Both the position numbers and the translations under genes were made by a program. 64,000 nt of DNA from Pseudomonadota bacterium (GTDB lineage Bacteria; SAR324; NAC60-12): positions 9,767-73,766 of the forward strand of contig SHAT01000002.1 of the NCBI GenBank assembly GCA_004213175.1, read 5' to 3'. How positions within the stretch are numbered: position 1 is the stretch's first letter; every line of letters starts with the position of its first letter. This document shows, one piece after another, positions 1-64,000 of the stretch. Under the pieces are notes generated by a model. It saw nothing but the letters and a program-made list of their open reading frames with translations, ran no database searches and had not been told where the DNA came from.

Positions 1-2697
1 GGACGTTTGCATCCAGAATATTTTCCTAAAATTTTCGGGCCAAACGAAAATGAAGCCCTGGATCTTGAAGCTTCCAGGGAGGCTTTTAAAAAAATAACGA
101 CCGAAATTAATACATATACCAGAGAGCGGAAACTTCCAGAGATGTCTCTGGAAGAAGTCGCCCTCGGATTTTTAAGGGTTGCCAACGAAGTCATGGTGCG
201 ACCCATCAGAGAAATTTCGGTGATGCGCGGTTATGATATCAAGGAACACGTTCTGGCCTGCTTCGGAGGTGCAGGCGGACAGCACGCTTGTGAAATTGCA
301 CGGGAGTTAGGCATTTCAAAAGTACATATTCATCGTTTCGCGGGCATTCTTTCTGCTTACGGAATGGGACTCGCTAACATTGTAGTTGAAAAACAAGAAC
401 CTTCGGCGTTCGTGCTAGCCGGAAATTATGATGATGGAATCTTCAAAATTATTTTAAAAAATCTCGAAAATTTATCAACCGACGCCAAAACAGAATTACT
501 TGCTCAGGGCTATAAAAATGAACAAATTGAAATAAAACGTTATCTAAATTTGCGCTATCAGGGTACAGATACAGCATTGATGATCCCTGAAGAGGATTTG
601 AAAGAAAATTCTGATTCAGCACTAAACAATGGTGAGTTTAGAATTTCAGATTCAAGTACGCAGCAACAGAAAAAAGAAGGAGGAATATCTGATTTTATTA
701 ATAATTTTAGGGAAACTTATCGGAGAGAATTTGGTTTCGAGTTGATAGGACGTGAAATCATTGTGGACGATTTACGAGTGCGTGCAGTCGCAAAATTCCC
801 AGGACTGCAAAAATTTCCGTTAGATGTTGATTACAACACTCTGCAGGTGAAGGATAGTACAAGGTGTTTTTTTCTGAATTCAAGTTCTGCCAAAGGCAGT
901 TGGCAGGAAACGCCGATTTACCGTCTGGAGAATTTAGACGCCGGGCAACATCTGCAGGGGCCTGCAATTGTGATTCAGAACACTTCGACCATACTTGTTG
1001 AACCCGGATGTTACGCCGATATTACAGCATACGGGGATATGGTTTTGAGTGTTGAAACCAAAACCTTCAGGGAAATCCGAACTGAGGCTGATCCGATTCA
1101 AGTTTCCATTTTCGGAAACCTATTTATGTCAGTTGCTGAGCAGATGGGACGCACCCTGCAGCGTACCGCAATATCTACTAACATCAAGGAACGTCTCGAT
1201 TTTTCCTGCGCCATTTTTGATGAATCAGGAGGATTAGTGGCCAACGCACCACATCAACCGGTGCATCTAGGTGCAATGAGCGAGGCGGTTAGGCAACAGG
1301 TCAAACTCCAAGGAAAATATCTGAAAGAGGGTGATGTACTGTTGACCAATCATCCCATTGCAGGTGGAAGTCATCTTCCGGACATCACTGTCATAACTCC
1401 GGTCTGGCAAAACGGGAATGCTATTTTTTACATTGCGAGTCGCGGACATCATGCTGACATTGGCGGAATTTCTCCAGGATCAATGCCTCCTTTTTCACGT
1501 ACACTTAAAGAAGAAGGTGCATGCATAAAAACTTTCAAACTTGTTGAAAACGGAATTTTCAATGAAGCAGGAATCACAGAATTGCTACAGGCTCCAGGAA
1601 AAATAGAACGTAAAACCGGAGAACCTGCGATCAGCGGTACCCGTTTACTTTCTGACAATATCTCAGATCTCAGGGCACAGGTCGCAGCAAATCAGCGCGG
1701 GATAGATTTATTGCTTGAAATGGTTGAACATTTTACTATTGAAACTGTTCAGGGCTTACCAGTTGTACAGGCGTACATGCACCATATCCAAATCAACGCG
1801 GAAGAAGCAGTGCGGAATATGCTTAAAGATCTTTCCGAACGCGAAGGTCTGTCAGAAGTGGACTCATTCGAGGCAAGCGATTTTCTGGATGACGGTAGTG
1901 AAATAGTTTTAAAAATAACGATCGATCGTCGTGAGGGCAGCGCAATTTTTGATTTTTCCGGAACGAGCACTGAATTATGGGGCAATCTGAATGCGCCAAG
2001 AGCAGTTACACATTCAGCTATTTTGTACAGTTTACGTTGTTTGATTGATCAGGAAATTCCTCTCAATCAGGGTTGTCTAAATCCTATTCAAGTTATAATC
2101 GAGGAAGGTTCATTACTCGCTCCATCAGAAAACGCAGCAGTTGTCGGCGGAAATGTTCTCACATCACAGCGCGTCACGGATGTGATTTTAAAAGCCTTTA
2201 GGGTATGTGCAGCCTCACAAGGTTGCATGAACAATTTTACTTTCGGTAATGAAAAATTCGGTTACTACGAAACTATAGGAGGTGGTGCAGGTGCAGGTCC
2301 TAATTGGCACGGACAGTCCGGGGTACACACTCACATGACCAACACCCGTATCACTGATCCTGAAATTCTGGAACGGCGTTATCCGGTTTTATTGAGAGAG
2401 TTTTCCATCCGTAAAAAATCTGGCGGTTTAGGAAAGTTTAGTGGAGGAAACGGACTAATACGCGAAGTAGAATTTTTAGAAGAACTTAATGCGGCGATTC
2501 TTTCTGAACGGAGAGTTCATCGGCCTTATGGATTAAACGGTGGGGAATCCGGGAAAAGCGGGCTAAATCTTTTTTTTCGTAAAAATGGTACTAAACTTTT
2601 TTTGGGAGGAAAAAATGAAATATGCGCTGAACCCGGAGACAGAATTCGTATTGAAACTCCTGGAGGCGGAGGATTTGGTAGGCTAGATTCTTTTTAG
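1..2697 (+). CDS. Hydantoinase/5-oxoprolinase family protein, fused HyuA C-terminal part plus HyuB; 5' end lies outside the window
   Basis: The frame is open from nt 1 with no upstream stop. The 896 aa cover the C-terminal ~320 aa of a hydantoinase A domain and a full hydantoinase B domain (e.g. HPIAGGSHLPD, GGGAGAGPNWHG). Confidence 0.8.
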   Translation, partial: GRLHPEYFPKIFGPNENEALDLEASREAFKKITTEINTYTRERKLPEMSLEEVALGFLRVANEVMVRPIREISVMRGYDIKEHVLACFGGAGGQHACEIARELGISKVHIHRFAGILSAYGMGLANIVVEKQEPSAFVLAGNYDDGIFKIILKNLENLSTDAKTELLAQGYKNEQIEIKRYLNLRYQGTDTALMIPEEDLKENSDSALNNGEFRISDSSTQQQKKEGGISDFINNFRETYRREFGFELIGREIIVDDLRVRAVAKFPGLQKFPLDVDYNTLQVKDSTRCFFLNSSSAKGSWQETPIYRLENLDAGQHLQGPAIVIQNTSTILVEPGCYADITAYGDMVLSVETKTFREIRTEADPIQVSIFGNLFMSVAEQMGRTLQRTAISTNIKERLDFSCAIFDESGGLVANAPHQPVHLGAMSEAVRQQVKLQGKYLKEGDVLLTNHPIAGGSHLPDITVITPVWQNGNAIFYIASRGHHADIGGISPGSMPPFSRTLKEEGACIKTFKLVENGIFNEAGITELLQAPGKIERKTGEPAISGTRLLSDNISDLRAQVAANQRGIDLLLEMVEHFTIETVQGLPVVQAYMHHIQINAEEAVRNMLKDLSEREGLSEVDSFEASDFLDDGSEIVLKITIDRREGSAIFDFSGTSTELWGNLNAPRAVTHSAILYSLRCLIDQEIPLNQGCLNPIQVIIEEGSLLAPSENAAVVGGNVLTSQRVTDVILKAFRVCAASQGCMNNFTFGNEKFGYYETIGGGAGAGPNWHGQSGVHTHMTNTRITDPEILERRYPVLLREFSIRKKSGGLGKFSGGNGLIREVEFLEELNAAILSERRVHRPYGLNGGESGKSGLNLFFRKNGTKLFLGGKNEICAEPGDRIRIETPGGGGFGRLDSF

Positions 2698-2743
2698 TTA
2701 GAACATAAAGTATAAGGGACTTGGTTTGGTCATTACTTGTACA

Positions 2744-4246
2744 TTATTTTTTTTTTATATTCAACCAATCTCTAATTAATGGAACAAGTATAAAAATTGC
2801 TGCTGAAAAAATAAGAATCAGCGTCATTGGTCTTTCCCAGATAAATTGAATTCCGTTTGCGTTACGCATTGCCCTGCCGAAATTGTCTTCAAACATTTGA
2901 CCAAGAACAAAACCGATCAAAAGAGGTGGTAAGGGGTAATCAGCAAATCTGAAGATAATTGCAATTACACCGAAGCCGATTAGAATTAGCAATTCTGTGG
3001 AGTTGTTTTGACCTATGTATGCTCCAGCCATGGCGAAAAATAGAACGAAGGGAATCAGATAACTACGTGGTATAGTAAGCAATTTTGCAATGTAAGGAAC
3101 CAGTGGAAGATTAAGCACAAGTAGTATAATGTTGCCAAAGTACATCGATAGAATCACAGACCAGAAGACTTCGGGTCTATCTTGCATAAGTTGTGGCCCG
3201 GGTTGTAGATTGAGAGCAATGAATGCCCCCAACAGTACTGCGGTCGTTCCAGAACCAGGAATCCCGAGAGTCAGAAGCGGAACAAAAGAGCCAGTGCTAG
3301 CAGCATTGTTTGCGGTTTCTGGAGCAGATAGACCTTTGATTGAACCTTTTCCAAATTCTTTACGTTCTTTAGGGCTAGCGAGATTCCGTTCTACTGCATA
3401 ACCTAGAAATGAAGCTATAGTCGCTCCAGTTCCAGGCATGACTCCAATTAGAAACCCCTGAATTGACTGCCTCCCAATTACAGGTGCTATGGACTTGGCT
3501 TCTTTGCGGTTAATGCGAAGATTATTGATTTCTTGAGATTTTTTCGAGCCGCTTTTTTCCCCTCGAATCTTATCAATTGCTAGAAAGAAGGCCTCAGGGA
3601 CGGCGAACAATCCCATTGCTAAAGTGACAAAATTAATTCCACTTTGCAAATCCATTATACCCAAAGTAAATCTCGGTGCTTGGAAAAGTGAAGATTCTCC
3701 TACCGTTGCTAACATAAGCCCTAATATCGTCATCATAATTGCTTTCAGAACTTTTCCTTTCCCTGCAAAAGCAGAAATTGCAGACAAGCCTACAAGCATT
3801 AAGGCAAAGTATTCTGCAGACCAGAACAAAATCGCGAAGCTAGCCAGAGCAGGTGCAAAAAACATCAAAAGCACCACCCCAATAGTACCTCCGGAGAAAG
3901 AAGAAATTGCTGCAATTGTTAATGCCTTACCAGCTTGCCCATTACGAGCCATTGGGTAACCATCAAAGGATGTTGCCACTACAGCAGCCTCACCTGGAGC
4001 ATTAATTAGTATTGAAGAAGTGGAACCACCAAAAATAGCACCGTAATATACTCCTGCTAATAAGATTAAAGTTGTTGAAGGATCGCCGATCTGGAGACTT
4101 ACTGGAATCATAATAGCCACCACAGACATTGGTCCGAGTCCAGGGAGCATTCCTATAATTGTCCCTATGAAACAACCCAAAGCAGCAAAAAACATGTTTT
4201 GAAAAGTAAAGGCTGTTTCAAGGCCCAATAGCAATCCATCTAGCAT
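2744..4246 (-). CDS. tctA: Tripartite tricarboxylate transporter large permease TctA
   Basis: 500-aa polytopic membrane protein with TctA-type repeats (GxxPGLGP, GTGATIASF). It is followed by tctB and tctC on the same strand. Confidence 0.85.
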   Translation of the reverse strand: MLDGLLLGLETAFTFQNMFFAALGCFIGTIIGMLPGLGPMSVVAIMIPVSLQIGDPSTTLILLAGVYYGAIFGGSTSSILINAPGEAAVVATSFDGYPMARNGQAGKALTIAAISSFSGGTIGVVLLMFFAPALASFAILFWSAEYFALMLVGLSAISAFAGKGKVLKAIMMTILGLMLATVGESSLFQAPRFTLGIMDLQSGINFVTLAMGLFAVPEAFFLAIDKIRGEKSGSKKSQEINNLRINRKEAKSIAPVIGRQSIQGFLIGVMPGTGATIASFLGYAVERNLASPKERKEFGKGSIKGLSAPETANNAASTGSFVPLLTLGIPGSGTTAVLLGAFIALNLQPGPQLMQDRPEVFWSVILSMYFGNIILLVLNLPLVPYIAKLLTIPRSYLIPFVLFFAMAGAYIGQNNSTELLILIGFGVIAIIFRFADYPLPPLLIGFVLGQMFEDNFGRAMRNANGIQFIWERPMTLILIFSAAIFILVPLIRDWLNIKKK

Positions 4247-4325
4247 ATTATCTTATTCTGAAAACATTGTGTTAACGTTTAAGCTTTCTAAATCCTTAAA
4301 TTTAAAATTATTTACTTTAATGTTA

Positions 4326-4913
4326 TTAAAATATCCAATTAGGCCATGGTCTCAGGTAAATCGTCAAAACTTTTTCTACCAAATACCAGAAAATGACACT
4401 CGAAGAAATTGAGATAGGAATAAGAATTATGTAGCGCCTATCTCCCAATAAATAACCTCCAAGAAATAAAAATAATGATGTACAAAAAATAAATCCTAAT
4501 TCACGTAAAGAGATTGAATAAATACATGCTAATATCAAGAGTCCTACCCCTTGAACCCAATTAAAATTTTGTGGATTTTTAAGATATTCACCATCAGCTC
4601 TATTTACGGTCCCGTCACTTTCTATTTTTTCATTTGAAGCTTTTGGTTGTATTAGAATAGCTATAGAACAAATAATGCCAGCAATAGACAACGCAATTGG
4701 CATTGTATTTGGCTTTACTGCTAGAAAACGTTCAAATGGAAGCAAATGGTAAGTATAGGACAAGAAACCGTAAGCACTTGAAAATGCTAAAAGTAACAAC
4801 GCTATTATTCGGTTAAGATTTAGCATTTTTAATGGCAGGAAGAAGTGTAATATTTCCGGAAAGATTTTATACTTTCCGGAAAAATATAGCTCAAGCTTTC
4901 TACAAGAAGCCAA
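4326..4913 (-). CDS. tctB: Tripartite tricarboxylate transporter small membrane subunit TctB-like
   Basis: 195-aa protein with about four TM helices sitting between tctC and tctA. Its start overlaps the tctC stop by 14 nt, which suggests translational coupling. Confidence 0.6.
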   Translation of the reverse strand: MASCRKLELYFSGKYKIFPEILHFFLPLKMLNLNRIIALLLLAFSSAYGFLSYTYHLLPFERFLAVKPNTMPIALSIAGIICSIAILIQPKASNEKIESDGTVNRADGEYLKNPQNFNWVQGVGLLILACIYSISLRELGFIFCTSLFLFLGGYLLGDRRYIILIPISISSSVIFWYLVEKVLTIYLRPWPNWIF

Positions 4914-5880
4914 GCTCTCTCATAAGGTCACCTATAACTTTTTCTTGCTGCGCAAGAAAACCCATGAATTTATCTCCTGGATTATAAATATTTACCCAAC
5001 CGTTACGAGCACGTACCTTTTCCCATTCTGGCGTACTATACATTTCTCCTAGAACTTTTATGTAAGCTTTACGCATGTTACTTGGTAGGTCTGGAGATGC
5101 AAAAAATCCTCTCCAGTTAACAAAAGTAACATTGTATCCTTGCTCAATCAAAGTAGGAACGTTTGGAGCAGCATCCACCCTCTCAGGTGAGGTAACAGCA
5201 ATCATACGTACTTTCCCTGCTTTTTCCATAGCAACAGCCTCCGAGAAACCTGTTGAAAGTGCATCAGCTTCTCCGGACAGTAGAGCAGCCATTGCCTTTC
5301 CCCCAGCATCGAACGGTAGATATTTTACCGCAGTTGGATCAGCTCCAGCAGCTTTGAAGGCCATTGCAGGTACCAGATGGTCCATACTCCCAGGGGCTGA
5401 GCCACCTGCAATTGCAACGCTTTCAGGATTCTTTTTATAAGCTGAAACTAGATCCTTAAAGTTCCTGTAAGAACTTGCTGCTGGGACTACGAGTGCTGCA
5501 TAATCACCTATTGTTCCAGCAATTAATGTAAGATCTCTGAAATTCTGCGGAAACACCTTAGTCAAAGAACGAATAACAATTGGTGTCGAATTAACCATAA
5601 GGGTCCCATGATTACTTTTGGAATTTTCTATTAGGTAACCTATGGCTTTCCCGCCACCTCCACCTGACATGTTTTCATAAGTTGCAGAGCCAATCAGTCC
5701 TGCTTTAGTAAGAGCTTCTCCGGTACCACGTGCCGTACCATCCCAACCTCCACCCGCACCACCGGGGATAAGAAAGTGAATTTTTTTGATTTCAACCGCA
5801 GATAAGCTTCCTAAGGAAATGATAACTGCCGCAAGTATTAAGGCAAACCGTTTTGTTAGTTTTTGCATTTTATTCTCCAA
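4900..5880 (-). CDS. tctC: Tripartite tricarboxylate transporter periplasmic substrate-binding protein TctC (Bug family)
   Basis: 326 aa with a signal peptide and Bug/TctC-like sequence (e.g. NMSGGGGG, NWRGFFA). First gene of a tctCBA operon. Confidence 0.8.
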   Translation of the reverse strand: MENKMQKLTKRFALILAAVIISLGSLSAVEIKKIHFLIPGGAGGGWDGTARGTGEALTKAGLIGSATYENMSGGGGGKAIGYLIENSKSNHGTLMVNSTPIVIRSLTKVFPQNFRDLTLIAGTIGDYAALVVPAASSYRNFKDLVSAYKKNPESVAIAGGSAPGSMDHLVPAMAFKAAGADPTAVKYLPFDAGGKAMAALLSGEADALSTGFSEAVAMEKAGKVRMIAVTSPERVDAAPNVPTLIEQGYNVTFVNWRGFFASPDLPSNMRKAYIKVLGEMYSTPEWEKVRARNGWVNIYNPGDKFMGFLAQQEKVIGDLMRELGFL

Positions 5881-6272
5881 ATTATAAAATTGATGAAACT
5901 AGCATTTAGCCAGAGTCTAATTTAGAAACGTAAAAACCATGTTATGAATTAACCTCTTTTTATGTAAAATATGATCAAAATGATATTTTTTGAGTCAAAA
6001 CAAATCTTAAGACTATAAACTTCAATGAATCTAAACCGATTTAACGTGATGGTTTTTTTTGCTTATTACAATTCAATTTCAACTGAAATAAGAAAATACA
6101 ACTATCAAAAGTTATGGTCTTTTACAACTAGCAGATTTACTCAAAAAATCTACAAGAGTGCTTTTACGTTGCTTAAATGCTAAAATAAAATTAAGTACTT
6201 GGCAAGAATAATCTAGAAAAACTATGAAATATTTAGACAAATTCAACAAATATAATAATTAAGAGACAACTA

Positions 6273-7787
6273 ATGCCCAATCCCCTTTATGACACTTTGT
6301 TCGGAAAATACACCGGACATTCGACCACATTCCTATTTATGCCTGATGGGAAAAAAATCAGTCATGATTCATTCATACGTATGGCAGGACGTTCTGCAAA
6401 TGCACTCAGCGAAATGGGACTTTCTGTTGGTGACCGTGTGGCAGTACAGATTGATAAATCTCCTGAAGCACTTGCAGTATATGCTGCTTGTGTTCAATCC
6501 GGCCTGGTTTACCTGCCCCTAAATACCGCATACACACCGACTGAAGTTTCGTATTTTATAGAAGACAGCGGTGCAAAACTATTTATCTGTAAAGGTTCTA
6601 AAGAAGAGCAACTTGCTGATGTCTCCAGTAAATTTGGAGCATCAATGGAAACATTGAATGCTGACGGTACGGGTTCATTCCCTGTATTGACACAAAATAA
6701 GGACGATTCGTTTAATACGGTTGAACGTGATACAGAAGATCTCGTAGCGCTCCTCTATACCTCAGGAACCACGGGACGTTCCAAGGGTGCGATGCTGAGT
6801 CATAGCAATTTACTTTCAAATGCGAATGCTCTGGCCGAGCTTTGGCAATTTACAGCTAAGGACGTCCTGCTCCATGCTCTACCTATCTTTCACACTCATG
6901 GTTTATTTGTAGCTACCAATGTGACTCTTGTGGCAGGTGGTTCCATGATTTTTATTCAGAAATTTGATTTAGAATCTATTGTCAGAAATATTCCAAATGC
7001 CACCACAATGATGGGAGTGCCAACTTTTTATACAAGACTTTTGAATGATTCACGATTCAACAAAGATTTAACGAGGCATATGAGGCTTTTCGTCTCTGGA
7101 AGCGCCCCTCTGTTGTCTGAAACACATGTTCAATTTGAAGCACGGACTGGGCACCGAATTCTTGAGCGTTACGGAATGACTGAAACAAACATGAATACTT
7201 CCAATCCATATGATGGGGAACGCCGTGCCGGAACGGTAGGATTCCCCATTCCAGGAATTGAAATAAAGATTACTGACTCGAAAACCGGAAAGGAGCTCTC
7301 AAATGGTGAAATTGGTGAAATTGAAGTACGTGGACCAAATGTGTTCCGCGGTTATTGGCAAATGCCAGAAAAAACGGCAGAAGAACTACGCAAAGATGGT
7401 TTCTTTATCACAGGTGACTTAGGTTCTATTGACCACGACGGTTATCTCCAAATTTCAGGGCGCAACAAAGACGTCATTATTTCAGGTGGATATAATATCT
7501 ATCCAAAAGAAATTGAACTTTTACTCGATGATCAGCCGGGTGTAATGGAAAGTGCAGTGATAGGCTTAGCACATCCGGATTTGGGAGAAGTAGTTGCAGG
7601 TATATTAGTACCCGAACATGGTGCGTCCCCGGATCTTGACGAGTTGGCAAAAACAATTAATTCATCGCTTGCGAAGTACAAACAACCTCTAAAATTACTC
7701 GTTATTCCAGAACTTCCTAGAAATACTATGGGGAAAGTTCAGAAAAATATTTTAAGGGAAGAGTATAAAAATCTCTTTATGCCTTGA
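6273..7787 (+). CDS. matB: Malonyl-CoA synthetase-like AMP-dependent acyl-CoA ligase
   Basis: 504 aa, the same length as rhizobial MatB, with an adenylate-forming core (YTSGTTGRSKGA, GYGMTE, GDLG..DGY). The N-terminus (GDRVAVQ..KS.EAL..Y.AC...G.VYLPLNTAYT) resembles MatB. Confidence 0.7.
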   Translation: MPNPLYDTLFGKYTGHSTTFLFMPDGKKISHDSFIRMAGRSANALSEMGLSVGDRVAVQIDKSPEALAVYAACVQSGLVYLPLNTAYTPTEVSYFIEDSGAKLFICKGSKEEQLADVSSKFGASMETLNADGTGSFPVLTQNKDDSFNTVERDTEDLVALLYTSGTTGRSKGAMLSHSNLLSNANALAELWQFTAKDVLLHALPIFHTHGLFVATNVTLVAGGSMIFIQKFDLESIVRNIPNATTMMGVPTFYTRLLNDSRFNKDLTRHMRLFVSGSAPLLSETHVQFEARTGHRILERYGMTETNMNTSNPYDGERRAGTVGFPIPGIEIKITDSKTGKELSNGEIGEIEVRGPNVFRGYWQMPEKTAEELRKDGFFITGDLGSIDHDGYLQISGRNKDVIISGGYNIYPKEIELLLDDQPGVMESAVIGLAHPDLGEVVAGILVPEHGASPDLDELAKTINSSLAKYKQPLKLLVIPELPRNTMGKVQKNILREEYKNLFMP

Positions 7788-7858
7788 TATTCTTGCTGAA
7801 TAATATTTTCAAGATTATTGGGATATTTTTCTAAGTCCAGCCTCAAGAATATCAAGGC
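7781..7858 (+). terminator. 15-bp perfect inverted repeat (GCCTTGATATTCTTG / CAAGAATATCAAGGC) spanning the matB stop codon; putative terminator or regulatory hairpin
   Basis: Arm 1 is at 7781-7795 and contains the matB TGA. Arm 2 is at 7844-7858 with a 48-nt spacer, and it is followed by a T-rich stretch (TTTATTGATATATTG). Confidence 0.3.
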
Positions 7859-8203
7859 AATTTATTGATATATTGTTAATATTTTAAAAATAACAGACCA
7901 CATTCTTATTAAGGATCAAAAATCGTAATGAGCCCATTTTCTGTCGCATTGAACACACTTGTATTACAGGAAGTATGAAAGAATATTTTCTATATAAATA
8001 TATAGTTAGGAAGTACTAGACACTCAGCACTTCCATATAATGGTTGACATTTATGAAAAAATGATTGATAATTCAAGGTATATTATCAAATATTAAGTAC
8101 TAAATATGATTAACAATCCTTAGCAATTAGAGAGAAAAGCGGGATAAGTTAGTAAATATCTTAATTTTACTGCAAACAAAAGAATAACTAAAAAGAGTGT
8201 AAA

Positions 8204-8638
8204 ATGGAATTTGGTGAACAAATGACACAGTGGAGGGAAAAATCGGGTTTAACTCGCAAAGAGTTTGCGAGAAAACTTAGCGTTTCATTGACTGCTGTAA
8301 AAAATTGGGAAACTGGACACTCAACTCCCAAACTTACTAAATACAGTGAGATTGCAAAAGTGTTAGCTATTGACGTGAGAGAAATGGGTCTTGATAATGA
8401 CCTTGATCTTGAAAGGATCGGTGATAGGATCAAATATGCCCGTCTACTGAGAGGGATGTCGATAGAGGCATTTGCATATGAACATGGTTTTGCAATTCAA
8501 ACTGTGAAAAGCTGGGAATCTCATGCCGCAGAGGTCACAGAAGCCTCTTTGGAGCGTATTTCACGTGCACTGAAAATTCCTGCTCCTTTCTTTGAAATGA
8601 AGAATGATCCTCACCAAGAATTAACCGACCTTAAATAA
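8204..8638 (+). CDS. Tandem-HTH XRE-family (Cro/C1-type) transcriptional regulator
   Basis: 144 aa containing two HTH_3-like units (LTRKEFARKLSVSLTAVKNWE and MSIEAFAYEHGFAIQTVKSWE). Confidence 0.75.
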   Translation: MEFGEQMTQWREKSGLTRKEFARKLSVSLTAVKNWETGHSTPKLTKYSEIAKVLAIDVREMGLDNDLDLERIGDRIKYARLLRGMSIEAFAYEHGFAIQTVKSWESHAAEVTEASLERISRALKIPAPFFEMKNDPHQELTDLK

Positions 8639-8673
8639 TCAAAGGGTTACAGTTATATTGCTAAACCCGTCAT

Positions 8674-9945
8674 TTAATTAACAGTCCTTGTTAGTGCTTC
8701 TTTGAATACAGAATTACCTTCGTCCATTTTCAAGGCGTTTTCGTAGTGTTTTCTTGCTTGTGAAATCTCACCCTTTGCTTCAAAAGCCAAACCAAGGTTG
8801 TGTTCATCTTCAGCTGTCCTCTCGTCCAGAGCTTGCAGAAAAGCAACTGCTTCATGGTATGCGTTTCCCCTAATTAAATTAACCGCAACGCTGTTCCCAT
8901 CTTGCACAAGTAATTCTGCCGTTTCTTGATAAGGGCTAATTTGTTTAGTAAATTGTCGTGCGACTTCTCGGCCAAGTCTAATTTTCAGATCTAATGGTGT
9001 TTGTGGAACCTGCACATCATTTCTCAGGTTAAATCCCCTAGCAAAATATTCAGTTGGTTTTGTAAAGGATAATCCTGCACGGTCAATTTTTGAAAGAAGT
9101 GACCCAGAAGACTCTTCATCAGAAAGATAATATTTTTTAATTGCGTTTTTTATTTTTATCGGTAAATGCGATGTAGCTACTGAACCTCCCCACTTCTGGG
9201 CAAAGTAAGTCCTAAAACTTTGTGGAGGAATTATTTCACTGCCGTCATTTTTCCGAACCAGAGAAAATTCAACTTCCAGGGCCGCTATATGTTCCACATA
9301 TGGTGTTGCTATCACAAACCCAATTCCTGAGGATTCCGCCCCCATTGAAACAACACTTGTGAGAAAAGATTGTTCGAGGGTGGCTCCTTTGTTTTTAACA
9401 TTTGTAAAATATGATAGGTCCTCCTGTGATTCAATAATAATTTCTGCGTATTTAACTTTTCCATTAAGAACTGCAACTTTGGACTCATCCGGAAGTACGC
9501 CACTATATCCGGTTTCCTTTCCAGTAGTATTTATCAACTGATATGGTGAGTGAAGTGAAAGTTCATGTACCAAAGCGGCTCTAAGCAAATCAGCTGTTAG
9601 GTCCCCGTGTTCATTTTTTGATTTTAACTTAGAAATGGATGGTTTTAATAATTTTTCGGTTCCTTTAAAAATCAAGCTCAATTCGGATGTAGTCTCATTA
9701 GGAAACTTGATCTGTCCTGATAATGTTTGAAAATTACCGACCTCAATGTAGTTTATATTTTCAACTAGCTGAACTGGTGGACGCTCTATTTGAAAACTAA
9801 CTTTTGGTGCACAGGCAGTGATTAAAAATGAACAAAGGCACAAAAGAAAAAATACGCTAAGTTTTACTTCAGAAACATCTTTATGCTTTTGGGAGGGAAA
9901 GATGAAAAAACTATTTGATAGTATGAGTTTCATTAAATCAACCAT
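8674..9945 (-). CDS. Lipoprotein with C-terminal ISPY+TPR module (paralog 3 of 3)
   Basis: Signal peptide with lipobox LITAC. The C-terminus (QISPYQETAELLVQDG...HNLGLAFEAKG...ALKMD) is homologous to the two upstream genes. The start codon is uncertain; an internal Met near LSVFFLL is more likely. Confidence 0.6.
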   Translation of the reverse strand: MVDLMKLILSNSFFIFPSQKHKDVSEVKLSVFFLLCLCSFLITACAPKVSFQIERPPVQLVENINYIEVGNFQTLSGQIKFPNETTSELSLIFKGTEKLLKPSISKLKSKNEHGDLTADLLRAALVHELSLHSPYQLINTTGKETGYSGVLPDESKVAVLNGKVKYAEIIIESQEDLSYFTNVKNKGATLEQSFLTSVVSMGAESSGIGFVIATPYVEHIAALEVEFSLVRKNDGSEIIPPQSFRTYFAQKWGGSVATSHLPIKIKNAIKKYYLSDEESSGSLLSKIDRAGLSFTKPTEYFARGFNLRNDVQVPQTPLDLKIRLGREVARQFTKQISPYQETAELLVQDGNSVAVNLIRGNAYHEAVAFLQALDERTAEDEHNLGLAFEAKGEISQARKHYENALKMDEGNSVFKEALTRTVN

Positions 9946-9973
9946 AAAGTAATAAAATTAAAAACGAAACAGA

Positions 9974-11125
9974 CTATCGCGAACCAATTTGTCTTTGTAA
10001 TTGTGGATGTTCACGTCGAAGTCTTTCAATGCGTCCAAGTCCTTTTGCAAAAAGCAGGTTCTCCGGATCAGACTGCCAGGCCTCTCTGTAGGTAGTCTGG
10101 GCAAGTCCATAGTCTCCTATTGCTTCAAAGCAAAGTCCTAGGTTATATAGATCATTTGGATCAGGATTTTCGGCAGTAACCTGCTGCAATTTATCTATTG
10201 CTAAATCGTAAGCACCCGCCTCAATCAAAATTTTCGCATTGGTTAAGCTGCCTTCAGCAATAGGGTAGCTAACAACTTTTTCTGTGACAGCAACTCGACG
10301 TACAAATCCGCTTGCAATTGAAAGCGCCATATCCGCAATCATTTGGTCAAATGAAGGAAGAACATCTTCGGAGCTTTCAATACTGTTAGCCTTTGATTTT
10401 TTCGTTGATGATAATACTGAGGTGAAATTTTTTGAAATCTGCCGAAAACTTTCTTCGCTCCTTCCGCCAATTCGCTGAGAGTAAGTTCTAGTCTCAAAAG
10501 TAGTTGCGACCACTTCTGTAGGCAACAAACGAGTCATTTTCATTTCAAGTCCTAGTGTACCACTTGTTGATTTATAGGGCCACCAAACCACTTGATCAAC
10601 AGTCAAATTCAGTCCGATACTATTTCTGGATCGAGGTGGGCGGAAATACTCCAGACTTTCTTTGCTTAAGTCAACTCCATCTGTGCGTTCAATTTCAAGC
10701 CAGAGTTTTCCATTGATAACTGCGTCAACATTTTTAGTTTTGTAACCACGTACTGAAACCAATCGCTGAAGTGCAGCGTCATTTTCCAGCTTTTCAAATT
10801 CATCGCTAAAAATAACTTTAAAGTACGGAGTAGCAGTTAACAGATTTATTACTCTTGCTCTTACTGAGCGACTAATGGATTTTTTTTGATCCTCAGTATG
10901 TAAGACAGGATGGGTTTGCCAAAGACCGTTTCGTTCCGTTTTATATTTTAAAATAATACTCCCTATCTCAAAATTTCCTACCGCTACAGTTTTAATTTTA
11001 CTAGTATTTATTTCTGCGGGTGAAAGTACATTAAGTGTTGCTTTCGCACAACCAGATACTAATAGAACCGATATAAGAAACATAAACAATAAAAAACTAT
11101 AGGCGTGATAATTTAAAAATTTCAT
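9974..11125 (-). CDS. Lipoprotein with C-terminal TPR module (paralog 2 of 3)
   Basis: Lipobox LVSGC. C-terminal LYNLGLCFEAIGDYGLAQTTYREAWQSDPEN is a TPR-like motif shared with the neighbouring paralogs. Confidence 0.6.
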   Translation of the reverse strand: MKFLNYHAYSFLLFMFLISVLLVSGCAKATLNVLSPAEINTSKIKTVAVGNFEIGSIILKYKTERNGLWQTHPVLHTEDQKKSISRSVRARVINLLTATPYFKVIFSDEFEKLENDAALQRLVSVRGYKTKNVDAVINGKLWLEIERTDGVDLSKESLEYFRPPRSRNSIGLNLTVDQVVWWPYKSTSGTLGLEMKMTRLLPTEVVATTFETRTYSQRIGGRSEESFRQISKNFTSVLSSTKKSKANSIESSEDVLPSFDQMIADMALSIASGFVRRVAVTEKVVSYPIAEGSLTNAKILIEAGAYDLAIDKLQQVTAENPDPNDLYNLGLCFEAIGDYGLAQTTYREAWQSDPENLLFAKGLGRIERLRREHPQLQRQIGSR

Positions 11126-11137
11126 TGTTTCACTTTC

Positions 11138-12436
11138 TTATTTTTGAGTTTGTGCGGCCAATGTTTTAGTTTCAGAAAGATAACGACGGGTTCGTCCAAT
11201 TCCCTGTGCATAAAGTTTTGTGCCCGGACTTTTCTCAAGTGCAGTAATGTAAAATCTGCGGGCATCTTCGTAATCTTCGGGACTTAAGGCTCCTGATTCA
11301 TAAGCTAAACCTAAATTATACCAATCCTGAGATTCTCTTTTTTCAGCTGGAATTGCCTCGATAATCTGCTGGGTTTTTTGGAATTTTCCATCTTTGAGTA
11401 GATTTACTGCTTCTTCTCTACCTCCGTCTGCAACCTCTACTTCAACCATTTGCTTGTATGGAGAAATTGTGCGGATGAATGATTCCAAAGTCCTCTTCAC
11501 CAATAGCTTTATCACCTGTCGTTTTTCTTTTGGTAACAGGTCATAGATATCTGGGCTTGCCAATCCTTTTGGCCCATAAAAAATTTGTTTTGGATTGCTG
11601 CGTGATGCTAAAGCAATCTGGCGGTTAGGTATTGGGAAAATAGGAATCCTAGTGATACTGACCAGACTTCCTAAAGTTAGAGATATGAGATGGCTTTCTT
11701 TGATGTTGCGGTAGGAATCTTTTTCGGTAATACTGCGACCGAAACTGGCTGAATCAGCACGTATTGCAACTGTTTCCCTAATTAGGCCAATGATGTTAAA
11801 ACTGAAATTTGCCTGAGCAAAAAGTGAAATGTTTTTGTAATCATAAATCCGCACAACTTGATTTTTAGGCGGTATGCCTTCATTTAAACCAGCCAGAGAT
11901 AATGCTGATGAAACGGCAAATTCCGCTGCGTTTCCAGCAAAATTTCCTCTCCGGCAAACATATCCACGCCATTTATCCAAAGTAATGGCTTCATTTGTAA
12001 TTGCTGCTGCACCTGCTGAGGACAGCCTCCCACTTATACCACCAGTACAAGTGGCAAGGTCAGTAAACTGTCCTTGGTCTACTTCCCCGCCGCTTATAAC
12101 CTCTCCTTGAATTATCGCGACCGTTTCCTTTTCTGGATTAAATTGGCTACCATCTAAAGTATTTACTACGCTGACTTTGAAACGTCCGAAACGATTGAGT
12201 GTATCCGCTAGTTGTTGGATAACTTGATTTTTTATGCCAAGTTTATCATTCGTTTCATCCACCAGATCTCCACGTATAAACACTTTTTTTACTTCAAGAG
12301 GGACCGTTATTCTGGAAGGTCTTTGTACTTCAAACTGTGAAAAATTTTGTCCGGTACAGGCAGATATAAATACTGAGGCGTACAGGCAAAATAATGCTAC
12401 AAAATATTGTGCGTGATTTAAATATATTTTTTTCAT
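11138..12436 (-). CDS. Lipoprotein with C-terminal ISPY+TPR module (paralog 1 of 3)
   Basis: Lipobox FISAC. The C-terminus has TISPYKQMVEVEVADGG...WYNLGLAYE...YITALEKSPG. A Gly/Ala-rich middle region is also present. Confidence 0.6.
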   Translation of the reverse strand: MKKIYLNHAQYFVALFCLYASVFISACTGQNFSQFEVQRPSRITVPLEVKKVFIRGDLVDETNDKLGIKNQVIQQLADTLNRFGRFKVSVVNTLDGSQFNPEKETVAIIQGEVISGGEVDQGQFTDLATCTGGISGRLSSAGAAAITNEAITLDKWRGYVCRRGNFAGNAAEFAVSSALSLAGLNEGIPPKNQVVRIYDYKNISLFAQANFSFNIIGLIRETVAIRADSASFGRSITEKDSYRNIKESHLISLTLGSLVSITRIPIFPIPNRQIALASRSNPKQIFYGPKGLASPDIYDLLPKEKRQVIKLLVKRTLESFIRTISPYKQMVEVEVADGGREEAVNLLKDGKFQKTQQIIEAIPAEKRESQDWYNLGLAYESGALSPEDYEDARRFYITALEKSPGTKLYAQGIGRTRRYLSETKTLAAQTQK

Positions 12437-12715
12437 GTTTGCATCCTGCCTACTTAATTACAGTTAGTCAATAGTGTACACAACTTTAATGAAAATTGTG
12501 GCAAAAATCATATTGATTTTGTATCAAACCCTATCGATTTTTAAATGTAATTCCCTAAATTACGGTTTGTTTCTGAAATTGTCCTTTCCAGTAAACTCAA
12601 TTATTACTTCTTGCCGTAAACAGTCCGGAGATTATGTTTTGAAATATCCTGATCATCCCAAATTTTCTAGACTACATTCTACTGAATGGAGGGACAGTTT
12701 AACTCGATCCGTTAA

Positions 12716-12744
12716 TTGACAAGATGACAAAATATACGTAATAT
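12716..12744 (+). promoter_or_regulatory. Putative sigma-70 promoter for trpBA (TTGACA-17 nt-TAATAT)
   Basis: TTGACA at 12716-12721 and TAATAT at 12739-12744, about 50 nt upstream of the trpB ATG. Confidence 0.35.
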
Positions 12745-12794
12745 CTAAACCTAAATAGTAAACTAGAAAGTCAATAGAAACAATAAAGTTCAAC

Positions 12795-14060
12795 ATGACC
12801 GCAAAATCTTTAAACCCTGATGCTTCTGGTTATTATGGAGATTACGGGGGGATGTTCATTCCAGAAATATTACGTACTACTTTTGACGAGTTAATTGCTG
12901 CTTTCAACGAAGCCAAGTTAGACCCGAGATTTTGGCAAAGTTATGTGGACTTGATGCAGACTTATTCCTGCCGCCCTACCCCAATCACTCCACTACTAAA
13001 TTTTGCCGAGGCACTGGGTGGTAAGTTTCAGATTTATTGCAAGCGTGAAGATTTAAATCACACAGGTGCACACAAGGCAAATAATTGTATGGGACAGGGT
13101 TTGCTCGTTCAACGTATGGGCAAAAAACGAATAATTGCAGAAACAGGTGCTGGGCAGCACGGGGTAGCTTCCGCAACCATGGCCGCGAAAATGGGCCTTG
13201 AATGCACCGTTTATATGGGCGCGATTGATGTGGAACGTCAACGCCCAAATGTTTTCTGGATGGAACAACTTGGAGCAACTGTAGTTTCAGTTACCGAAGG
13301 CACAGCAACACTCAAGGATGCCATCAATGCTGCCATGCGCGACTGGGCGGAAAGTATGGAAACCACACATTATGTTTTAGGTACAACCTGTGGTCCACAC
13401 CCTTTTCCGGAAATGGTGGCCTGGTTCCAGTCAATCATTGGTCAGGAATCACGTCAACAAATGTTAAAAATGTACGGTAAATTACCCGACAAAATATATG
13501 CTTGTGTTGGGGGTGGTTCAAACGCCAGTGGAATCTTTCTGCCATTTCTGGAAGAAAAAGAGGTGGAACTGATCGGTGTTGAAGCAGGAGGTCACGGACT
13601 TGATTCTAAACTACACGCTGCACGTTTTTCCGGAGGAACAGTGGGAGTAGCACAGGGATACAAAACGTATTTTTTTCAAGACGACGAAGGACAAATGATG
13701 CATACGCATTCAATTGCGGCTGGGTTAGACTACATAGGGGTCAGCCCGATTCTGAGTCATCTCCATGATCAAAAGTGTATCCGTTTTACAGCAGCCACAG
13801 ATGATTCGGTTATTTCAGCTACAAAGTTGCTGATCCGTACAGAGGGGATAATCCCAGCTTTGGAGAGCGGGCACGCTTTTGCCGCAGTAGTTGAGGAGGC
13901 TCCAAACATCCCAGATGGAACTCAGGTTTTAATCAATCTTTCCGGACGTGGTGACAAAGATATTTTCAACATTGCTGAAGCCATCGGTGATGAAAAATGG
14001 GATGAGTTTTTGAGATCTAAGGCAAAAAGTAATGAGGTAAATTCCGTTTCCAAATTTTAA
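12795..14060 (+). CDS. trpB: Tryptophan synthase beta chain
   Basis: Canonical TrpB sequence (HTGAHKANN PLP-lysine motif, GGGSNA, GLDYIGVSP). 421 aa. Confidence 0.95.
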   Translation: MTAKSLNPDASGYYGDYGGMFIPEILRTTFDELIAAFNEAKLDPRFWQSYVDLMQTYSCRPTPITPLLNFAEALGGKFQIYCKREDLNHTGAHKANNCMGQGLLVQRMGKKRIIAETGAGQHGVASATMAAKMGLECTVYMGAIDVERQRPNVFWMEQLGATVVSVTEGTATLKDAINAAMRDWAESMETTHYVLGTTCGPHPFPEMVAWFQSIIGQESRQQMLKMYGKLPDKIYACVGGGSNASGIFLPFLEEKEVELIGVEAGGHGLDSKLHAARFSGGTVGVAQGYKTYFFQDDEGQMMHTHSIAAGLDYIGVSPILSHLHDQKCIRFTAATDDSVISATKLLIRTEGIIPALESGHAFAAVVEEAPNIPDGTQVLINLSGRGDKDIFNIAEAIGDEKWDEFLRSKAKSNEVNSVSKF

Positions 14061-14072
14061 ATTTACAATTTC

Positions 14073-14882
14073 ATGAACCTGACAAATTATTTAAAAAATC
14101 GACTCGATCCACTTTACGGTGGAATTGAAAATCCAGAAATCAAACGCAAAATTCTGCTTATGACCCACGTAGTGGTGGGTTATCCGTCTTTGGAAGCAAA
14201 TTGGAAAATGTTGGAAGCGATGGGTGAAGCAGATGTGGATTTGGTTGAGTTGCAGATGCCTTTCAGCGAACCGAGCGCCGACGGCCCTCTTTTTGTCAAA
14301 GCAAACCAAGAGGCACTCTTAAACGGTATGTGCTGGCAGAAATATTTTGACGTGATGACGCGTGCCAGCGATAACTTTGATTATCCGGTTTTGATGATGG
14401 GATATTATAATACTGCATTTGCCATGGGATTTGGAAATTACTGTTCAAACATTCGGACAAATGGTGGTGAGGGTTTTATCATTCCTGATTTGCCACTGGA
14501 AGAATTCGGTGATTTATTCGAGCATAGCAAAATTCATGAGCTTGACCCGATATTACTCTGTACTCCAACCAACACAGAGGAGCGAATGCGAAAAATATGT
14601 GGACATGGCAGTGGTTTTATTTACTGTGTTGCAAGAAAAGGAGTTACTGGTAAAAACACTGAACTGGACGTAAGCGCTGATAAATTTTTAGACCAATGCC
14701 GTCTCTATACCGATTTACCTTTGGCCTTGGGGTTTGGCTTATCAAAAGATGAAGATTTGCGCCGGTTACATGGTAAAGCTGAAATTGCAATCGTCGGTTC
14801 TGCTTTGTTGAAAACCTGGGAAACAGAGGGTGAAATCGGTTATCGTAAACATTTAATGTCTTTGGCTAGTGCGAGGGAATAA
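14073..14882 (+). CDS. trpA: Tryptophan synthase alpha chain
   Basis: 269 aa. Lies 12 nt downstream of trpB and has TrpA-like motifs (LQMPFSEPSADGP, GFGLS). Confidence 0.9.
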   Translation: MNLTNYLKNRLDPLYGGIENPEIKRKILLMTHVVVGYPSLEANWKMLEAMGEADVDLVELQMPFSEPSADGPLFVKANQEALLNGMCWQKYFDVMTRASDNFDYPVLMMGYYNTAFAMGFGNYCSNIRTNGGEGFIIPDLPLEEFGDLFEHSKIHELDPILLCTPTNTEERMRKICGHGSGFIYCVARKGVTGKNTELDVSADKFLDQCRLYTDLPLALGFGLSKDEDLRRLHGKAEIAIVGSALLKTWETEGEIGYRKHLMSLASARE

Positions 14883-14893
14883 TTTACACAACA

Positions 14894-15727
14894 ATGCCTA
14901 TACATATTAGTGACGCTGAGATCAGAGCTTATGCTAATGATGAAACGGTTTTGATAAAAAACCTTCTTAGCACGAATGAAGTTGAGGATCTGAGGTTAGG
15001 TGTCGATAAAAATATATCCAATCCTAGTTCTTGCTCCAAGATTACAAGTGATGGGAATGATCCAGGCTGGTTTCTTGAAGATTTTTGCACCTAGCAGGAA
15101 AATCCTGCATACCAGAGAATTATCCTTGAAAGTCAAATTTCAGACATGGTGGCAAAACTGATGAGCTCTTAAAAGGTGGGTCTGTATCACGACCACATGC
15201 TGGTGAAAAATCTGGAACCAAGCAAAGGACTCCATAGCATCAGGACCTACCGTATTATAACATTGAAGGAAGACAAAATGTCAGTTTTTGTACCTGTTGA
15301 TCCAGTACCACTTAAATGGACACTTGAATTTGTTGCCGCATCACACCTAAGAGACTGGTATTTGCCGCGGACATTTCTCAAAAAAGAGCCAAAGTGGTTT
15401 GCTGAAGTGAGTCTCATGGAAGCTCCAGATATCGAAGCTGATCAGGATAAATATCGTATTTTAAGCTGCTCTCTTGAACCGGGAGCTGCAGTAGCGTTTC
15501 ATATTCTCACGTTGCATGCTGGCCCTGGCACAGAGGTTCTGTGTTGTGTTTTTCTCTACGTAAGCTTTGAGATGATTTCAGGTATACCCCATGCATTTGG
15601 AAAACTTCTTCAGAGTTCCCAGGACTCTCCGCAGAACTTAGAGATGGTGTACCGTTGGATCATAAATTTTTCCCGATTATCTGGCCTACAAATTTTGCAT
15701 AATTTTTTCTTCATAAAAACCCAATGA
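14894..15727 (+). pseudogene. Phytanoyl-CoA dioxygenase (PhyH)-like 2OG-Fe(II) oxygenase gene interrupted by two in-frame stops
   Basis: ORFs 14894-15094 and 15176-15727 share one frame. They are separated only by TAG (15092-15094) and TAA (15170-15172), and the 26 codons between them are open. The combined ~277 aa matches PhyH length and carries a C-terminal HILTLHAGPG-type iron-ligand region. Confidence 0.5.
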
Positions 15728-18501
15728 CCGTTCCTCAATTAGAAACACCGATGATGCGTCAATTCAATGCCATCAAAAAGGAACATCCCGACAAACTACT
15801 ATTTTATCGAATGGGAGATTTTTATGAAATGTTCGGGGATGACGCGATTGTAGGGGCAAAAGTTTTGCAAATTGCCCTGACTTCGCGGGATAAAAAAAAG
15901 TCGCTACCTATGTGCGGTGTGCCTTACCGTGCATACGAACAATACTTAAACAAACTTACGATGGCAGGTTACAAAGTGGTCATTTGTGAGCAAATGGAAG
16001 ACCCTGCCAAAGCACAAGGTCTAGTCGCGCGAGATGTTGTCAGAGTCGTTACTCCCGGAACTACAGTTTCACCTCAATTGATTGATCCCGACCGTAATCA
16101 TTATTTACTGGCAATTAACGTGGAATTACGTTCCCAATGCTTGGGCATAGCCTTTGCTGATCTGTCAACTGGAGAGTTTGAAGTTGTAGAGTTTAATCTG
16201 CATGAAACTCAACGATTCTACGATTTCATCATACAATTAGCACCTCAGGAAATTCTCCTCACACAAAGCCGTTCTGAAGCAGAATCAATGTTTCTTGAAG
16301 AACTAATGCAGCGAATGACACAATTCTTAGATGAAAGGAACACCTCAGAAGTTAGTTCAGGGGTCTCGGAAAATGAAAAAATGAGAGTTGCCGACGGACA
16401 TGTAACTCCATCAACCGGACTTTTTAATTTTATTGATCCATATCATTTTGATAAAGAAGCAACTAAGCGTATTTTAAAAAAACATTTTGAAACGCTAAAT
16501 CTTTCAGGGTTTGGAGTAGATGATTTACCACATGCGATATCTGCCGCTGGTGCATTATTGCGTTATTTGGAAGAAACTCAAAAATGCGACTTGAGTCATT
16601 TTACAGCTTTGCGGAGGCATTCTTTTGAAAAAACAATGCTGCTGGATGATGCTACAGTTGTGAATCTTGAGCTGTTTGATAGTCAGTCCGGAACAAGAAA
16701 ACATACACTTTTCCATATTCTTAATTACACTCAGACCCCAATGGGTGCACGGCTTTTCAGGCAGTGGCTACGTCAACCACTGCTTGATCTTGAGGCAATA
16801 AATGAGCGTTTTGACAGTGTCGAAGAGTTTAGAGTTAATTTTATGCTCTGTGAAAAATTACGTGAAAGTTTGGGTAGTATCCAGGATCTACCTAGAATCA
16901 TGGGGCGTATCAATTTGCCAGTCGCAGGTATAAATGACATTGTGGCTCTACGTGAATCTCTGAAACCTGTTCAGAAATTGCCGCTTTATTTGGTGGAATT
17001 CCAATCGCCATTATTAAAAATAATTTCCGATAATTTTGACCCGTTAACAAAATTGTTAGATCTGCTGCATCGTCAATTCTTCGAAACACCCTCCGTTAAA
17101 CTAAGGGAAGGTGGATTTATGGCTGCAGGTATTTCAGAAGAATTGGACGAACTACGTAACATTTCGAGGAACTCAAAACAATTACTCAACGAAATGTTGC
17201 TGAATGAACGTGAGAAAACGGGAATAGGCTCATTAAAGATCAGTTACAACAAAGTATTTGGTTACTACCTTGAAGTCAGTAATGTTCATAAAGCTTCAGT
17301 TCCAGATAATTACATCCGAAAACAGACTCTGGTAAATGCTGAGCGATATATTACTTCTGAGCTTAAAGAATTTGAGGAAAAAATATTCACTGCAGAAGAT
17401 CGCATTGGAGAATTGGAGTATGAACTTTTCCAAAAGTTAAAAACAGAGATTAACACAAACACCAGACAAGTTCAGAAAACCGCACAGGATATTGCCATCG
17501 TAGATACGCTGGCTGGATTGGCTTACGCAGCAGAACACTATCAATATGTACGACCTGTTCTGCATCCACTGCAGGCACCCAGAAAATTATATTTAAAAGA
17601 CTGTCGCCATCCTGTCATTGAACAAATTGATTTGGGTGAAGTTTTTGTGCCGAATGATTTGGATTTAGTAGAAAATAAATGCCGTATCATGTTAATCACA
17701 GGACCTAACATGGCAGGCAAATCTACTTACATGCGTCAAGTTGCCTTAAATGTACTCATGGCGCAATGTGGAAGTTTTGTTCCTGCAACGAGTGCAGAAA
17801 TTTCTGTAGTAGATCGCATATTTACACGTGTTGGAGCTTCTGATAATTTAACTCTCGGTCAAAGTACTTTTATGCTGGAAATGAATGAAGCAGCAGCAAT
17901 ATTAAACAATGCGACTGACCGCAGTTTAATAATTCTGGATGAAATCGGGAGGGGGACAAGCACTTTTGACGGAATCAGCATTGCCTGGGCAATTGTAGAA
18001 CATTTGCAAAAATTGAATGCTCTCACGCTTTGTGCTACTCATTACCATGAATTGACTGCTCTTGCGCAAGAGTTGGACTCAGTTGCAAATTTCAGCATAC
18101 GTTTAGAGGAAGAAGGAGAACAAATTATTTTTCTTCGTAAAATCGTTCCCGGAGAAGCTGATAAAAGCTATGGAGTGCAAGTGGCAAGACTTGCTGGTCT
18201 GCCAAAAAGTTTGGTAAAACGTGCGCTGGAGGTGATGGAACAATTAGAAGAGACGTCAATGGTCCACCATTTGCCTATACCTATAGATGAGGCAGAGCAA
18301 AAACAAGAATTATTGACTGAAGCTAGTTATAAATCGAACAATTTGCTGAGTGCATCGGAAGATACAGCTAATCAATTGTCTCTTTTTCCAGAAGAATCTG
18401 TCTATCTGGATGAATTGCGTAAATTAAATTTAAATGAAATGACACCACTGCAGGCTTTAAATTATCTACATGAAATAACTCATAGACTGCGGCAAGAATG
18501 A
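15724..18501 (+). CDS. mutS: DNA mismatch repair protein MutS
   Basis: 925 aa. The N-terminal mismatch-binding motif is GDFYEMFGDDA and the Walker A is GPNMAGKSTYMRQ. The C-terminal ABC ATPase is MutS-type. Confidence 0.95.
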   Translation: MTVPQLETPMMRQFNAIKKEHPDKLLFYRMGDFYEMFGDDAIVGAKVLQIALTSRDKKKSLPMCGVPYRAYEQYLNKLTMAGYKVVICEQMEDPAKAQGLVARDVVRVVTPGTTVSPQLIDPDRNHYLLAINVELRSQCLGIAFADLSTGEFEVVEFNLHETQRFYDFIIQLAPQEILLTQSRSEAESMFLEELMQRMTQFLDERNTSEVSSGVSENEKMRVADGHVTPSTGLFNFIDPYHFDKEATKRILKKHFETLNLSGFGVDDLPHAISAAGALLRYLEETQKCDLSHFTALRRHSFEKTMLLDDATVVNLELFDSQSGTRKHTLFHILNYTQTPMGARLFRQWLRQPLLDLEAINERFDSVEEFRVNFMLCEKLRESLGSIQDLPRIMGRINLPVAGINDIVALRESLKPVQKLPLYLVEFQSPLLKIISDNFDPLTKLLDLLHRQFFETPSVKLREGGFMAAGISEELDELRNISRNSKQLLNEMLLNEREKTGIGSLKISYNKVFGYYLEVSNVHKASVPDNYIRKQTLVNAERYITSELKEFEEKIFTAEDRIGELEYELFQKLKTEINTNTRQVQKTAQDIAIVDTLAGLAYAAEHYQYVRPVLHPLQAPRKLYLKDCRHPVIEQIDLGEVFVPNDLDLVENKCRIMLITGPNMAGKSTYMRQVALNVLMAQCGSFVPATSAEISVVDRIFTRVGASDNLTLGQSTFMLEMNEAAAILNNATDRSLIILDEIGRGTSTFDGISIAWAIVEHLQKLNALTLCATHYHELTALAQELDSVANFSIRLEEEGEQIIFLRKIVPGEADKSYGVQVARLAGLPKSLVKRALEVMEQLEETSMVHHLPIPIDEAEQKQELLTEASYKSNNLLSASEDTANQLSLFPEESVYLDELRKLNLNEMTPLQALNYLHEITHRLRQE

Positions 18502-18547
18502 TAAAATTGAGTTAGACAATTTTAAACAAGAAATTGGAAAACCTGAA

Positions 18548-19051
18548 ATGAGAATTGCTGTATACCCTACTAGTGCAAATCCTCCAACGTATGGTCACGC
18601 AGACATCCTAGTACGAACAAGTAAACTATTTGATCATGTTTATTGGTCTGCAGCCATGAATTCTGAGAAGGAATATATATTCACTGAAGAGGGACGAGTA
18701 AAGATGATGAATGAATATGTGAAACATTATGATTTAAAAAATGTCACTGTAGAAGCTTTTAGAGGTTCAACTATTCGTTACGTACAGCGACGTAAAGCTC
18801 AAATAATTGTAAAAGGTTTACGCAGTCTTGAAGATTTTCAGGGCGAATTTCAACAGGCAGTTGGTAACAAGGGTATTGATCAGGATATAGAAACTTTTTG
18901 CTTATTTGGTAAGCCGGATCTTTTTGCCATAAGTTCTACTCTTGTTCGTGAGTTAGCATTTATGGGAGAGTCAATCGAAGCCTATGTACTTCCTTCAGTG
19001 GCAGATATTGTGGCAAAAGTTCTTCAAAATAATCCTAATAAAACAGCATAA
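18548..19051 (+). CDS. coaD: Phosphopantetheine adenylyltransferase
   Basis: 167 aa with a nucleotidyltransferase T/HxGH-type motif (YPTSANPPTYGH) and PPAT-like overall similarity. Confidence 0.8.
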   Translation: MRIAVYPTSANPPTYGHADILVRTSKLFDHVYWSAAMNSEKEYIFTEEGRVKMMNEYVKHYDLKNVTVEAFRGSTIRYVQRRKAQIIVKGLRSLEDFQGEFQQAVGNKGIDQDIETFCLFGKPDLFAISSTLVRELAFMGESIEAYVLPSVADIVAKVLQNNPNKTA

Positions 19052-19714
19052 ATGAGCATAATCAAACTACGTATAGACAATCTGGTATTTGGTGGATTAG
19101 GTTTTGTTTTCTTGCTGTCCATAATGACAGCCGATTTCAGGGATCCTACAGTTTTTAACCAGTTATATCCTTCGGAAGGAATTCAAAACTGGATCGGTTT
19201 GATCGGCGCGATTATAGGAGGTTCAATGTTAGAAATCTTTGGCCCGTCAGCCTTATTACTACCATGGCTATTTGTGCGTATATTTTTGCACCAACCACAT
19301 AGTGTTTCTGTTTTGGCAGGAATTTATTATTCTTTTGTTCTCGTTTTTTTAATTTCAATATTCCATGAAATTGCCATACAGTTCACTCTCATTGAACCCG
19401 GCAATTCAGTTTTTTTGTGGCAAAATGGCTATTTAGGCAAATTAGCTTTAGAATGGATCAAACACTCGATGGAACTTGTTTTTAGTTTACCTGCTCTTGT
19501 GGTTATGTTTTTTATCTCTGTATTACGCATGAAACGACTACTTTCTCCACTGCCTTTATTTTGGGGACTGTTGTCTGGAATTCAAAATTTAATCACACAT
19601 TTTCTAAACAAAATCATCTCTCCTCCAATGCCTGAATCTCAACCTAAAGAGGATCAGGTTAACTTAAAAGGACATTCATTTTTTGAAGATAATTCCTCAG
19701 CATATAAAATCTAA
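19052..19714 (+). CDS. Hypothetical polytopic membrane protein
   Basis: 220 aa with about five hydrophobic helices. It starts immediately after the coaD stop. Confidence 0.45.
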   Translation: MSIIKLRIDNLVFGGLGFVFLLSIMTADFRDPTVFNQLYPSEGIQNWIGLIGAIIGGSMLEIFGPSALLLPWLFVRIFLHQPHSVSVLAGIYYSFVLVFLISIFHEIAIQFTLIEPGNSVFLWQNGYLGKLALEWIKHSMELVFSLPALVVMFFISVLRMKRLLSPLPLFWGLLSGIQNLITHFLNKIISPPMPESQPKEDQVNLKGHSFFEDNSSAYKI

Positions 19715-19862
19715 TTGCAGAAGAAGTCTTTCCGTCCTTTTCTGATAATCTTTACAATCTTGATTTTTCCATAGATTCGAGTCATTATTATTTAACAATT
19801 CTGGATCCTTCCAAAATATTATTTTTTCAAACTTTAAAAAATTTTTTGTTAACAGAGATGAA

Positions 19863-20081
19863 ATGCAGATCAAGATACTTTATTGCGTAGTTTGAAACTA
19901 CGAACCACGCGCGGTCAGTTTGGCTGCGGAATTAAAAGATTCACTCGATGCTCAAGTAGAACTGCTTTCAGGCGAACGGGGTGATTTTGAAGTGGTTATA
20001 GATGGAGAATTAGTGTTTTCTAAAAAAAGTCTTTCAAGATTTCCTGAGGACGGTGAAATAACTAATTTAATCAGACCGTGA
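19863..20081 (+). CDS. SelW/Rdx-family selenoprotein (CVVU motif; UGA at 19893-19895 recoded as Sec)
   Basis: Translation reading through the TGA gives MQIKILYCVVUNYEPRAVSLAAELKDSLDAQVELLSGERGDFEVVIDGELVFSKKSLSRFPEDGEITNLIRP. The N-terminal CxxU and the C-terminal GDFEV..DGELVFSKK..RFPE are hallmarks of the SelW/Rdx fold. The ORF track misses the gene because of the internal TGA. Confidence 0.8.
19910..19928 (+). promoter_or_regulatory. Putative bacterial SECIS-like hairpin downstream of the SelW UGA
   Basis: C-GCGGUC-AGUUU-GGCUGC-G forms a 7-bp stem (two G.U pairs) with a G/U-containing apical loop. It begins 14 nt after the UGA. Confidence 0.4.
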
Positions 20082-20266
20082 CTATTCCTATACTAACCTT
20101 TTTAACCAGTAGCCTAATCAATCCAAAAAAGAGAGCCAAAATTCACCTAAATTCTGGCCATCAAAATTAGTATAACTGAAATTATTGTGAATTATAAAAC
20201 TTGAATTAAAACTTTCAATAGGATCCCTTAGAAACACTCTTGCATTTTACAAATGCAAGAGAACCC

Positions 20267-20485
20267 TTAGAAATCTGCTTTTAACGCAGCACGTATTTCG
20301 CGCTTAAGATCTTTATTTCGCTGTTTTGCAGCTGCTTCGCGCTTTAGCCGTTTTGCTAAAGATGGTTTACAGTGATATTTGCGTTTCTTTATTTCTTTAA
20401 AAAGTCCTTCCCTGATCAAGGTCCGCTTTAATTGCATCATTGACCGACCGACGTTCCCGTCACGAACTTCTACTTTGATTGGCAT
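20267..20485 (-). CDS. rpsU: 30S ribosomal protein S21
   Basis: 72-aa basic protein (MPIKVEVRDGN...RLKREAAAKQRNKDLKREIRAALKADF), a typical S21. Confidence 0.9.
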   Translation of the reverse strand: MPIKVEVRDGNVGRSMMQLKRTLIREGLFKEIKKRKYHCKPSLAKRLKREAAAKQRNKDLKREIRAALKADF

Positions 20486-20576
20486 ATATTAACCGCTTAT
20501 ACAAAAAATTTTAGAAGATGATCTTTTAATAACCCTTTATTATGATGCACAAAATAGACAAAGGCAATCTTTTTTA

Positions 20577-21284
20577 TTACTTTTTTTCAGTTTGTTCCTC
20601 TGGTGCAGGCAGTGCAGCACGTTTTTTTAATTCAAGTAATTCAGAATCCATATCTGTAGAGTCGTGTCCTAATTCTTCGAATTTACTTTCTAAACTATCT
20701 TTATCAGACCCACTGCTTATTTCCTGATAAGCTTCAGCACGGGCCTCCATATTTTCAACTTTTTCCTCCATTCTCTCAATAGTTTCCAGCGCTCCCGAAT
20801 TATCACCAAGTCCTTCCATGGTTTGAAATATTTTCTCCTGAGCTTCTGCCTGTTTTTGTTTTGCTAATAAAATACCTTTCTTACGTTTTATTTCATCTAT
20901 CTTATCTTCCATAGACTGGTAATTATTTCTGAGTATTTCCGCGTTGTTTCTATGCATTTCCAACTGTTTTTCAAAATCCAAAGCCCGTCTATGGTGTTCT
21001 TTTTTTCTTGTAAGAGCTTCTTTTGCTAATTCATCTAATTCCTTCTGTACAGCCAAAATTGCTTTTTCCTCCCATTTTTCGGCTTCTTTATGTTCTTTTT
21101 GGGTGTCTCGTTCCAGACTTTTTTGTAGCGCTAAGGCTTCTGTCATCTGCTGTTTAGCTTTTCTTTTTTGAACTTCTAGATCGGAAATCATTTGCTTGAG
21201 CATTTTTCCCGGATCTTCTGCTTTGTCCAGTAAGTGATTTGCATTTGAACGAAACAGGTTGAACAATCGTTGTATGATTCCCAT
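20577..21284 (-). CDS. pspA: PspA/IM30 (phage shock protein A / Vipp1) family protein
   Basis: 235-aa coiled-coil protein. The N-terminus (MGIIQRLFNLFRSNANHLLDKAEDP) matches the PspA family. It lies 18 nt downstream of rpoN. Confidence 0.8.
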   Translation of the reverse strand: MGIIQRLFNLFRSNANHLLDKAEDPGKMLKQMISDLEVQKRKAKQQMTEALALQKSLERDTQKEHKEAEKWEEKAILAVQKELDELAKEALTRKKEHHRRALDFEKQLEMHRNNAEILRNNYQSMEDKIDEIKRKKGILLAKQKQAEAQEKIFQTMEGLGDNSGALETIERMEEKVENMEARAEAYQEISSGSDKDSLESKFEELGHDSTDMDSELLELKKRAALPAPEEQTEKK

Positions 21285-21302
21285 AGTTTTACAGATAGTT
21301 GA

Positions 21303-23003
21303 TTAAAAGAGTTGTTTTCGCTTGTTTGAGGGCAGAATATTGAGTGCTTCGCGATACTTTGCGACTGTTCTGCGGGCGACTTTGATTCCGCTTTGCTTCT
21401 CAAGAATATCAGCGATTTGTAAGTCTGTATAAGGTGATTTCAAGTTTTCTTTCTGTACCATTTGCAGAATCATATCTTTAATACGTTTTGAAGAAACCGC
21501 ATCCCCTCTACCCTGATCGATACCGCTGGTGAAAAAATATTTTAGTTCAAATATTCCTTGAGGCGTATGTACGTATTTGTTAGTAGTGATACGACTGACG
21601 GTTGACTCGTGTACATCAATATCTTCTGCAACATCCTTGAGTACAAGAGGCCGCAAAAAGTGAATGCCGTGCTCAAAGAATTTCTTTTGAAAACGTAAAA
21701 TACTTTTTGTCACTCGATAAATGGTTTTTTGCCTTTGCTCAATACTTTTTAGCAACCATTGACCTGCTTTAACTTTTTCTAAAATATACTCTTTGGTGAG
21801 ACTACCGTCTTCTTCCATCGAGTTGCTCAGATCCTTATAATAATTGCTAATACGAAGCCGAGGCATACCTGCGGAATTTAAAGCAACTTTATATTCATCA
21901 TCTTTTTGATAGATATAGACATCAGGAATTATGTAATGGTGCGATGGATTTGAAATAAACTCACGTCCCGGTTTTGGCTCAAGAGACATTATCAAGCGAT
22001 AAGACTCAATCACATTTTCAAGGTCCTGCTTATGTCTTCTTGCTATCTTTTTTAGATCTTTCGATTCCAAAAGAGGCATGTCATTTTTGACAATACGAGC
22101 ACTCAAATTTTGGCTTTCACCCAAAAAATTCAACTGTATCAAAAGACATTCCTGTAAACTTCTAGCACCAACTCCATTTGGGTTAAATTGTTGAATTATT
22201 CCAAGAACATATTCTACAAAAGAGCACGCTGCTATTGATAATTCAGGTCTATTTGGACCTTCTTCCCGAATATGTTTGTTTTCTTCAGATTCAGCAACAT
22301 CTGTTTCCTTATTTTTTTTCTTCTTGGTTGTTTTGCCTGATTGGAACCGGAGATCCATTAATTCTTTGTCAATTTCTGGAAGTTCAGGTAATTCACCTTT
22401 TTTATGACACAGGTTTATTTGATCGTACAGATCACTCTGAGATTCCAAAAGTTCACGCACACTTGTTACCAAAAAACCATCTTCATCAATATTGCCAATT
22501 ATGAAAGCACCCGTTCTATATTCCAATGGAGAAAGATCCTGCATGTCTAACTGCCAGATGAGGTGGTCAGCTAGTGATTCGGTTTGTGCTGCTGTGGACT
22601 CAATAGAAGGGCTTTCCTCATCATCAGAAGAAATGTTATAGCGTCTTTCCTGATAACCTCCGAATTGTTCAACCTGTTCAATATACTGCTGCCAGTCAAT
22701 CTCATCCTGATCATTATTCTCATTTTCAATTTCATTTTCACGAGCAGTTTCGAAATCTTCCGTATCTGATACTACTTCAGGACTTTCAGCCGTTTCGACT
22801 GTTTCAGTAGATTCATCTTTTTTGTTGGGATAGGTATCCATGTCTATGCCCTCCTCAAGAACTGGGTTTTCTATTAGAGTTTGTTCAATTAACTCTTCCA
22901 GTTCTGTCCGTGACAATTGCAAAAGTTTAATAGCCTGCTGCAGCTGCGGAGTCATAATCAGCTGCTGGCTCATCTTCATTTGCATCTTCATCTGCATAGC
23001 CAT
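21303..23003 (-). CDS. rpoN: RNA polymerase sigma-54 factor
   Basis: The C-terminal RpoN box is ARRTVAKYRE. An X-link/HTH region is present, together with a Gln-rich N-terminus and an acidic insert. 566 aa. Confidence 0.9.
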   Translation of the reverse strand: MAMQMKMQMKMSQQLIMTPQLQQAIKLLQLSRTELEELIEQTLIENPVLEEGIDMDTYPNKKDESTETVETAESPEVVSDTEDFETARENEIENENNDQDEIDWQQYIEQVEQFGGYQERRYNISSDDEESPSIESTAAQTESLADHLIWQLDMQDLSPLEYRTGAFIIGNIDEDGFLVTSVRELLESQSDLYDQINLCHKKGELPELPEIDKELMDLRFQSGKTTKKKKNKETDVAESEENKHIREEGPNRPELSIAACSFVEYVLGIIQQFNPNGVGARSLQECLLIQLNFLGESQNLSARIVKNDMPLLESKDLKKIARRHKQDLENVIESYRLIMSLEPKPGREFISNPSHHYIIPDVYIYQKDDEYKVALNSAGMPRLRISNYYKDLSNSMEEDGSLTKEYILEKVKAGQWLLKSIEQRQKTIYRVTKSILRFQKKFFEHGIHFLRPLVLKDVAEDIDVHESTVSRITTNKYVHTPQGIFELKYFFTSGIDQGRGDAVSSKRIKDMILQMVQKENLKSPYTDLQIADILEKQSGIKVARRTVAKYREALNILPSNKRKQLF

Positions 23004-23118
23004 AAACTCTCGATAATCTAATTAAAAGTTTGAGAAGATTTTTTCAAAACACTCTTATTCTAGATGAATAATGTTTGTATACTAACAGTTTCTCTCCAAA
23101 TTGACGTAAAAGTCAAAC

Positions 23119-23847
23119 CTACATCGAGAAAGATTTTCCAAGGTAAACTTTTCGGGCCTGATCATTTTTAACTAATTCCTCCGGAGTACCGCCAATCAGA
23201 AGCTCTCCTTCATTCATAATGTAACCATAATCAATTATGCCGAATGTTTCTCTAACATTATGGTCGGTTATCAAGATACCTATGTTACGTTTCGCTAATT
23301 GCTGGACTATTGTTTGAATATCTGCGACAGCAATTGGATCAACACCTGCAAATGGTTCATCGAGTAGCATGATTGCAGGCTCAAGAACCAATGCACGTGC
23401 AATTTCTGCACGACGACTTTCACCTCCAGAAAGAGCATATCCTTTTATTTTTCGAACGTGCTGTATACCTAGTTCATTTAGCAATGAATCCAGACGATCC
23501 TGTTTTTCTGAACGACTCAGAGGGAGCATTTCTAATACTGCATTTAAATTTTCCTCAACCGTTAGTTTTCTAAAAATTGATCGTTCCTGTGAAAGATAAC
23601 CAAGTCCGGCTTTTGCTCGCTGGTGCATAGGATATCTAGTAATATTCTGACCGTCTAACATGATCGCTCCTTCTTCAGGGAGCTGTACACCCACTATCAT
23701 ATAAAACGTGGTGGTTTTTCCTGCACCGTTAGGTCCAAGTAGACCAACTACCTGACCTTGTTTTACTTCAAGTGAGATTCCTTTAACCACATGCCTACCA
23801 TTATAAGATTTTTTAAGATGAGAGGCCTCTAATTTTCTTATGCTCAA
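23119..23847 (-). CDS. lptB: LPS export ABC transporter ATP-binding protein LptB
   Basis: 242 aa, near-collinear with E. coli LptB (GLLGPNGAGKTTTFYM, LSGGE.RR.EIARAL, DEPFAGVDP, ITDHNVRET). It sits upstream of rpoN as in proteobacteria. Confidence 0.9.
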   Translation of the reverse strand: MSIRKLEASHLKKSYNGRHVVKGISLEVKQGQVVGLLGPNGAGKTTTFYMIVGVQLPEEGAIMLDGQNITRYPMHQRAKAGLGYLSQERSIFRKLTVEENLNAVLEMLPLSRSEKQDRLDSLLNELGIQHVRKIKGYALSGGESRRAEIARALVLEPAIMLLDEPFAGVDPIAVADIQTIVQQLAKRNIGILITDHNVRETFGIIDYGYIMNEGELLIGGTPEELVKNDQARKVYLGKSFSM

Positions 23848-23944
23848 ACGAATTCCCCGACTAACACTAAATTGACAAATAATGCAATTAAGTGTACAAT
23901 AAATAAAATTTTAGTTTAAATGATTGTAGCAGAACGAGAACAAT

Positions 23945-24280
23945 ATGCCAATCTATGAATATATCTGTAAAAGTTGCGAGCACGAGTTTGAAGAAGTGCA
24001 AAAGTTCAGTGAGACTTCTCTGGAGAAATGTCCAGATTGTGGACAAAACACTGCTGAGCGTCAAGTTTCGATGAGTTCATTTCACCTTAAAGGTGGTGGA
24101 TGGTACAAAGATGGATATTCAAACAATAAATCAGAACCAGAAAACTCTGGCAAAGACAAAAGTCCTTCAAAAATAAAAGAAACGACAAACTCAGAAAAAT
24201 CGTCGACAGATAAATTGAGCAAAACTGAAAAGAAAGAATCAACTTCAAACAAAAATTCCAGCAAAGAAAAAGCCGCCTAA
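23945..24280 (+). CDS. FmdB-family zinc-ribbon protein with Ser/Lys-rich tail
   Basis: N-terminal CxxC...CxxC (CKSCEHEF..CPDCGQ) followed by a low-complexity tail. Confidence 0.65.
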   Translation: MPIYEYICKSCEHEFEEVQKFSETSLEKCPDCGQNTAERQVSMSSFHLKGGGWYKDGYSNNKSEPENSGKDKSPSKIKETTNSEKSSTDKLSKTEKKESTSNKNSSKEKAA

Positions 24281-24319
24281 ATCTTATCTTTGCAGCCTCC
24301 TTTAGCTTAATCCTTCCTG

Positions 24320-24997
24320 ATGCAATTGTTTTTCCGGCAAACTTTCATTTTAGTCTGGAAAGATTTACTAATTGATTTACGACGAAAAGACAACTTCTTA
24401 TCGATCCTATTATTCTCAATTCTGACCTTAATGATTTTTCATTTTGCAATAGGCGATGAACCCGAATTGCTCATAAATGCACTTCCAGGAGTTATCTGGA
24501 TTGTGTTTTTTATGAGTGGAGTAATTGGACTTGGAAAGTCATACATTCAGGAAATGGAATCTGGCTGTATGGGTGGGTTGTTAACTACTCCAGTGGATCG
24601 TAGTGTTTTGTTTTTAGGGAAAATGTTAGCAAATACTATATCCCTTCTGTTTACTCAGCTGCTTGTCATTTCATTATGGCTTTTTTTATTAGATATTGAT
24701 GTACGATACTGGCTGGAATTTTTTCTTGTTCTACTTTTTGGCACAATAGGATTCAGTTCATTAGGTACACTACTGACAACAATGACAGCAACCGTGCGTG
24801 GTAAAGAAATGTTACTACCTATTTTGTTTTTCCCTTTGATGGTTCCAAGCCTTTTGTGTTTAGTCCATCTCACGGATTTTCTTTTTTTTGGATCTCACCC
24901 AGAAGAAGTTTGGTCCTGGTGGAAATTACTTTTAGGTTTTGATGTGCTACTCCTCACTCTTTCATTGCTGGGCTTTGAGTTTGTCGTTGAGGAATAA
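24320..24997 (+). CDS. ccmB: Heme exporter protein CcmB-like ABC permease
   Basis: 225 aa with six predicted TM helices. The N-terminus (FILVWKDLLIDLRRKD) matches CcmB. No ccmA or ccmC is adjacent. Confidence 0.7.
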   Translation: MQLFFRQTFILVWKDLLIDLRRKDNFLSILLFSILTLMIFHFAIGDEPELLINALPGVIWIVFFMSGVIGLGKSYIQEMESGCMGGLLTTPVDRSVLFLGKMLANTISLLFTQLLVISLWLFLLDIDVRYWLEFFLVLLFGTIGFSSLGTLLTTMTATVRGKEMLLPILFFPLMVPSLLCLVHLTDFLFFGSHPEEVWSWWKLLLGFDVLLLTLSLLGFEFVVEE

Positions 24998-25071
24998 TGC
25001 TTTTAGTCATAAATTCTCTTGCAATTTTTCACTGCCCAGCTAGAATTAAAAGCTACAACTACTGGTTGTTT

Positions 25072-25146
25072 TGGGGCGTAGCCAAGTGGTAAGGCATCGG
25101 GTTTTGATACCGTGATTCGCAGGTTCGATCCCTGCCGCCCCAGCCA
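25072..25146 (+). tRNA. tRNA-Gln (anticodon UUG)
   Basis: 75-nt cloverleaf collinear with E. coli tRNA-Gln, with a 7-bp acceptor stem and U1-A71. The D arm is GCC/GGC, the T arm is GCAGG-TTCGATC-CCTGC, and CCA is encoded. The anticodon loop is UUUUGAU. The anticodon stem has only 3 Watson-Crick pairs flanked by U.U and G.A. Confidence 0.75.
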
Positions 25147-25218
25147 GCAAATTAGTTTAGTGTAACTACTCTATTCTCTTTCAGTCCCCCCATGAATTGG
25201 AGAAATCTCTCCTGAAAA

Positions 25219-26031
25219 ATGACTGAAATTTCCCATCTCAAATATATTCAATGGCGTCCGATTGGTGTCTGTGATACCGGTACAGGTAAGGAACGTAAAG
25301 CCAAGATATTTTCCAGATTTGATCTGGCCTGTGTGACTGCTCCGGAAGTTAAACGTGATAACTGGCGTGAGCATCCTAAAGTTATTGATCTTATTCAACG
25401 TTATGGACGTGATGTAGCTGATCTTTCAAGTTTAACTAAAGACATGCTTGCACCAGAAATTGATGAAATTAAGCTAGTTGGTGCAGTTCTTGGTCATGAC
25501 CAAACACCAAACTTGAATCTAGAGTCTGCTGACGGTAAAGTACAGTTTTTTCAGGTTAGTTTCAAAGATGGAAAAACAAAAAAATCTGTCAATAATTGGA
25601 GAAAATGGCTAAAATGGATGTTTCTCTCAACAACAGCTTTTTTACTGATTATCTTGATATTTTTTATGATAAGCAGATTGTCTCAGTTATCTTTAAAACA
25701 CAATAAGCCGTCCGCTTCAGCTTGCAGTTCAAACAGACAGAATGCCGCATATACTTCTGAATTAGCTGGGATTCAAAAATCCATGTTGGCAGAATTAAAT
25801 CGTCTTCCGGCCTGGCTAACTTTTAAGGAAGCTCGTGTGCATTGCTCGAAAGGAAGTATTGGGGTCAAGCAACACGAACAGCGATTACTGCAGTGTTTAT
25901 TGAAAATACGTAACCGTACCAAAAACATTCCTGATTCAATCGTACTGGATCTCAACCAAATTAAAGCTTGTGCTATCAGTCTTTGTAAGCAAAAACTTTC
26001 ACATTTGGTTTCATTGTGCAAAAGATTATAG
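25219..26031 (+). CDS. Hypothetical protein with central TM helix
   Basis: 270-aa ORF downstream of the tRNA. No recognisable domain. Hydrophobic segment FLSTTAFLLIILIFFMI. Confidence 0.4.
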   Translation: MTEISHLKYIQWRPIGVCDTGTGKERKAKIFSRFDLACVTAPEVKRDNWREHPKVIDLIQRYGRDVADLSSLTKDMLAPEIDEIKLVGAVLGHDQTPNLNLESADGKVQFFQVSFKDGKTKKSVNNWRKWLKWMFLSTTAFLLIILIFFMISRLSQLSLKHNKPSASACSSNRQNAAYTSELAGIQKSMLAELNRLPAWLTFKEARVHCSKGSIGVKQHEQRLLQCLLKIRNRTKNIPDSIVLDLNQIKACAISLCKQKLSHLVSLCKRL

Positions 26032-26170
26032 TTTGCATAATTAGTTTGTTGTTGACAGAAAAACAAACTAATCATAGAATTTTTTGTAGTTTGCAATAAA
26101 ATATAAACCTAAATTTTTACTCAGAGAAACATAATAATATAATTCAATGCTAATCTGAGCAGGTAAAGAC

Positions 26171-26614
26171 ATGATAGACAAAAAACACATAGGTTACAAT
26201 TTTCCACCTGTTACATTGCCCGTGGAGGAGGGGCGCTTAAAATTTTTAGCAAAATCACTTGGAGAAACCAAGGGGATCTATACAGATCCGGATGCAGCAA
26301 AAGCAGCAGGCCTTCCCGGTTTGCTGGCTCCTCCTACTTTCCCGTTCATGTTAGAAATTGATGCTTTAGATTTAGTTGATTTCATGAGTGTTCTGGGAGA
26401 AACGTTGGATAAATTACTGCATGGAGAAGAAAATTTCAACTACTATGCCCCAATTTATGCCGGTGACAGTATAACTGTATGTAAAAAAATTACTGATATT
26501 GTTGATAAAAAAGATGGAGCTTTGCAATTCGTGATTTCAGACAATACTTTTACCAATCAGGACGGCATAATTGTGGCTGATACGAGGACCAATTATGTTT
26601 TCAGGCATCAATAA
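26171..26614 (+). CDS. MaoC-like hot-dog protein, N-terminal-type subunit
   Basis: 147-aa hot-dog fold (PTFPFML, GEENFNYYAPIYAGD). It is separated by 6 nt from a second MaoC-domain gene, suggesting a two-subunit enoyl-CoA hydratase. Confidence 0.7.
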   Translation: MIDKKHIGYNFPPVTLPVEEGRLKFLAKSLGETKGIYTDPDAAKAAGLPGLLAPPTFPFMLEIDALDLVDFMSVLGETLDKLLHGEENFNYYAPIYAGDSITVCKKITDIVDKKDGALQFVISDNTFTNQDGIIVADTRTNYVFRHQ

Positions 26615-26620
26615 AATATT

Positions 26621-27037
26621 ATGACCATTCCAACATTCGACTCTTTAAACGTTGGAGACAAAATTCCAGGGCTGAAAACTCCTTCCGTTTCCCGGCACAC
26701 TCTTGCACTTTATTGCGGAGCATCCGGAGACCACAATCCAATTCATGTAGATCTTGATTTCGCAAAATCATCAGGACTTGATGACGTAATCGCACATGGA
26801 ATGCTCTCTGCAGGTTATCTAGCCCAAATGCTCACCAATTGGGTTCCTCAATCTGCCCTCAAAAGTTTTAATAATCGTTTCACAGCAATGACTCAAATAG
26901 GCGATACTGTGTCATGCAGTGGGAAAATTGTTGAAAAATTTGAAAAAGACGGTGAAAAATTTATACGTCTCGAACTTTACACTAATACACCACAGGCACA
27001 AACCATCGTTGCAGAGGCAGTGGCTGTATTAGCATAA
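26621..27037 (+). CDS. MaoC-family (R)-specific enoyl-CoA hydratase/dehydratase
   Basis: 138 aa with the MaoC signature region (YCGASGDHNPIHVDLDFAK..G....IAHGM). Confidence 0.75.
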   Translation: MTIPTFDSLNVGDKIPGLKTPSVSRHTLALYCGASGDHNPIHVDLDFAKSSGLDDVIAHGMLSAGYLAQMLTNWVPQSALKSFNNRFTAMTQIGDTVSCSGKIVEKFEKDGEKFIRLELYTNTPQAQTIVAEAVAVLA

Positions 27038-27038
27038 A

Positions 27039-28235
27039 ATGTCAACTCCGCTTTCCTCACTAAAAATTCTCGATTTTTCGACTCTGCTCCCGGGGCCTTA
27101 TGCCTCAATGATGCTTGCTGATTTAGGTGCTGAAATATTAAGAATAGAATCACCAACTCGTCCTGATATAGTGAGAACACTTTGGCCTCAAGTTAAAGGT
27201 GGTTCTGCAACCCATGCGACACTGAATCGTTCCAAAAAATCCTTAGCTTTAAATCTTAAATATCCTCAAGCAGTTAAAATTGTTCAACAATTAGTAGGTA
27301 AATATGATATTGTTTTGGAACAATTCCGTCCGGGAGTAATGAAAAGGCTCGGTCTGGATTATGGGGAACTCCGTAAACATAATCCTTCATTAATATTTTG
27401 TTCACTAACAGGATATGGGCAAACAGGACCTTACCGAAACCGTGCTGGTCACGATTTAAATTATCTCGCCATTTCCGGAGTTAGTAATTGTAGTCGCCGA
27501 AAAAATGAACCTCCTGTACCGATGGGGATACAGATCGCAGATATCGCTGGTGGTTCATATCATACAGTAATGGGTATTTTGGCAGCGGTAATTCACCGTC
27601 AGCAAACAGGAGAAGGACAAGCGTTAGATATAAGTATGTCAGACGCAATGCTCAGTATGAATGTCTTTGGAGGTGCAAATTGGCTCGCAGGTGCACCAGA
27701 AGCCCTACCCGAATCAACCTGGCTCAACGGTGGGACATTCTATGATTATTATCAAACCAAGGATGAACGTTGGATCTCAGTAAGTAGTTTGGAACCTCAA
27801 TTTTTTGCTGCTTTGCTGAATGCAATGAAACTTCCAGAAACTCTTATTCAAACCTCTTTTGATGATCTGGAAGCTCAAACACATTTAAAGAGTATACTCC
27901 GTAAAAGATTTTTGGAGCGCCCTTGGTCTGAATGGGAGACAGCTTTTGCTGACATTGATGCATGCGTTGAATTGGTGTTAGAATTCTCTGAGGTAATGGA
28001 ACACCAGCATTTTAAAGCTAGAGGAATGATAACTGATGTCCCTACTTCAGATGGAGAATCTCATAAACAAATTGCCTCTCCATTTAAATTTTCTATATGC
28101 AATGCAGAATATCGGCATGTTGGGGCTGAACTGGGTGAACAAACTGAGACCGTCTTAAAAGATCTAGGATATACTAAAAAACAAATTGAAAAATTTAAAA
28201 ATGACGGTGTCTGTGCAGACAATAAAACAAATTAA
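27039..28235 (+). CDS. Family III CoA-transferase (CaiB/BaiF family)
   Basis: 398 aa. LKILDFS..LPGPYASMMLADLGAEI, RPGVMKRLGLDY and the catalytic-Asp region are typical of CoA-transferase family III. Confidence 0.85.
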   Translation: MSTPLSSLKILDFSTLLPGPYASMMLADLGAEILRIESPTRPDIVRTLWPQVKGGSATHATLNRSKKSLALNLKYPQAVKIVQQLVGKYDIVLEQFRPGVMKRLGLDYGELRKHNPSLIFCSLTGYGQTGPYRNRAGHDLNYLAISGVSNCSRRKNEPPVPMGIQIADIAGGSYHTVMGILAAVIHRQQTGEGQALDISMSDAMLSMNVFGGANWLAGAPEALPESTWLNGGTFYDYYQTKDERWISVSSLEPQFFAALLNAMKLPETLIQTSFDDLEAQTHLKSILRKRFLERPWSEWETAFADIDACVELVLEFSEVMEHQHFKARGMITDVPTSDGESHKQIASPFKFSICNAEYRHVGAELGEQTETVLKDLGYTKKQIEKFKNDGVCADNKTN

Positions 28236-28246
28236 TCGAGATATTT

Positions 28247-29797
28247 ATGCCAAACAAGGATAAAAAGACTCCTTTTACAGACAAACTGAATATACGCTAC
28301 ATTTTTGGGATGAAGTTACGTAATTTCAGACATGAAAAAGGTTATGGTCTGAAAGAACTTGCAGCACTGTCAGGATTATCCGTGTCTTATATTAATGAAA
28401 TTGAGAAAGGGAAAAAATATCCAAAAGCAGAAAAAATAATGAACCTGGCAGATGGATTAGGTGTTGGATACGACGATCTAGTATCCATCAGTATGACCGG
28501 CCGGCTTGGTAAAATCAAGGAATTGTTTTTATCTTCAACTGTATTAGGATCTTTTCCTTTTCAACTTTTTGGGATCACATTTGAAAATGTGATTGAGCTT
28601 TTTACGGCTTCACCTAAGAAAGCTGCTGCACTCATCAGTACTTTAATGGAGATTTCTAGAGCGTATGACATGAATGTTGAGCAGTTCTTTTTGGCATCTT
28701 TACGGGCTTTTCAGGAAATGCACAACAATTACTTTGAAGAATTTGAGGAACTGGCGGAAGAGTATGCAGATAAACAGAAATGGAAACGTTTCCCCCCAGC
28801 CACTCGTGAAGAACTGATATCCACACTCCGCAAAGTTCACGGTGTTGAAGCGAGAGTTGCAGATTTTTCACTATATCCGGAATTGTCCGGACAACGCTTT
28901 ATTTTCCTTCCGGGCAAACCTCCGCAATTATTGTTAAACGATCAACTCAATCACTCCCAGCATATCTATTCAATTACTTTACAAATCGGCTATTCTGAGT
29001 TGAAAATCGGCAAGCATCTCCGAACCTCTCCCTGGAAAAAATTCGGTAGTTTCGAAGAAGTTATGGATAATTTTCGAGCTTCTTATTTTGCCGGAGCATT
29101 AATGATAAATCGTTTCCAAGCAGAGAAGGAAATTCAGGAATTATTTCAGTCGAAAACATGGGATGGTGAAGCTATTTTAAAGTTACTCAAACATCATGAA
29201 GTTACTCCGGAAACATTTCTACACCGCCTCAGTCAAATTCTTCCCGGACTCTTCAAAATAAATGAGCTGCATTTTTTGCGTTTTGAACATATGATTGGAA
29301 AGAATGATATTCGATTGACCAAGGAATTGAACATGCCCAGAACTTTAGTCCCGAGTGGAGTAAGTTTAGATGAACACTATTGTCGACGCTGGTTGCCTGT
29401 ATCTTTGCTCAAAGAGTTGGAAACAGAACAGACTAAGTTGAAACCTGAAAAAATAATAATTCGTGCTCAGAGAGCACAGTTTATGGAGAGTGGTAATGAG
29501 GTACTTTTTATTTCCATAGGGCGCGCATTACGTTTGAATTCAAAAATAAACCGTTGTGTTTCGCTCGGATTGAGGATTGATAAAGCACTTAAGGCAAAAG
29601 TTAAATTTTTAAATGATCCGGAAATTCCTATAAAGGAAGTTAACCAAACCTGTGAACGCTGTCCACTCGATGAGAATCAGTGTTTAGTCAGGACTGCTCC
29701 GCACAATGTGTATACAAGAGAAAAAGAAGAAAAACTTTTAAATCAAAGACTGGAAAAACTTGTAACTGAAAATCGTAACAAAAATCTTCAGATTTAA
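28247..29797 (+). CDS. ScfR/RamB-type transcriptional regulator (HTH_XRE + ImmA/IrrE-like DUF955 + C-terminal domain)
   Basis: The N-terminal Cro/C1 HTH is LKELAALSGLSVSYINEIEKGKKYP. A central FRASYFAGALMIN motif resembles the ImmA/IrrE (DUF955) helix, with no intact HExxH. Size and architecture are like short-chain acyl-CoA regulators. Confidence 0.65.
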   Translation: MPNKDKKTPFTDKLNIRYIFGMKLRNFRHEKGYGLKELAALSGLSVSYINEIEKGKKYPKAEKIMNLADGLGVGYDDLVSISMTGRLGKIKELFLSSTVLGSFPFQLFGITFENVIELFTASPKKAAALISTLMEISRAYDMNVEQFFLASLRAFQEMHNNYFEEFEELAEEYADKQKWKRFPPATREELISTLRKVHGVEARVADFSLYPELSGQRFIFLPGKPPQLLLNDQLNHSQHIYSITLQIGYSELKIGKHLRTSPWKKFGSFEEVMDNFRASYFAGALMINRFQAEKEIQELFQSKTWDGEAILKLLKHHEVTPETFLHRLSQILPGLFKINELHFLRFEHMIGKNDIRLTKELNMPRTLVPSGVSLDEHYCRRWLPVSLLKELETEQTKLKPEKIIIRAQRAQFMESGNEVLFISIGRALRLNSKINRCVSLGLRIDKALKAKVKFLNDPEIPIKEVNQTCERCPLDENQCLVRTAPHNVYTREKEEKLLNQRLEKLVTENRNKNLQI

Positions 29798-29802
29798 AAT
29801 AA

Positions 29803-30600
29803 TCAAAGCGGATAATAGAAATTAAGATAGATCGTGTGTAATTGACTTTGTTTCAAAAAAGAAGTTGAAGCAGAAGTATTAAAAAATGGCAGCTGTTGCC
29901 CCAGTGAAAAACGATAATATATTAATAAATTTGAAGTGACGAAATAGGACACTCCGGTCTCGATTCCAAGAGCAATTTCATCTTGATAAGCATCATTACT
30001 AATGCTTCCGGCAAAACGGGTTTTAGTAAACTGAAGCCCAGCGCCATAGTGCAAATAAAAGTCACTTTTGATTTTTGGGTATTGTATGTACCATAAATTA
30101 TTTTGGATTACTTCAAGTTCCCTACCGGATTCTTCTTGATAAGTAAAAGATTCCGAGTGTTCAACAATCGAAACTTGCCTTTCATATTCTACTACCTGCT
30201 CATTCCAATAATATCCCAAATTGAATCCAATTCCATTTGCAGTACCATCTGAATCCGATATAATAATTGTTTCAGCAACTTGAAGCTTCACACTGCGAAA
30301 TCCAACACCAAAATAGAAGCCTATCCCTTGAGCGGATGTTCCAGAGACAAAAAAATCTGGTTCCTGGGTTGCGGTCCGTGCCTCTAAACTGCGCTCCTCC
30401 ATTTCACTTTGTTCGAGAGCAAGCTGTGTCTGCGCATCTAACTCTCCTACAAAAATAATAAAACAGCAAACATTTATCAAGAACAGAACTGATTTGGAAA
30501 TCGCCTGGTTCATAAAATTCTTTAATGCAGATGAGTATCTGTTGTTTTTCATATCATTATTCCATATCTGGTAATATTTGTTCCGGAATAGAGATACCAC
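29803..30600 (-). CDS. Putative outer-membrane beta-barrel protein
   Basis: Signal-like hydrophobic segment, alternating amphipathic strands and an aromatic-rich C-terminus (LNFYYPL). The true start is probably an internal Met (MKNNRY... or later), because the annotated N-terminus overlaps lptD. Confidence 0.4.
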   Translation of the reverse strand: MVSLFRNKYYQIWNNDMKNNRYSSALKNFMNQAISKSVLFLINVCCFIIFVGELDAQTQLALEQSEMEERSLEARTATQEPDFFVSGTSAQGIGFYFGVGFRSVKLQVAETIIISDSDGTANGIGFNLGYYWNEQVVEYERQVSIVEHSESFTYQEESGRELEVIQNNLWYIQYPKIKSDFYLHYGAGLQFTKTRFAGSISNDAYQDEIALGIETGVSYFVTSNLLIYYRFSLGQQLPFFNTSASTSFLKQSQLHTIYLNFYYPL

Positions 30601-33211
30601 CTAAGTTAATGTAGGCGTAAAGGGTACGGTCAATATATTCTTGTTCAAGTCCGCTGTTTGATTCTGTTATGCCTACATCTTCTGTGAGAGCAAGACGGAT
30701 ATCCCAGCATTCAGGTCGGTAATCCAGTGTGAAAGCACTTGAACTTAGACGTCGTCGAAAGGTATAACTGTCTGCATCTAAATTGACAGTCCCGGAAAAC
30801 CCAAAAGCCAGTTCGTCACTTGCTTCAAAGCTGTTGCTGAAACCAAATGTGTTAGCTGCAGCAACATCATTACCAAAAGGTGTTTGATAAGCTTCTTCAT
30901 TGTTACGAAAATTTACAGACGCTTTGTTGTGTGCACTCAACCCTACACTTACTTCTAATGAATATTCTACAACCCGCCTCTTCTGATGGTGGTAGCGATT
31001 AAAAAGATTTATTGAAAATGTGCTACCGGGTCTGAAATTTAAGATAGTTCGCAGGGGTAATAAGGGTTGATTTGAATCAGTCTCATTACCTTTAACTGAA
31101 GGACCTACAGGCTGAAAATAGGGATCTTTTTTGAAAAAGTCATAATGCTGGACAAAATTTAAATTGGCGAGATTCCGACTTTTTCCTTCACGCGTTTGAA
31201 CACCAGCTTGACTGTTCAACATAGGTATTACACCTTTCTCCGCATATCCTAGAATGGAGTCTATTTGCTGAGCACTTAATTCCCCCCCAAACAACCTGTC
31301 TAACTTCTCAATAAATAATTTTTCAGAACCTAATTCCTGGCCTAGAATCTGTTCTAATTTTCGAATTAAGACTGGATCCAGTTGATTTCTTCTCATTCTG
31401 TCCAATGAAAGCGATGTTAATTTAATTCTTCGTTCAAAGAAACGACGTTTGACGAGAAGTACATTTTCTATGCGTAATGTTGCAAGTCTACGTGTAGAAA
31501 TTGTTCCTCCAAATGGAACTCCGGAATCAGATATTTGCAAGACATCTTCGATATATTCGTATTGAAGGCGTGGTTTTATCAAGTGCTTGAAACGACTGTA
31601 AATTCCCGAATCTGTTTTAAAATTCCGGGACAAAGTTGTGTTGATTTCAGCTTTACCGTCCAAAATATTGAAGCCATAAGCATCTTCACTTCCGGGCACA
31701 TCCGAATCACGAACTTTGTAGCTGGATATTTTTTCCCCTACTTCAAGGCTAACGTTATAATGTTGAAAAAGAGGAAACTGAAAATTCAATCTGGGAGTGA
31801 CATTTACTCCTTCACCATTGTAACCCTTTACTCTGAAATATCGTACAGCAGATCCACTCAGCGAGCTGGTCAAAGTTGATTTTTCAGATCGCCATAAAGT
31901 ATCACTAAATTGAAATGAAAAAGCCGGTAGGTATTGAATTTGTGTGAGATCAATTTTTCGATTCAAAATAGCCAATTCACTAAAGATCCGTGTTTGAGTT
32001 GCAGAAAATGTGACACTTCCTTTTGAAAACTGCCTGTTGATATTTACCGAAAATTGCTGTGCGGTATTAGGGTCTGGACTTTCAATCAGTTCATATTCCT
32101 TTTGAAACTGACTGTCACTGTAAACCAGCGCAGAAGTAATCAGTCTACTTTGTCCATCTAATTGTTGATTGTGATTAAATTCAAATTTGAAACGCTGCGG
32201 TTTTAATTCTGAAGATTCTATCTCCTGAGGGCTTAGACTTCCTGATTCATTTAAAGGTGAACGAGGATCCCGTTCAAAAAATTGCTGAAATTTTATTTCA
32301 CCACGCATTCCCTCTTTCCAGGCATATTGATAATCCAGACGAAATCCTGGACCGCGAAGCTCCACCCAATCATATGTAAATGTCAAATCCTGTTCCTGAT
32401 CAATATTCCAAAAATACGGAATCCCAATTCGGTAACCCAGATCAAATTTTTTCAGACTACTACGGACTAAGAGATATTCCGGAGGAAGGAAGCCTGACTG
32501 ACGACGTTTAACAGTCGGCCAAGCAAGATAGGGGAAATAAAAAACTGGAACTCCACCTACTCTTAAAGTAGAACTGCTCGATGATGAGAAATTTTGTGCA
32601 TAATATTTTACCTCACTGCCAGTGACCTTCCATGCCGGAGATTTCGGATTACAAGTAGTAAATGTACAAGTTTTTGCAACATATTCGCCTTTATCTAACC
32701 TATGGACTTCCTTCGCGGTCATGTATGCTTTGCTTGAGGCATCATAAAAAATGGCTCCTCTAAAAACTCCTGTTCCGTCTTTAATGTTGATTTCTAACTC
32801 ATCCATCACCGCGATAACTTCACCTTCTGTCACTCTGACATAACCTTTTGCAGTTAATTTGTTTTTTCCCGGGTGATATAATATTTCCGTACTTTCAACT
32901 GATATTTCCTCCCATTCAACTTTTGCGTTGCGGTAAAGATATGTCCCTGCATCAGGATTGTGTAAGTAGGATTGTGTCTGAATTGAAAGTTCCGGAACAT
33001 CCAATTCTACTTGCGCAAATCCTTGAATAGGTATGGAAGCAATGAACCCCAGTATCAAGATAATAACACTTATGAAATAGTTCAAAATATCAAATAAATA
33101 AACTACTTCACATTTGGAACCTAAATGTTCCTGATTTGTTTTTTTGTTAGTCAGTGAATGCAAGGGAATCATAATTGGCGGGAAGAAACAAAACTTAAAA
33201 CTGGCCAGCAA
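30557..33211 (-). CDS. lptD: LPS-assembly protein LptD (OstA family)
   Basis: 884 aa with an N-terminal OstA-like beta-jellyroll region and a large C-terminal beta-barrel. The start is likely at an internal Met before the signal peptide (FISVIILILGFIASIPIQGFAQ). Confidence 0.75.
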   Translation of the reverse strand: MLASFKFCFFPPIMIPLHSLTNKKTNQEHLGSKCEVVYLFDILNYFISVIILILGFIASIPIQGFAQVELDVPELSIQTQSYLHNPDAGTYLYRNAKVEWEEISVESTEILYHPGKNKLTAKGYVRVTEGEVIAVMDELEINIKDGTGVFRGAIFYDASSKAYMTAKEVHRLDKGEYVAKTCTFTTCNPKSPAWKVTGSEVKYYAQNFSSSSSSTLRVGGVPVFYFPYLAWPTVKRRQSGFLPPEYLLVRSSLKKFDLGYRIGIPYFWNIDQEQDLTFTYDWVELRGPGFRLDYQYAWKEGMRGEIKFQQFFERDPRSPLNESGSLSPQEIESSELKPQRFKFEFNHNQQLDGQSRLITSALVYSDSQFQKEYELIESPDPNTAQQFSVNINRQFSKGSVTFSATQTRIFSELAILNRKIDLTQIQYLPAFSFQFSDTLWRSEKSTLTSSLSGSAVRYFRVKGYNGEGVNVTPRLNFQFPLFQHYNVSLEVGEKISSYKVRDSDVPGSEDAYGFNILDGKAEINTTLSRNFKTDSGIYSRFKHLIKPRLQYEYIEDVLQISDSGVPFGGTISTRRLATLRIENVLLVKRRFFERRIKLTSLSLDRMRRNQLDPVLIRKLEQILGQELGSEKLFIEKLDRLFGGELSAQQIDSILGYAEKGVIPMLNSQAGVQTREGKSRNLANLNFVQHYDFFKKDPYFQPVGPSVKGNETDSNQPLLPLRTILNFRPGSTFSINLFNRYHHQKRRVVEYSLEVSVGLSAHNKASVNFRNNEEAYQTPFGNDVAAANTFGFSNSFEASDELAFGFSGTVNLDADSYTFRRRLSSSAFTLDYRPECWDIRLALTEDVGITESNSGLEQEYIDRTLYAYINLGGISIPEQILPDME

Positions 33212-33432
33212 AAATTCACGTCAACACATGTGGGTGGTAATATCCTTGCCCCAATCTCAGGATAAACGAAGTCATTACCGTACTTTATATGAAATGTACT
33301 AACACATGCAAACTTATTGCATCTCCAATACCAAGTCTTTCAATTTACAAAATGCATAACATAATCTTTTTCAAATCAGATGGATTTTAATGAATTATAA
33401 TGCTATTCTGTGCTTGATTACAGAAAAATCAA

Positions 33433-34104
33433 TTGCAAAATAAAAAGCTAGTGGTGCAAATAATGAGTTTTGTCAAATTTTTTTTACTGACGATTTATAT
33501 TTTCTTTGGAAGTTTGATTATTCAGGTTCAAGAATTAAAGGCACAGGAAGGTTTATTAAAAACAGAATCTATACGTCAAAAACTCTTCAGTAGGATGGAT
33601 AACAGGAAAAAATCAAAACCACTACGTACAGGTATTGAAAATATATTGATTGGTATTTTTAGTAGAGTTACTGATTCAGAAAGTGTCTGGATACGAATTG
33701 AAAACCGCTCTGAATTTCGAAAATGGACATTCAAACTATCAAAGCAGAACCTAAATTTGCCACGACAGGAAGTACGTGTCTGGCTAAAATTTGTATCTCC
33801 AAAGCTGTCTATAAGTCACGGCAAGGAATACAATGAATGGTTCCGCAAAAAAGCTGCGTTTGAAATGCAAAAGATCTTCTACAACAGACAGGTGAGAATC
33901 AATTATGATTTCTCAGAAAAATTATTTAGGCTGGACGGAATTATCAGGTCTGGAGACACAAACATCAATATTTGGTTGATCCGAAATGGTTGGTCTTTTT
34001 ACCTACTGGGAAATGAAACTCCGCCAGAACACGAAGATATGCTGGCTGCGGAAAATGAAGCAAAACAACGGCAAGTTGGCCTTTGGAAAGCAGAGTTGCA
34101 GTAG
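33433..34104 (+). CDS. Secreted thermonuclease (SNase-like) family protein
   Basis: Signal peptide plus a staphylococcal-nuclease-like core (RINYD...RLDG...IWLIRNGW..Y...E.....AE.EAK...GLWK). Confidence 0.65.
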   Translation: MQNKKLVVQIMSFVKFFLLTIYIFFGSLIIQVQELKAQEGLLKTESIRQKLFSRMDNRKKSKPLRTGIENILIGIFSRVTDSESVWIRIENRSEFRKWTFKLSKQNLNLPRQEVRVWLKFVSPKLSISHGKEYNEWFRKKAAFEMQKIFYNRQVRINYDFSEKLFRLDGIIRSGDTNINIWLIRNGWSFYLLGNETPPEHEDMLAAENEAKQRQVGLWKAELQ

Positions 34105-34151
34105 TTTTTATTATTTTACTTTAAACCACTTAAAGACTCCAGCAAAAGATA

Positions 34152-34946
34152 TTATTCAAACTTTTGACGTCTCCAGCGGTACGGGCTGTCAACTATTACT
34201 CCCGGCAAAGTCGCTGTTTCAAGTACTTCAAGGCAATCACGGAAAATTTGTTTTTGCTGGGTCCGGTTAAATGCTTCTCCAAGTGCATGACCAAAAGGAT
34301 ATTTCAAGTGATATGTGCGTGGAGGTTTTACTGACTCAGTTATTTTGCGAACAATTGAAATTCCAACAGTAGAAACTCCTTGACGTTCTATTTCACGTTG
34401 GAGCAGACCGACCGTCTGATTGCAGATACCTCAGGCCGGAACTAGTAGAGCAATGTCAATCTGCAATTGCTTAATTTCTTTTGCCACTTCGACAGAACTT
34501 TGCTGAATTAACTTAGTCAGGTGAGGTTCTTTGATATGACCCATAAAGCTGTAGTGATAGGGACCGGAAGCTCCTATAACACCTTCTGTCTGAAGTTCAC
34601 GTAAGACCTCAAAAGGTAGAATTAAATTTGGATCACAGTCCGCATCGCGGTGGTCATAATATTTGTGAGAAATGGTTAAATCTTCCGCAGAAACGTCATG
34701 AGGGATCCTGCGGAATGAACTATCTCCATGAGGATCGTTTAATTCAAAACTTTCTTCCGTTTTCAATAGAATACCTCCGGTTGTAACAAGAGCTATTTTA
34801 CATGCTGAGAGAGGTTTCTTGAGTTTCGTCCATGGGATACTATCAAAATGCATAGCTTCGTATCTTTGTGACCAAATATTTTTAACTATTGGAATCCGAA
34901 ATAACATAACACATAATTTATCCATTAGAGTTCCTTTTCCCATCAA
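34152..34946 (-). CDS. PrdB/GrdB-family (D-proline/glycine reductase selenoprotein B-like) selenoprotein; UGA at 34431-34433 recoded as Sec
   Basis: The 171-aa track ORF ends ...ALLVPA at a TGA. The same frame continues for 92 more codons (U-GICNQTVGLLQREIERQGVSTVGISIV...QKFE) to a TAA at 34152-34154. HYSFMG and AU..C match my recollection of the PrdB Sec region (HFSFMG ... TAUCGTC). Confidence 0.75.
34404..34418 (-). promoter_or_regulatory. Putative SECIS-like hairpin 12 nt downstream of the PrdB-like UGA
   Basis: The mRNA CAGAC-GGUCG-GUCUG has a 5-bp perfect stem and an apical loop containing GGUC. The spacing fits bacterial SECIS elements. Confidence 0.4.
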
Positions 34947-34967
34947 ATCAATTATATAGTAAGTTAA

Positions 34968-35666
34968 GTGTCAGTCAAAGATAATTTAGAAAAAGTTAAA
35001 CAACAGATAACACAAGCTGCTTTTCAGTCCGGCCGTACTCCGGAAGAGATTCAATTAATTGCAGTCAGTAAAACCAAATCTGTTGAATTAATAAAGGAGG
35101 CATTATCTGCCAAACAAACTGCATTTGGTGAAAACCGTATACAGGAGGCACTTGGAAAAATTGAGGTGCTTAAAAACTCTCCTGAGGTAGAATGGCATTT
35201 GATAGGTCACTTGCAAAAAAATAAAGCTAAGTTTTGTCCGGGTTATTTTCAGTGGATCCATTCTGTTGAATCTATAGAATTAGCAAAAATATTAGAGGCT
35301 CGTTGTGATCTAACAAACAAGAATATCAATGTGCTGATACAAGTCAATCTTTCCCGTGAAGAGAGCAAATCAGGCCTGCAAGAATGGGATGAAATTTTAC
35401 GTGTTGCTGAATATATTTCTTCCGGAAGGTGGCTGAAGTTTCGTGGACTGATGACAATCCCAGCTCCAAATCTTGGAGAATTTAGAACACGCAAAATATT
35501 TGAGCAAATTCGCGAATGGCGAGATAAACTCCGGGATGAATTGGATTCTCCGGGAATTACTGAACTTTCAATGGGTATGACTGCGGATTATAATTGGGCT
35601 ATTCAGGAAGGCGCAACTATGATTCGAGTCGGAACCGCTATTTTTGGCTCGAGGGAGCAGCAGTAA
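34968..35666 (+). CDS. yggS: PLP-binding protein YggS/PLPBP family
   Basis: 232-aa alanine-racemase N-terminal-like TIM barrel (IQLIAVSKTK PLP-lysine motif, H.IG.LQ.NK). Confidence 0.85.
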   Translation: MSVKDNLEKVKQQITQAAFQSGRTPEEIQLIAVSKTKSVELIKEALSAKQTAFGENRIQEALGKIEVLKNSPEVEWHLIGHLQKNKAKFCPGYFQWIHSVESIELAKILEARCDLTNKNINVLIQVNLSREESKSGLQEWDEILRVAEYISSGRWLKFRGLMTIPAPNLGEFRTRKIFEQIREWRDKLRDELDSPGITELSMGMTADYNWAIQEGATMIRVGTAIFGSREQQ

Positions 35667-35674
35667 CAACACCT

Positions 35675-35866
35675 TCATGCCCCGTGCTGCAGTGTGTTCT
35701 GTATATTTTTCAACAGTTTGCGCTTACTGACATAAAAACACCAACTGCGACGTGCCTGCCTCCACGTTAATATAAATAATAGTATCAGCAATATACCGAG
35801 AATTGGGAAAGCAAGTAATTGATTTTCGATAATGATTTTGATCAACTCGTCTGTCTGAATGTTCAT
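35675..35866 (-). CDS. Hypothetical small membrane protein
   Basis: 63 aa with a single TM helix, in the intergenic gap between yggS and ispG. Weak support. Confidence 0.25.
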   Translation of the reverse strand: MNIQTDELIKIIIENQLLAFPILGILLILLFILTWRQARRSWCFYVSKRKLLKNIQNTLQHGA

Positions 35867-35901
35867 CTGGAATTATGATGCCTGACTGGATGTTTAAAAT
35901 A

Positions 35902-37068
35902 TTAAGCAGGATCTACCCATTTCCCGTGTTCCTGAATCAGCTCAATTAAACGCTTCACAGCTTGGACTGAGGGAATGTTACGTTCAACGCATGTTTGACC
36001 GCAGTAAAGGTTGATTTTTCCAGGGCCAGCTCCAACATAGCCAAAATCAGCATCTGCCATTTCTCCGGGACCATTTACTACACAACCCATGATTGCAATT
36101 TTTACTCCTTTGAGATGGGAGGTAAAAGCTTTTATTTGTGCTGTTGTAGTTTCTAGATCAAAAAAAGTACGTCCGCAAGACGGGCAGGAGATAAAATCTG
36201 TGTTATAAATTCTGGCGCGAGTTGACTGAAGAATCGATTGTGCCACCGGTATTTCATTTTCTGAGGCTTCGGTCAGTGAAACCCTAATCGTGTCACCCAA
36301 TCCGTCACAAAGCAAAGTTCCTATACCAACAGCGCTTTTTATTCGTCCGTCTAGTTCGTTGCCGGCTTCAGTGACACCCAAATGCAGTGGATAATACATT
36401 TCTTCTGATTCCATTGCAATTACAAGCTGCCGATAGGCTTGAATCATCACCAGCGGGTTTGAAGATTTCATTGACAGCACAGTCTCTTCGAAGTCATGTT
36501 TTCGCAGTATACGTAAAAATTCTAGTGCGGATTCAACCATACCTTTTGAGGTGTCACCATAGCGATTCATTACACGGTCTGAAAGTGATCCGTGGTTGGT
36601 ACCAACCCTCAAAGCACAACCATATTTTTTTAAATTGCTAATCAAAGGCAGTATTTTTTCTTCAACACGTGCCAATTCTTCCTGATACTGTTTATCAGTG
36701 TATTCACGGGCTTCAAATTTTTTGCTATCTACAAAATTACCCGGATTTATACGCACTTTTTCGACGAATTCACAAACATTGATCGCCAATTGCGGATTAA
36801 AATGAACATCTGCAACCAACGGCCTTTGAATTCCACGTTTCTCCATTTCAGATCGGATTGCATGCAGGCTGTCTACTGATTTTTGATTAGGAACAGTCAA
36901 ACGAATAATTTCACAATTCACTTTGTCCAAACGAGTAATTTCTGCAATACATTCCTCAATATCTGTCGTGTCGGATGTCAGCATCGACTGAATCCGAATC
37001 GGCTCAGTGCTTCCAATCTTGAGGGTACCAATTGAAACTGTGCTGGTCTGACGTCTTTTGGGGAACAA
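35902..37068 (-). CDS. ispG: 4-hydroxy-3-methylbut-2-en-1-yl diphosphate synthase (GcpE)
   Basis: 388 aa. The Fe-S Cys cluster is CPSCGR...GCVVNGPGE, and the fold is the TIM-barrel IspG type. Confidence 0.95.
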   Translation of the reverse strand: MFPKRRQTSTVSIGTLKIGSTEPIRIQSMLTSDTTDIEECIAEITRLDKVNCEIIRLTVPNQKSVDSLHAIRSEMEKRGIQRPLVADVHFNPQLAINVCEFVEKVRINPGNFVDSKKFEAREYTDKQYQEELARVEEKILPLISNLKKYGCALRVGTNHGSLSDRVMNRYGDTSKGMVESALEFLRILRKHDFEETVLSMKSSNPLVMIQAYRQLVIAMESEEMYYPLHLGVTEAGNELDGRIKSAVGIGTLLCDGLGDTIRVSLTEASENEIPVAQSILQSTRARIYNTDFISCPSCGRTFFDLETTTAQIKAFTSHLKGVKIAIMGCVVNGPGEMADADFGYVGAGPGKINLYCGQTCVERNIPSVQAVKRLIELIQEHGKWVDPA

Positions 37069-37140
37069 TTTAAGTTTTTTGTGTTGAGGATTCAGGTTAT
37101 TATTTTTGATAAATAAAAATTTCTATCACTTAATATTTTT

Positions 37141-38472
37141 TTAAATCCTGTCGAAAACAGAGCCATGTCCTGGGAGATACAAACGTTCGTAAAAACGGTT
37201 TGCGTATTGATCGGTCATGCCTGCAATGAAATCACAAATGATTCTTTTTTGTTGCAAATCACTTTTTGCTTCTTTCCATAAAAATTGAAAAGATGAAGGT
37301 AAAAGCATTTCTGGCTCAGCAGATAGTGCATCAAAAAGTGATAAAACAATTTTACGTCCCTTAAAAGTTGTAGCCTGAACCGTATTGAGCTGAATTACAT
37401 GCCTCGAGACCGTTTCTTTAAGTGCCTTTAATAAGCATAGAGGCTCTTCCGGCAAAACTACATTCCACCCCAAAAGAGGTTCTTCAAAATTCTCATTCAG
37501 TTTTAATTCAACAGATGAAATCAGCGCATGAACCAAAGCTCCAACCGCCTGCCTCCGACTGTATCCAGAATTTTCTTTACGTGTGAAAAGCATGTTTTCA
37601 ATTTGAAGGAGATTGTTTTTCTGAGCCCATTTTTCATCCAAATGCTGTGTTACTTCACGCCAATGATCCCGAGTCAGCAAACGCAAAACAATGCCATCTT
37701 CAAAATCATGAATCCCGTAAGCAATATCATCCGCTAGATTCATCAGCGAAGTGTCAAGAGCTTTGTATAAAGAAAGGCCATGACTATGTTTAGTGGGAGA
37801 TGTATGTTTGCTGAAGAGTGTTTTATCAGCATTTGAAAGTGGTTCTAAAATCCAGTTGAACACTTCCTGCTCGGTATCTAGAAAACACTTCGGTGGCTGC
37901 CAGGTATGTTGGAAATTTAAATCAGTAGATTTCTTAGTTGCTTCCGGATGGGATATTTTGCACAAGTTTGAATACGGAACAGGATATTTCAAAACTCCCA
38001 GCAAAGTTCGGCGGGTTAAATCTAATCCATTCTCTGGCGTGTGCGATTCCAACTGAGACAGAATACGTAATGTCTGCCCGTTTCCTTCAAATCCTCCATA
38101 GTCGGCCATTGCAAAATTGAGTGCAGTTTCTCCACCGTGTCCAAAGGGAGGGTGACCCAAATCATGAGCTAGTCCAGTTGTTTCAATCTGTTCTAACTGC
38201 GGAAGCAGATGATTTGATTTCGGCAATCTCTTTTGTAAATTTAAGACCATCCCACGACCAATTTGCGCAACTTCCATTGAATGTGTTAGGCGTGTACGAT
38301 GGAAATCACCTTCCAGAACACCTAGTATTTGTGTTTTAGCCTGTAATCTCCTGAAAGCAGAAGAATGAATCACACGTGCCCGATCACGTTCATATTCTTC
38401 ACGCTGATCTACCTGTCGTTTTACTACTGTAGGAGCACGGCGTAGTTTCCATTTGTCCTCTTTATTGTGCAC
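37141..38472 (-). CDS. dgt: dGTP triphosphohydrolase-like HD-domain protein
   Basis: 443 aa with Dgt family motifs (RDRARVIHSSAFRRLQ.KTQ, HSMEVAQIGR, HDLGHPPFGH). Confidence 0.85.
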   Translation of the reverse strand: MHNKEDKWKLRRAPTVVKRQVDQREEYERDRARVIHSSAFRRLQAKTQILGVLEGDFHRTRLTHSMEVAQIGRGMVLNLQKRLPKSNHLLPQLEQIETTGLAHDLGHPPFGHGGETALNFAMADYGGFEGNGQTLRILSQLESHTPENGLDLTRRTLLGVLKYPVPYSNLCKISHPEATKKSTDLNFQHTWQPPKCFLDTEQEVFNWILEPLSNADKTLFSKHTSPTKHSHGLSLYKALDTSLMNLADDIAYGIHDFEDGIVLRLLTRDHWREVTQHLDEKWAQKNNLLQIENMLFTRKENSGYSRRQAVGALVHALISSVELKLNENFEEPLLGWNVVLPEEPLCLLKALKETVSRHVIQLNTVQATTFKGRKIVLSLFDALSAEPEMLLPSSFQFLWKEAKSDLQQKRIICDFIAGMTDQYANRFYERLYLPGHGSVFDRI

Positions 38473-38736
38473 TTACACCTATTTGAGTTAAAATATTTTG
38501 GAGAGCTTTTAATCTAAATTGTTGTGAATTCTAACTCATTTCTAAAATATTTTCACGCAGAAAAAAATCCTATGATACGTTACTTTTGAAGATTTATTCT
38601 ACTTCAAAATAGACATAGTCCTAATTTCTTCAAATCACTTGATAATTTTACCTGTTACATTAAAATCTAAGATTATAATAATAAAAAAATCAAAAAAGTT
38701 TAACTGTAATAATAAACTAACGAAGGAGGATAAAGT

Positions 38737-38958
38737 TTGAGTGAAGATAAACTAGAAGTCGAAGGGACAGTCATAGAGTCTTCTAAAGGCATTTTTCGAG
38801 TAAAGTTGGAAAATGATCACATAGTAATTGGTCATTTATCCGGAAAAATGAAAATGTACAAGATTCGTGTACTGCCTGGAGATACCGTCACTATTGAGCT
38901 TTCCCCCTATGACCTGAAACGTGGAAGAATAGTCCGACGGGAAAAAGTTGAAAATTGA
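38737..38958 (+). CDS. infA: Translation initiation factor IF-1
   Basis: 73-aa S1-like protein ([29 protein letters not shown]). TTG start, with AGGAGG 7 nt upstream. Confidence 0.9.
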
Positions 38959-39058
38959 CAAATAACTCAGTACATAAGTTTCATTTATAATGAAGAAAAA
39001 TTGGTTTGTTGCATCCATTTTAAAACTGCTTATCGTGGAATTTATAGCTTGATCTTGG

Positions 39059-40813
39059 ATGAATATATTTGAACAAACTATTTGTGAATTGACAGCCAGT
39101 GTGCTGAACTCAGCAGATGAGTCAGTAACTTGGGAGCCGTGTGTGCTCAACAAACTGGTTGAGCAGCCTCCTAATCCTGAAATGGGCGACTATGCACTGC
39201 CTTGCTTCAGTTTTGCCAAAAGCATTCGTCGTTCCCCTGTGCAAATTGCTAAAGAATTAGCGGAAAAACTCCAATCCATTCTAAGTCCTGGATCAGCAGT
39301 CACTGGAATTCAGGCTGCAGGTTCTTATTTGAATTTTACTGTGTCTGCAGTCGCGATGGCTGAGGAAGTGCTGCCCGATATTTTCAATGGTAGCTATTTC
39401 AAGGAACCCTCCAAAATTGCTCTTGAAAGGGTGATGATTGAATATTCTCAGCCTAATACCCATAAAGGATTCCATGTAGGTCATATGCGTAATGTTGCAC
39501 TTGGGGACAGTCTCACACGCATTTATAAATATAACGGTTATGATGTTGTAGGAGTGAACTACATTGGAGATGTCGGTGCCCACATCGCAAAATGTTTATG
39601 GTATTACCGTAATCACAATACTGAAACTCCTCCGAAGCATTTCAAGGGAGAATGGTTAGGGAAATTATATTCTTTAGCAGTTAAAAAGTTGGACGATGCA
39701 GAGGGTCAGGAGAAAATCCAATTTCAGCATGAAGTAAGTCAAATTTTGCAAAAAATTGAAAACAAAGATAGGGAATTTACCGAAGAATGGGAAATGACCC
39801 GTGAGTGGTCAATGAATGATTTCCATGAAATATATGAGTGGCTTGACATTAACTTCGATTATATTTTTTATGAATCTGAGGTTGATGAAGAAGGTAGAAA
39901 AATTGTAATTGAGGGAGAAAAAAATGGAACATTTGAACGTTCAGAAGGTGCAATAGGGATTAATCTTGAGGCAGAGGAATTAGGTTTTTTTATGCTGTTA
40001 AAATCAGATGGCAATACACTCTATGCTACCAAAGACCTTGCTTTGGCACAACGGAAATTTGATAAGTTTGGTGTAAAACGTTCTGTCTATGTAGTAGGTT
40101 CAGAACAGACACTACACTTTAAACAAGTTTTTGCTACTCTCAAAAGGATGGGATATTCGCAAGTTGAACATTGTTTCCATCTGCCATATGCGTTGGTCAC
40201 CCTTCCAGATGGGAAAATGAGTTCGCGTGAAGGTAACGTGATTCTGTTTTCGCAGTTACGGAAAGAAATTATTGAAAGTATCCAATCCGTTCATTTATTG
40301 GAACACAGAATGGATTGGACTAAGCAGGAATTGGAAGAAACGGCACAAAAAATCGCAGTTGCTGCTATTAAATACGGAATGCTCAATCAGGATTCGAACA
40401 AACAAATTGTGTTTTCCATGAAGGATTGGTTGGTTTCAGAAGGTGATACTGGAACATATTTGGTTTATGCGTACGTCCGTATCAGAAGTATAGGAAGACA
40501 GATTTCGTGTAAAGTGAATACTGATGTGGATTATTCACTCTTGACACACCCCAACGAAAAAAAACTGCTGCGACAATTACTGGATTTCAACCGTACTATC
40601 TTAATCTGTGGAGAACAGTACCGTCCCTCAATCCTTGCAAGGATGCTATATGATTTTTCTAAGGATTTCAGTAGAGCATACAACACATGTTCGGTAAAGC
40701 ATGCGAAAAATAAAAAGCTACAGGCAGCAAGATTACTCTTATTTCATTGTGTTGCAGAAACCCTCCTGCAGGGGCTTCATCTCCTTGGAATCACACCGCC
40801 GGAACGAATGTAA
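39059..40813 (+). CDS. argS: Arginine--tRNA ligase
   Basis: 584 aa. The class I HIGH-type motif is NTHKGFHVGHMRN, and a C-terminal DALR anticodon-binding domain is present. Confidence 0.95.
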   Translation: MNIFEQTICELTASVLNSADESVTWEPCVLNKLVEQPPNPEMGDYALPCFSFAKSIRRSPVQIAKELAEKLQSILSPGSAVTGIQAAGSYLNFTVSAVAMAEEVLPDIFNGSYFKEPSKIALERVMIEYSQPNTHKGFHVGHMRNVALGDSLTRIYKYNGYDVVGVNYIGDVGAHIAKCLWYYRNHNTETPPKHFKGEWLGKLYSLAVKKLDDAEGQEKIQFQHEVSQILQKIENKDREFTEEWEMTREWSMNDFHEIYEWLDINFDYIFYESEVDEEGRKIVIEGEKNGTFERSEGAIGINLEAEELGFFMLLKSDGNTLYATKDLALAQRKFDKFGVKRSVYVVGSEQTLHFKQVFATLKRMGYSQVEHCFHLPYALVTLPDGKMSSREGNVILFSQLRKEIIESIQSVHLLEHRMDWTKQELEETAQKIAVAAIKYGMLNQDSNKQIVFSMKDWLVSEGDTGTYLVYAYVRIRSIGRQISCKVNTDVDYSLLTHPNEKKLLRQLLDFNRTILICGEQYRPSILARMLYDFSKDFSRAYNTCSVKHAKNKKLQAARLLLFHCVAETLLQGLHLLGITPPERM

Positions 40814-40882
40814 AGCGGCGAAAATTTTGAGGATTTCATGTTATTAGTTTGAAAAATCACTAGATCATTTTGTTGCCTCCCT

Positions 40883-41323
40883 GTGCTTTCCCAGATTTTA
40901 TCTAAAACAATAATTATGCGCACCATGTTGTTGATTTTGATCTTCTGCTTAAGTTTTTCTCTACAAGCAATAGCAGATTATTTTAAATGGGAAATTCTTT
41001 TTGCGGAAAAAGGTTTTGGCACAGAGTTCGAAACAATTCCGCTTGTTGCAGAAGGGAAAGTAGAATTTGCGGATAAGAAAATTAAGTGCAGAATGGAAAG
41101 GTTCTGGACACGTATGGAAGAAGATTTACTGCTGGAGGGAAAGACTTTATTTTGCTTAAACGGAGATAAAGCGAATTCTGTAAGTGTGGTTTGTAGAGAC
41201 AATCACCTTAATCGCAAATATAATCTGCTTAAAGAGCTTTACCCAATCGCAAAAGATGGTTTCCAACTATTTCCAAAAATGGGCAGTAGTTCTCCATACT
41301 TGGAACTGCGTTGTTTTTTTTAA
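40883..41323 (+). CDS. Hypothetical secreted protein
   Basis: 146 aa with an N-terminal signal peptide (MRTMLLILIFCLSFSLQAIA). No recognisable domain. Confidence 0.4.
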   Translation: MLSQILSKTIIMRTMLLILIFCLSFSLQAIADYFKWEILFAEKGFGTEFETIPLVAEGKVEFADKKIKCRMERFWTRMEEDLLLEGKTLFCLNGDKANSVSVVCRDNHLNRKYNLLKELYPIAKDGFQLFPKMGSSSPYLELRCFF

Positions 41324-41328
41324 TTAAA

Positions 41329-42027
41329 TTAATAAGGCAAAGCTTTTAAAAGAGTCTGAACAGTTTTGAATGAGTTTTTTGCGGCAGTATTCAGAAATCC
41401 GACAGAAAGTTTTTGTCCATTTGCACCAGCTAAATCACTGAGGCAACGTACCACAATTGCAGGAATTCCGAATTGCTCCGCAACCTGCGCAACTGCTCCC
41501 CCTTCCATCTCAATTGCCTGAGCGCCAAATTGTTCATACAAAGCTTTTCGTTTTTTTTCGCACTGCAGGAAAACATCTCCCGTTAAGATTGTACCCATTC
41601 TGACTTCGGGAAGCACCACCTTGATTATCTTCTTTATTTCCGGATCAAGTCTAAACTCTGCAGAAGTTTTAGGAGGTCCCATTGGGATACTACCAGCACG
41701 GTAAACCTGTACGTGACCGTCGTTCAGTGCTCCGTAATCATATTGAATTAATGATTCTCCAACTACCACCTCTCCAATTTCCATGGTAGGATCAATTCCG
41801 CCAGCTACTCCGGAAAAAATAAGCAATTTGCAGTCAAACTCCTGAACGAGCAAAGTAGAAACTAATGCTGCATTAACTTTCCCAAGACCACATTCTACAA
41901 CAGTCAGATCATGACGCTCTTCTTTTTTTCTAAAAAATCGTCTACATCCGAGTGTTCGAGCTGAATTTAGCTGCAAATCAAAATATTTTATTTCTTTAGG
42001 AATGGCGCAGAGAATTCCAATCTTCAT
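41329..42027 (-). CDS. mtnN: 5'-methylthioadenosine/S-adenosylhomocysteine nucleosidase (PNP/UDP phosphorylase fold)
   Basis: 232 aa. The catalytic region is IEMEGGAVAQVAEQFGIP and the N-terminus is MKIGIL.AIP.E. Confidence 0.8.
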   Translation of the reverse strand: MKIGILCAIPKEIKYFDLQLNSARTLGCRRFFRKKEERHDLTVVECGLGKVNAALVSTLLVQEFDCKLLIFSGVAGGIDPTMEIGEVVVGESLIQYDYGALNDGHVQVYRAGSIPMGPPKTSAEFRLDPEIKKIIKVVLPEVRMGTILTGDVFLQCEKKRKALYEQFGAQAIEMEGGAVAQVAEQFGIPAIVVRCLSDLAGANGQKLSVGFLNTAAKNSFKTVQTLLKALPY

Positions 42028-42050
42028 AGAGGGATAATTTAAATATAAAA

Positions 42051-42242
42051 CTAATCAAAGTACTTTTTGCAAATAGCCGGGAAATCCCGTTTTGCGCACC
42101 AATCGTAAAACTTTCCGCTTCCAGATGCACAGGAAGCGCTGACAATACTCAACAGAAAAAGTGCGGTCCAATAATTCAAAAAAAGCCGGGAAAATGTGGC
42201 CTGAATTTCTGAATAATTGCTAAAAGGGGAATCGGATGACAT
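42051..42242 (-). CDS. Hypothetical small protein
   Basis: 63-aa ORF filling the gap between the nucleosidase and the GT28 gene. It has a hydrophobic segment and four Cys. Weak support. Confidence 0.25.
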   Translation of the reverse strand: MSSDSPFSNYSEIQATFSRLFLNYWTALFLLSIVSASCASGSGKFYDWCAKRDFPAICKKYFD

Positions 42243-42244
42243 GT

Positions 42245-43366
42245 TCAGACTTTTCCGCTCAAATCAAAAACCAACTTCACAAAATCTTTTGTTCCTCCGT
42301 CCGGAAGTAGTTTATGGAGTTTTTTCCCCATTTCTCCAGGAACCCGTTTCTCAAAAAAATTATCCCACCAGTTAATTCCTTCAGTTGATAAAACTTGCTG
42401 GGAAACATATTCTGCCGCGTTATTTTCCTTGATCAGCAGAGCATTTTCTTCCTGATGTGTTCCAGGAAGTGGAATTAGGACTGTGTCTTTTTGCAGAACA
42501 GCAAGTTCTCCAAGAATTCCCATACCCGCTCGAGTCAGTACTATTTCACTTTTAGCAATCAAGTCACCCATACCTTCATAGACAACTTCCAGTGGATGAT
42601 AATGCTGATGAGAAAATACTGAAGTTTCCTGCACAAAACATTTAGCTGCCCCTGAACCTGTAAGATGGACAACCTGAAAGTTTTTCAGCAGGTGTTTTAA
42701 CAACGGCAAAACCGCACGATTTAAGCCAGCAGCTCCCTGTCCGCCTCCTGTAATAAGAATGAGTGGAAGTTCCGGATGAAGACCAAAACGTTCATTTGCA
42801 AATTTAGCATTTGCAGAAGATATTTCCTGACGTACGACCGGCCCAATTACCTTCTTAAAAGAAATTGAGGGGAATTTTTTTGCGGTTTTCTCAAAATAAG
42901 CAACGAGCGCCTTACTCACTGGTGCCATGATTCGGTTCGCAAGTCCTGGTAAAACATCCATTTGCAGGATCACATGCGGGATCCTTAAGATCCAGGCCGC
43001 GTAAGCTACTGGGACACTTACAAAACTTCCTGCAGAAACAACAATTTGTGGTCGAAAAATCAGCAAAAGTGCCAAACTCATTAATCCACCACCTAGAACA
43101 AAAAATGGGTCAATAAAATTGTGCCAACTCCAGTAACGTCTAACTTTTCCGGATGGAATAGCGACAAACGGGATCTCAGTTTGTTCTACCATTTCTCGTT
43201 CTGGCCCATTTTTGCTACCAAGAAAAAGGAAGTGAGTGACTTTTCTTTGTTGACTTATTTCTTCTGCTAAAGCCAGCAAAGGCAGAGTTGGGCCTCCCGA
43301 TCCTCCACCTGTGAATAATACTCTAACAGGTCTTTCACCCAAAATTTGAAAATCATTTTCATTCAT
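42245..43366 (-). CDS. GT28-family glycosyltransferase (MurG-like)
   Basis: 373 aa. The N-terminal G-loop is FTGGGSGGP and the C-terminal domain is the GT28 type. It could be MurG or a glycolipid synthase. Confidence 0.55.
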   Translation of the reverse strand: MNENDFQILGERPVRVLFTGGGSGGPTLPLLALAEEISQQRKVTHFLFLGSKNGPEREMVEQTEIPFVAIPSGKVRRYWSWHNFIDPFFVLGGGLMSLALLLIFRPQIVVSAGSFVSVPVAYAAWILRIPHVILQMDVLPGLANRIMAPVSKALVAYFEKTAKKFPSISFKKVIGPVVRQEISSANAKFANERFGLHPELPLILITGGGQGAAGLNRAVLPLLKHLLKNFQVVHLTGSGAAKCFVQETSVFSHQHYHPLEVVYEGMGDLIAKSEIVLTRAGMGILGELAVLQKDTVLIPLPGTHQEENALLIKENNAAEYVSQQVLSTEGINWWDNFFEKRVPGEMGKKLHKLLPDGGTKDFVKLVFDLSGKV

Positions 43367-44201
43367 TTGAAATATTGGCGTCAGCTAACAATTGTAACTT
43401 TTTTAATTCCGTGCGCAGGATACCACTGAGTCTAACTGCATCATTGCAAAAGATCCATTCTACTCCGCGATTTATTTCACGAAATAGATTGTTTTTTGAC
43501 TTAGGATAACCAACACCTATTTTTTGACCACATTCCAGATGTTTTTTTACAAACTTTTTATGTAGCAAAAGATAATGTCCACCTAAACCTGCATATTTTT
43601 CTTTCAACGAAATCTTACTCAAGGTTTTTGCATTAAAGATCGCTACCGGAATTTTCGCAGAAGAGTCGACAAATTTAACGAGAGTAAGCATTTCCGGATC
43701 AAGAGAAAGCAAGTGAAAATCTTTCCGCGGTTCTAGCGGAGAAAACAACTCTTTTAGAATCATGTTCTGCTTTTCCGGTTGAGGATAATGTTCTTCTTTC
43801 GCCTCCACCATCAAGTGGAGCTTCCCGCCGTAACGCCGAACGACTTCTCCCAATGTGGGCACCTGTGGAAAGAGCTGTTTTAGTTCTGCTAATGTTGCTT
43901 CAGAAATACGGAGATTTGAACCAAACAATCTATTTAGATCCGGATCATGAGCTACTACAGGATGTAAATCTTTTGTCCATCGAAAATCCAATTCAATCCC
44001 CCAAATCCCTTCTATTTCAAACGCATTATCAAATGCGGATAAAGTGTTCTCGAAAACAGTGATGTTGTCATGTTGTCCACGGTGAGAAATGATTTTGCAA
44101 TTGCTTAAGTTCTCAAAGGTAGGTATCCGCTGCGGAACAATTGCAAAGACCGAATCGCAGAATTCCATCAAACAGTATTCAAGCCATGATGGTAATTCCA
44201 T
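43359..44201 (-). CDS. Glycerophosphodiester phosphodiesterase family protein
   Basis: 280 aa with the GDPD signature (ISHRG...E.T..AF, IELD...T.D...V..HD). Its stop overlaps the GT28 start by 8 nt. Confidence 0.7.
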   Translation of the reverse strand: MELPSWLEYCLMEFCDSVFAIVPQRIPTFENLSNCKIISHRGQHDNITVFENTLSAFDNAFEIEGIWGIELDFRWTKDLHPVVAHDPDLNRLFGSNLRISEATLAELKQLFPQVPTLGEVVRRYGGKLHLMVEAKEEHYPQPEKQNMILKELFSPLEPRKDFHLLSLDPEMLTLVKFVDSSAKIPVAIFNAKTLSKISLKEKYAGLGGHYLLLHKKFVKKHLECGQKIGVGYPKSKNNLFREINRGVEWIFCNDAVRLSGILRTELKKLQLLADANISNE

Positions 44202-44261
44202 AATAAATTAGAGAAATATGTTTTTAATGAATTTCTTTGCCAAAAATTATTTTTTAACAAA

Positions 44262-46463
44262 CTATGATTCTTGAGGAGGTTCCTCCCATATCTTCTTCAC
44301 AAATTTAAGCGGTCTCAATTTTTCTACTATTTTGTAAAAAACTGGCCAAGTAACAGATTCAAGTTTGATACGTATATCTGCTTCATTTTTATTTTTTCCT
44401 GCAGATTCGGAGTTGATAATTGCAACACCTGCATCTTTTATAATTTTTGTTATCTGAAAAAGAATCCCTGTTCCATCAATGACATGTAAATGAATAATGT
44501 GAGTTAGGGATATTTTTTTTGAGATATTCCATGAAACATCGATAGGGATTATTTTGGACTTAGCTAGCTTTTTGTTGTTAATTTTATTTGGACAGTCTAT
44601 TAGGTGAATTTCGATTTCCTTGTCATCATGAATGAAGCCTGAAATTTTATCCCCGGGAATCGGGAAACAGCAACTTGCGAGTTTGATCAAAGGGTTTTGA
44701 ACATCATCGATCAAAAATATATTTTTGTTCCCACCAAAAATATTGCCCCAAAATTCACGGTTTATCATCTCTTTCAAACGTCCAGAACTTCCAAAATGAA
44801 GTAGTTTGTACTTTCTGAGAAACTGCTGCAAAGGTCGTTTCCTTAAACCGATTTCCTGAAAAAATTTATTGGCTGATAATTTTTCTGCTTTCAGTGCGGA
44901 CTTAACCGGCATTGATTTAATCCACTTTTCTACACTCAGTTCTTCTCCTTTTTCTCTTAATTTGCGCTGCAGCAGTGCACGTCCAGAATTTCTGGCATTG
45001 ATAATTTTTTGCTGTTCTATTGCTCTTTTGATTTGGGAGCGACTCTTTGCTGTTTTGACCTGTTTAAGCCACTCCTCCTTGGGGTGAACGCCCGTGTCAG
45101 TGATAATTTTAAGAGCCTCACCTGTAAAAAGCTGTCTTTCACGTGGAACCCTTTTTTTAGACTTACCTACTGAAGAAGGATTTACCAGAGCACCGATACA
45201 ATGATTACCAAGATCAGTATGGATGCCGTAGGCAAAATCCAGTACTGTTGCTCCTTGTGGAAAAACAAGCATGTCTCCTTTGGGACTGTAGACTTGTACT
45301 TGATCAGACTGTACATAGCTCATGACATCAAGCATACGAACGTCTTCATCACCAGCCATCTGATCAAGATGGCTGAGATAGATACGGTAATAGTCGGCAA
45401 GTTCAGTTGGGCTTCCACTCCAATGCGCCATGATTCCATTCTGATTTTTTATCAGCATTTCTTCAGAAAGAATTTCTATAAAGGTTTGTTCACCTTCAAT
45501 TCTTAACTCAGTTTGAATTCCCTCATAACCATTCCAGAGAGGGTTGCTGATATAATCTCTAATTTTTAAAGGAATGACATGATAATTGGTGTGTATTACC
45601 CCGAGTGCCTTAAAACAATCTATACTGTTTTTAACTACAATCCTGAAACCTTCCAATATATGATCGATCGGTCCGCTCTCCTGAATACGAGAAGCAGGAT
45701 GTACATAAAGAGGTTCAACATTATGATAAGCTAATTTTTGTTTTTCTAAATTACTTTGTAAAGATTTTTTCATGACCTTAATCGTTGAAATACGGTCTTT
45801 TTTCAATTCATCTATCTCAACCAAAGTTTTTTGATATCTCTTTGGATATAGTAATTTAAAACAAAGTATGGTGTGTTCTTGGCAAATTTGCGATAATCCA
45901 AGTCTTTCAGCAATCGGTACATATATGTTAAGCGTTTCCAAGCTTATCCGTCGTTGTTTTTCACGAGGCATGGCTTCCATGTCTCTCATATTATCAAGCC
46001 GGTCAAAGAGTTTGATAAACAACGCACGCACATCCTGCACCATTGTTTTCAACATCCGCTGGTATGTTGCCTCCAAATTATCCGTGGTAACACTTTTAGG
46101 ACTTTCAGTTTTTTTAATTTTAGTCAATCCAGTGACAATATCTGCATACCAGGATCCATAACGTTTGTGGATATCCTCGTGAGTTATTGAAGTATCTTCT
46201 ATGATATCATGAAGAAGAGTGGCAACAACTGTAGGAGCATCAAGCCCTGCTCTGCAGATATAACTTGCAACACGCAACGGGTGAATGATGAAAGGCTGAC
46301 CAGATTTTCGCCTCTGGTCTTCGTGATGGTAGCGAATGTCAGAGATGGCTTGATCTAGCAATTCCGAATCTTTTCGCGTACCATATTCTTTGACATAGTC
46401 ACGGATTTGTTTATCCAAATCCGTGATCAGGGCTTTATCACTTGCTGAAATATTTTTCTGCAT
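44262..46463 (-). CDS. spoT: Bifunctional (p)ppGpp synthetase/hydrolase RelA/SpoT
   Basis: 733 aa. The HD hydrolase motif is HPLRVA...LLHDIIEDT and the synthetase motifs include DRLDNMRDM. TGS and ACT domains are present. Confidence 0.9.
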   Translation of the reverse strand: MQKNISASDKALITDLDKQIRDYVKEYGTRKDSELLDQAISDIRYHHEDQRRKSGQPFIIHPLRVASYICRAGLDAPTVVATLLHDIIEDTSITHEDIHKRYGSWYADIVTGLTKIKKTESPKSVTTDNLEATYQRMLKTMVQDVRALFIKLFDRLDNMRDMEAMPREKQRRISLETLNIYVPIAERLGLSQICQEHTILCFKLLYPKRYQKTLVEIDELKKDRISTIKVMKKSLQSNLEKQKLAYHNVEPLYVHPASRIQESGPIDHILEGFRIVVKNSIDCFKALGVIHTNYHVIPLKIRDYISNPLWNGYEGIQTELRIEGEQTFIEILSEEMLIKNQNGIMAHWSGSPTELADYYRIYLSHLDQMAGDEDVRMLDVMSYVQSDQVQVYSPKGDMLVFPQGATVLDFAYGIHTDLGNHCIGALVNPSSVGKSKKRVPRERQLFTGEALKIITDTGVHPKEEWLKQVKTAKSRSQIKRAIEQQKIINARNSGRALLQRKLREKGEELSVEKWIKSMPVKSALKAEKLSANKFFQEIGLRKRPLQQFLRKYKLLHFGSSGRLKEMINREFWGNIFGGNKNIFLIDDVQNPLIKLASCCFPIPGDKISGFIHDDKEIEIHLIDCPNKINNKKLAKSKIIPIDVSWNISKKISLTHIIHLHVIDGTGILFQITKIIKDAGVAIINSESAGKNKNEADIRIKLESVTWPVFYKIVEKLRPLKFVKKIWEEPPQES

Positions 46464-46501
46464 GGCACCTGACTTTTTTAGACTTTAATTTTATTGTGGT
46501 T

Positions 46502-47158
46502 TTATTGTGGTAGAAAAGTTCTTGCGTGATCAATCCCGCTGCAATAACGCAATGCTGAATCCCTGCTGACTGGTTTCCAGCCGACTTCATAATGTTGATT
46601 CCACAACGATTCCCTTATTTCCCTGAAGATTTCAAAATTTCTCGGATCAACCCAGAAGAATAAATAATTTTCTTCCGGAGGATATTTTTTCATCAAATTT
46701 TGCAGCAAACCATTGTGCCGAGAAAACTGATACCACCATTGACCTGCACTGTTTAAAGTTAAAAATTCTAGACAGTGAGCGTGTCCTCTTCCCGTTGTAA
46801 GTTTAATTGAGTATTGATTTAATCTAATTTGTTTTGGTAAAGCTTCCTTTCCTGTTAGGTGCTTTTTTAACTCCTTATAAACCAATGCTCGATCTAGATA
46901 TAATATATGGTCGTCCCTCAGCAGAAATAACAGTTTGTTTTTTTGAGAAGCATGCGACCATGGGATTTTAATTTTTTCAATATTTTCAAATGGCTGTTCT
47001 TTTTCCGATGTTTGTTCGATTTTTCCTAAGAGTGAAAACATTGCCATGAAAACCGACAAAATAACTAGGATCCCAACATTGTTTGAGACAATGTCCACCA
47101 GAGAGTCCAAGTTTAGATACCAAGGAAAATCATCAAAATATCTTTTTTTTTTGCGCAT
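46502..47158 (-). CDS. Hypothetical membrane-anchored protein
   Basis: 218 aa with an N-terminal TM helix. Its start overlaps the stop of the upstream TPR gene by 1 nt, suggesting an operon with relA/spoT. Confidence 0.4.
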   Translation of the reverse strand: MRKKKRYFDDFPWYLNLDSLVDIVSNNVGILVILSVFMAMFSLLGKIEQTSEKEQPFENIEKIKIPWSHASQKNKLLFLLRDDHILYLDRALVYKELKKHLTGKEALPKQIRLNQYSIKLTTGRGHAHCLEFLTLNSAGQWWYQFSRHNGLLQNLMKKYPPEENYLFFWVDPRNFEIFREIRESLWNQHYEVGWKPVSRDSALRYCSGIDHARTFLPQ

Positions 47159-49005
47159 TAATTTTCATCTTGCGATGCTTCTTCTTTTTTCTTACTTTGC
47201 TCGAAAGCCTCTCGAGCTTGTACTTTTTCTTTTTCATGGTGAGAATGCTGATATTTAAGAAACCAGTCAGCTACTTTTTCAGCTAAATCCGGACGTTTGA
47301 TACGAACGCAGAGGTCCACCATTTTTTTTAAGGTGGTATTTTTCGGATCAAGCTTAATGGCTTCTTCATAATATCTTACAGCACTTTTATATTTACCGTT
47401 TTTTTCCGCTTCTTCCGCAAGATTAATTTTTTCCTGCACTTCTGTTTGAATCTCTTTATTTTGAAAATTCTTCAACATCTGTTCCAACTCAAAAGCCCTA
47501 TTTTCATTTTCCAACATGTGGTTGACATTGATGGCTTTTTGAAGTAATTTCTTACTGACTGCAATGTTGAGTGCTTTGTCTATTAACACTGCAGCATTTT
47601 TAGGATCGTTCTTCTTAAGGTAATTTTCGGAAGTAGTCAAATATGCAGTATGTATAGATTTTATTCCTTCACGTGCTTCTTTATTCTGACGATTTATACG
47701 TAAAATACGTCTATATATTTCAAACGCTTCATCCCAGGATTTGTTTTCTACATTAAGATTGGCAATACGAATCAGCAATTCTTGAGATGTGATTTCAGGA
47801 ACAAGCGGTTCATAAATCTCAAGGGCCTTTTTAGTTCGTTTTTCTTCAAAATATTTGTCGGCCTCTTGCAGAGAAGAATCTATATTATAGTTACCCTGAG
47901 ATCGTTCAAGAAGTTTGAATGTTGTAAAAAAATTGACGCGGGCCTGTTGAATCATTCCTTTGCGCTTATACAGGAGTCCTAGGTTCGCATTGCTGTAACG
48001 ATGATTTGGATTGCGGGCGAGAATACTTTGGAGTGTTTTAATAGCATTGTCGATATTACCCTCTAGTGAAATTGCAAGTACTAAGAAACAACGCAAATCC
48101 ACATTTTCTTTTTCCCGCAGCAACAAACGTTTAAACACATTCTTAGCTATCTTCCCTTCCATTGTCTGAAGACAATGGATTCCTAATGCGAAACAGGCCT
48201 TGCTTTCTTCTTCACTTTCCGCCTCTAAATTGGAAATAATGTAATTATATGTCTGCGCTGAATCAATACTATTCCCCTCGTCCTCTTTTCCTTCAATATC
48301 TTCCTCTTTGTCAAAATTTTTCCCGATATTTGCGCCTTTATTAACATTGTTCTCTTCAGAATCTTTTGAACCACCTTTAACTTCTTCCTCTCTTTCAGTT
48401 TCAAAAGGATCTTTTGAAGCTTTTTTAATTTCATTATCCTCATTTACATCCTCGTTCTGCTGATCACTATGTTCAACAGGGACCGGTGCAAATTGCTGTT
48501 GCATTTCAACAATATTTTCCAGTCCATCCTGTATGTCAGGCAGAACGAAGTCTGTCATTTTTTCAAATTCAGCAATTGCAGAAACTGCGTTGCCGTCTGC
48601 AATTTGAATTTTTGCGTTTGCTGCAGCAAGATTATAGTTAGCGTTCTTAAAATCAGGATCATGCTTCAAGCACAGCTTGTACATGTTTTTTGCTTGATTC
48701 CAATTATGTTTTTTGCGATATGTGTTACCTAACAGATTAGCCAATTCCACGTTTTTAGGATTCATTTTCAAGACATTAACACCTAAACTTATTATACCGT
48801 CAGGATTGCCTCCACCCTGCATTTCCTGAAATAGCTTTGTAACTTTTTCTGAAGCAAGTTTGGGATCAAGCTCAAGCGCTTTGTTAAACTCAACTGCCGC
48901 CCAGTCGTAAAAATTTTTTTCCAATAAACTTTTACCTTTTTCAAGAATTGAGTTTAACTCTTTGTTTGGATCGTCCGTGCTGAAAAAATTTTCAAGTATT
49001 TTCAT
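47158..49005 (-). CDS. Tetratricopeptide-repeat protein with acidic insert
   Basis: 615 aa with multiple TPR-like helical repeats and a central D/E/K-rich low-complexity segment. Confidence 0.55.
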   Translation of the reverse strand: MKILENFFSTDDPNKELNSILEKGKSLLEKNFYDWAAVEFNKALELDPKLASEKVTKLFQEMQGGGNPDGIISLGVNVLKMNPKNVELANLLGNTYRKKHNWNQAKNMYKLCLKHDPDFKNANYNLAAANAKIQIADGNAVSAIAEFEKMTDFVLPDIQDGLENIVEMQQQFAPVPVEHSDQQNEDVNEDNEIKKASKDPFETEREEEVKGGSKDSEENNVNKGANIGKNFDKEEDIEGKEDEGNSIDSAQTYNYIISNLEAESEEESKACFALGIHCLQTMEGKIAKNVFKRLLLREKENVDLRCFLVLAISLEGNIDNAIKTLQSILARNPNHRYSNANLGLLYKRKGMIQQARVNFFTTFKLLERSQGNYNIDSSLQEADKYFEEKRTKKALEIYEPLVPEITSQELLIRIANLNVENKSWDEAFEIYRRILRINRQNKEAREGIKSIHTAYLTTSENYLKKNDPKNAAVLIDKALNIAVSKKLLQKAINVNHMLENENRAFELEQMLKNFQNKEIQTEVQEKINLAEEAEKNGKYKSAVRYYEEAIKLDPKNTTLKKMVDLCVRIKRPDLAEKVADWFLKYQHSHHEKEKVQAREAFEQSKKKEEASQDEN

Positions 49006-49404
49006 GAATCAGAAATTTTCCGGCTAATTATTTTGTTTGATAAATATTTATATGTGGTTCTTAGTTAAAACATCATCATAACCGATGGTGAACTTATTGT
49101 AAATTCCAGTTTTTAGAAAAAGTTCATCTTAAACAATGATTTGATCATTTTGAAAAAAGTAGTAAATTAAGGACTAATGCATATTTTTTTGTATTTTTGA
49201 TCTAAAATATTAAATTGCTGAAAAATCATTAATTCTCAGAAAAGACTTGCTAAAATCAGGCCGGATGTGGCATCTATTGTGTAGAAGATTAAGTAGAAGA
49301 TTATTAATTTGATGCTTCCTGAAACATTTTTCAGTATGGGTGCGTTGCTTCAAAGCAAAAATGAGACTTTATCAAGTAAATTGAAACATCAAAACTGAGG
49401 AATA

Positions 49405-50901
49405 ATGGCAGAAATAACTGATGATGTTGAAATCAAACTGACCCCAGAAGATAGTCCAAATGAAATATTAAAAGATCTAGGAGATAAAGAGTTGTTAGAA
49501 GAAGACCTCAACGGAGATGACCCGTTATTGGGACTGGATGATTCAGATATGGATGACATGTTCCCGGATTCTGATGATGTGGATGATTCTCCAGATGAGG
49601 TTGAAATAGACTTAGGTATGGATGAAATTGGTGATCTTGTAGAAGACTTAAAATTGGATGTGGCTGAGGATGATGAAGAGGTACATGTTAATGGAGAAGG
49701 AGATATGGTTTTCGATGAGGAAGAAATTAATAATGACAGTAATGACTCAGTAGAAAGTTTACTTGATGCATTTGAAGATGATGACGATGACGGAGAGCAT
49801 AGAGTTGTAGATGATTCTCTTGAAAAGGAAACTCCTACTGATCCAGAAAAAGACTCTGAAAATGATATTGAGCAAAGTCCAGAGTCACAGGAAGAACATG
49901 TTCCTTTAGTAACGGAATCCCCAGTTGAAGAAGAAGGAGGAGATAGCGATGATTCAGGAGAATCTAATCCCTCAGATTTAATTGATATCTTAGATGACTC
50001 TGATATTTCGGATGATAGTGACCAAGAAGAAGATGAAGATATGGAACTAGGCATGGATACTCTTGACGAAACCAAAGATGAAGAATTATCAGATCTTGAG
50101 CTCGATACTACGGAGATTGAGGAATCCGTCGACTTGGATGTTCCTGCTATAGACACTTCAGATGAAACTAAGGAAGTGGATATCTCGGATGAATCAAAAG
50201 ATGATGAAATAACGGATCTCGGCATTGATGATGTCGAGACTGTTGAGATAGAAAATGATGAGGATAAGTCTCCAGTTGGAATTGATGAAGTAGAAGTCAC
50301 GGATGAAATAACAGATAATGAAATGCCGGATCTTGGAATTGACGATGCCGAAACTGTTGAGATAGAAAATGATGAGGATTATTCTGCTGATGAATCAGCT
50401 GAAGTTGAACTTGAAGAGGATATTTTTGAGTCTGAGGCAGAAGATATTGCAGTAACTGAGATAGCAACCGAAACTCAAGGATTACTTGAGGAGTTAAGTG
50501 GGGAGAATGAAGAAATTGAAACTGAAGTACAAGAAACGCCTTCAGATGAATTAACTAAAGAGAATGAAGAAATTATAAATGTAGCTCAAGAAACACCTTC
50601 TATTGTTATAGTGGAGAGTGAAATGCCAATTGAATCAGAGGCAACAGAGACAATAGCAGCACCTTTAGACTCAAACATGCTGTTAAACTTCAACCATGAA
50701 GTAGTGGTCGAAATAGCGAGGACAAGCCTTACCGGCGAAGAAATCACACAGATCACATATGGCAGCATCATTGAACTTGATAAAGTTGCAGGTGAACCAG
50801 TAAATTTAGTCCTCAACGGTAAAACAATTGCTCTTGGGGAAGTTGTACAAATAAACAATGAAAAACTGGGCATACGAATTGTGGGCGTTATCCAGGACTA
50901 A
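49405..50901 (+). CDS. FliN/SpoA-domain protein with ~430-aa hyper-acidic repetitive N-terminal region
   Basis: The C-terminal ~70 aa (VVVEIARTSLTGEEITQITYGSIIELDKVAGEPVNLVLNGKTIALGEVVQINNEKLGIRIVGVI) match the FliN/SctQ SpoA fold. The N-terminus is about 35% D/E with internal repeats. Confidence 0.7.
   Translation: MAEITDDVEIKLTPEDSPNEILKDLGDKELLEEDLNGDDPLLGLDDSDMDDMFPDSDDVDDSPDEVEIDLGMDEIGDLVEDLKLDVAEDDEEVHVNGEGDMVFDEEEINNDSNDSVESLLDAFEDDDDDGEHRVVDDSLEKETPTDPEKDSENDIEQSPESQEEHVPLVTESPVEEEGGDSDDSGESNPSDLIDILDDSDISDDSDQEEDEDMELGMDTLDETKDEELSDLELDTTEIEESVDLDVPAIDTSDETKEVDISDESKDDEITDLGIDDVETVEIENDEDKSPVGIDEVEVTDEITDNEMPDLGIDDAETVEIENDEDYSADESAEVELEEDIFESEAEDIAVTEIATETQGLLEELSGENEEIETEVQETPSDELTKENEEIINVAQETPSIVIVESEMPIESEATETIAAPLDSNMLLNFNHEVVVEIARTSLTGEEITQITYGSIIELDKVAGEPVNLVLNGKTIALGEVVQINNEKLGIRIVGVIQD
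50200..50385 (+). repeat. Internal tandem repeat (~100-114 nt period) in the acidic region of the FliN-like gene
   Basis: The nucleotide repeats are ...ggatctcggcattgatgatgtcgagactgttgagatagaaaatgatgaggata... and ...ggatcttggaattgacgatgccgaaactgttgagatagaaaatgatgaggatta.... They encode DLGIDDVETVEIENDEDKS and DLGIDDAETVEIENDEDYS. Confidence 0.7.
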
Positions 50902-50909
50902 TTGAAATT

Positions 50910-51854
50910 ATGCTTCACCAAACATCAGACATCCCCATAAAACCCTTTGAGTTAGCTGAAACTCAATTCAATACAGGACGTTTCCACATAATGGATATTG
51001 TCTTTCGTCGGTGGGCAACTCTCTTGCAAGAGACGCTTTACGCGGAAATGGGAATGATGTTAGATATATCCGCTGAAAATGTTGAGAAGATGCGTTTTGG
51101 GAAATTATTAGATTCGGTTGAGGAACAGCCGATCTATATTTTTGAAACTTTAAACAATGGCCGTGGTTTTTTACTTGTAGAAAAACCTTTTTTTGATTTA
51201 TCACTTAATGGGAAAGTAGATAATACCTCAGAAGAGTTGTCACTAGTAAAAATGATGAAAGAAAATAGACAAACTCTACTGAAATTAGTATCAACATTGA
51301 TTGATTGCTTTGAAAAAAGCTGGAAAAATATTGCAGAGGTTGAACTTAAACTGAATCGTGTTACCATCTATCCCCGCAGGGCAAATGTCATGTTGCCTTA
51401 CGAGAATTGTTTCTCAGGACGTATTCAGCTGATTCATGAAGATCTTCAAACAAGTATCCAGTTATGCATGCCTTATGCTGCTCTTGTGTCTGTACTTAGA
51501 CCGCTTGAAAACAAAAAGATTATTGAGCCTGAATCGATAGGGTATTATTTCCCTCATGTGAAAGATAATTTTAAGAATTTACTGGAAAGTTCTGAATATT
51601 CTGTTGTTGCTGAATTAGGTAAGGCGGATCTGAGAGAAGCAAAAGGGAAGCTAGAAGAAGGGCAGGTCCTCCCCCTGCTGAATAAAGATGGCCTCGCTAC
51701 AATCCGGATAAACGGAACCCCTGCTTTGCAAGGTTCAACAGGAGAATCTTCAGGGCATTATTCAGTTCAAGTGATACGAGGTGCTGAGGATAAAAAACCT
51801 TCGGCAATTCAGCAAAAAAAGAAATTCAAACAACTTGCCTGGCCAACTCAATAG
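50910..51854 (+). CDS. FliM-like flagellar motor switch family protein lacking the N-terminal CheY-P binding peptide
   Basis: 314 aa. The middle domain has a FliM-like LCMPYAALVSVL (ciPy motif). The C-terminus (GQVLPLLNKDG...RINGTPALQGSTGESSGHYSVQVI) is a SpoA-like fold. There is no LSQDEIDALL-type N-terminus. It lies 9 nt after the FliN-like gene. Confidence 0.6.
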   Translation: MLHQTSDIPIKPFELAETQFNTGRFHIMDIVFRRWATLLQETLYAEMGMMLDISAENVEKMRFGKLLDSVEEQPIYIFETLNNGRGFLLVEKPFFDLSLNGKVDNTSEELSLVKMMKENRQTLLKLVSTLIDCFEKSWKNIAEVELKLNRVTIYPRRANVMLPYENCFSGRIQLIHEDLQTSIQLCMPYAALVSVLRPLENKKIIEPESIGYYFPHVKDNFKNLLESSEYSVVAELGKADLREAKGKLEEGQVLPLLNKDGLATIRINGTPALQGSTGESSGHYSVQVIRGAEDKKPSAIQQKKKFKQLAWPTQ

Positions 51855-53221
51855 ATATCTTTTTTTAAAACAGCTTCAAGCCATATATCAGTATTCTCTC
51901 CACACTTTTTGAAAAGTTCCAACGTCTCATCCGCAGGAGTAAGGCCTCCCTTTGTGTAGCGCTCAAAAAATGGTAACAGCCAATTCTCCTCTGCAGAACC
52001 GAGCCCCTCTAAGGCTTTTTCTACAATTTTCCTCCCGGTCTCTGCAAAATCTACTCGATTGACTTCAGCATGTAAAGCATCCCTTGCTACAGCTCTCTTA
52101 TAAATCTTGAATTCTTCCTTAGGTAAATCCATCAGAATTGATTGTACTGATTCGAAAGTGGTTTCATTATAAAGTAATGCTCCAATCAATGCCGGAACCG
52201 CTAGAGAATATTTCGGATCTATGCTGTCAACAACCCGCACTTCCAAAATGTTTTTTATCCTGATATCGGGAAAAAGCATTCCAAGGTGCTCTTCCCAGTC
52301 AACCATGCTCATTGTTAGTTCCGAATGCTTACCCTCTAACAACTGTTGAAAATTCCATTCGCTCGTCAAGACCCATTCTCCATGACGCTTCAAATGATAA
52401 GGAGAAACCTTTAGGGCCCAACCAATATAATCTTCCAAACGAAAGTCAGCACTTAAAAAATTTTCTGGAAGCCCTGAACGTGAATTATCGGTATGATCCC
52501 AAATATGTGAGCGATAAGAATGATAACCACTGTGGCTGCCTTCAATTAAAGGACTGTTTGCAAATATAGCTGTTAAAAAAGGTGAAAGACGGTTTAGAAA
52601 AACAAATTTTCTCTCCATATCTTCTATGGAATCATAATCAATACTTACCTGCACACCGGCGGTAGCTTTCATCATCCACTGTCCAAGAGAACCTGTATTC
52701 ATCATGAATGGGAACATGATCTGATAACGACTTTTTGGGAAAAATGGCAACTGATCCAAAGAATGCAGTGGCTGTACTCCCTGAAATAAAAGTCTCCCCC
52801 CAAAACCTGAAACCGCTTCTTCTAAAAGCGTTAAGTATAACTGTAAAGAGTTATGTGCTTCTAAAAGTGAATTCCTAGGTGCATCAGAAAGCTCAATTTG
52901 TCCACCTGGTTCAATGGTAATTTTTGAACCAGACAGACCCTTGAGTGCTAGAAGCATGTCTTTTTCATACACTTTTTCATATGGATCTGCAGTGTCTTTT
53001 GTAAGTTCTGCTAGATTATCCAAGATACTGAAAACACCAGAATCGCCATCTACAGGTAAAGGTCGGAAACCATTCCCAGAATGATCTTCACAGGGAATAA
53101 TAACGAAATTTTCGTACTCTATTCCAATCAATTTTTTATAGGGAGTACCGGATTCTTTTTGGCAATAACCAAGAAAGAGAGATTTAAGGTCGTCTGTAGT
53201 CATGATTTTATTATTGCCCAA
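51848..53221 (-). CDS. Glutamate--cysteine ligase family protein (GCS2 / plant-type gamma-GCS-like)
   Basis: 457 aa. The N-terminal IGIEYENFVI resembles the iGtEhE substrate-binding strand of GCS2 enzymes, and the overall length is typical. Confidence 0.5.
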   Translation of the reverse strand: MGNNKIMTTDDLKSLFLGYCQKESGTPYKKLIGIEYENFVIIPCEDHSGNGFRPLPVDGDSGVFSILDNLAELTKDTADPYEKVYEKDMLLALKGLSGSKITIEPGGQIELSDAPRNSLLEAHNSLQLYLTLLEEAVSGFGGRLLFQGVQPLHSLDQLPFFPKSRYQIMFPFMMNTGSLGQWMMKATAGVQVSIDYDSIEDMERKFVFLNRLSPFLTAIFANSPLIEGSHSGYHSYRSHIWDHTDNSRSGLPENFLSADFRLEDYIGWALKVSPYHLKRHGEWVLTSEWNFQQLLEGKHSELTMSMVDWEEHLGMLFPDIRIKNILEVRVVDSIDPKYSLAVPALIGALLYNETTFESVQSILMDLPKEEFKIYKRAVARDALHAEVNRVDFAETGRKIVEKALEGLGSAEENWLLPFFERYTKGGLTPADETLELFKKCGENTDIWLEAVLKKDIY

Positions 53222-53263
53222 AATAAATTGAGAAAAGTATTGAATAAAAGAAGATAAATAAAA

Positions 53264-53896
53264 TTAAAGTAGTACTTTAATAATTCGTTTACTAATGGAG
53301 GTGATCCAGCTAAAAACACTGAAATGTGGTAAAAAAATACTGAGCACGACCAAACCAATTAAGGCCTGGGAACCGTAGAGGTAATTCCAATGCTGATATT
53401 GTCTTTTTAGGTTGGCTGGCAAAAAATGGGGTAATACGGAATTTCCATCAAGCGGCCCAAGCGGGATCAAGTTAAACAGAAAAAGATTAAAATTGATAAA
53501 AATAAATAGATATAACAATTCCAGCATAGGAACTCCAGCAAGAGTTGAGAAATCGTTTTTTGCTAAAATACTTAGGACAAGTGAGCCTCCAAGACCTAAT
53601 AACAGATTCATCAATGGTCCTGCGAATGCAACGTAAAAATCAGCATTTCGTATGCGATAGTTATTTGGATTAACAGGTACTGGCTTCGCATATCCAAATC
53701 CTGCCACTAGTAGCATGACACTTCCAAAAAAGTCCAAGTGTACAAATGGATTGAGAGACATTCTACCTGTTTGTTTTGCTGTATCGTCGCCACACAGATG
53801 GGCTACATATGCGTGACCGAATTCATGGAAAGTTAAAGCAAAAATCAAACTAAAAATCAGTATGATCAAGACTTGTGGCGGTAGACTGAACAACAT
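53264..53896 (-). CDS. Site-2 protease family (peptidase M50) zinc metalloprotease
   Basis: 210-aa polytopic protein with HEFGHAYVA (HExxH) in the first TM region and a downstream LDG motif. Confidence 0.8.
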   Translation of the reverse strand: MLFSLPPQVLIILIFSLIFALTFHEFGHAYVAHLCGDDTAKQTGRMSLNPFVHLDFFGSVMLLVAGFGYAKPVPVNPNNYRIRNADFYVAFAGPLMNLLLGLGGSLVLSILAKNDFSTLAGVPMLELLYLFIFINFNLFLFNLIPLGPLDGNSVLPHFLPANLKRQYQHWNYLYGSQALIGLVVLSIFLPHFSVFSWITSISKRIIKVLL

Positions 53897-54474
53897 TTTA
53901 AATTTTCTTTAGAAGTTAGTTCTCAGTGCAATGTTTTTTATTGTAATAGCACATCTTATCAGAAACATAAACTCTTCCTAAAGACAAAACTTCTGGCAAA
54001 GTAATTTATCTTTTAACCCTGCGCAATGTATTAGTAGTTAAAATGAAAAAATGACAGGTACAGAATAGAAGATTTTATTAAAAAAATGCTTTGCTTTTTT
54101 GGTGGACCGTTACTAAATATTTCTTCTATAATTTAAATGTTCACAATAAATTAAATAGTCACACAAAATAGACTGGCGTACAAAAAAACCTTTGCAAATG
54201 CCTTTAAGTGAATCAAGACAAAATTTATTTTAAACTACTCCCAATAAAAAATTGAAACTTTGGTATACAAGCAAAATCAACACATAAAAAGTCGATAGTT
54301 GACTTTAAAAAATAAAAACTTATGGGGAGATATCACACTTAATTGCAATGTCCTTAAATAATTTATAATCACAAATGTATTTTTAATATCTTTTCCTGTT
54401 TAAGACCTGTAGAATTTGAAGTTGCATAGTACAGCTTCAATTTTTATAACTGTTTCTTGAAAGATTAAGCCACA

Positions 54475-55077
54475 ATGTATTGTTGTTTTTTTGATGTAGA
54501 CGGAGTTTTGTTAGACTTTGAAGGTGGATTCACTAATACAGTAAAGGATTACTTTAAGTTAGAGTTACCAAAGGATTTTGTTTCAAAAAGTTTCTGGTTT
54601 GAAGATATACTGACAAAGGAACAGGTCATGGAAGGATGGGATTATTTTCTTCACAGTACTGAATTTGAAAAACTTAAACCAATTGTAGATCCGGAAAAAT
54701 TCAACAATGTATTCGGGGCATATCCTGTGCATTTTATCACAAATATCCCGTTGGATTGCCTTGAGCGAAGAGAAAAAAATTTAAGAAATGTAGGATTTAA
54801 ATTTAACTCAGCACATTGTGCAGGATTTATAGAATATGACGGATATTCAAAAAAAACCAAAGCTGAGATTATTCAGGAATTGCATCAAGAAGGAAAGAAA
54901 GTAATGTTTGTGGACGATCATCCTGACAATTGTCTCAACGTATGGGAAAATTTCCCTAAAGCAGAAATATGGTTGATGACCCGGCCATTTAATTATGATT
55001 TCATTCACCCGAAAATACGCCGGGCCAGGAATTGGAATGAAGTTCTTGAACACACTAGCAAAGCTGCCAATAGCTAA
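54475..55077 (+). CDS. 5'(3')-deoxyribonucleotidase (NT5C family, HAD superfamily)
   Basis: 200 aa. The N-terminal motif is DVDGVLLDF (HAD motif I) and the fold is NT5C-like. Confidence 0.65.
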   Translation: MYCCFFDVDGVLLDFEGGFTNTVKDYFKLELPKDFVSKSFWFEDILTKEQVMEGWDYFLHSTEFEKLKPIVDPEKFNNVFGAYPVHFITNIPLDCLERREKNLRNVGFKFNSAHCAGFIEYDGYSKKTKAEIIQELHQEGKKVMFVDDHPDNCLNVWENFPKAEIWLMTRPFNYDFIHPKIRRARNWNEVLEHTSKAANS

Positions 55078-55162
55078 TTTTACTCACCTTTACCTTCTTT
55101 AATTTTATTGGTACAGAAAACCATTTCTTTCGTTCTGGTTTTATGTTGAATCTGAAGTATCG

Positions 55163-56104
55163 ATGTTTTACAAAAATATTCTACTAATTCAGTTAGGATT
55201 AGCATTTGTAATTATGTTAGAGCTTGCTCCAGGTGTTTTTGCACAGGAAGAAGGTACAGTAATTCAAGCAGTAGGAAGAGATGAAGTCTGGCGGATTGGA
55301 TTTTGGGAATTAGTACATCAAACATTTGTTAATGATGACAGTCATCCGTTTTATCAAATGACGGGTACTGAAAGGTTCAGAGCAGGAAGTGGTTTTTTTG
55401 GAACTACTTTTTTAGATCCAGGAAGTACCAATTTGATTCCAAATGTTAATTATAAAAATGAAGATGGTCATAGTGGTCAAGACGGTATTTTAACAAATTT
55501 ATTCAGTAATATCCCTCTGCTAGGAGCTATCCCTACTTTTTCCCTAGAGTATATCCAACCAACTAACTATGGCATCGGTATCGGCTTAGGAATTGCTTAC
55601 ACCAATATTTGGCTAGATGACACACAAGTCAGGTCAGCCACTACGGGAGCAGATCCAGAATATGATACCCCTATCTTACGGTTGGCATCTCATTTCTATA
55701 TGCTTGCCGCATCAATCCACCCTTTAGGAGTACCTAAGACTGACGATTTGGATATTTTTTTTGGTATAGGTCTATCGAGAGTCGAAAGTACTTTAAAATC
55801 TGGTATCCGAGTGAATCCAACAATCCCTGAATATGCTTCTACCACTCAGACTCAACTCAACAGTTCTTCCGGCGCCTTATATTTTCGAAGAATAGGAATT
55901 GCTTCAGGAGGTAAAAATTTTGGTATTATGCTGGAGTTTCTATTACTTGGAAACGAGGAATTTATTGAAAATCCGTTTGCCAAAAGTACAATCATAGACT
56001 CTGCTATCTATGACTCAACATATAATGACCGAGGGGGTGCATTACCTTCAAAAGTTGGAATGCCTGGAGGGATCACACGTTTTTCTTGGACTTATTCATT
56101 TTAG
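55163..56104 (+). CDS. Putative outer-membrane beta-barrel protein
   Basis: Signal peptide (LLIQLGLAFVIMLELAPGVFAQ), alternating-strand composition and a C-terminal aromatic residue (SWTYSF). Confidence 0.45.
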   Translation: MFYKNILLIQLGLAFVIMLELAPGVFAQEEGTVIQAVGRDEVWRIGFWELVHQTFVNDDSHPFYQMTGTERFRAGSGFFGTTFLDPGSTNLIPNVNYKNEDGHSGQDGILTNLFSNIPLLGAIPTFSLEYIQPTNYGIGIGLGIAYTNIWLDDTQVRSATTGADPEYDTPILRLASHFYMLAASIHPLGVPKTDDLDIFFGIGLSRVESTLKSGIRVNPTIPEYASTTQTQLNSSSGALYFRRIGIASGGKNFGIMLEFLLLGNEEFIENPFAKSTIIDSAIYDSTYNDRGGALPSKVGMPGGITRFSWTYSF

Positions 56105-57417
56105 GTAGTGCTTCCATTTTCCAGGATCTGAATGACCTCTCCCACTAAATAAAAAGATCCGGCAACTACAACAGGTTTATCAACAGCGAGTATTGCATTT
56201 TTCAAAGATTCTTCCACAGATGAGCTATGTAAAATTTTTGGCGAATGTTGGAATTTAGCACATTTCGTAATAAAGATTTCTAAAGACTCTGCAGTTGCGC
56301 TTCTTGGCGAAGACATTGTGGTAAAAATGAGATTCTCAGCTTTTTCACACAAATCTTTCAAAGGAATTCGTAATGTTGGTTTTAGTTTGTCTGCAGCCAT
56401 TCCCAAAATAAGTGTACAGGGAAAAAGTTTGTTCACAGATATAAAATCTACTAGAGCCGTCAATGCATCAGAATTATGCCCTCCGTCAAATAAAATAGTG
56501 TTAATTAATTTTCCATGTTTACGCCAGAATACGTTTCTCCGTAACTCAAGACGTCCTCTTATCTTTACTTGTTTAGTTATTTCTAACCATTTTTGTTTAT
56601 CAGAAATTTTGCCGTTAAAAAGCACATCCATTGCGCATAAACTTGTCTTTATACAAGCCATCCTAGGTTTCGAAAAACTTTCAGATGACAATTGATTATT
56701 CGGATAATATCGATCAAAAATCTCATCCACAAAATAATAAGGCACCTTCAATTTGCCAAACTGCTGGGCCAACCACGGTATCAATTCAGGAGGCTGATCC
56801 GCAACTATTATAGGTACACCAGGAATTGTAATACCAATTTTTTCTGCTGCGATTTCTCGCAAACTATTTCCGAGAGCTTCCTGATGATCAAGGCCAATCC
56901 TTGTCAAAACGCATAATTTTTTTGCTGTCACATTAGTTGAATCTGCCAGCCCTCCTAAACCAGTTTCCAAAACAACCCACTCCATTTTTTCAGTCATGAA
57001 AGCATGAAAGGCAATTGCAGTTAATATATCAAAATATGAAAGGTAGGGACTCCCCCTGTAGCCTCGTGCAAATTTAAGTACCAGAGATGCACTCTGAGTA
57101 AAGGTACTTTTAGAAATAAACTGATTGTTAATAGTTATTCGTTCCCTAATATCTGTCAGATGCGGTGAAGTATAACAACCTGTGTCAAATCCCTGCCCAC
57201 ACAATAAACTGCTGATGATTGTAGCGGTGAAACCTTTCCCGTTTGTTCCGGCAATGTGTATTATTTTGAATTTTTTATGAGGACTTCCTAAATCTTTTAA
57301 CAAAAGGCGGATTCCATCCAGTTTGCTGAGATCTCGTGGCTTTGCTGTGATTTCATAATTACTCCAACTTTCCATCTCTGATAGTACTTGCAGAAACTCT
57401 TTGTCAGAGAGAGACAT
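56101..57417 (-). CDS. folC: Folylpolyglutamate synthase / dihydrofolate synthase
   Basis: 438 aa. The P-loop is HIAGTNGKGFT and the fold is the Mur-ligase type. Confidence 0.85.
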   Translation of the reverse strand: MSLSDKEFLQVLSEMESWSNYEITAKPRDLSKLDGIRLLLKDLGSPHKKFKIIHIAGTNGKGFTATIISSLLCGQGFDTGCYTSPHLTDIRERITINNQFISKSTFTQSASLVLKFARGYRGSPYLSYFDILTAIAFHAFMTEKMEWVVLETGLGGLADSTNVTAKKLCVLTRIGLDHQEALGNSLREIAAEKIGITIPGVPIIVADQPPELIPWLAQQFGKLKVPYYFVDEIFDRYYPNNQLSSESFSKPRMACIKTSLCAMDVLFNGKISDKQKWLEITKQVKIRGRLELRRNVFWRKHGKLINTILFDGGHNSDALTALVDFISVNKLFPCTLILGMAADKLKPTLRIPLKDLCEKAENLIFTTMSSPRSATAESLEIFITKCAKFQHSPKILHSSSVEESLKNAILAVDKPVVVAGSFYLVGEVIQILENGSTT

Positions 57418-57545
57418 TTTGTCTTTTCGGAAGAAAGCAGATTTTCACTCTGCTAAAATCTGGAAGGGGAACTATTTCTTCGTCTGGGTCAATAAAACGA
57501 AGAAAAATTTTCATTGTTATTTATTAAACAAATTTAGGAGTAGTT

Positions 57546-58397
57546 TTATTTTAGGTACTTAAAAAATTTACTGTCCGCATCCATCAGCAATGTAGTACCT
57601 TCTTTCAAGCTGTTACGATAAACATCATTAGAACGCAGAAACTTAAAAAAATCTCTGTCTTTATCATATGCATCTGCATATATTCTCGTGGTTTTTGCAT
57701 CTGCTTTACCACGTGTTTCTTCGTTGATTTTTTTTGCTTCAGCAATAATTTCGACTCGCTCTCTGTCTGCATCAGAACGAATTTTCAGCGATTCTTCATC
57801 ACCTTGAGAACGATATAATTTTGCTTGACGCCTCCGTTCGGCATTCATTCGGCCAAATACTGCCTGACTATTTTGTTCAGGTAGATCCGCACGTTTTATA
57901 CGCACATCTAAAATCTCTATACCAAAATTTTTCGCATTTTGTCTGGAACGTAAAGTAATGGCTTCTCGGATTTCTCTCCGGTTTCCTGATACGATTTCCA
58001 CCAATGTGTGTTGTCCAAGTACCTCACGTGTTTGTGAATAGATAATATCATCCAGACGTGCATGTGCTCCTGCAGTTGTTCGTACTGTTTCATAAAATTT
58101 AAGTGGATCCATAACCCGCCACTTGGAGTAGGTGTCAACTTTCATTTCTTTTTTGTCTTTAGTAAATACTGCGCCTGGGTCAGCATCATAATCCTGCAGC
58201 CTATTTTCCATAAAAATGATACGACTTACAAATGGCATCTTGAAATTGAGCCCAGGCTCCATGACAATGTCAACAGGGTCACCTAATAAAATTTCAATCG
58301 CGTACTGAGTCTTGTCCACAATATATGTGCTCAAATAAATGGAAAAAACTGTTAGGAGGAGAAGGATCCCTCCGAAATTTGATAGCTTTCCTGACAT
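57546..58397 (-). CDS. hflC: SPFH/band-7 protein (HflC-like)
   Basis: 283 aa with an N-terminal TM anchor, an SPFH domain and a coiled-coil Ala/Glu/Arg-rich C-terminus. No adjacent hflK. Confidence 0.7.
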   Translation of the reverse strand: MSGKLSNFGGILLLLTVFSIYLSTYIVDKTQYAIEILLGDPVDIVMEPGLNFKMPFVSRIIFMENRLQDYDADPGAVFTKDKKEMKVDTYSKWRVMDPLKFYETVRTTAGAHARLDDIIYSQTREVLGQHTLVEIVSGNRREIREAITLRSRQNAKNFGIEILDVRIKRADLPEQNSQAVFGRMNAERRRQAKLYRSQGDEESLKIRSDADRERVEIIAEAKKINEETRGKADAKTTRIYADAYDKDRDFFKFLRSNDVYRNSLKEGTTLLMDADSKFFKYLK

Positions 58398-58564
58398 AAA
58401 TAATTACCTAGTGTTTAAATGAAGATTTATAAGTCGACTAATAAATTTGAGTAAGTGTATAAGTCAACTTTATTTCTAGTCATAGATTGTCGATAATATA
58501 AGCATTCTTGTCAAGTTGAAATAGTGCACCGAGTCTATAGCCAAGTTATTGTAAAAAAAGATTT

Positions 58565-58825
58565 ATGATTAAATTAAAATCACCTCGTCAGCAGGAGCAA
58601 ATTCTTGCTTTGGCAATGCGACAAATCGAGAAACTGTTGAAAGAAATGCAGAATGACGGTAAAGACTTGTCTCGTTTAAAACTTAAGAAATTTCAAAAGA
58701 CTCACCACATTGACTGCAAATGCAAATTATGTGAAGTTGCCAAAAACAAAAATGATCCTCGTTTACGCGGGCTCATTGAAGATGGTTTCAAAGTTTATGT
58801 GAATAATGACAAAAAGAGTTTTTGA
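58565..58825 (+). CDS. Hypothetical small basic protein
   Basis: 86 aa with a CxC...CxxC arrangement. It ends 0 nt before prmA. Confidence 0.3.
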   Translation: MIKLKSPRQQEQILALAMRQIEKLLKEMQNDGKDLSRLKLKKFQKTHHIDCKCKLCEVAKNKNDPRLRGLIEDGFKVYVNNDKKSF

Positions 58826-59716
58826 ATGCAGGCCGACTCATCAATTGAACATACATATTTTGAAATCTGCTGTACTTTGGCTATTGGGACTGAAGAACTG
58901 TGGAGTTGGTTTTGTTTTGAAAAAGGCGCGCTTGGTGTAGAAACATTGTCGGAATCCCAAATTGCGTTGACCCTCAGGATTTTCTTTGAACATAAACCAT
59001 TGGGAGGAGCGCAGAAATTAGTTGAGGATTTTCGCTCTGTATCGGCGTCAGAATCAATAATTAAAATCCGTGAAGAAGGTCTCCGTCCTGTTTTAAACTG
59101 GCAGGCGAACTGGCGTGAACATTTTCGGTCTGTCAAGGTTGGGGGAACACTAATCATTCTCCCTTCCTGGGATACAGGATTTGAACTTGACGGCCGACAT
59201 CCAGTTTGGATTGACCCCGGACAGAGTTTTGGTACAGGACATCATATCTCGACCGTATTAGCATTAGAAATACTAGAGAAATATATTTTGAACGCAAATT
59301 ATAAGCCGGAAATTATGCTGGATATTGGAATTGGTTCCGGGATACTGGCCATTGCCGCCTGCCGTCTCGGCATACAAAAAGTCCGAGGTGTTGATATTGA
59401 AACTGGAGCAGTCTCGGAAGTTGAGCGAAATAGTAGACTGAACGGTTTTTACGGGAGGATAAAGGCAATGATCGGGACACCCTCTTTTTTGAAAAAATCA
59501 GCTCCGCTCGTTATTAGCAATATGCTGCTGCATGAATTGTTGGCTGTCCGCCATGATCTTGTACGACTCACAAGTTCGGGGGGAACTTTGATATGCAGCG
59601 GGCTCCTGATGAAGCAGCTTGATGAATTAAGCAGTACATTTACACAGCTAGGTTTTGAATGCTGTTCAACCTTAGTGCGTGGAAACTGGGGTGCTGTTCA
59701 GTTTAAGCGGATTTAG
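58826..59716 (+). CDS. prmA: Ribosomal protein L11 methyltransferase
   Basis: 296 aa. PrmA motifs are FGTGHH.ST.L.LE and the SAM-binding DIGIGSGILAIAA. Confidence 0.85.
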   Translation: MQADSSIEHTYFEICCTLAIGTEELWSWFCFEKGALGVETLSESQIALTLRIFFEHKPLGGAQKLVEDFRSVSASESIIKIREEGLRPVLNWQANWREHFRSVKVGGTLIILPSWDTGFELDGRHPVWIDPGQSFGTGHHISTVLALEILEKYILNANYKPEIMLDIGIGSGILAIAACRLGIQKVRGVDIETGAVSEVERNSRLNGFYGRIKAMIGTPSFLKKSAPLVISNMLLHELLAVRHDLVRLTSSGGTLICSGLLMKQLDELSSTFTQLGFECCSTLVRGNWGAVQFKRI

Positions 59717-60378
59717 AAAAAAATTGAAGAAGTTTTAATAATATCTTTAACAAAGTCAATTAAAAAAACAAAATATCTCCCAATAGTTGTGACTATAGAC
59801 GTTTGACTCTTTGAATAGGGGCTAAGTAAAAAAATAAATTTACTAATTAAATAATTAAAATTTTGGGATCATTCATTTAATTTATCTTTCCATGAAAACT
59901 GTTTAATATCCTCTTGACATTCCTACAGTTCAACAAGATTATACCGTGGTTGAGCATTAAGAAGTCATTCACTAAATCTATTTTTTACATGTTTTGATCT
60001 AAATTTAGGGGACAAACCGTATATATAAAAGATAAAGTAGAAACTTGTAATTAAAATGCTGACCTCAATTTAATCAGTATCGTTAATTTGGATTGTTGCC
60101 AATCGTATTAGCAAGTGTAATATAATTATTGCAGTTTAAGTTGGGGTAGCGTTGGTTTTATGATATGTTACTTAAAAACGTTTCATTTTCAGGATAAATG
60201 ACTACAATAAGTCGGATGTAAGAATTGATTTAATTGTTTTTCCAAGTCAGACTTTTACCGGATCAACAAGTGTTATGACAGTTTTTCTGTATTTTTTAGG
60301 AGTCTTTTTGTAGCTGTTAATACTTCAATTGTTTCAGTAGAGAGTAATCCGAAGTTCAAAATTGTTTGAAAAAAGATT

Positions 60379-60747
60379 ATGACACAAGAATCATTAGAAA
60401 GTGCATTAACTGTATCACTTACTCTTATGCTTGGTTTTGCAACACTGGACCTTGCCTTGTTCATCTTGGCTGGAACAGCAGTTGTGACAGTAATTTTTCA
60501 CACAATATCGATCTGGATTTCTTTACGTTACCGTTTAGTTTTTGATCTGGTAAAACTTCTTGAAACCTCAGCTCTATTGATTGATTTGTATTTAATAAAC
60601 ACTTCTGGCTACGCTTTAGCATCCCCTATTGCAACACTTGTTACTATCATTCACATTTCACACAATAAAAATACTCATCTCAGCAAACTCAAAAACGATC
60701 TTGAGAAAGTGTTAGCATCAAAACAGAAAGATGCTGAAAATGATTAA
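60379..60747 (+). CDS. Hypothetical small membrane protein
   Basis: 122 aa with three predicted TM helices, inside a 1.3-kb AT-rich gap. Weak support. Confidence 0.3.
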   Translation: MTQESLESALTVSLTLMLGFATLDLALFILAGTAVVTVIFHTISIWISLRYRLVFDLVKLLETSALLIDLYLINTSGYALASPIATLVTIIHISHNKNTHLSKLKNDLEKVLASKQKDAEND

Positions 60748-61054
60748 AAGTGAAAAGCTTAAGCATCTCTGTTTACTATAAAGCCTGAAATCTTAATCCG
60801 ATTCGTTTTTACGTTTTAAACAAAATTTATCGCCTTGCTCTAAATGACAAGGTCTTATGATTTATTAACTATTTCTAGTAAAATCTGGGAAAACTAAAAC
60901 TGAATTAATTTATTTGAGATGATAGGAAATAATTCTGAAATAGTGGCTATTGGTTTTGCTATCACTTGCAGTTGTTTTAATAGCATTTTTCCTCCCTGAT
61001 AAGAGTGTGCTTCAACCTACCTGACCGTAACACCAAACATTATTTTTCAGCATT

Positions 61055-61825
61055 TTGAATCAATTAATTAACACAAAAAAACTAGAATCAGTTTGGTATG
61101 GACCTCCTCCAGAATTAGCCCCAACACTCGTCTTTTTGCATGAAGGGCTAGGCTGTGTCTCTCTATGGAAAGACTTTCCAAAAAAATTAGCTGAAAAAAC
61201 AGGATGTGGTGCCTTGGTTTTCAGTAGGCTTGGTTACGGAAAATCAAATCCATGTATACTTCCTCGTGCACTTGATTTCATGCATCATGAAGCTATAAGT
61301 GAACTTCCAGAGATTTTACTGCAAAAAAATATATGCAAGCATATTCTTGTGGGACATTCAGATGGAGCTTCGATTGCTTTAATTAATGCAGCTGAGAAAC
61401 CTTCAGAATACCTGCTTGGAATTGTAAATGAAGCACCACACGTTTTTTGTGAACAGCTAACTAAGGATTCAATCCAAAAAATAAAAAAACTTTTCTTGAC
61501 CGGAAATTTGAGGGAAAGTTTGAAGAAACATCACGGAGCAAATGTTGATTGTGCTTTCCACGGTTGGGCTGATGTCTGGCTTCATCCTGACTTTTCTTCT
61601 TGGAACATAGAAGGGTGCATTCAAAAAATAAGGGTCCCGCAGTTAATTGTTCAGGGGAATGACGACGAATATGGTACCTCCGAACAAGTAGAAGCTATTG
61701 TCCGTCAATCAGGAAGTATTGTAGAATCATGTTTCCTGGAAAACTGTGGACATTCTCCTCATCGTGACCAGGAAATTCAAACTTTAGAAATCATGTCTAA
61801 ATTCGTCAAAAATTTGCTTGTTTGA
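61055..61825 (+). CDS. Alpha/beta-fold hydrolase
   Basis: 256 aa. The nucleophile elbow is GHSDGASIAL (GxSxG), with a conserved Asp/His downstream. Confidence 0.7.
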   Translation: MNQLINTKKLESVWYGPPPELAPTLVFLHEGLGCVSLWKDFPKKLAEKTGCGALVFSRLGYGKSNPCILPRALDFMHHEAISELPEILLQKNICKHILVGHSDGASIALINAAEKPSEYLLGIVNEAPHVFCEQLTKDSIQKIKKLFLTGNLRESLKKHHGANVDCAFHGWADVWLHPDFSSWNIEGCIQKIRVPQLIVQGNDDEYGTSEQVEAIVRQSGSIVESCFLENCGHSPHRDQEIQTLEIMSKFVKNLLV

Positions 61826-61965
61826 AGTAATACATTGCTTTTTATATGGCAAATCACTTGAATATTAGTAGTACAGGCTTTAATGTTAGCTTATAAAGCT
61901 TAGTTCTAGGAAGTTTTTTTACAAATATAATCCAGACATATTTCTCAAAAAGTCAATATTCTGTA

Positions 61966-62424
61966 ATGTCTACTGTGCTTTTGCTAAATGGCCCTAATCT
62001 TAATTTGCTTGATAGCGGAAAAACTGAACTTTACAGTAAAACGGCCCTTAAGGATTTTGAAAAACAAGTTTCGTTAACGCTTCGAGAACGAAAGATAGAA
62101 TGTCTGGCATTCCATTCAAATTCAGAACAAGAATTAATTAACTGGTTAGATAAAAGACGCGACGCTGAATTTTTACTCTTAAATCCTGGAGCCCTGACTA
62201 ATAAAAGTATCAAGCTGAGGAATACTTTGCTTGAAATTGAAATCCCTTTTCTGGAAATTAAACTTTCCAACACGCATAAACATGAAGAATTTCAACACCA
62301 CTCTTGCTTTTCCGATATCGCAATTGGGTCACTGGTTGGTCTGGGAATTAAAGGCTATTTGCTGGCAGCACAGTTTGCAGTGGATTATCTTGAGCAAATG
62401 TCAAAAGATTCACCCAATGACTGA
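61966..62424 (+). CDS. aroQ: 3-dehydroquinate dehydratase, type II
   Basis: 152 aa (LLLNGPNLNLL, LLLNPGALT, SNTHKHEEFQHHS). Confidence 0.85.
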   Translation: MSTVLLLNGPNLNLLDSGKTELYSKTALKDFEKQVSLTLRERKIECLAFHSNSEQELINWLDKRRDAEFLLLNPGALTNKSIKLRNTLLEIEIPFLEIKLSNTHKHEEFQHHSCFSDIAIGSLVGLGIKGYLLAAQFAVDYLEQMSKDSPND

Positions 62425-62459
62425 TTCTTAATTATCTACAGTATTCTTCTCAGAATTCT

Positions 62460-63500
62460 TTGCTCGTTATGAGAATTACCTCCTCGACAATTATTTTAAT
62501 TTTCAACTTTTTGCTCTGCTGCGCAACAACATACATGGTGGGTTCGTTGCTCAGTACATGGATACATTATCAAGTTTTGTCTATCCCCCTTTCACCACTC
62601 ATAACCTTCCAGACTGAAAAAGATGAGCTGCTGGTCGATTCGGGGAAAGCCCAAAAAGAATTTGCAGTAATTTTGGAGAGAAATATTTTCAATGCTCAAA
62701 AAACTCAAATAGAATTACCAACTTCGCTTCCGGAAGAAGAATTTGTTGCCCAAATTAACACGGATGGTGAAGCCGTCGAACACACGCGTTTAAATATTGC
62801 GCTTGCAGGTACAATGATTTACGGAGAGAGGGATTCATTTGCATTCATCAGTAAAAAAGATAGTTTAAACAAATATGTAATTTATGGAATAGGAGAATGT
62901 TTTCATGCAAAAACAATTCTACGTGACGAGAAATGCGTTAAAGAAAGTGTAAAAATTCTTAAAATCAGGGATCGCTGGGTTTTGATTCTATATCAGGAAA
63001 AAAAAGAGTCTTTGTGGATGGTCAGCACTGTTAATTCAGGAAAAGCAACGGAATCTGTTACTTTACCAAATAAATCCCAGAACCAAATTATTTCATCACA
63101 GAAAACAACAGCTCTTGCTGTTCCAAAGAAGGGAAATGTTGTAGATGAAAAATCTTTGCTTCCAGCTGCTCCAGTCAAAGAAGGAAATACTTTCCATTTT
63201 CAGCGAGTGTGGGTTGATGAACAACTGGCAAATTTTGAGCAACTGCTTAATGATGCCAGAGTTGTTCCCACAACTAAAGGTGAAAAACCTTATTTTATGT
63301 TTCAGTTCATTAAAGAAGGAAGTATTTACGAAAAATTAGGGCTGAAAAAAAATGATATCATTTTAGAAATAAACGGATTTATTGTTGATTCAGTTGGTAA
63401 AGCACTCAAGTTGTTGGAAGTACTTCAATCGGAAAGGGAGATTTTACTCAAGGTAGAGAGGCAAGACAAAGCTGTAGAGTTCTACTATTATATTGATTAA
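62460..63500 (+). CDS. PDZ-domain membrane protein (GspC-like architecture)
   Basis: 346 aa with an N-terminal TM helix and a C-terminal PDZ-like domain (LGLKKNDIILEINGFIVDSVGKALKLL). No other T2SS genes are nearby. Confidence 0.45.
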   Translation: MLVMRITSSTIILIFNFLLCCATTYMVGSLLSTWIHYQVLSIPLSPLITFQTEKDELLVDSGKAQKEFAVILERNIFNAQKTQIELPTSLPEEEFVAQINTDGEAVEHTRLNIALAGTMIYGERDSFAFISKKDSLNKYVIYGIGECFHAKTILRDEKCVKESVKILKIRDRWVLILYQEKKESLWMVSTVNSGKATESVTLPNKSQNQIISSQKTTALAVPKKGNVVDEKSLLPAAPVKEGNTFHFQRVWVDEQLANFEQLLNDARVVPTTKGEKPYFMFQFIKEGSIYEKLGLKKNDIILEINGFIVDSVGKALKLLEVLQSEREILLKVERQDKAVEFYYYID

Positions 63501-63743
63501 AAGTCATAACTCGTAATTGCATAAATTTGTCTTACTCCAAAATGTTGTGCAAATGCTAATGAACTAGTCTAACTAGTATTTATATCACCGATGTCCACTC
63601 TGATTTAGATTCATACTATTTACCTGGAGACACTGCAACCGATTCCTTGGAATTAGCTAAACACTATCTAAATCATTATAACGCAAGTCACTTCTTTGAC
63701 ATAATTTTTAGATTATGGTTCTAAATTAAAGAAATATGTTTGT

Positions 63744-64000
63744 ATGTCTAAGTTACCAAAAACTATGAAAGGAGTCTGGCTAACTGGCCATGGTGAAACA
63801 AACAAGCTTGATTTTCGCAGTGATATTCCAGTGCCAAAACCAACAGCTAATGATGTTCTCATTCGAGTTGGAGCTACGGCAGTAAACAACACTGATATCA
63901 ATACACGAACAGCATGGTATTCAAAAGGGAAAGCAACAATTAATGATGCCAGTTGGGCTGGTATAGCCATTGATTTTCCACGAATTCAGGGTATTGATGT
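63744..64000 (+). CDS. Zinc-binding alcohol dehydrogenase / quinone oxidoreductase (MDR family); 3' end outside the window
   Basis: The ATG at 63744 opens a frame running to the window end (MSKLPKTMKGVWLTGHGETNKLDFRSDIPVPKPTANDVLIRVGATAVNNTDINTR...), a typical MDR N-terminal GroES-like domain. Confidence 0.6.
   Translation, partial: MSKLPKTMKGVWLTGHGETNKLDFRSDIPVPKPTANDVLIRVGATAVNNTDINTRTAWYSKGKATINDASWAGIAIDFPRIQGID

Follow-up and report, generated by a model that had tools for sequence, protein, structure and literature searches.

The closest described relatives of the gene reported here are the bacterial SelW-like (Rdx family) selenoproteins. The locus falls into the same class of about 70–80 residues, with an N-terminal CxxU motif, the GxFE, FSK and RFP motifs and the same predicted fold, and it has the same arrangement of a UGA for selenocysteine (Sec) and an in-frame SECIS hairpin. 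Among the prokaryotic selenoprotein families in the Global Ocean Sampling data, Zhang and Gladyshev found SelW-like (CxxU) proteins to be the most abundant and the most widespread in the sea, 427 of them in the Sec form and 56 in the Cys form; PrdB (UxxC) was also among the top marine families (PMC2398784). Programs dedicated to selenoprotein prediction are available, as is a database with more than 57,000 bacterial selenoproteins. The bacterial SelW-related structures that have been solved are Cys (CxxC) forms, about 27–32% identical to the product described here, whereas the present gene represents the Sec form. Mammalian SelW (2npb) and MIEN1/C17orf37 (2ljk) have in common with it the thioredoxin-like Rdx fold and the position of the CxxU/CxxC motif, but are distant from the SelW-like product (E = 8e-3 for SelW and 5.6e-07 for MIEN1). 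Eukaryotic selenoproteins use a SECIS in the 3'-UTR together with SBP2/eEFSec, and not a hairpin within the reading frame that is recognized by SelB. The SECIS of the Escherichia coli fdhF type is, like the element described below, a hairpin that lies within the coding sequence a short, fixed distance behind the UGA and has an apical loop with a conserved G-U, although sequence and stem details differ. In the bacterial SECIS consensus model of Zhang and Gladyshev from 2005, the distance from UGA to loop reportedly ranges from 16 to 37 nt.

We analyzed a stretch of 64 kb of DNA, here called the window, which has a G+C content of 38%. Its nearest named genomes are metagenome-assembled genomes (MAGs) of SAR324/Lambdaproteobacteria (L001–L003), with 75–83% identity in DNA. 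A sequence-only reading of the window had proposed that an apparently empty gap next to rpsU hides a selenoprotein gene. The gap measures 552 nt and lies between a membrane-protein gene (19052–19714) and the convergent rpsU (20267–20485, minus strand). In a mechanical list of open reading frames, the gap contains a single entry in the frame of interest, the 53-aa remnant starting at TTG, plus short ORFs in other frames or on the other strand. Read through one internal TGA, the plus strand yields a frame of 72 codons, in which 10 sense codons (MQIKILYCVV) precede the TGA and 61 codons follow it before the stop, again a TGA. The read-through peptide is MQIKILYCVVUNYEPRAVSLAAELKDSLDAQVELLSGERGDFEVVIDGELVFSKKSLSRFPEDGEITNLIRP. 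Frame, peptide, the positions of both TGA codons and the gap itself were thus found exactly as proposed. The coordinates are collected in Table 1.

Table 1. Features of the SelW-like locus, in window coordinates
Feature	Position	Strand	Remarks
Candidate sigma-70-type promoter	19792–19820	+	TTAACA, 17-nt spacer, AATATT; 43 nt upstream of the start codon
Shine-Dalgarno-like GAGA	19855–19858	+	4 nt before the ATG; read from the sequence
Proposed complete SelW-like (Rdx family) selenoprotein gene	19863–20081	+	ATG start; 72 codons including Sec11, then TGA stop
Cys8 codon (TGC), putative resolving cysteine of CxxU	19884–19886	+	Cys in 79/79 distinct sequences compared
In-frame TGA, read as selenocysteine U11	19893–19895	+	TGA in 80/80 relatives
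Putative SECIS hairpin	19910–19928	+	Arms 19910–19917 and 19921–19928; apical loop G19918, U19919, U19920
TTG-started 53-aa remnant ORF	19920–20081	+	All that a standard gene caller can see
True stop, again TGA	20079–20081	+	Similarity among the relatives' proteins ends here

The promoter-like site was found by a consensus scan and is weak, with 9 of 12 positions fitting the consensus. Upstream of the start codon, GAGA or GGAGA is present at the same place in L001, L002 and L032; in L003 this place is taken by AGAAA only. On the upstream side the locus is flanked by coaD and the gene for the FtsK-4TM-like membrane protein, and on the downstream side by rpsU, pspA and rpoN, which are on the other strand; nothing in this neighborhood hints at the function of the SelW-like gene. 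The coaD gene (pantetheine-phosphate adenylyltransferase, 18548–19051, plus strand) directly abuts the plus-strand membrane-protein gene. Since the coaD stop is adjacent to the start of its neighbor, translational coupling of these two genes is suggested. The membrane protein itself, with 220 aa, consists of an FtsK-type 4TM domain alone, without the translocase domain.

For scoring with family models, U was read as C in the 72-residue product. Pfam Rdx (PF10262) matched residues 2–71 with 67.2 bits (cut-off 22.6, E = 1.5e-18), and TIGR02174 (CXXU_selWTH) scored 61.5 bits against a cut-off of 34.2. With the NCBIfam equivalog NF041051, SelT/SelW/SelH family (seleno)protein, the product reached 96 bits (E = 1.1e-27), just above that model's cut-off of 88. 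A sequence search matched the solved Rdx-family structures 2ljk, 3dex, 2fa8, 2p0g, 2oka and 2obk, and mouse SelW 2npb. An AlphaFold2 model was built on P0001, a database protein that is 99% identical and has W at the Sec position. The model (pLDDT 81, pTM 0.65) shows a strand at residues 2–8, a helix at 14–28, three further strands and a C-terminal helix, which is a thioredoxin-like beta-alpha-beta-beta-beta-alpha order. With this succession, the C8-V-V-U11 motif is placed between strand 1 and helix 1. Foldseek aligned the model with the bacterial SelW-related crystal structures 2oka, 2obk, 2fa8, 3dex, 2p0g and 2ojl at TM scores of 0.85–0.89 and an rmsd of about 1 Å; mouse SelW (2npb) and MIEN1 (2ljk) matched less well, with TM scores of 0.65–0.73. 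The scores of all three family models, each above its cut-off, and the predicted fold make the read-through product a full-length member of the Rdx/SelW family, the assignment first made from its motifs.

We then compared the codon at the U position among relatives. A scan of representative genomes confirmed 525 relatives, of which the best 80 were used. Judged by record title, these span roughly nine phylum-level groups: SAR324/Lambdaproteobacteria, Desulfobulbaceae and other Desulfobacterota, Acidobacteriota, Gemmatimonadota, Planctomycetota, Alphaproteobacteria, Krumholzibacteriota, Methylomirabilota, Fibrobacteres and one Bacillota MAG. The codon is TGA in each of the best 80, with conserved peptide sequence before and after it (M-x-h-x-I-x-Y-C-x-x-U-N-Y-x-P-R-A). 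The C and the U of CxxU are invariant in 79 distinct sequences, and the 61 codons downstream carry the invariant motifs of the family, GxFE, FSK and RFP. Close homologues with a gap at the U position, or a downstream part showing no conservation, had been named beforehand as observations that would speak against the gene; the relatives have a TGA and no gap at this position, and the downstream motifs are present.

The minimum free energy structure of the 58 nt starting at the UGA is a hairpin of eight pairs with a GUU loop that begins 14 nt after the UGA, at the place where a hairpin with a G/U-containing loop had been predicted. Its stability was unremarkable compared to shuffled sequences (z = -1.04), and because of this the SECIS argument rests on the comparison with relatives. 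The 63 nt from the UGA could be aligned without gaps in 81 sequences, and folding placed the hairpin in the same register in nearly all relatives. Among these 81 sequences, 86.9% of the cells of this structure were paired, compared with 74.6% in column shuffles, and none of 500 shuffles reached 86.9%. Sliding the partner columns by 1–3 positions dropped the value to 26–47%. Double-sided changes in the stem numbered 82, against 34.8 expected. The first base of the loop, G26, never varies, and at least 90% of the sequences keep the U at position 27. The covariation and the invariant loop G thus bear out the predicted element.

A further observation was made on the codons that form the top of the hairpin. 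Codons 18, 19 and 20 have third-position entropies of 0.10, 0.52 and 0.10 bits, whereas other four-fold codons nearby show 1.3–2.0. The first positions of codons 18 and 19 have entropies of 1.85 and 1.39, and the amino acids vary freely. Third positions that are more conserved than first positions argue for a constraint on the RNA and not on the protein. In its position, the content of its loop and its conservation, the hairpin is as expected for a bacterial SECIS. The spacing from UGA to loop of about 22 nt lies within the range reported for the bacterial consensus model. Rfam reported no SECIS family, neither for the whole window at gathering thresholds nor for positions 19800–20150 at E values up to 10; this lack of recognition has no bearing on whether the hairpin works as a SECIS. 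The top of the hairpin (C, R-G-U-Y-U, G) is near-identical over the roughly nine phylum-level groups. This suggests that gene and SECIS move or persist as one unit, and that such a unit would be recognized by very different SelB proteins.

The treatment of the gene in public records was also examined. Over 20 kb, the window is 99.6–99.8% identical to four public contigs (L081–L084), including NCBI GCA_045564555.1 JBJLHA010000014.1. The gene calls of these four contigs contain nothing between rpsU (10800–11018) and the FtsK_4TM gene (11571–12233). Thus, standard annotation does miss the gene. The 52 relatives returned by a protein search fall into two kinds, full-length proteins with a CVVW motif and fragments of 53 aa. 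The CVVW proteins (P0001–P0028) come from short ENA contigs on which genes were called under a code with TGA as Trp, and these calls also overrun the true TGA stop into unconserved residues, for example RPWLFLY. Such mistranslated selenoproteins stand in protein collections as ordinary entries. The 53-aa fragments (P0027, P0034, P0038 and P0040) were deposited with SAR324, Lambdaproteobacteria and Deltaproteobacteria MAGs and begin just after the TGA. Truncated relatives carry the JGI label 'selT/selW/selH-like putative selenoprotein'. The expectation that standard callers would miss or truncate the gene was confirmed by the four contigs without a call and by the fragments in MAGs.

A second gene in the window also points to selenocysteine. 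It is a PrdB-like gene at 34152–34946 on the minus strand, with an in-frame TGA at 34431–34433 within the motif VPA-U-GIC (UxxC). The sequence-only reading had invoked this gene as corroboration, and it proved to be real: TIGR01918 ('selenoprotein B') scored 71.2 against a cut-off of 65.45, with an alignment that crosses the TGA. The best model match was TIGR04483 (PrdB) with 152 bits, below the cut-off of 300 for that equivalog, so we describe the gene as PrdB-like rather than as a bona fide D-proline reductase subunit. Starting 12 nt after its TGA is a hairpin of 5 bp, whose GGUCG loop resembles that of the SelW-like SECIS. The two genes share a TGA at the Sec site of the respective family and, after it, a short hairpin whose loop is rich in G. 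The PrdB-like gene (TIGR01918, Pfam GRDB PF07355) is, however, of an unrelated family, lies 14 kb away on the opposite strand and is not part of the SelW-like gene. No prdA-like partner was seen adjoining it; it is flanked by genes for a protein with an SNase domain and for one with the N-terminal domain of alanine racemases (Pfam Ala_racemase_N). When the window was roughly scanned for frames interrupted by a TGA in a redox-like context, 60 candidates came up, and the few inspected besides the SelW-like and PrdB-like genes were apparently shadow frames or tiny upstream stubs. Judged by their sequences, these two genes make it almost certain that the organism uses selenocysteine.

The machinery for Sec insertion was searched for in the window and in related DNA. 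ARAGORN found no tRNA-Sec in the 64-kb window or in 60 related loci, and Pfam models identified no SelA, SelB or SelD among about 50 ORFs of the window. Searches by tblastn with SelA, SelB and SelD of E. coli, using query sequences that may contain errors, gave no match in the window or in the related DNA. For the SAR324 group, Peng et al. (2016) listed 'SAR324 cluster bacterium JCVI-SC AAA005' as Sec-utilizing with six selenoproteins (Table S2). Two further single-cell genomes of SAR324 appear in the same paper under 'orphan SelD' (Table 1; PMC5029168), a label for organisms that have SelD but lack selenoproteins and any other Se-trait genes. The assemblies of these two are incomplete, and the selenoprotein genes described here suggest that their label may reflect incomplete assemblies or missed genes.

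Readings of the internal TGA other than selenocysteine have to be weighed against these data. The codon may be a genuine stop, in which case the locus would be a decayed pseudogene, or the TTG-started ORF alone would be expressed. Standard gene calling gives just this ORF, several MAG annotations deposit exactly the corresponding fragment, and the Sec machinery was not found in the window. A disabling mutation is not what the relatives show, since the TGA is kept in all of the 80 best ones across many phyla. Moreover, the 10 codons 5' of the TGA differ by five synonymous changes and one non-synonymous change from those of L001, with the same count for L002 (these two are the closest genome relatives, with 73–76% protein identity). 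Change that is mostly synonymous argues that these codons are translated in this frame and are under purifying selection at the protein level. Alignments to the family models begin at residue 2 or 3 of the product, and the models require the N-terminal strand together with the CxxU motif, whereas the 53-aa fragment would be without strand 1 and most of helix 1. We regard a genuine stop at position 19893 as extremely unlikely.

Translation might also proceed through the UGA with a residue other than selenocysteine, either because TGA stands for Trp or Gly throughout the genome (codes 4 or 25) or because a near-cognate tRNA inserts Cys or Trp. The CVVW proteins called on short public contigs would fit this explanation, as would the failure to find tRNA-Sec and selB in the window. 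However, TGA is the stop codon of 9 of the 53 well-supported genes in the window and occurs in frame in none of them, and Trp is encoded by TGG 195 times. In the genes of the window, TGA is an ordinary stop and not a general sense codon. The extension of the CVVW calls beyond the true stop into unconserved sequence is likewise at odds with a reassigned code. In addition, the family residue that aligns here is the redox Cys/Sec and not Trp, the UGA is followed by a conserved hairpin under constraint at the RNA level, and the PrdB-like gene has its TGA at a known Sec site. Insertion of another amino acid is hence, in our judgment, highly unlikely. Finally, the frame is short and has no called gene in the four public records, as might be the case for an open frame arising by chance in an intergenic spacer. 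To this explanation we attach virtually no probability. It is excluded by the family-model scores, with the E values from Pfam and NCBIfam reported above, together with the relatives that have a TGA at the same codon. Representative genomes contain 525 confirmed relatives, and the gene is found at the same place in relatives from the SAR324 clade that are only 75–83% identical in DNA.

The reading of the UGA as selenocysteine is supported by the TGA in 80 of 80 relatives, the purifying selection upstream of it and the conserved hairpin, and we hold it very likely that the locus is a functional SelW-like selenoprotein gene decoded by the SelB/SECIS mechanism. What the analysis shows directly is the gene, its membership in the family, the conservation of both the TGA and the hairpin, and the predicted fold. 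SelB-dependent insertion of Sec in this organism and the redox chemistry of the product we infer by analogy. In the mechanism that we propose, a low-GC marine bacterium, whose closest named relatives are SAR324 / Candidatus Lambdaproteobacteria, would express a monocistronic gene for a SelW-like selenoprotein of 72 residues. Translation would start at the ATG at 19863. When the UGA enters the ribosomal A site, the hairpin with its GUU loop would recruit SelB-GTP and Sec-tRNA(Sec), and selenocysteine would be inserted at this codon. The ribosome would then melt the hairpin, continue and terminate at the second UGA. The product is predicted to take up the small thioredoxin-like Rdx fold, in which Cys8 and Sec11 may cycle between a reduced selenol/thiol and a selenenylsulfide, as in other members of the family. 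By the same analogy, it could act as a thiol-disulfide oxidoreductase or as an antioxidant.

The gene order around the locus is common to the window and L001–L003, and a tRNA-Gln about 5 kb downstream is common to the window and L003. The PspA protein encoded next door has entries in 179 blocks of the collection, a number suggestive of a widespread organism. The largest cluster from a search for neighbors across phyla, with 40 loci, proved to be an artefact, in which antisense shadow ORFs of the SelW-like gene linked unrelated proteins; only lineage-specific neighbors remained, for example in Desulfobulbaceae. In loci of the Desulfobulbaceae type, the SelW-like gene lies 1.4–4.7 kb downstream of a tRNA-Arg(TCG) (L007, L011, L012, L014, L015, L017, L025, L027, L034 and L044). 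In L005, L011, L014, L015, L017, L044 and L063 it is followed by a convergent gene for a protein of about 166–168 aa, a putative metal-dependent regulator. This neighborhood with tRNA-Arg and the regulator-like gene is absent from the window and from the loci of other phyla.

Elsewhere in the window, seven ORFs had no Pfam match at E <= 1e-5: 8674–9945, 11138–12436, 29803–30600, 30557–33211 and 56101–57417 on the minus strand, and 55163–56104 and 62460–63500 on the plus strand. The unmatched ORFs span 265–884 aa, the largest being that of 884 aa. Genes for flagellar switch proteins, one with a FliN C-terminal domain and one FliM-like, are located at 49405–50901 and 50910–51854 on the plus strand. 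The FliN-domain protein is unusually long with 498 aa, and the recognized domain covers only residues 427–496.

A family that is abundant in marine surveys, that has an equivalog model at NCBI and whose truncated relatives carry a JGI label makes this locus a rediscovery of a textbook case. The selenoprotein is of an already known kind, and the finding is one of an annotation gap and not of new biology; no new protein family, recoding mechanism or function is revealed. The SelW-like gene is real and conserved, and to judge from its sequence it is probably expressed in a widespread marine bacterium. The chances appear about even that the selenoproteome of SAR324-type bacteria is systematically invisible in public annotation, its genes being left uncalled, cut to 53 aa or deposited as CVVW proteins. 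If this is true, the 'orphan SelD' status of SAR324 single-cell genomes would be an artefact, caused by genes that were missed and by assemblies that are incomplete, and not a sign of a new selenium trait. The chief value of the finding lies in the correction of the annotation and in documenting the use of selenocysteine in a SAR324-type lineage, and it bears on estimates of selenium use by these bacteria.

What the first reader, a model, noticed from the sequence alone, without database searches (positions are those of the whole stretch)
49405..51854. Isolated FliN(SpoA)-FliM-like gene pair, with FliN fused to a 430-aa poly-acidic repeat domain
Gene 49405-50901 ends in a FliN/SctQ-type SpoA domain. 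Its first ~430 aa are about 35% Asp/Glu, low-complexity, and contain internal repeats (DLGIDDxETVEIENDED). Gene 50910-51854, starting 9 nt later, has FliM middle-domain (LCMPY) and SpoA-like C-terminal features but lacks the N-terminal CheY-P-binding peptide. No fliG, flhA, fliP or other flagellar or T3SS genes are within 10 kb on either side. The neighbours are a TPR protein, relA/spoT, a GCS2 ligase and an M50 protease. Canonical FliN is ~100-140 aa, so a 498-aa acidic fusion is atypical. The pair may be a divergent paralogous switch complex or a non-flagellar SpoA scaffold whose output is not chemotaxis-coupled.
Basis: partly seen in the sequence, partly recalled or inferred. Interest (0 to 1): 0.7.

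Follow-up and report, generated by a model that had tools for sequence, protein, structure and literature searches.

The report
Remodelled flagellar switch gene pair, SAR324
An abundant, uncultured ocean bacterial lineage (SAR324) carries, throughout the phylum, a stand-alone two-gene operon for flagellar-rotor proteins FliN and FliM: the FliN has a ~420-residue, extremely acidic disordered arm, and the FliM has lost both its chemotaxis-signal docking peptide and its usual FliG-binding motif, so this rotor base is either wired differently from every studied flagellum or has been put to another use.

Summary
Gene 49405-50901 encodes a 498-aa protein. Residues 1-~420 are disordered (41% Asp+Glu, net charge -161, internal tandem repeats). 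The last ~75 residues are a typical FliN SpoA domain, 47% identical to Thermotoga FliN. Eight bases downstream, gene 50910-51854 encodes a 314-aa protein with a confident FliM fold plus a FliM-type SpoA domain.

The source is the SAR324 phylum. The pair has the same order and 8-nt gap, an acidic partner of 288-546 aa, and no flagellar neighbour in every lineage sampled (about nine distinct genomic contexts).

The FliM-like family ("short class") differs from canonical FliM in four ways:
- no LSQxEIDALL CheY peptide;
- no GGXG FliG-binding loop;
- no EGREFT motif;
- a new conserved C-terminal tail, F-x-x-phi-x-[WFY]-P.

Isolation alone is not unusual, because published SAR324 genomes have scattered flagellar genes, and "fliM" is recorded in 24 of 24 of them.

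I could not establish whether a second, canonical fliM/fliN exists in these genomes. My best reading (0.55) is that this is the lineage's own, remodelled and CheY-uncoupled C-ring base. The main rivals are a phylum-wide non-flagellar scaffold (0.22) and an accessory second switch set (0.15). It is a new variant of a known kind.

The parts
49006..49404 (.). Intergenic region shared with the divergent TPR gene. It holds three DNA blocks conserved across marine SAR324 clades: about 49073-49115; about 49129-49170 with the palindrome AATGATTTGATCATT at 49135-49149; and about 49235-49282 containing GCCGGATGTGGCAT at 49260-49273. Presumed promoter/operator region.
   Evidence: Alignment of 9 upstream regions from clades whose FliM-like proteins are only 50-60% identical. 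Both motifs are unique in the window. No Rfam family matches. There is no good sigma-70 site on the + strand. No sigma-28 or sigma-54 consensus is conserved in distant lineages.
49405..50901 (+). Gene for the acidic N-extended FliN-type protein (498 aa). A GAGGA Shine-Dalgarno sequence lies 6 nt upstream of the ATG.
   Evidence: Orthologs of 288-546 aa sit immediately upstream of every FliM-like gene examined. The wider family is about 114 clusters of 275-673 aa.
49405..50682 (+). Poly-acidic intrinsically disordered region (aa 1-426). Conserved short islands: MAExSDDFEIKLSxEDSPxDIL (aa 1-22), LGMDEIGDLVEDLKLD (aa ~70-85), DMVF (~aa 100-103), DSVESLLD (~aa 114-121), SD(L/V)(I/L)D(I/M)L (~aa 191-197), ELGMDTLD (~aa 215-222).
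   Evidence: Composition and charge. Ortholog alignment. AF2 pLDDT is mostly below 50, with helical propensity only at aa 14-23, 72-81 and ~194. No Pfam or NCBIfam hit even at E<=1.
50156..50383 (+). Tandem 114-nt (38-aa) duplication, two copies at 80% identity, carrying EITDLGIDDVETVEIENDED / EMPDLGIDDAETVEIENDED. It is present only in the window's own clade.
50488..50600 (+). Second tandem pair: 56-nt copies spaced 57 nt apart (19 aa), 77% identity.
50683..50892 (+). FliN-type SpoA (FliMN_C) domain, aa 427-496.
   Evidence: Pfam E=5.9e-15. TIGR02480 fliN 58 bits. 46.8% identity to T. maritima FliN 1o6a (E=7e-16) and 39% to Salmonella FliN (E=8e-13). Thirty-five invariant columns across 20 family members.
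50902..50909 (+). 8-nt intercistronic spacer (TTGAAATT). The spacing is conserved in nearly all orthologs, which suggests one operon and possibly coupled translation.
50910..51854 (+). Gene for the short-class FliM-like protein (314 aa).
50961..51497 (+). FliM middle domain (aa 18-196).
   Evidence: Pfam FliM E=1.1e-9. AF2 pLDDT is 86-95 over most of aa 30-200, apart from the 101-110 loop. Foldseek matches FliM_M crystal structures at TM 0.78-0.84 and rmsd 2.7-3.9 A, ahead of FliY, CheC and CheX.
51210..51242 (+). Loop (aa 101-111, NGKVDNTSEEL) at the position of the canonical GGXG FliG-binding motif. No glycine is conserved in the family. The 351-aa clade has a 37-aa insertion exactly here.
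   Evidence: HMMER alignment to Vibrio FliM 7dm9. MAFFT of 17 short-class plus 6 canonical FliMs. Insertion. pLDDT drops to 56.
51585..51779 (+). FliM_C-type SpoA domain (aa 226-290).
   Evidence: Pfam FliMN_C E=1.7e-5. In the Salmonella FliM_C-FliN fusion 4yxb it aligns better to the FliM_C half (22 bits) than to the FliN half (6.3 bits).
51789..51851 (+). Family-specific disordered C-terminal tail (aa 294-314) ending in the conserved motif F306-K-Q-L-A-W311-P312 (nt 51825-51845). Canonical FliMs lack it.
   Evidence: F306 is invariant and W311 nearly invariant. The F-x-x-phi-x-[WFY]-P pattern is seen across all short-class groups and is absent from the 6 canonical FliMs aligned. pLDDT is below 50.

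Best explanation
The two genes form one operon and encode the SAR324 phylum's own version of the lower flagellar C-ring (switch complex).

Proposed mechanism:
- The FliM-like protein's C-terminal SpoA domain pairs with the FliN-type SpoA domain of the acidic protein. This gives the usual FliM_C:FliN building block at the cytoplasmic rim of the ring.
- The FliM middle domain forms the ring wall.
- The complex is rewired in three ways.
  1. There is no CheY-P docking peptide on either protein, so rotation is not switched by the classical CheY-FliM route.
  2. The GGXG loop that normally clamps FliM to FliG is gone, so attachment to FliG must use another surface. The new conserved C-terminal tail is a candidate.
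  3. Each FliN subunit carries a ~300-550-residue polyanionic disordered arm. It has a few conserved short helical motifs and repeated [DE]-L-G-phi-D units. At ring copy number these arms would form a dense negatively charged brush, or a multivalent docking platform, below the motor.

Shown here: domain identities, the FliM fold, the motif losses and gain, disorder and charge of the arm, operon structure, and phylum-wide conservation and synteny.

Inferred: assembly into a flagellar C-ring, the FliG-binding route, absence of CheY control, and any role of the acidic arm.
For: 1. The SpoA domain of the acidic protein is as close to authentic flagellar FliN as FliN orthologs usually are across phyla. 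It is 46.8% identical to T. maritima FliN (E=7e-16) and 39% to Salmonella FliN. That is much closer than to SctQ (46 bits against 58 for FliN).
2. The two SpoA domains keep their separate FliM_C and FliN types.
3. The best structural match of the FliM-like model is full-length Salmonella C-ring FliM (E=3e-20), and FliM_M crystals match at TM ~0.8.
4. SAR324 genomes are reported to carry flagellar genes in all genomes: 23 of 32 KEGG flagellar-assembly genes in one improved SAG, scattered rather than clustered (PMC9031357, PMC4749706, PMC4782131). 'fliM' is recorded in 24/24 genomes while che genes are patchy. CheA, CheW and MCP are missing from most marine bins, which fits loss of the CheY peptide.
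5. The pair is universal and strongly conserved across the phylum, with mean column identity 67% among marine FliM-like proteins.
6. No short SAR324 FliN appeared between the family and clostridial FliY in the homolog search.
Against: 1. GGXG and the following EGREFT motif are present in every canonical FliM examined here and absent from the whole family. A sole FliM that cannot bind FliG in the known way has no precedent that I know of.
2. Both proteins fall far below NCBI's equivalog cut-offs: FliM 73 against 219.6 bits, FliN 58 against 84.
3. The gene order is N then M with no fliL, the reverse of the canonical fliL-fliM-fliN operons in the two unrelated organisms fetched for comparison.
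4. The pair is never next to any flagellar gene in about nine distinct contexts. In three divergent lineages its ancestral neighbour looks like gidB.
5. I could not scan a whole SAR324 genome, so a second canonical fliM/fliN is not excluded. The negative evidence in point 6 above is weak because of listing caps and missing organism names.
6. One study places SAR324 motility structures mostly above 200 m (PMC8364033), whereas this pair also occurs in deep and subsurface lineages.
Confidence: 0.55

Rival explanations
1. Non-flagellar SpoA scaffold. An ancient duplicate of FliM/FliN was recruited, at the root of the SAR324 phylum, into a different cytoplasmic assembly, for example a polar hub or sorting platform. 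It exists alongside, or independently of, a canonical flagellar switch encoded elsewhere. The acidic arm and the new FliM tail are its client-binding elements.
For: - Both interfaces that tie FliM to the flagellar signalling and torque chain are lost: the CheY peptide and GGXG.
- A family-specific C-terminal motif has been gained.
- The context is always housekeeping and never flagellar.
- The gene order is reversed.
- Scores fall below the equivalog cut-offs.
- The pair is found in 24/24 genomes and in deep and subsurface lineages, while motility genes are reported as depth-restricted or halved in some groups.
Against: - No canonical SAR324 fliM/fliN was found.
- The FliN SpoA domain is barely diverged from real FliN (47% identity to Thermotoga), which is unexpected for a domain released from flagellar constraints since the origin of a phylum.
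- The FliH-patch positions are mostly kept: L68 to I, A93, V111 and V112.
- No non-flagellar, non-injectisome role for a FliM/FliN pair turned up in the literature searches.
- Scattered flagellar genes are normal for this lineage.
Confidence: 0.22
2. Accessory second switch set. The pair co-exists with a canonical fliM/fliN and assembles into the same or a second flagellar motor, as FliY does alongside FliN in Helicobacter and Campylobacter, or FliM2/FliN2 in dual-flagellar species. It would give a CheY-insensitive rotor variant.
For: - Extra C-ring paralogs are known. [quoted passage not shown] S. putrefaciens has FliG2/FliM2/FliN2 (PMC8203827).
- The SpoA domain is very FliN-like.
- Like FliY, the protein is an N-extended FliN.
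Against: - No second set was detected.
- The known accessory FliM and FliY proteins keep GGXG or CheC-like folds (from my own knowledge). This FliM has no GGXG, and the extension is disordered with no CheC domain.
- Known second sets sit in their own flagellar clusters (also from my own knowledge), whereas this pair is always alone.
Confidence: 0.15
3. Injectisome-type (SctQ-like) sorting-platform remnant from a non-flagellar T3SS.
For: Weak NCBIfam hits of the SpoA region to SctQ/YscQ models (E=5e-12 and weaker). A faint or weak Pfam SepQ_C hit is recorded on some orthologs.
Against: - FliN and FliY models score higher than SctQ.
- PDB sequence hits are all flagellar FliN or FliY.
- The partner has a FliM middle domain, and its fold search puts FliM first.
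- No T3SS gene is present in any context.
Confidence: 0.03
4. Decaying relic: non-functional leftovers of a lost flagellar operon, with the acidic region as meaningless low-complexity expansion.
For: Low scores to the curated models. The length of the acidic region is highly variable.
Against: - Both reading frames are intact, with conserved spacing, in every lineage examined.
- Strong purifying conservation: 67% mean column identity in FliM-like, 35 invariant SpoA columns in FliN-like, and conserved islands inside the acidic region.
- The upstream DNA is conserved.
Confidence: 0.02

Closest known systems
Canonical flagellar FliM + FliN (Salmonella / E. coli / Thermotoga C-ring)
   Same: FliM middle-domain fold plus a C-terminal FliM_C-type SpoA domain. 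The partner has a FliN-type SpoA domain (47% identical to Thermotoga FliN). The genes are adjacent and co-oriented.
   Different: - No N-terminal LSQxEIDALL peptide, no GGXG, no EGREFT.
- An extra conserved C-terminal tail.
- FliN is 498 aa (family range 275-673) instead of ~118-137 aa.
- The order is N then M, with no fliL or fliOPQR next to it.
- Both proteins score below the equivalog cut-offs.
FliY (Bacillus / Thermotoga; also Helicobacter and Campylobacter alongside FliN)
   Same: A FliN homolog with a C-terminal SpoA domain and a long N-terminal extension, encoded next to fliM. FliY is the second-best NCBIfam hit, and clostridial FliY is the nearest non-family sequence relative. Background from PMC12826062.
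   Different: FliY's extension is an EIDAL CheY-binding peptide plus a folded CheC-like phosphatase domain. Here the extension is disordered and poly-acidic. It has no CheC/CheX Pfam hit, no fold and no significant EIDAL-type peptide.
FliM of secondary, CheY-insensitive flagellar systems (e.g. Shewanella putrefaciens FliM2)
   Same: A FliM without the CheY-docking N-terminus that nevertheless works in a motor. That FliM2 lacks the peptide is my own recollection of Bubendorfer et al. 2014 and Schuhmacher et al. 2015. Only the existence of FliG2/FliM2/FliN2 was confirmed here (PMC8203827).
   Different: Those proteins sit in complete secondary flagellar clusters and, as far as I know, keep GGXG and a short FliN2. 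The SAR324 pair is isolated, lacks GGXG and has the acidic FliN.
Acidic repeat regions of polar hub proteins (HubP/FimV type)
   Same: By analogy only: a long, very acidic, repetitive and probably disordered cytoplasmic region attached to a flagellum-related organiser. HubP is described as the polar landmark that recruits FlhF (PMC12826062). That its cytoplasmic part consists of acidic repeats is from my own knowledge.
   Different: No sequence homology was tested or found. HubP is a membrane-anchored LysM protein, not a SpoA protein.
Injectisome SctQ (YscQ/Spa33/HrcQ)
   Same: A SpoA domain, with weak model hits. It also lacks a CheY peptide and GGXG.
   Different: Lower scores than to FliN. 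The partner is clearly FliM-fold. No T3SS genes are nearby.

Membership tests
FliM (PF02154 / TIGR01397) | FliM middle-domain (CheC-like) fold | tested here: met
   Pfam FliM E=1.1e-9, above the gathering score. The family profile matches PDB FliM 8umd (E=2.6e-10) and 7dm9 (E=7.5e-6). The AF2 model has pLDDT 86-95 over most of aa 30-200; Foldseek puts FliM first at E=3e-20, with FliM_M at TM ~0.8.
FliM (PF02154 / TIGR01397) | C-terminal SpoA domain of FliM_C type | tested here: met
   Pfam FliMN_C E=1.7e-5 (25.1 bits against 23.8). It aligns to the FliM_C half of 4yxb better than to the FliN half.
FliM (PF02154 / TIGR01397) | N-terminal CheY-P-binding peptide (LSQxEIDALL) | tested here: not met
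   The protein starts at profile position 33 of TIGR01397. All short-class members start about 27-30 residues later than canonical FliMs. No upstream in-frame extension is possible.
FliM (PF02154 / TIGR01397) | GGXG motif (FliG middle-domain contact) and the following EGREFT | tested here: not met
   Present in all 6 aligned canonical FliMs and in most of the other canonical sequences read. Absent in all 17 short-class members. The window has LNGKVDNTSEEL at that position.
FliM (PF02154 / TIGR01397) | Score above NCBI's equivalog cut-off | tested here: not met
   73 bits against a cut-off of 219.6. NCBI names the orthologs 'FliM/FliN family', not 'FliM'.
FliM (PF02154 / TIGR01397) | Assembles in the C-ring and binds FliG | not testable with these tools
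   This needs a complex prediction, pull-down or cryo-ET. No SAR324 FliG sequence could be retrieved.
FliN (PF01052 / TIGR02480) | FliN-type SpoA domain | tested here: met
   Pfam E=5.9e-15. 46.8% identity to T. maritima FliN (E=7e-16) and 39% to Salmonella FliN.
FliN (PF01052 / TIGR02480) | Score above the equivalog-domain cut-off; small protein (~100-160 aa) | tested here: not met
   58.2 bits against 84.05. It is 498 aa here and 275-673 aa in the family, against 118-119 aa in the comparison operons and 137 aa in Salmonella.
FliN (PF01052 / TIGR02480) | Hydrophobic patch that binds FliH (Salmonella L68, A93, V111-V113; residue list from my own knowledge) | tested here: inconclusive
   The positions map to I, A, V, V, Q. 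Position 113 is Q or R in most orthologs and V in L019.
FliY | N-terminal EIDAL CheY-binding peptide | tested here: not met
   A weight matrix from 58 canonical peptides was scanned over 12 acidic domains. The best scores are not above composition-matched shuffles (P=0.17-0.91).
FliY | CheC-like phosphatase middle domain | tested here: not met
   No CheC/CheX-type Pfam hit at E<=1, whereas real FliY hits carry PF04509 and PF13690. AF2 predicts disorder.
Injectisome SctQ | Best match to SctQ models and a T3SS gene neighbourhood | tested here: not met
   SctQ scores 46 bits (cut-off 100.8), below FliN and FliY. No T3SS genes are in the window or in any related locus.

The most novel reading that the evidence does not exclude
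The pair is the only FliM/FliN in SAR324. It would then define a new architecture of the flagellar C-ring in one of the most abundant deep-ocean bacterial lineages. In that architecture the rotor wall attaches to FliG without the universal GGXG-EHPQR contact, perhaps through the new C-terminal F-x-x-phi-x-W-P tail. It has no CheY docking site. From each FliN subunit hangs a ~-160-charge disordered arm, so the motor base carries a polyanionic brush or multivalent hub of on the order of 10^4 negative charges. The equally unconventional alternative is a phylum-wide non-flagellar machine built from FliM/FliN.
Probability: 0.45. Interest if true: 0.75.

Novelty: new variant of a known kind. Interest (0 to 1): 0.55.

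Why it matters
FliM and FliN are among the most conserved parts of the bacterial flagellum. In the model organisms studied, the GGXG-FliG contact and the CheY-docking peptide are central to how torque direction is set.

A whole phylum, and an ecologically dominant one in the dark ocean, keeps a FliM fold and a near-canonical FliN SpoA domain but has dropped both features and added a giant acidic arm. That gives a natural experiment on which C-ring contacts are truly indispensable, and on what disordered appendages can do at a rotary motor.

If the pair instead proves to be non-flagellar, it would be the first FliM/FliN-based assembly I am aware of outside flagella and injectisomes.

In practice, 'fliM present' is used as a motility and chemotaxis marker in SAR324 and other MAG surveys (PMC9031357, PMC10359470). 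This family would be counted as FliM although it cannot receive CheY in the known way.

Tried and rejected
1. Relocated CheY-docking peptide. LGMDEIGDLV in the acidic arm resembles LSQDEIDALL. A weight matrix from 58 canonical FliM peptides gave no score above composition-matched shuffles in any of 12 orthologous arms. Rejected.

2. Sigma-28 promoter. The marine upstream block AAAAG-N15-GCCGGATA resembles TAAAG-N14-GCCGATAA. It is off by one in spacing and has an extra G, and nothing similar exists in distant lineages. Not supported.

3. Sigma-54 promoter. A TGGCA(G/T) motif recurs upstream. The -24/-12 spacing is 2 nt short in most lineages, and the GG is not conserved in some marine clades. 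Not supported.

4. Small RNA or riboswitch in the 400-nt leader. No Rfam match better than E=0.09.

5. Paralogy through the literature. Five SAR324 papers and their supplements give no fliM/fliN copy numbers. Chitsaz et al. 2011 is not held.

6. Paralogy through the databases.
- Twenty of the best-scoring canonical FliMs were looked up.
- Two were traced to contigs of unrelated assemblies that carry classic flagellar gene clusters.
- The FliN-like homolog search showed no short SAR324 FliN.
- All of this is weak negative evidence only.

7. Looking for a lineage where the pair sits in a flagellar cluster. None was found among the SAR324 loci from the genome-collection scan, six further contexts and eight metagenome contigs. 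The metagenome contigs were too short (1-3 kb) to help.

8. Hidden flagellar genes among the window ORFs without Pfam hits. None appeared at E<=0.1 in NCBIfam.

9. A recurring operator. The upstream palindrome and the GCCGGAT block do not recur elsewhere in the window.

10. The 303-aa antisense ORF at 49389-50300. It is a by-product of the GAT/GAA-rich coding strand and not a gene. The conservation and the SpoA domain are on the + strand.

Full report
**What is in the sequence**

The two ORFs are real and have exactly the stated coordinates. A GAGGA ribosome-binding site precedes the first gene. An 8-nt spacer separates the two genes.

Protein 1 (498 aa) ends in a FliMN_C/SpoA domain at aa 427-496 (Pfam E=5.9e-15). 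Residues 1-420 are 41% Asp+Glu and 2.9% Lys+Arg, with net charge -161. They contain a 38-aa tandem duplication (80% DNA identity), a 19-aa tandem pair (77%), and five LG[IMLV]D motifs where composition predicts 0.06.

Protein 2 (314 aa) has a Pfam FliM middle domain at aa 18-196 (E=1.1e-9) and a second SpoA domain at aa 226-290 (E=1.7e-5).

Both proteins fall far below NCBI's equivalog cut-offs: FliM 73 bits against 219.6, FliN 58 against 84.

Every other ORF of 80 aa or more in the 64-kb window was screened, and none is flagellar or T3SS-related. The neighbours are ArgRS, PNP, MurG, GDPD, RelA/SpoT, a TPR protein, GCS2, an M50 protease and others. rpoN lies 26 kb away.

**Whose genome it is, and how widespread the pair is**

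Homologs of the FliM-like protein are named SAR324 cluster bacterium. An identical copy lies on a Tara Oceans contig.

A scan of one genome per GTDB species returned 15 loci. All are SAR324, Lambdaproteobacteria or 'Deltaproteobacteria' MAGs, apart from two broadly labelled proteobacterial MAGs and one unnamed 34%-identity relative.

In every locus an acidic SpoA protein sits directly upstream: 288-498 aa where complete, 28-39% Asp+Glu, usually with an 8-nt gap.

The marine clades share the synteny RelA/SpoT, 218-aa ORF, TPR | pair | GCS2, M50, even at 50% protein identity.

An exhaustive profile search of 1.84 billion representatives found 935 hits, and these fall into two classes:
- A short class starts where the window protein starts. 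Its named members are SAR324, Candidatus Lambdaproteobacteria and 'Deltaproteobacteria bacterium TL4'.
- Canonical FliMs carry about 27-30 extra N-terminal residues.

Contexts of the most divergent short-class members again show the pair alone:
- groundwater Lambdaproteobacteria: gidB | 495 aa | 318 aa;
- L022: gidB | 418 aa | 320 aa;
- a high-GC JGI contig: gidB | 512 aa | 310 aa;
- TL4: 546 aa | 320 aa.

The FliN-like family comprises about 114 clusters, all N-extended (275-673 aa). This is a conserved, phylum-wide, stand-alone bicistronic module.

**How the FliM-like protein differs from FliM**

I aligned 17 short-class and 6 canonical FliMs (sequences). The short class lacks the LSQxEIDALL CheY-binding peptide, the GGXG loop and the following EGREFT motif. 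It has gained a roughly 20-residue C-terminal tail ending in a conserved F-x-x-phi-x-[WFY]-P (FKQLAWP here; F306 is invariant).

HMMER alignment to Vibrio FliM 7dm9 places GGDG opposite a gap or non-conserved stretch. A 351-aa SAR324 clade carries a 37-aa insertion at exactly that point.

An AlphaFold2 model built with 23 sequences has mean pLDDT 77.7. The middle domain scores 86-95 over most of its length, dropping to 56 at the former GGXG loop. The first 19 residues and the C-terminal tail are disordered.

Foldseek ranks full-length Salmonella C-ring FliM first (E=3e-20). FliM_M crystal structures follow at TM 0.78-0.84 and rmsd 2.7-3.9 A. FliY, CheC and CheX come after them.

So the fold is FliM, but the two best-known functional interfaces are missing.

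**How the FliN-like protein compares with FliN**

Its SpoA domain is orthodox. It is 46.8% identical to Thermotoga FliN (E=7e-16) and 39% to Salmonella FliN (E=8e-13). Thirty-five columns are invariant across the family.

Four of the five FliH-patch positions I checked are conserved or conservative. The position of V113 is Gln or Arg in most members.

The two SpoA domains of the pair keep their distinct FliM_C and FliN types.

The N-terminal arm has no Pfam or NCBIfam match. It is predicted disordered (pLDDT mostly below 50), with helical propensity only at three conserved islands. Its length varies freely.

It still retains short conserved motifs in marine SAR324: MAExSDDFEIKLSxEDSP, LGMDEIGDLVEDLK, DSVESLLDEL, SSDVLDMLHDPE and ELGMDTLDD. 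Repeated [DE]-L-G-phi-D or DLDLD units are retained across the phylum.

I tested whether one of these motifs is a relocated CheY-docking peptide. A weight matrix from 58 canonical peptides finds nothing above composition-matched chance. That idea is rejected.

**Is the isolation meaningful?**

Published SAR324 genomes carry flagellar genes that are 'scattered throughout the entire genome' (PMC4782131). Motility genes are reported in all genomes (PMC9031357). One improved single-cell genome has 23 of 32 KEGG flagellar-assembly genes (PMC4749706).

'fliM' is recorded in 24 of 24 SAR324 genomes, while cheA, cheW and cheY are patchy. Most marine bins lack CheA, CheW and MCPs. That fits a FliM that no longer docks CheY.

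For comparison, two of the canonical FliMs that scored best against the family profile sit in flagellar gene contexts. One is a classic operon: fliF-G-H-I-J-K, flgD-E, fliL, fliM, fliN (118 aa), fliOPQR, flhBA, flhF, flhG, fliA. The other is the short cluster pilZ, motAB, fliL, fliM, fliN (119 aa). The SAR324 pair has the opposite gene order, no fliL, and a FliN three to five times longer.

**The open question**

I could not determine whether SAR324 genomes also encode a canonical fliM/fliN. No tool gave whole-genome access, and the literature and supplements give presence or absence only.

The indirect evidence is weakly negative:
- No short SAR324 FliN appears between the family and clostridial FliY in the homolog list.
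- None of the 20 best-scoring canonical FliMs that I looked up is labelled SAR324. Those with names are Desulfobacterota or 'Deltaproteobacteria'. This is what vertical descent of the SAR324 family from a deltaproteobacterial-type FliM would predict.

**Weighing the readings**

In favour of 'this is the lineage's own C-ring base':
- the near-canonical FliN SpoA domain;
- the retained FliM_C and FliN division of labour;
- the FliM fold;
- universality in a lineage that encodes flagella with scattered genes;
- che-gene patchiness;
- the lack of any detected second set.

Against it:
- a sole FliM without GGXG has no precedent that I know of;
- the gene order is reversed;
- the pair is never beside a flagellar gene in about nine contexts;
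- it occurs in deep and subsurface lineages, although one study places SAR324 motility structures mostly above 200 m.

My estimates are:
- 0.55 for a remodelled, CheY-uncoupled flagellar switch;
- 0.22 for a non-flagellar scaffold;
- 0.15 for an accessory second switch set;
- 0.03 for an injectisome remnant;
- 0.02 for a decaying relic.

The last two are disfavoured by the FliN-over-SctQ scores and by strong purifying conservation.

**Likely mechanism (inferred)**

The two proteins are made from one transcript. Their SpoA domains form the usual FliM_C:FliN units at the cytoplasmic rim, and FliM_M forms the wall. Contact with FliG uses a non-GGXG surface, for which the new C-terminal tail is a candidate. 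CheY-P cannot dock in the known way, so the motor would be unidirectional or controlled by another route.

The acidic arms project from the rim. There would be one per FliN, hence tens to about a hundred per ring at canonical stoichiometry. They could act as an electrostatic or entropic brush, or as a multivalent platform whose short helical motifs recruit partners.

None of these steps is shown experimentally.

**Novelty and score**

Automated pipelines already label these proteins 'FliM/FliN family' or 'FliN/FliY'. No paper found in my searches describes the acidic FliN arm, the missing GGXG and CheY peptide, the new tail, or the phylum-wide stand-alone operon.

I rate it a new variant of a known kind, with interest 0.55. 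It is moderately surprising to a flagellar specialist whichever way the copy-number question is settled, and a single genome-wide HMM scan would settle it.

Noticed in passing
window 49006-49404: The intergenic region between the divergent TPR gene and the acidic FliN gene has three blocks conserved at the DNA level, across SAR324 clades whose proteins are only 50-60% identical. They include the perfect palindrome AATGAT-TTG-ATCATT (49135-49149) and the block TCAGAAAAGACTTGCTAAAATCAGGCCGGATGTGGCAT (~49235-49273). They look like operator and promoter elements, but they match no sigma-70, sigma-28 or sigma-54 consensus cleanly and no Rfam family.
   Followed up: partly
L004, L015, L016, L017 (351-aa FliM-like clade); alignment A1 columns ~114-150: One SAR324 clade has a 37-aa insertion (for example EEIADDPKEEPSEGGFVGGLYDTIKKEITDVGSKMAHG) exactly at the position of the lost GGXG loop of FliM. 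It might be a replacement interaction element.
   Followed up: no
L020, L022, L023 (divergent short-class loci): gidB (rsmG) is the divergently oriented left neighbour of the pair in three distant lineages, and mnmG/gidA is near it in L019. This suggests that the ancestral context was the gidAB region rather than a flagellar cluster.
   Followed up: partly
L020 3951-6710 and 11675-13882; L022 10415-12685: In the Lambdaproteobacteria the pair lies between two hybrid histidine kinases (HisKA-HATPase-REC-Hpt), with a few other genes in between. In L022 a methyl-accepting chemotaxis protein lies 1.4 kb downstream. The association with signalling genes may be chance and is not seen in marine SAR324.
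   Followed up: no
protein P0162 (601 aa): A hit in the exhaustive search is an apparent FliM-FliG fusion from an unknown organism. The FliM part has GGPG but no CheY peptide, and it is followed by a region that I read by eye as FliG-like.
   Followed up: no
window 49389-50300, minus strand: A 303-aa antisense ORF overlaps the acidic domain. It is a by-product of the GAT/GAA-rich coding strand, which leaves no stop codons in the complementary frame. It is not a gene.
   Followed up: yes
L008 and L009 (MAG CPC1, NYXK01000159 and NYXK01000128): The same MAG holds two contigs that each carry the pair, both at 79% identity to the window. This probably reflects strain heterogeneity or redundant binning rather than a true duplication.
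   Followed up: no
L013 ~2050-2400 (SAR324-CTD7B upstream region): In this lineage the first two conserved upstream blocks are replaced by a stretch of GTAACAA-type short repeats. Only the GCCGGATATGGCAT block is kept.
   Followed up: no
window 30557-33211 (-) and 29803-30600 (-): An 884-aa ORF with no Pfam hit at E<=1e-4 matches the NCBIfam LptD model (E=2.4e-29, far below the cut-off). This looks like a divergent LPS-assembly protein. The overlapping 265-aa ORF downstream has only faint outer-membrane-protein hits.
   Followed up: partly
window 21303-23003 (-): rpoN (sigma-54) lies 26 kb from the pair, next to pspA and an ABC ATPase gene. I looked for a sigma-54 promoter upstream of the pair and did not find a convincing one.
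   Followed up: partly
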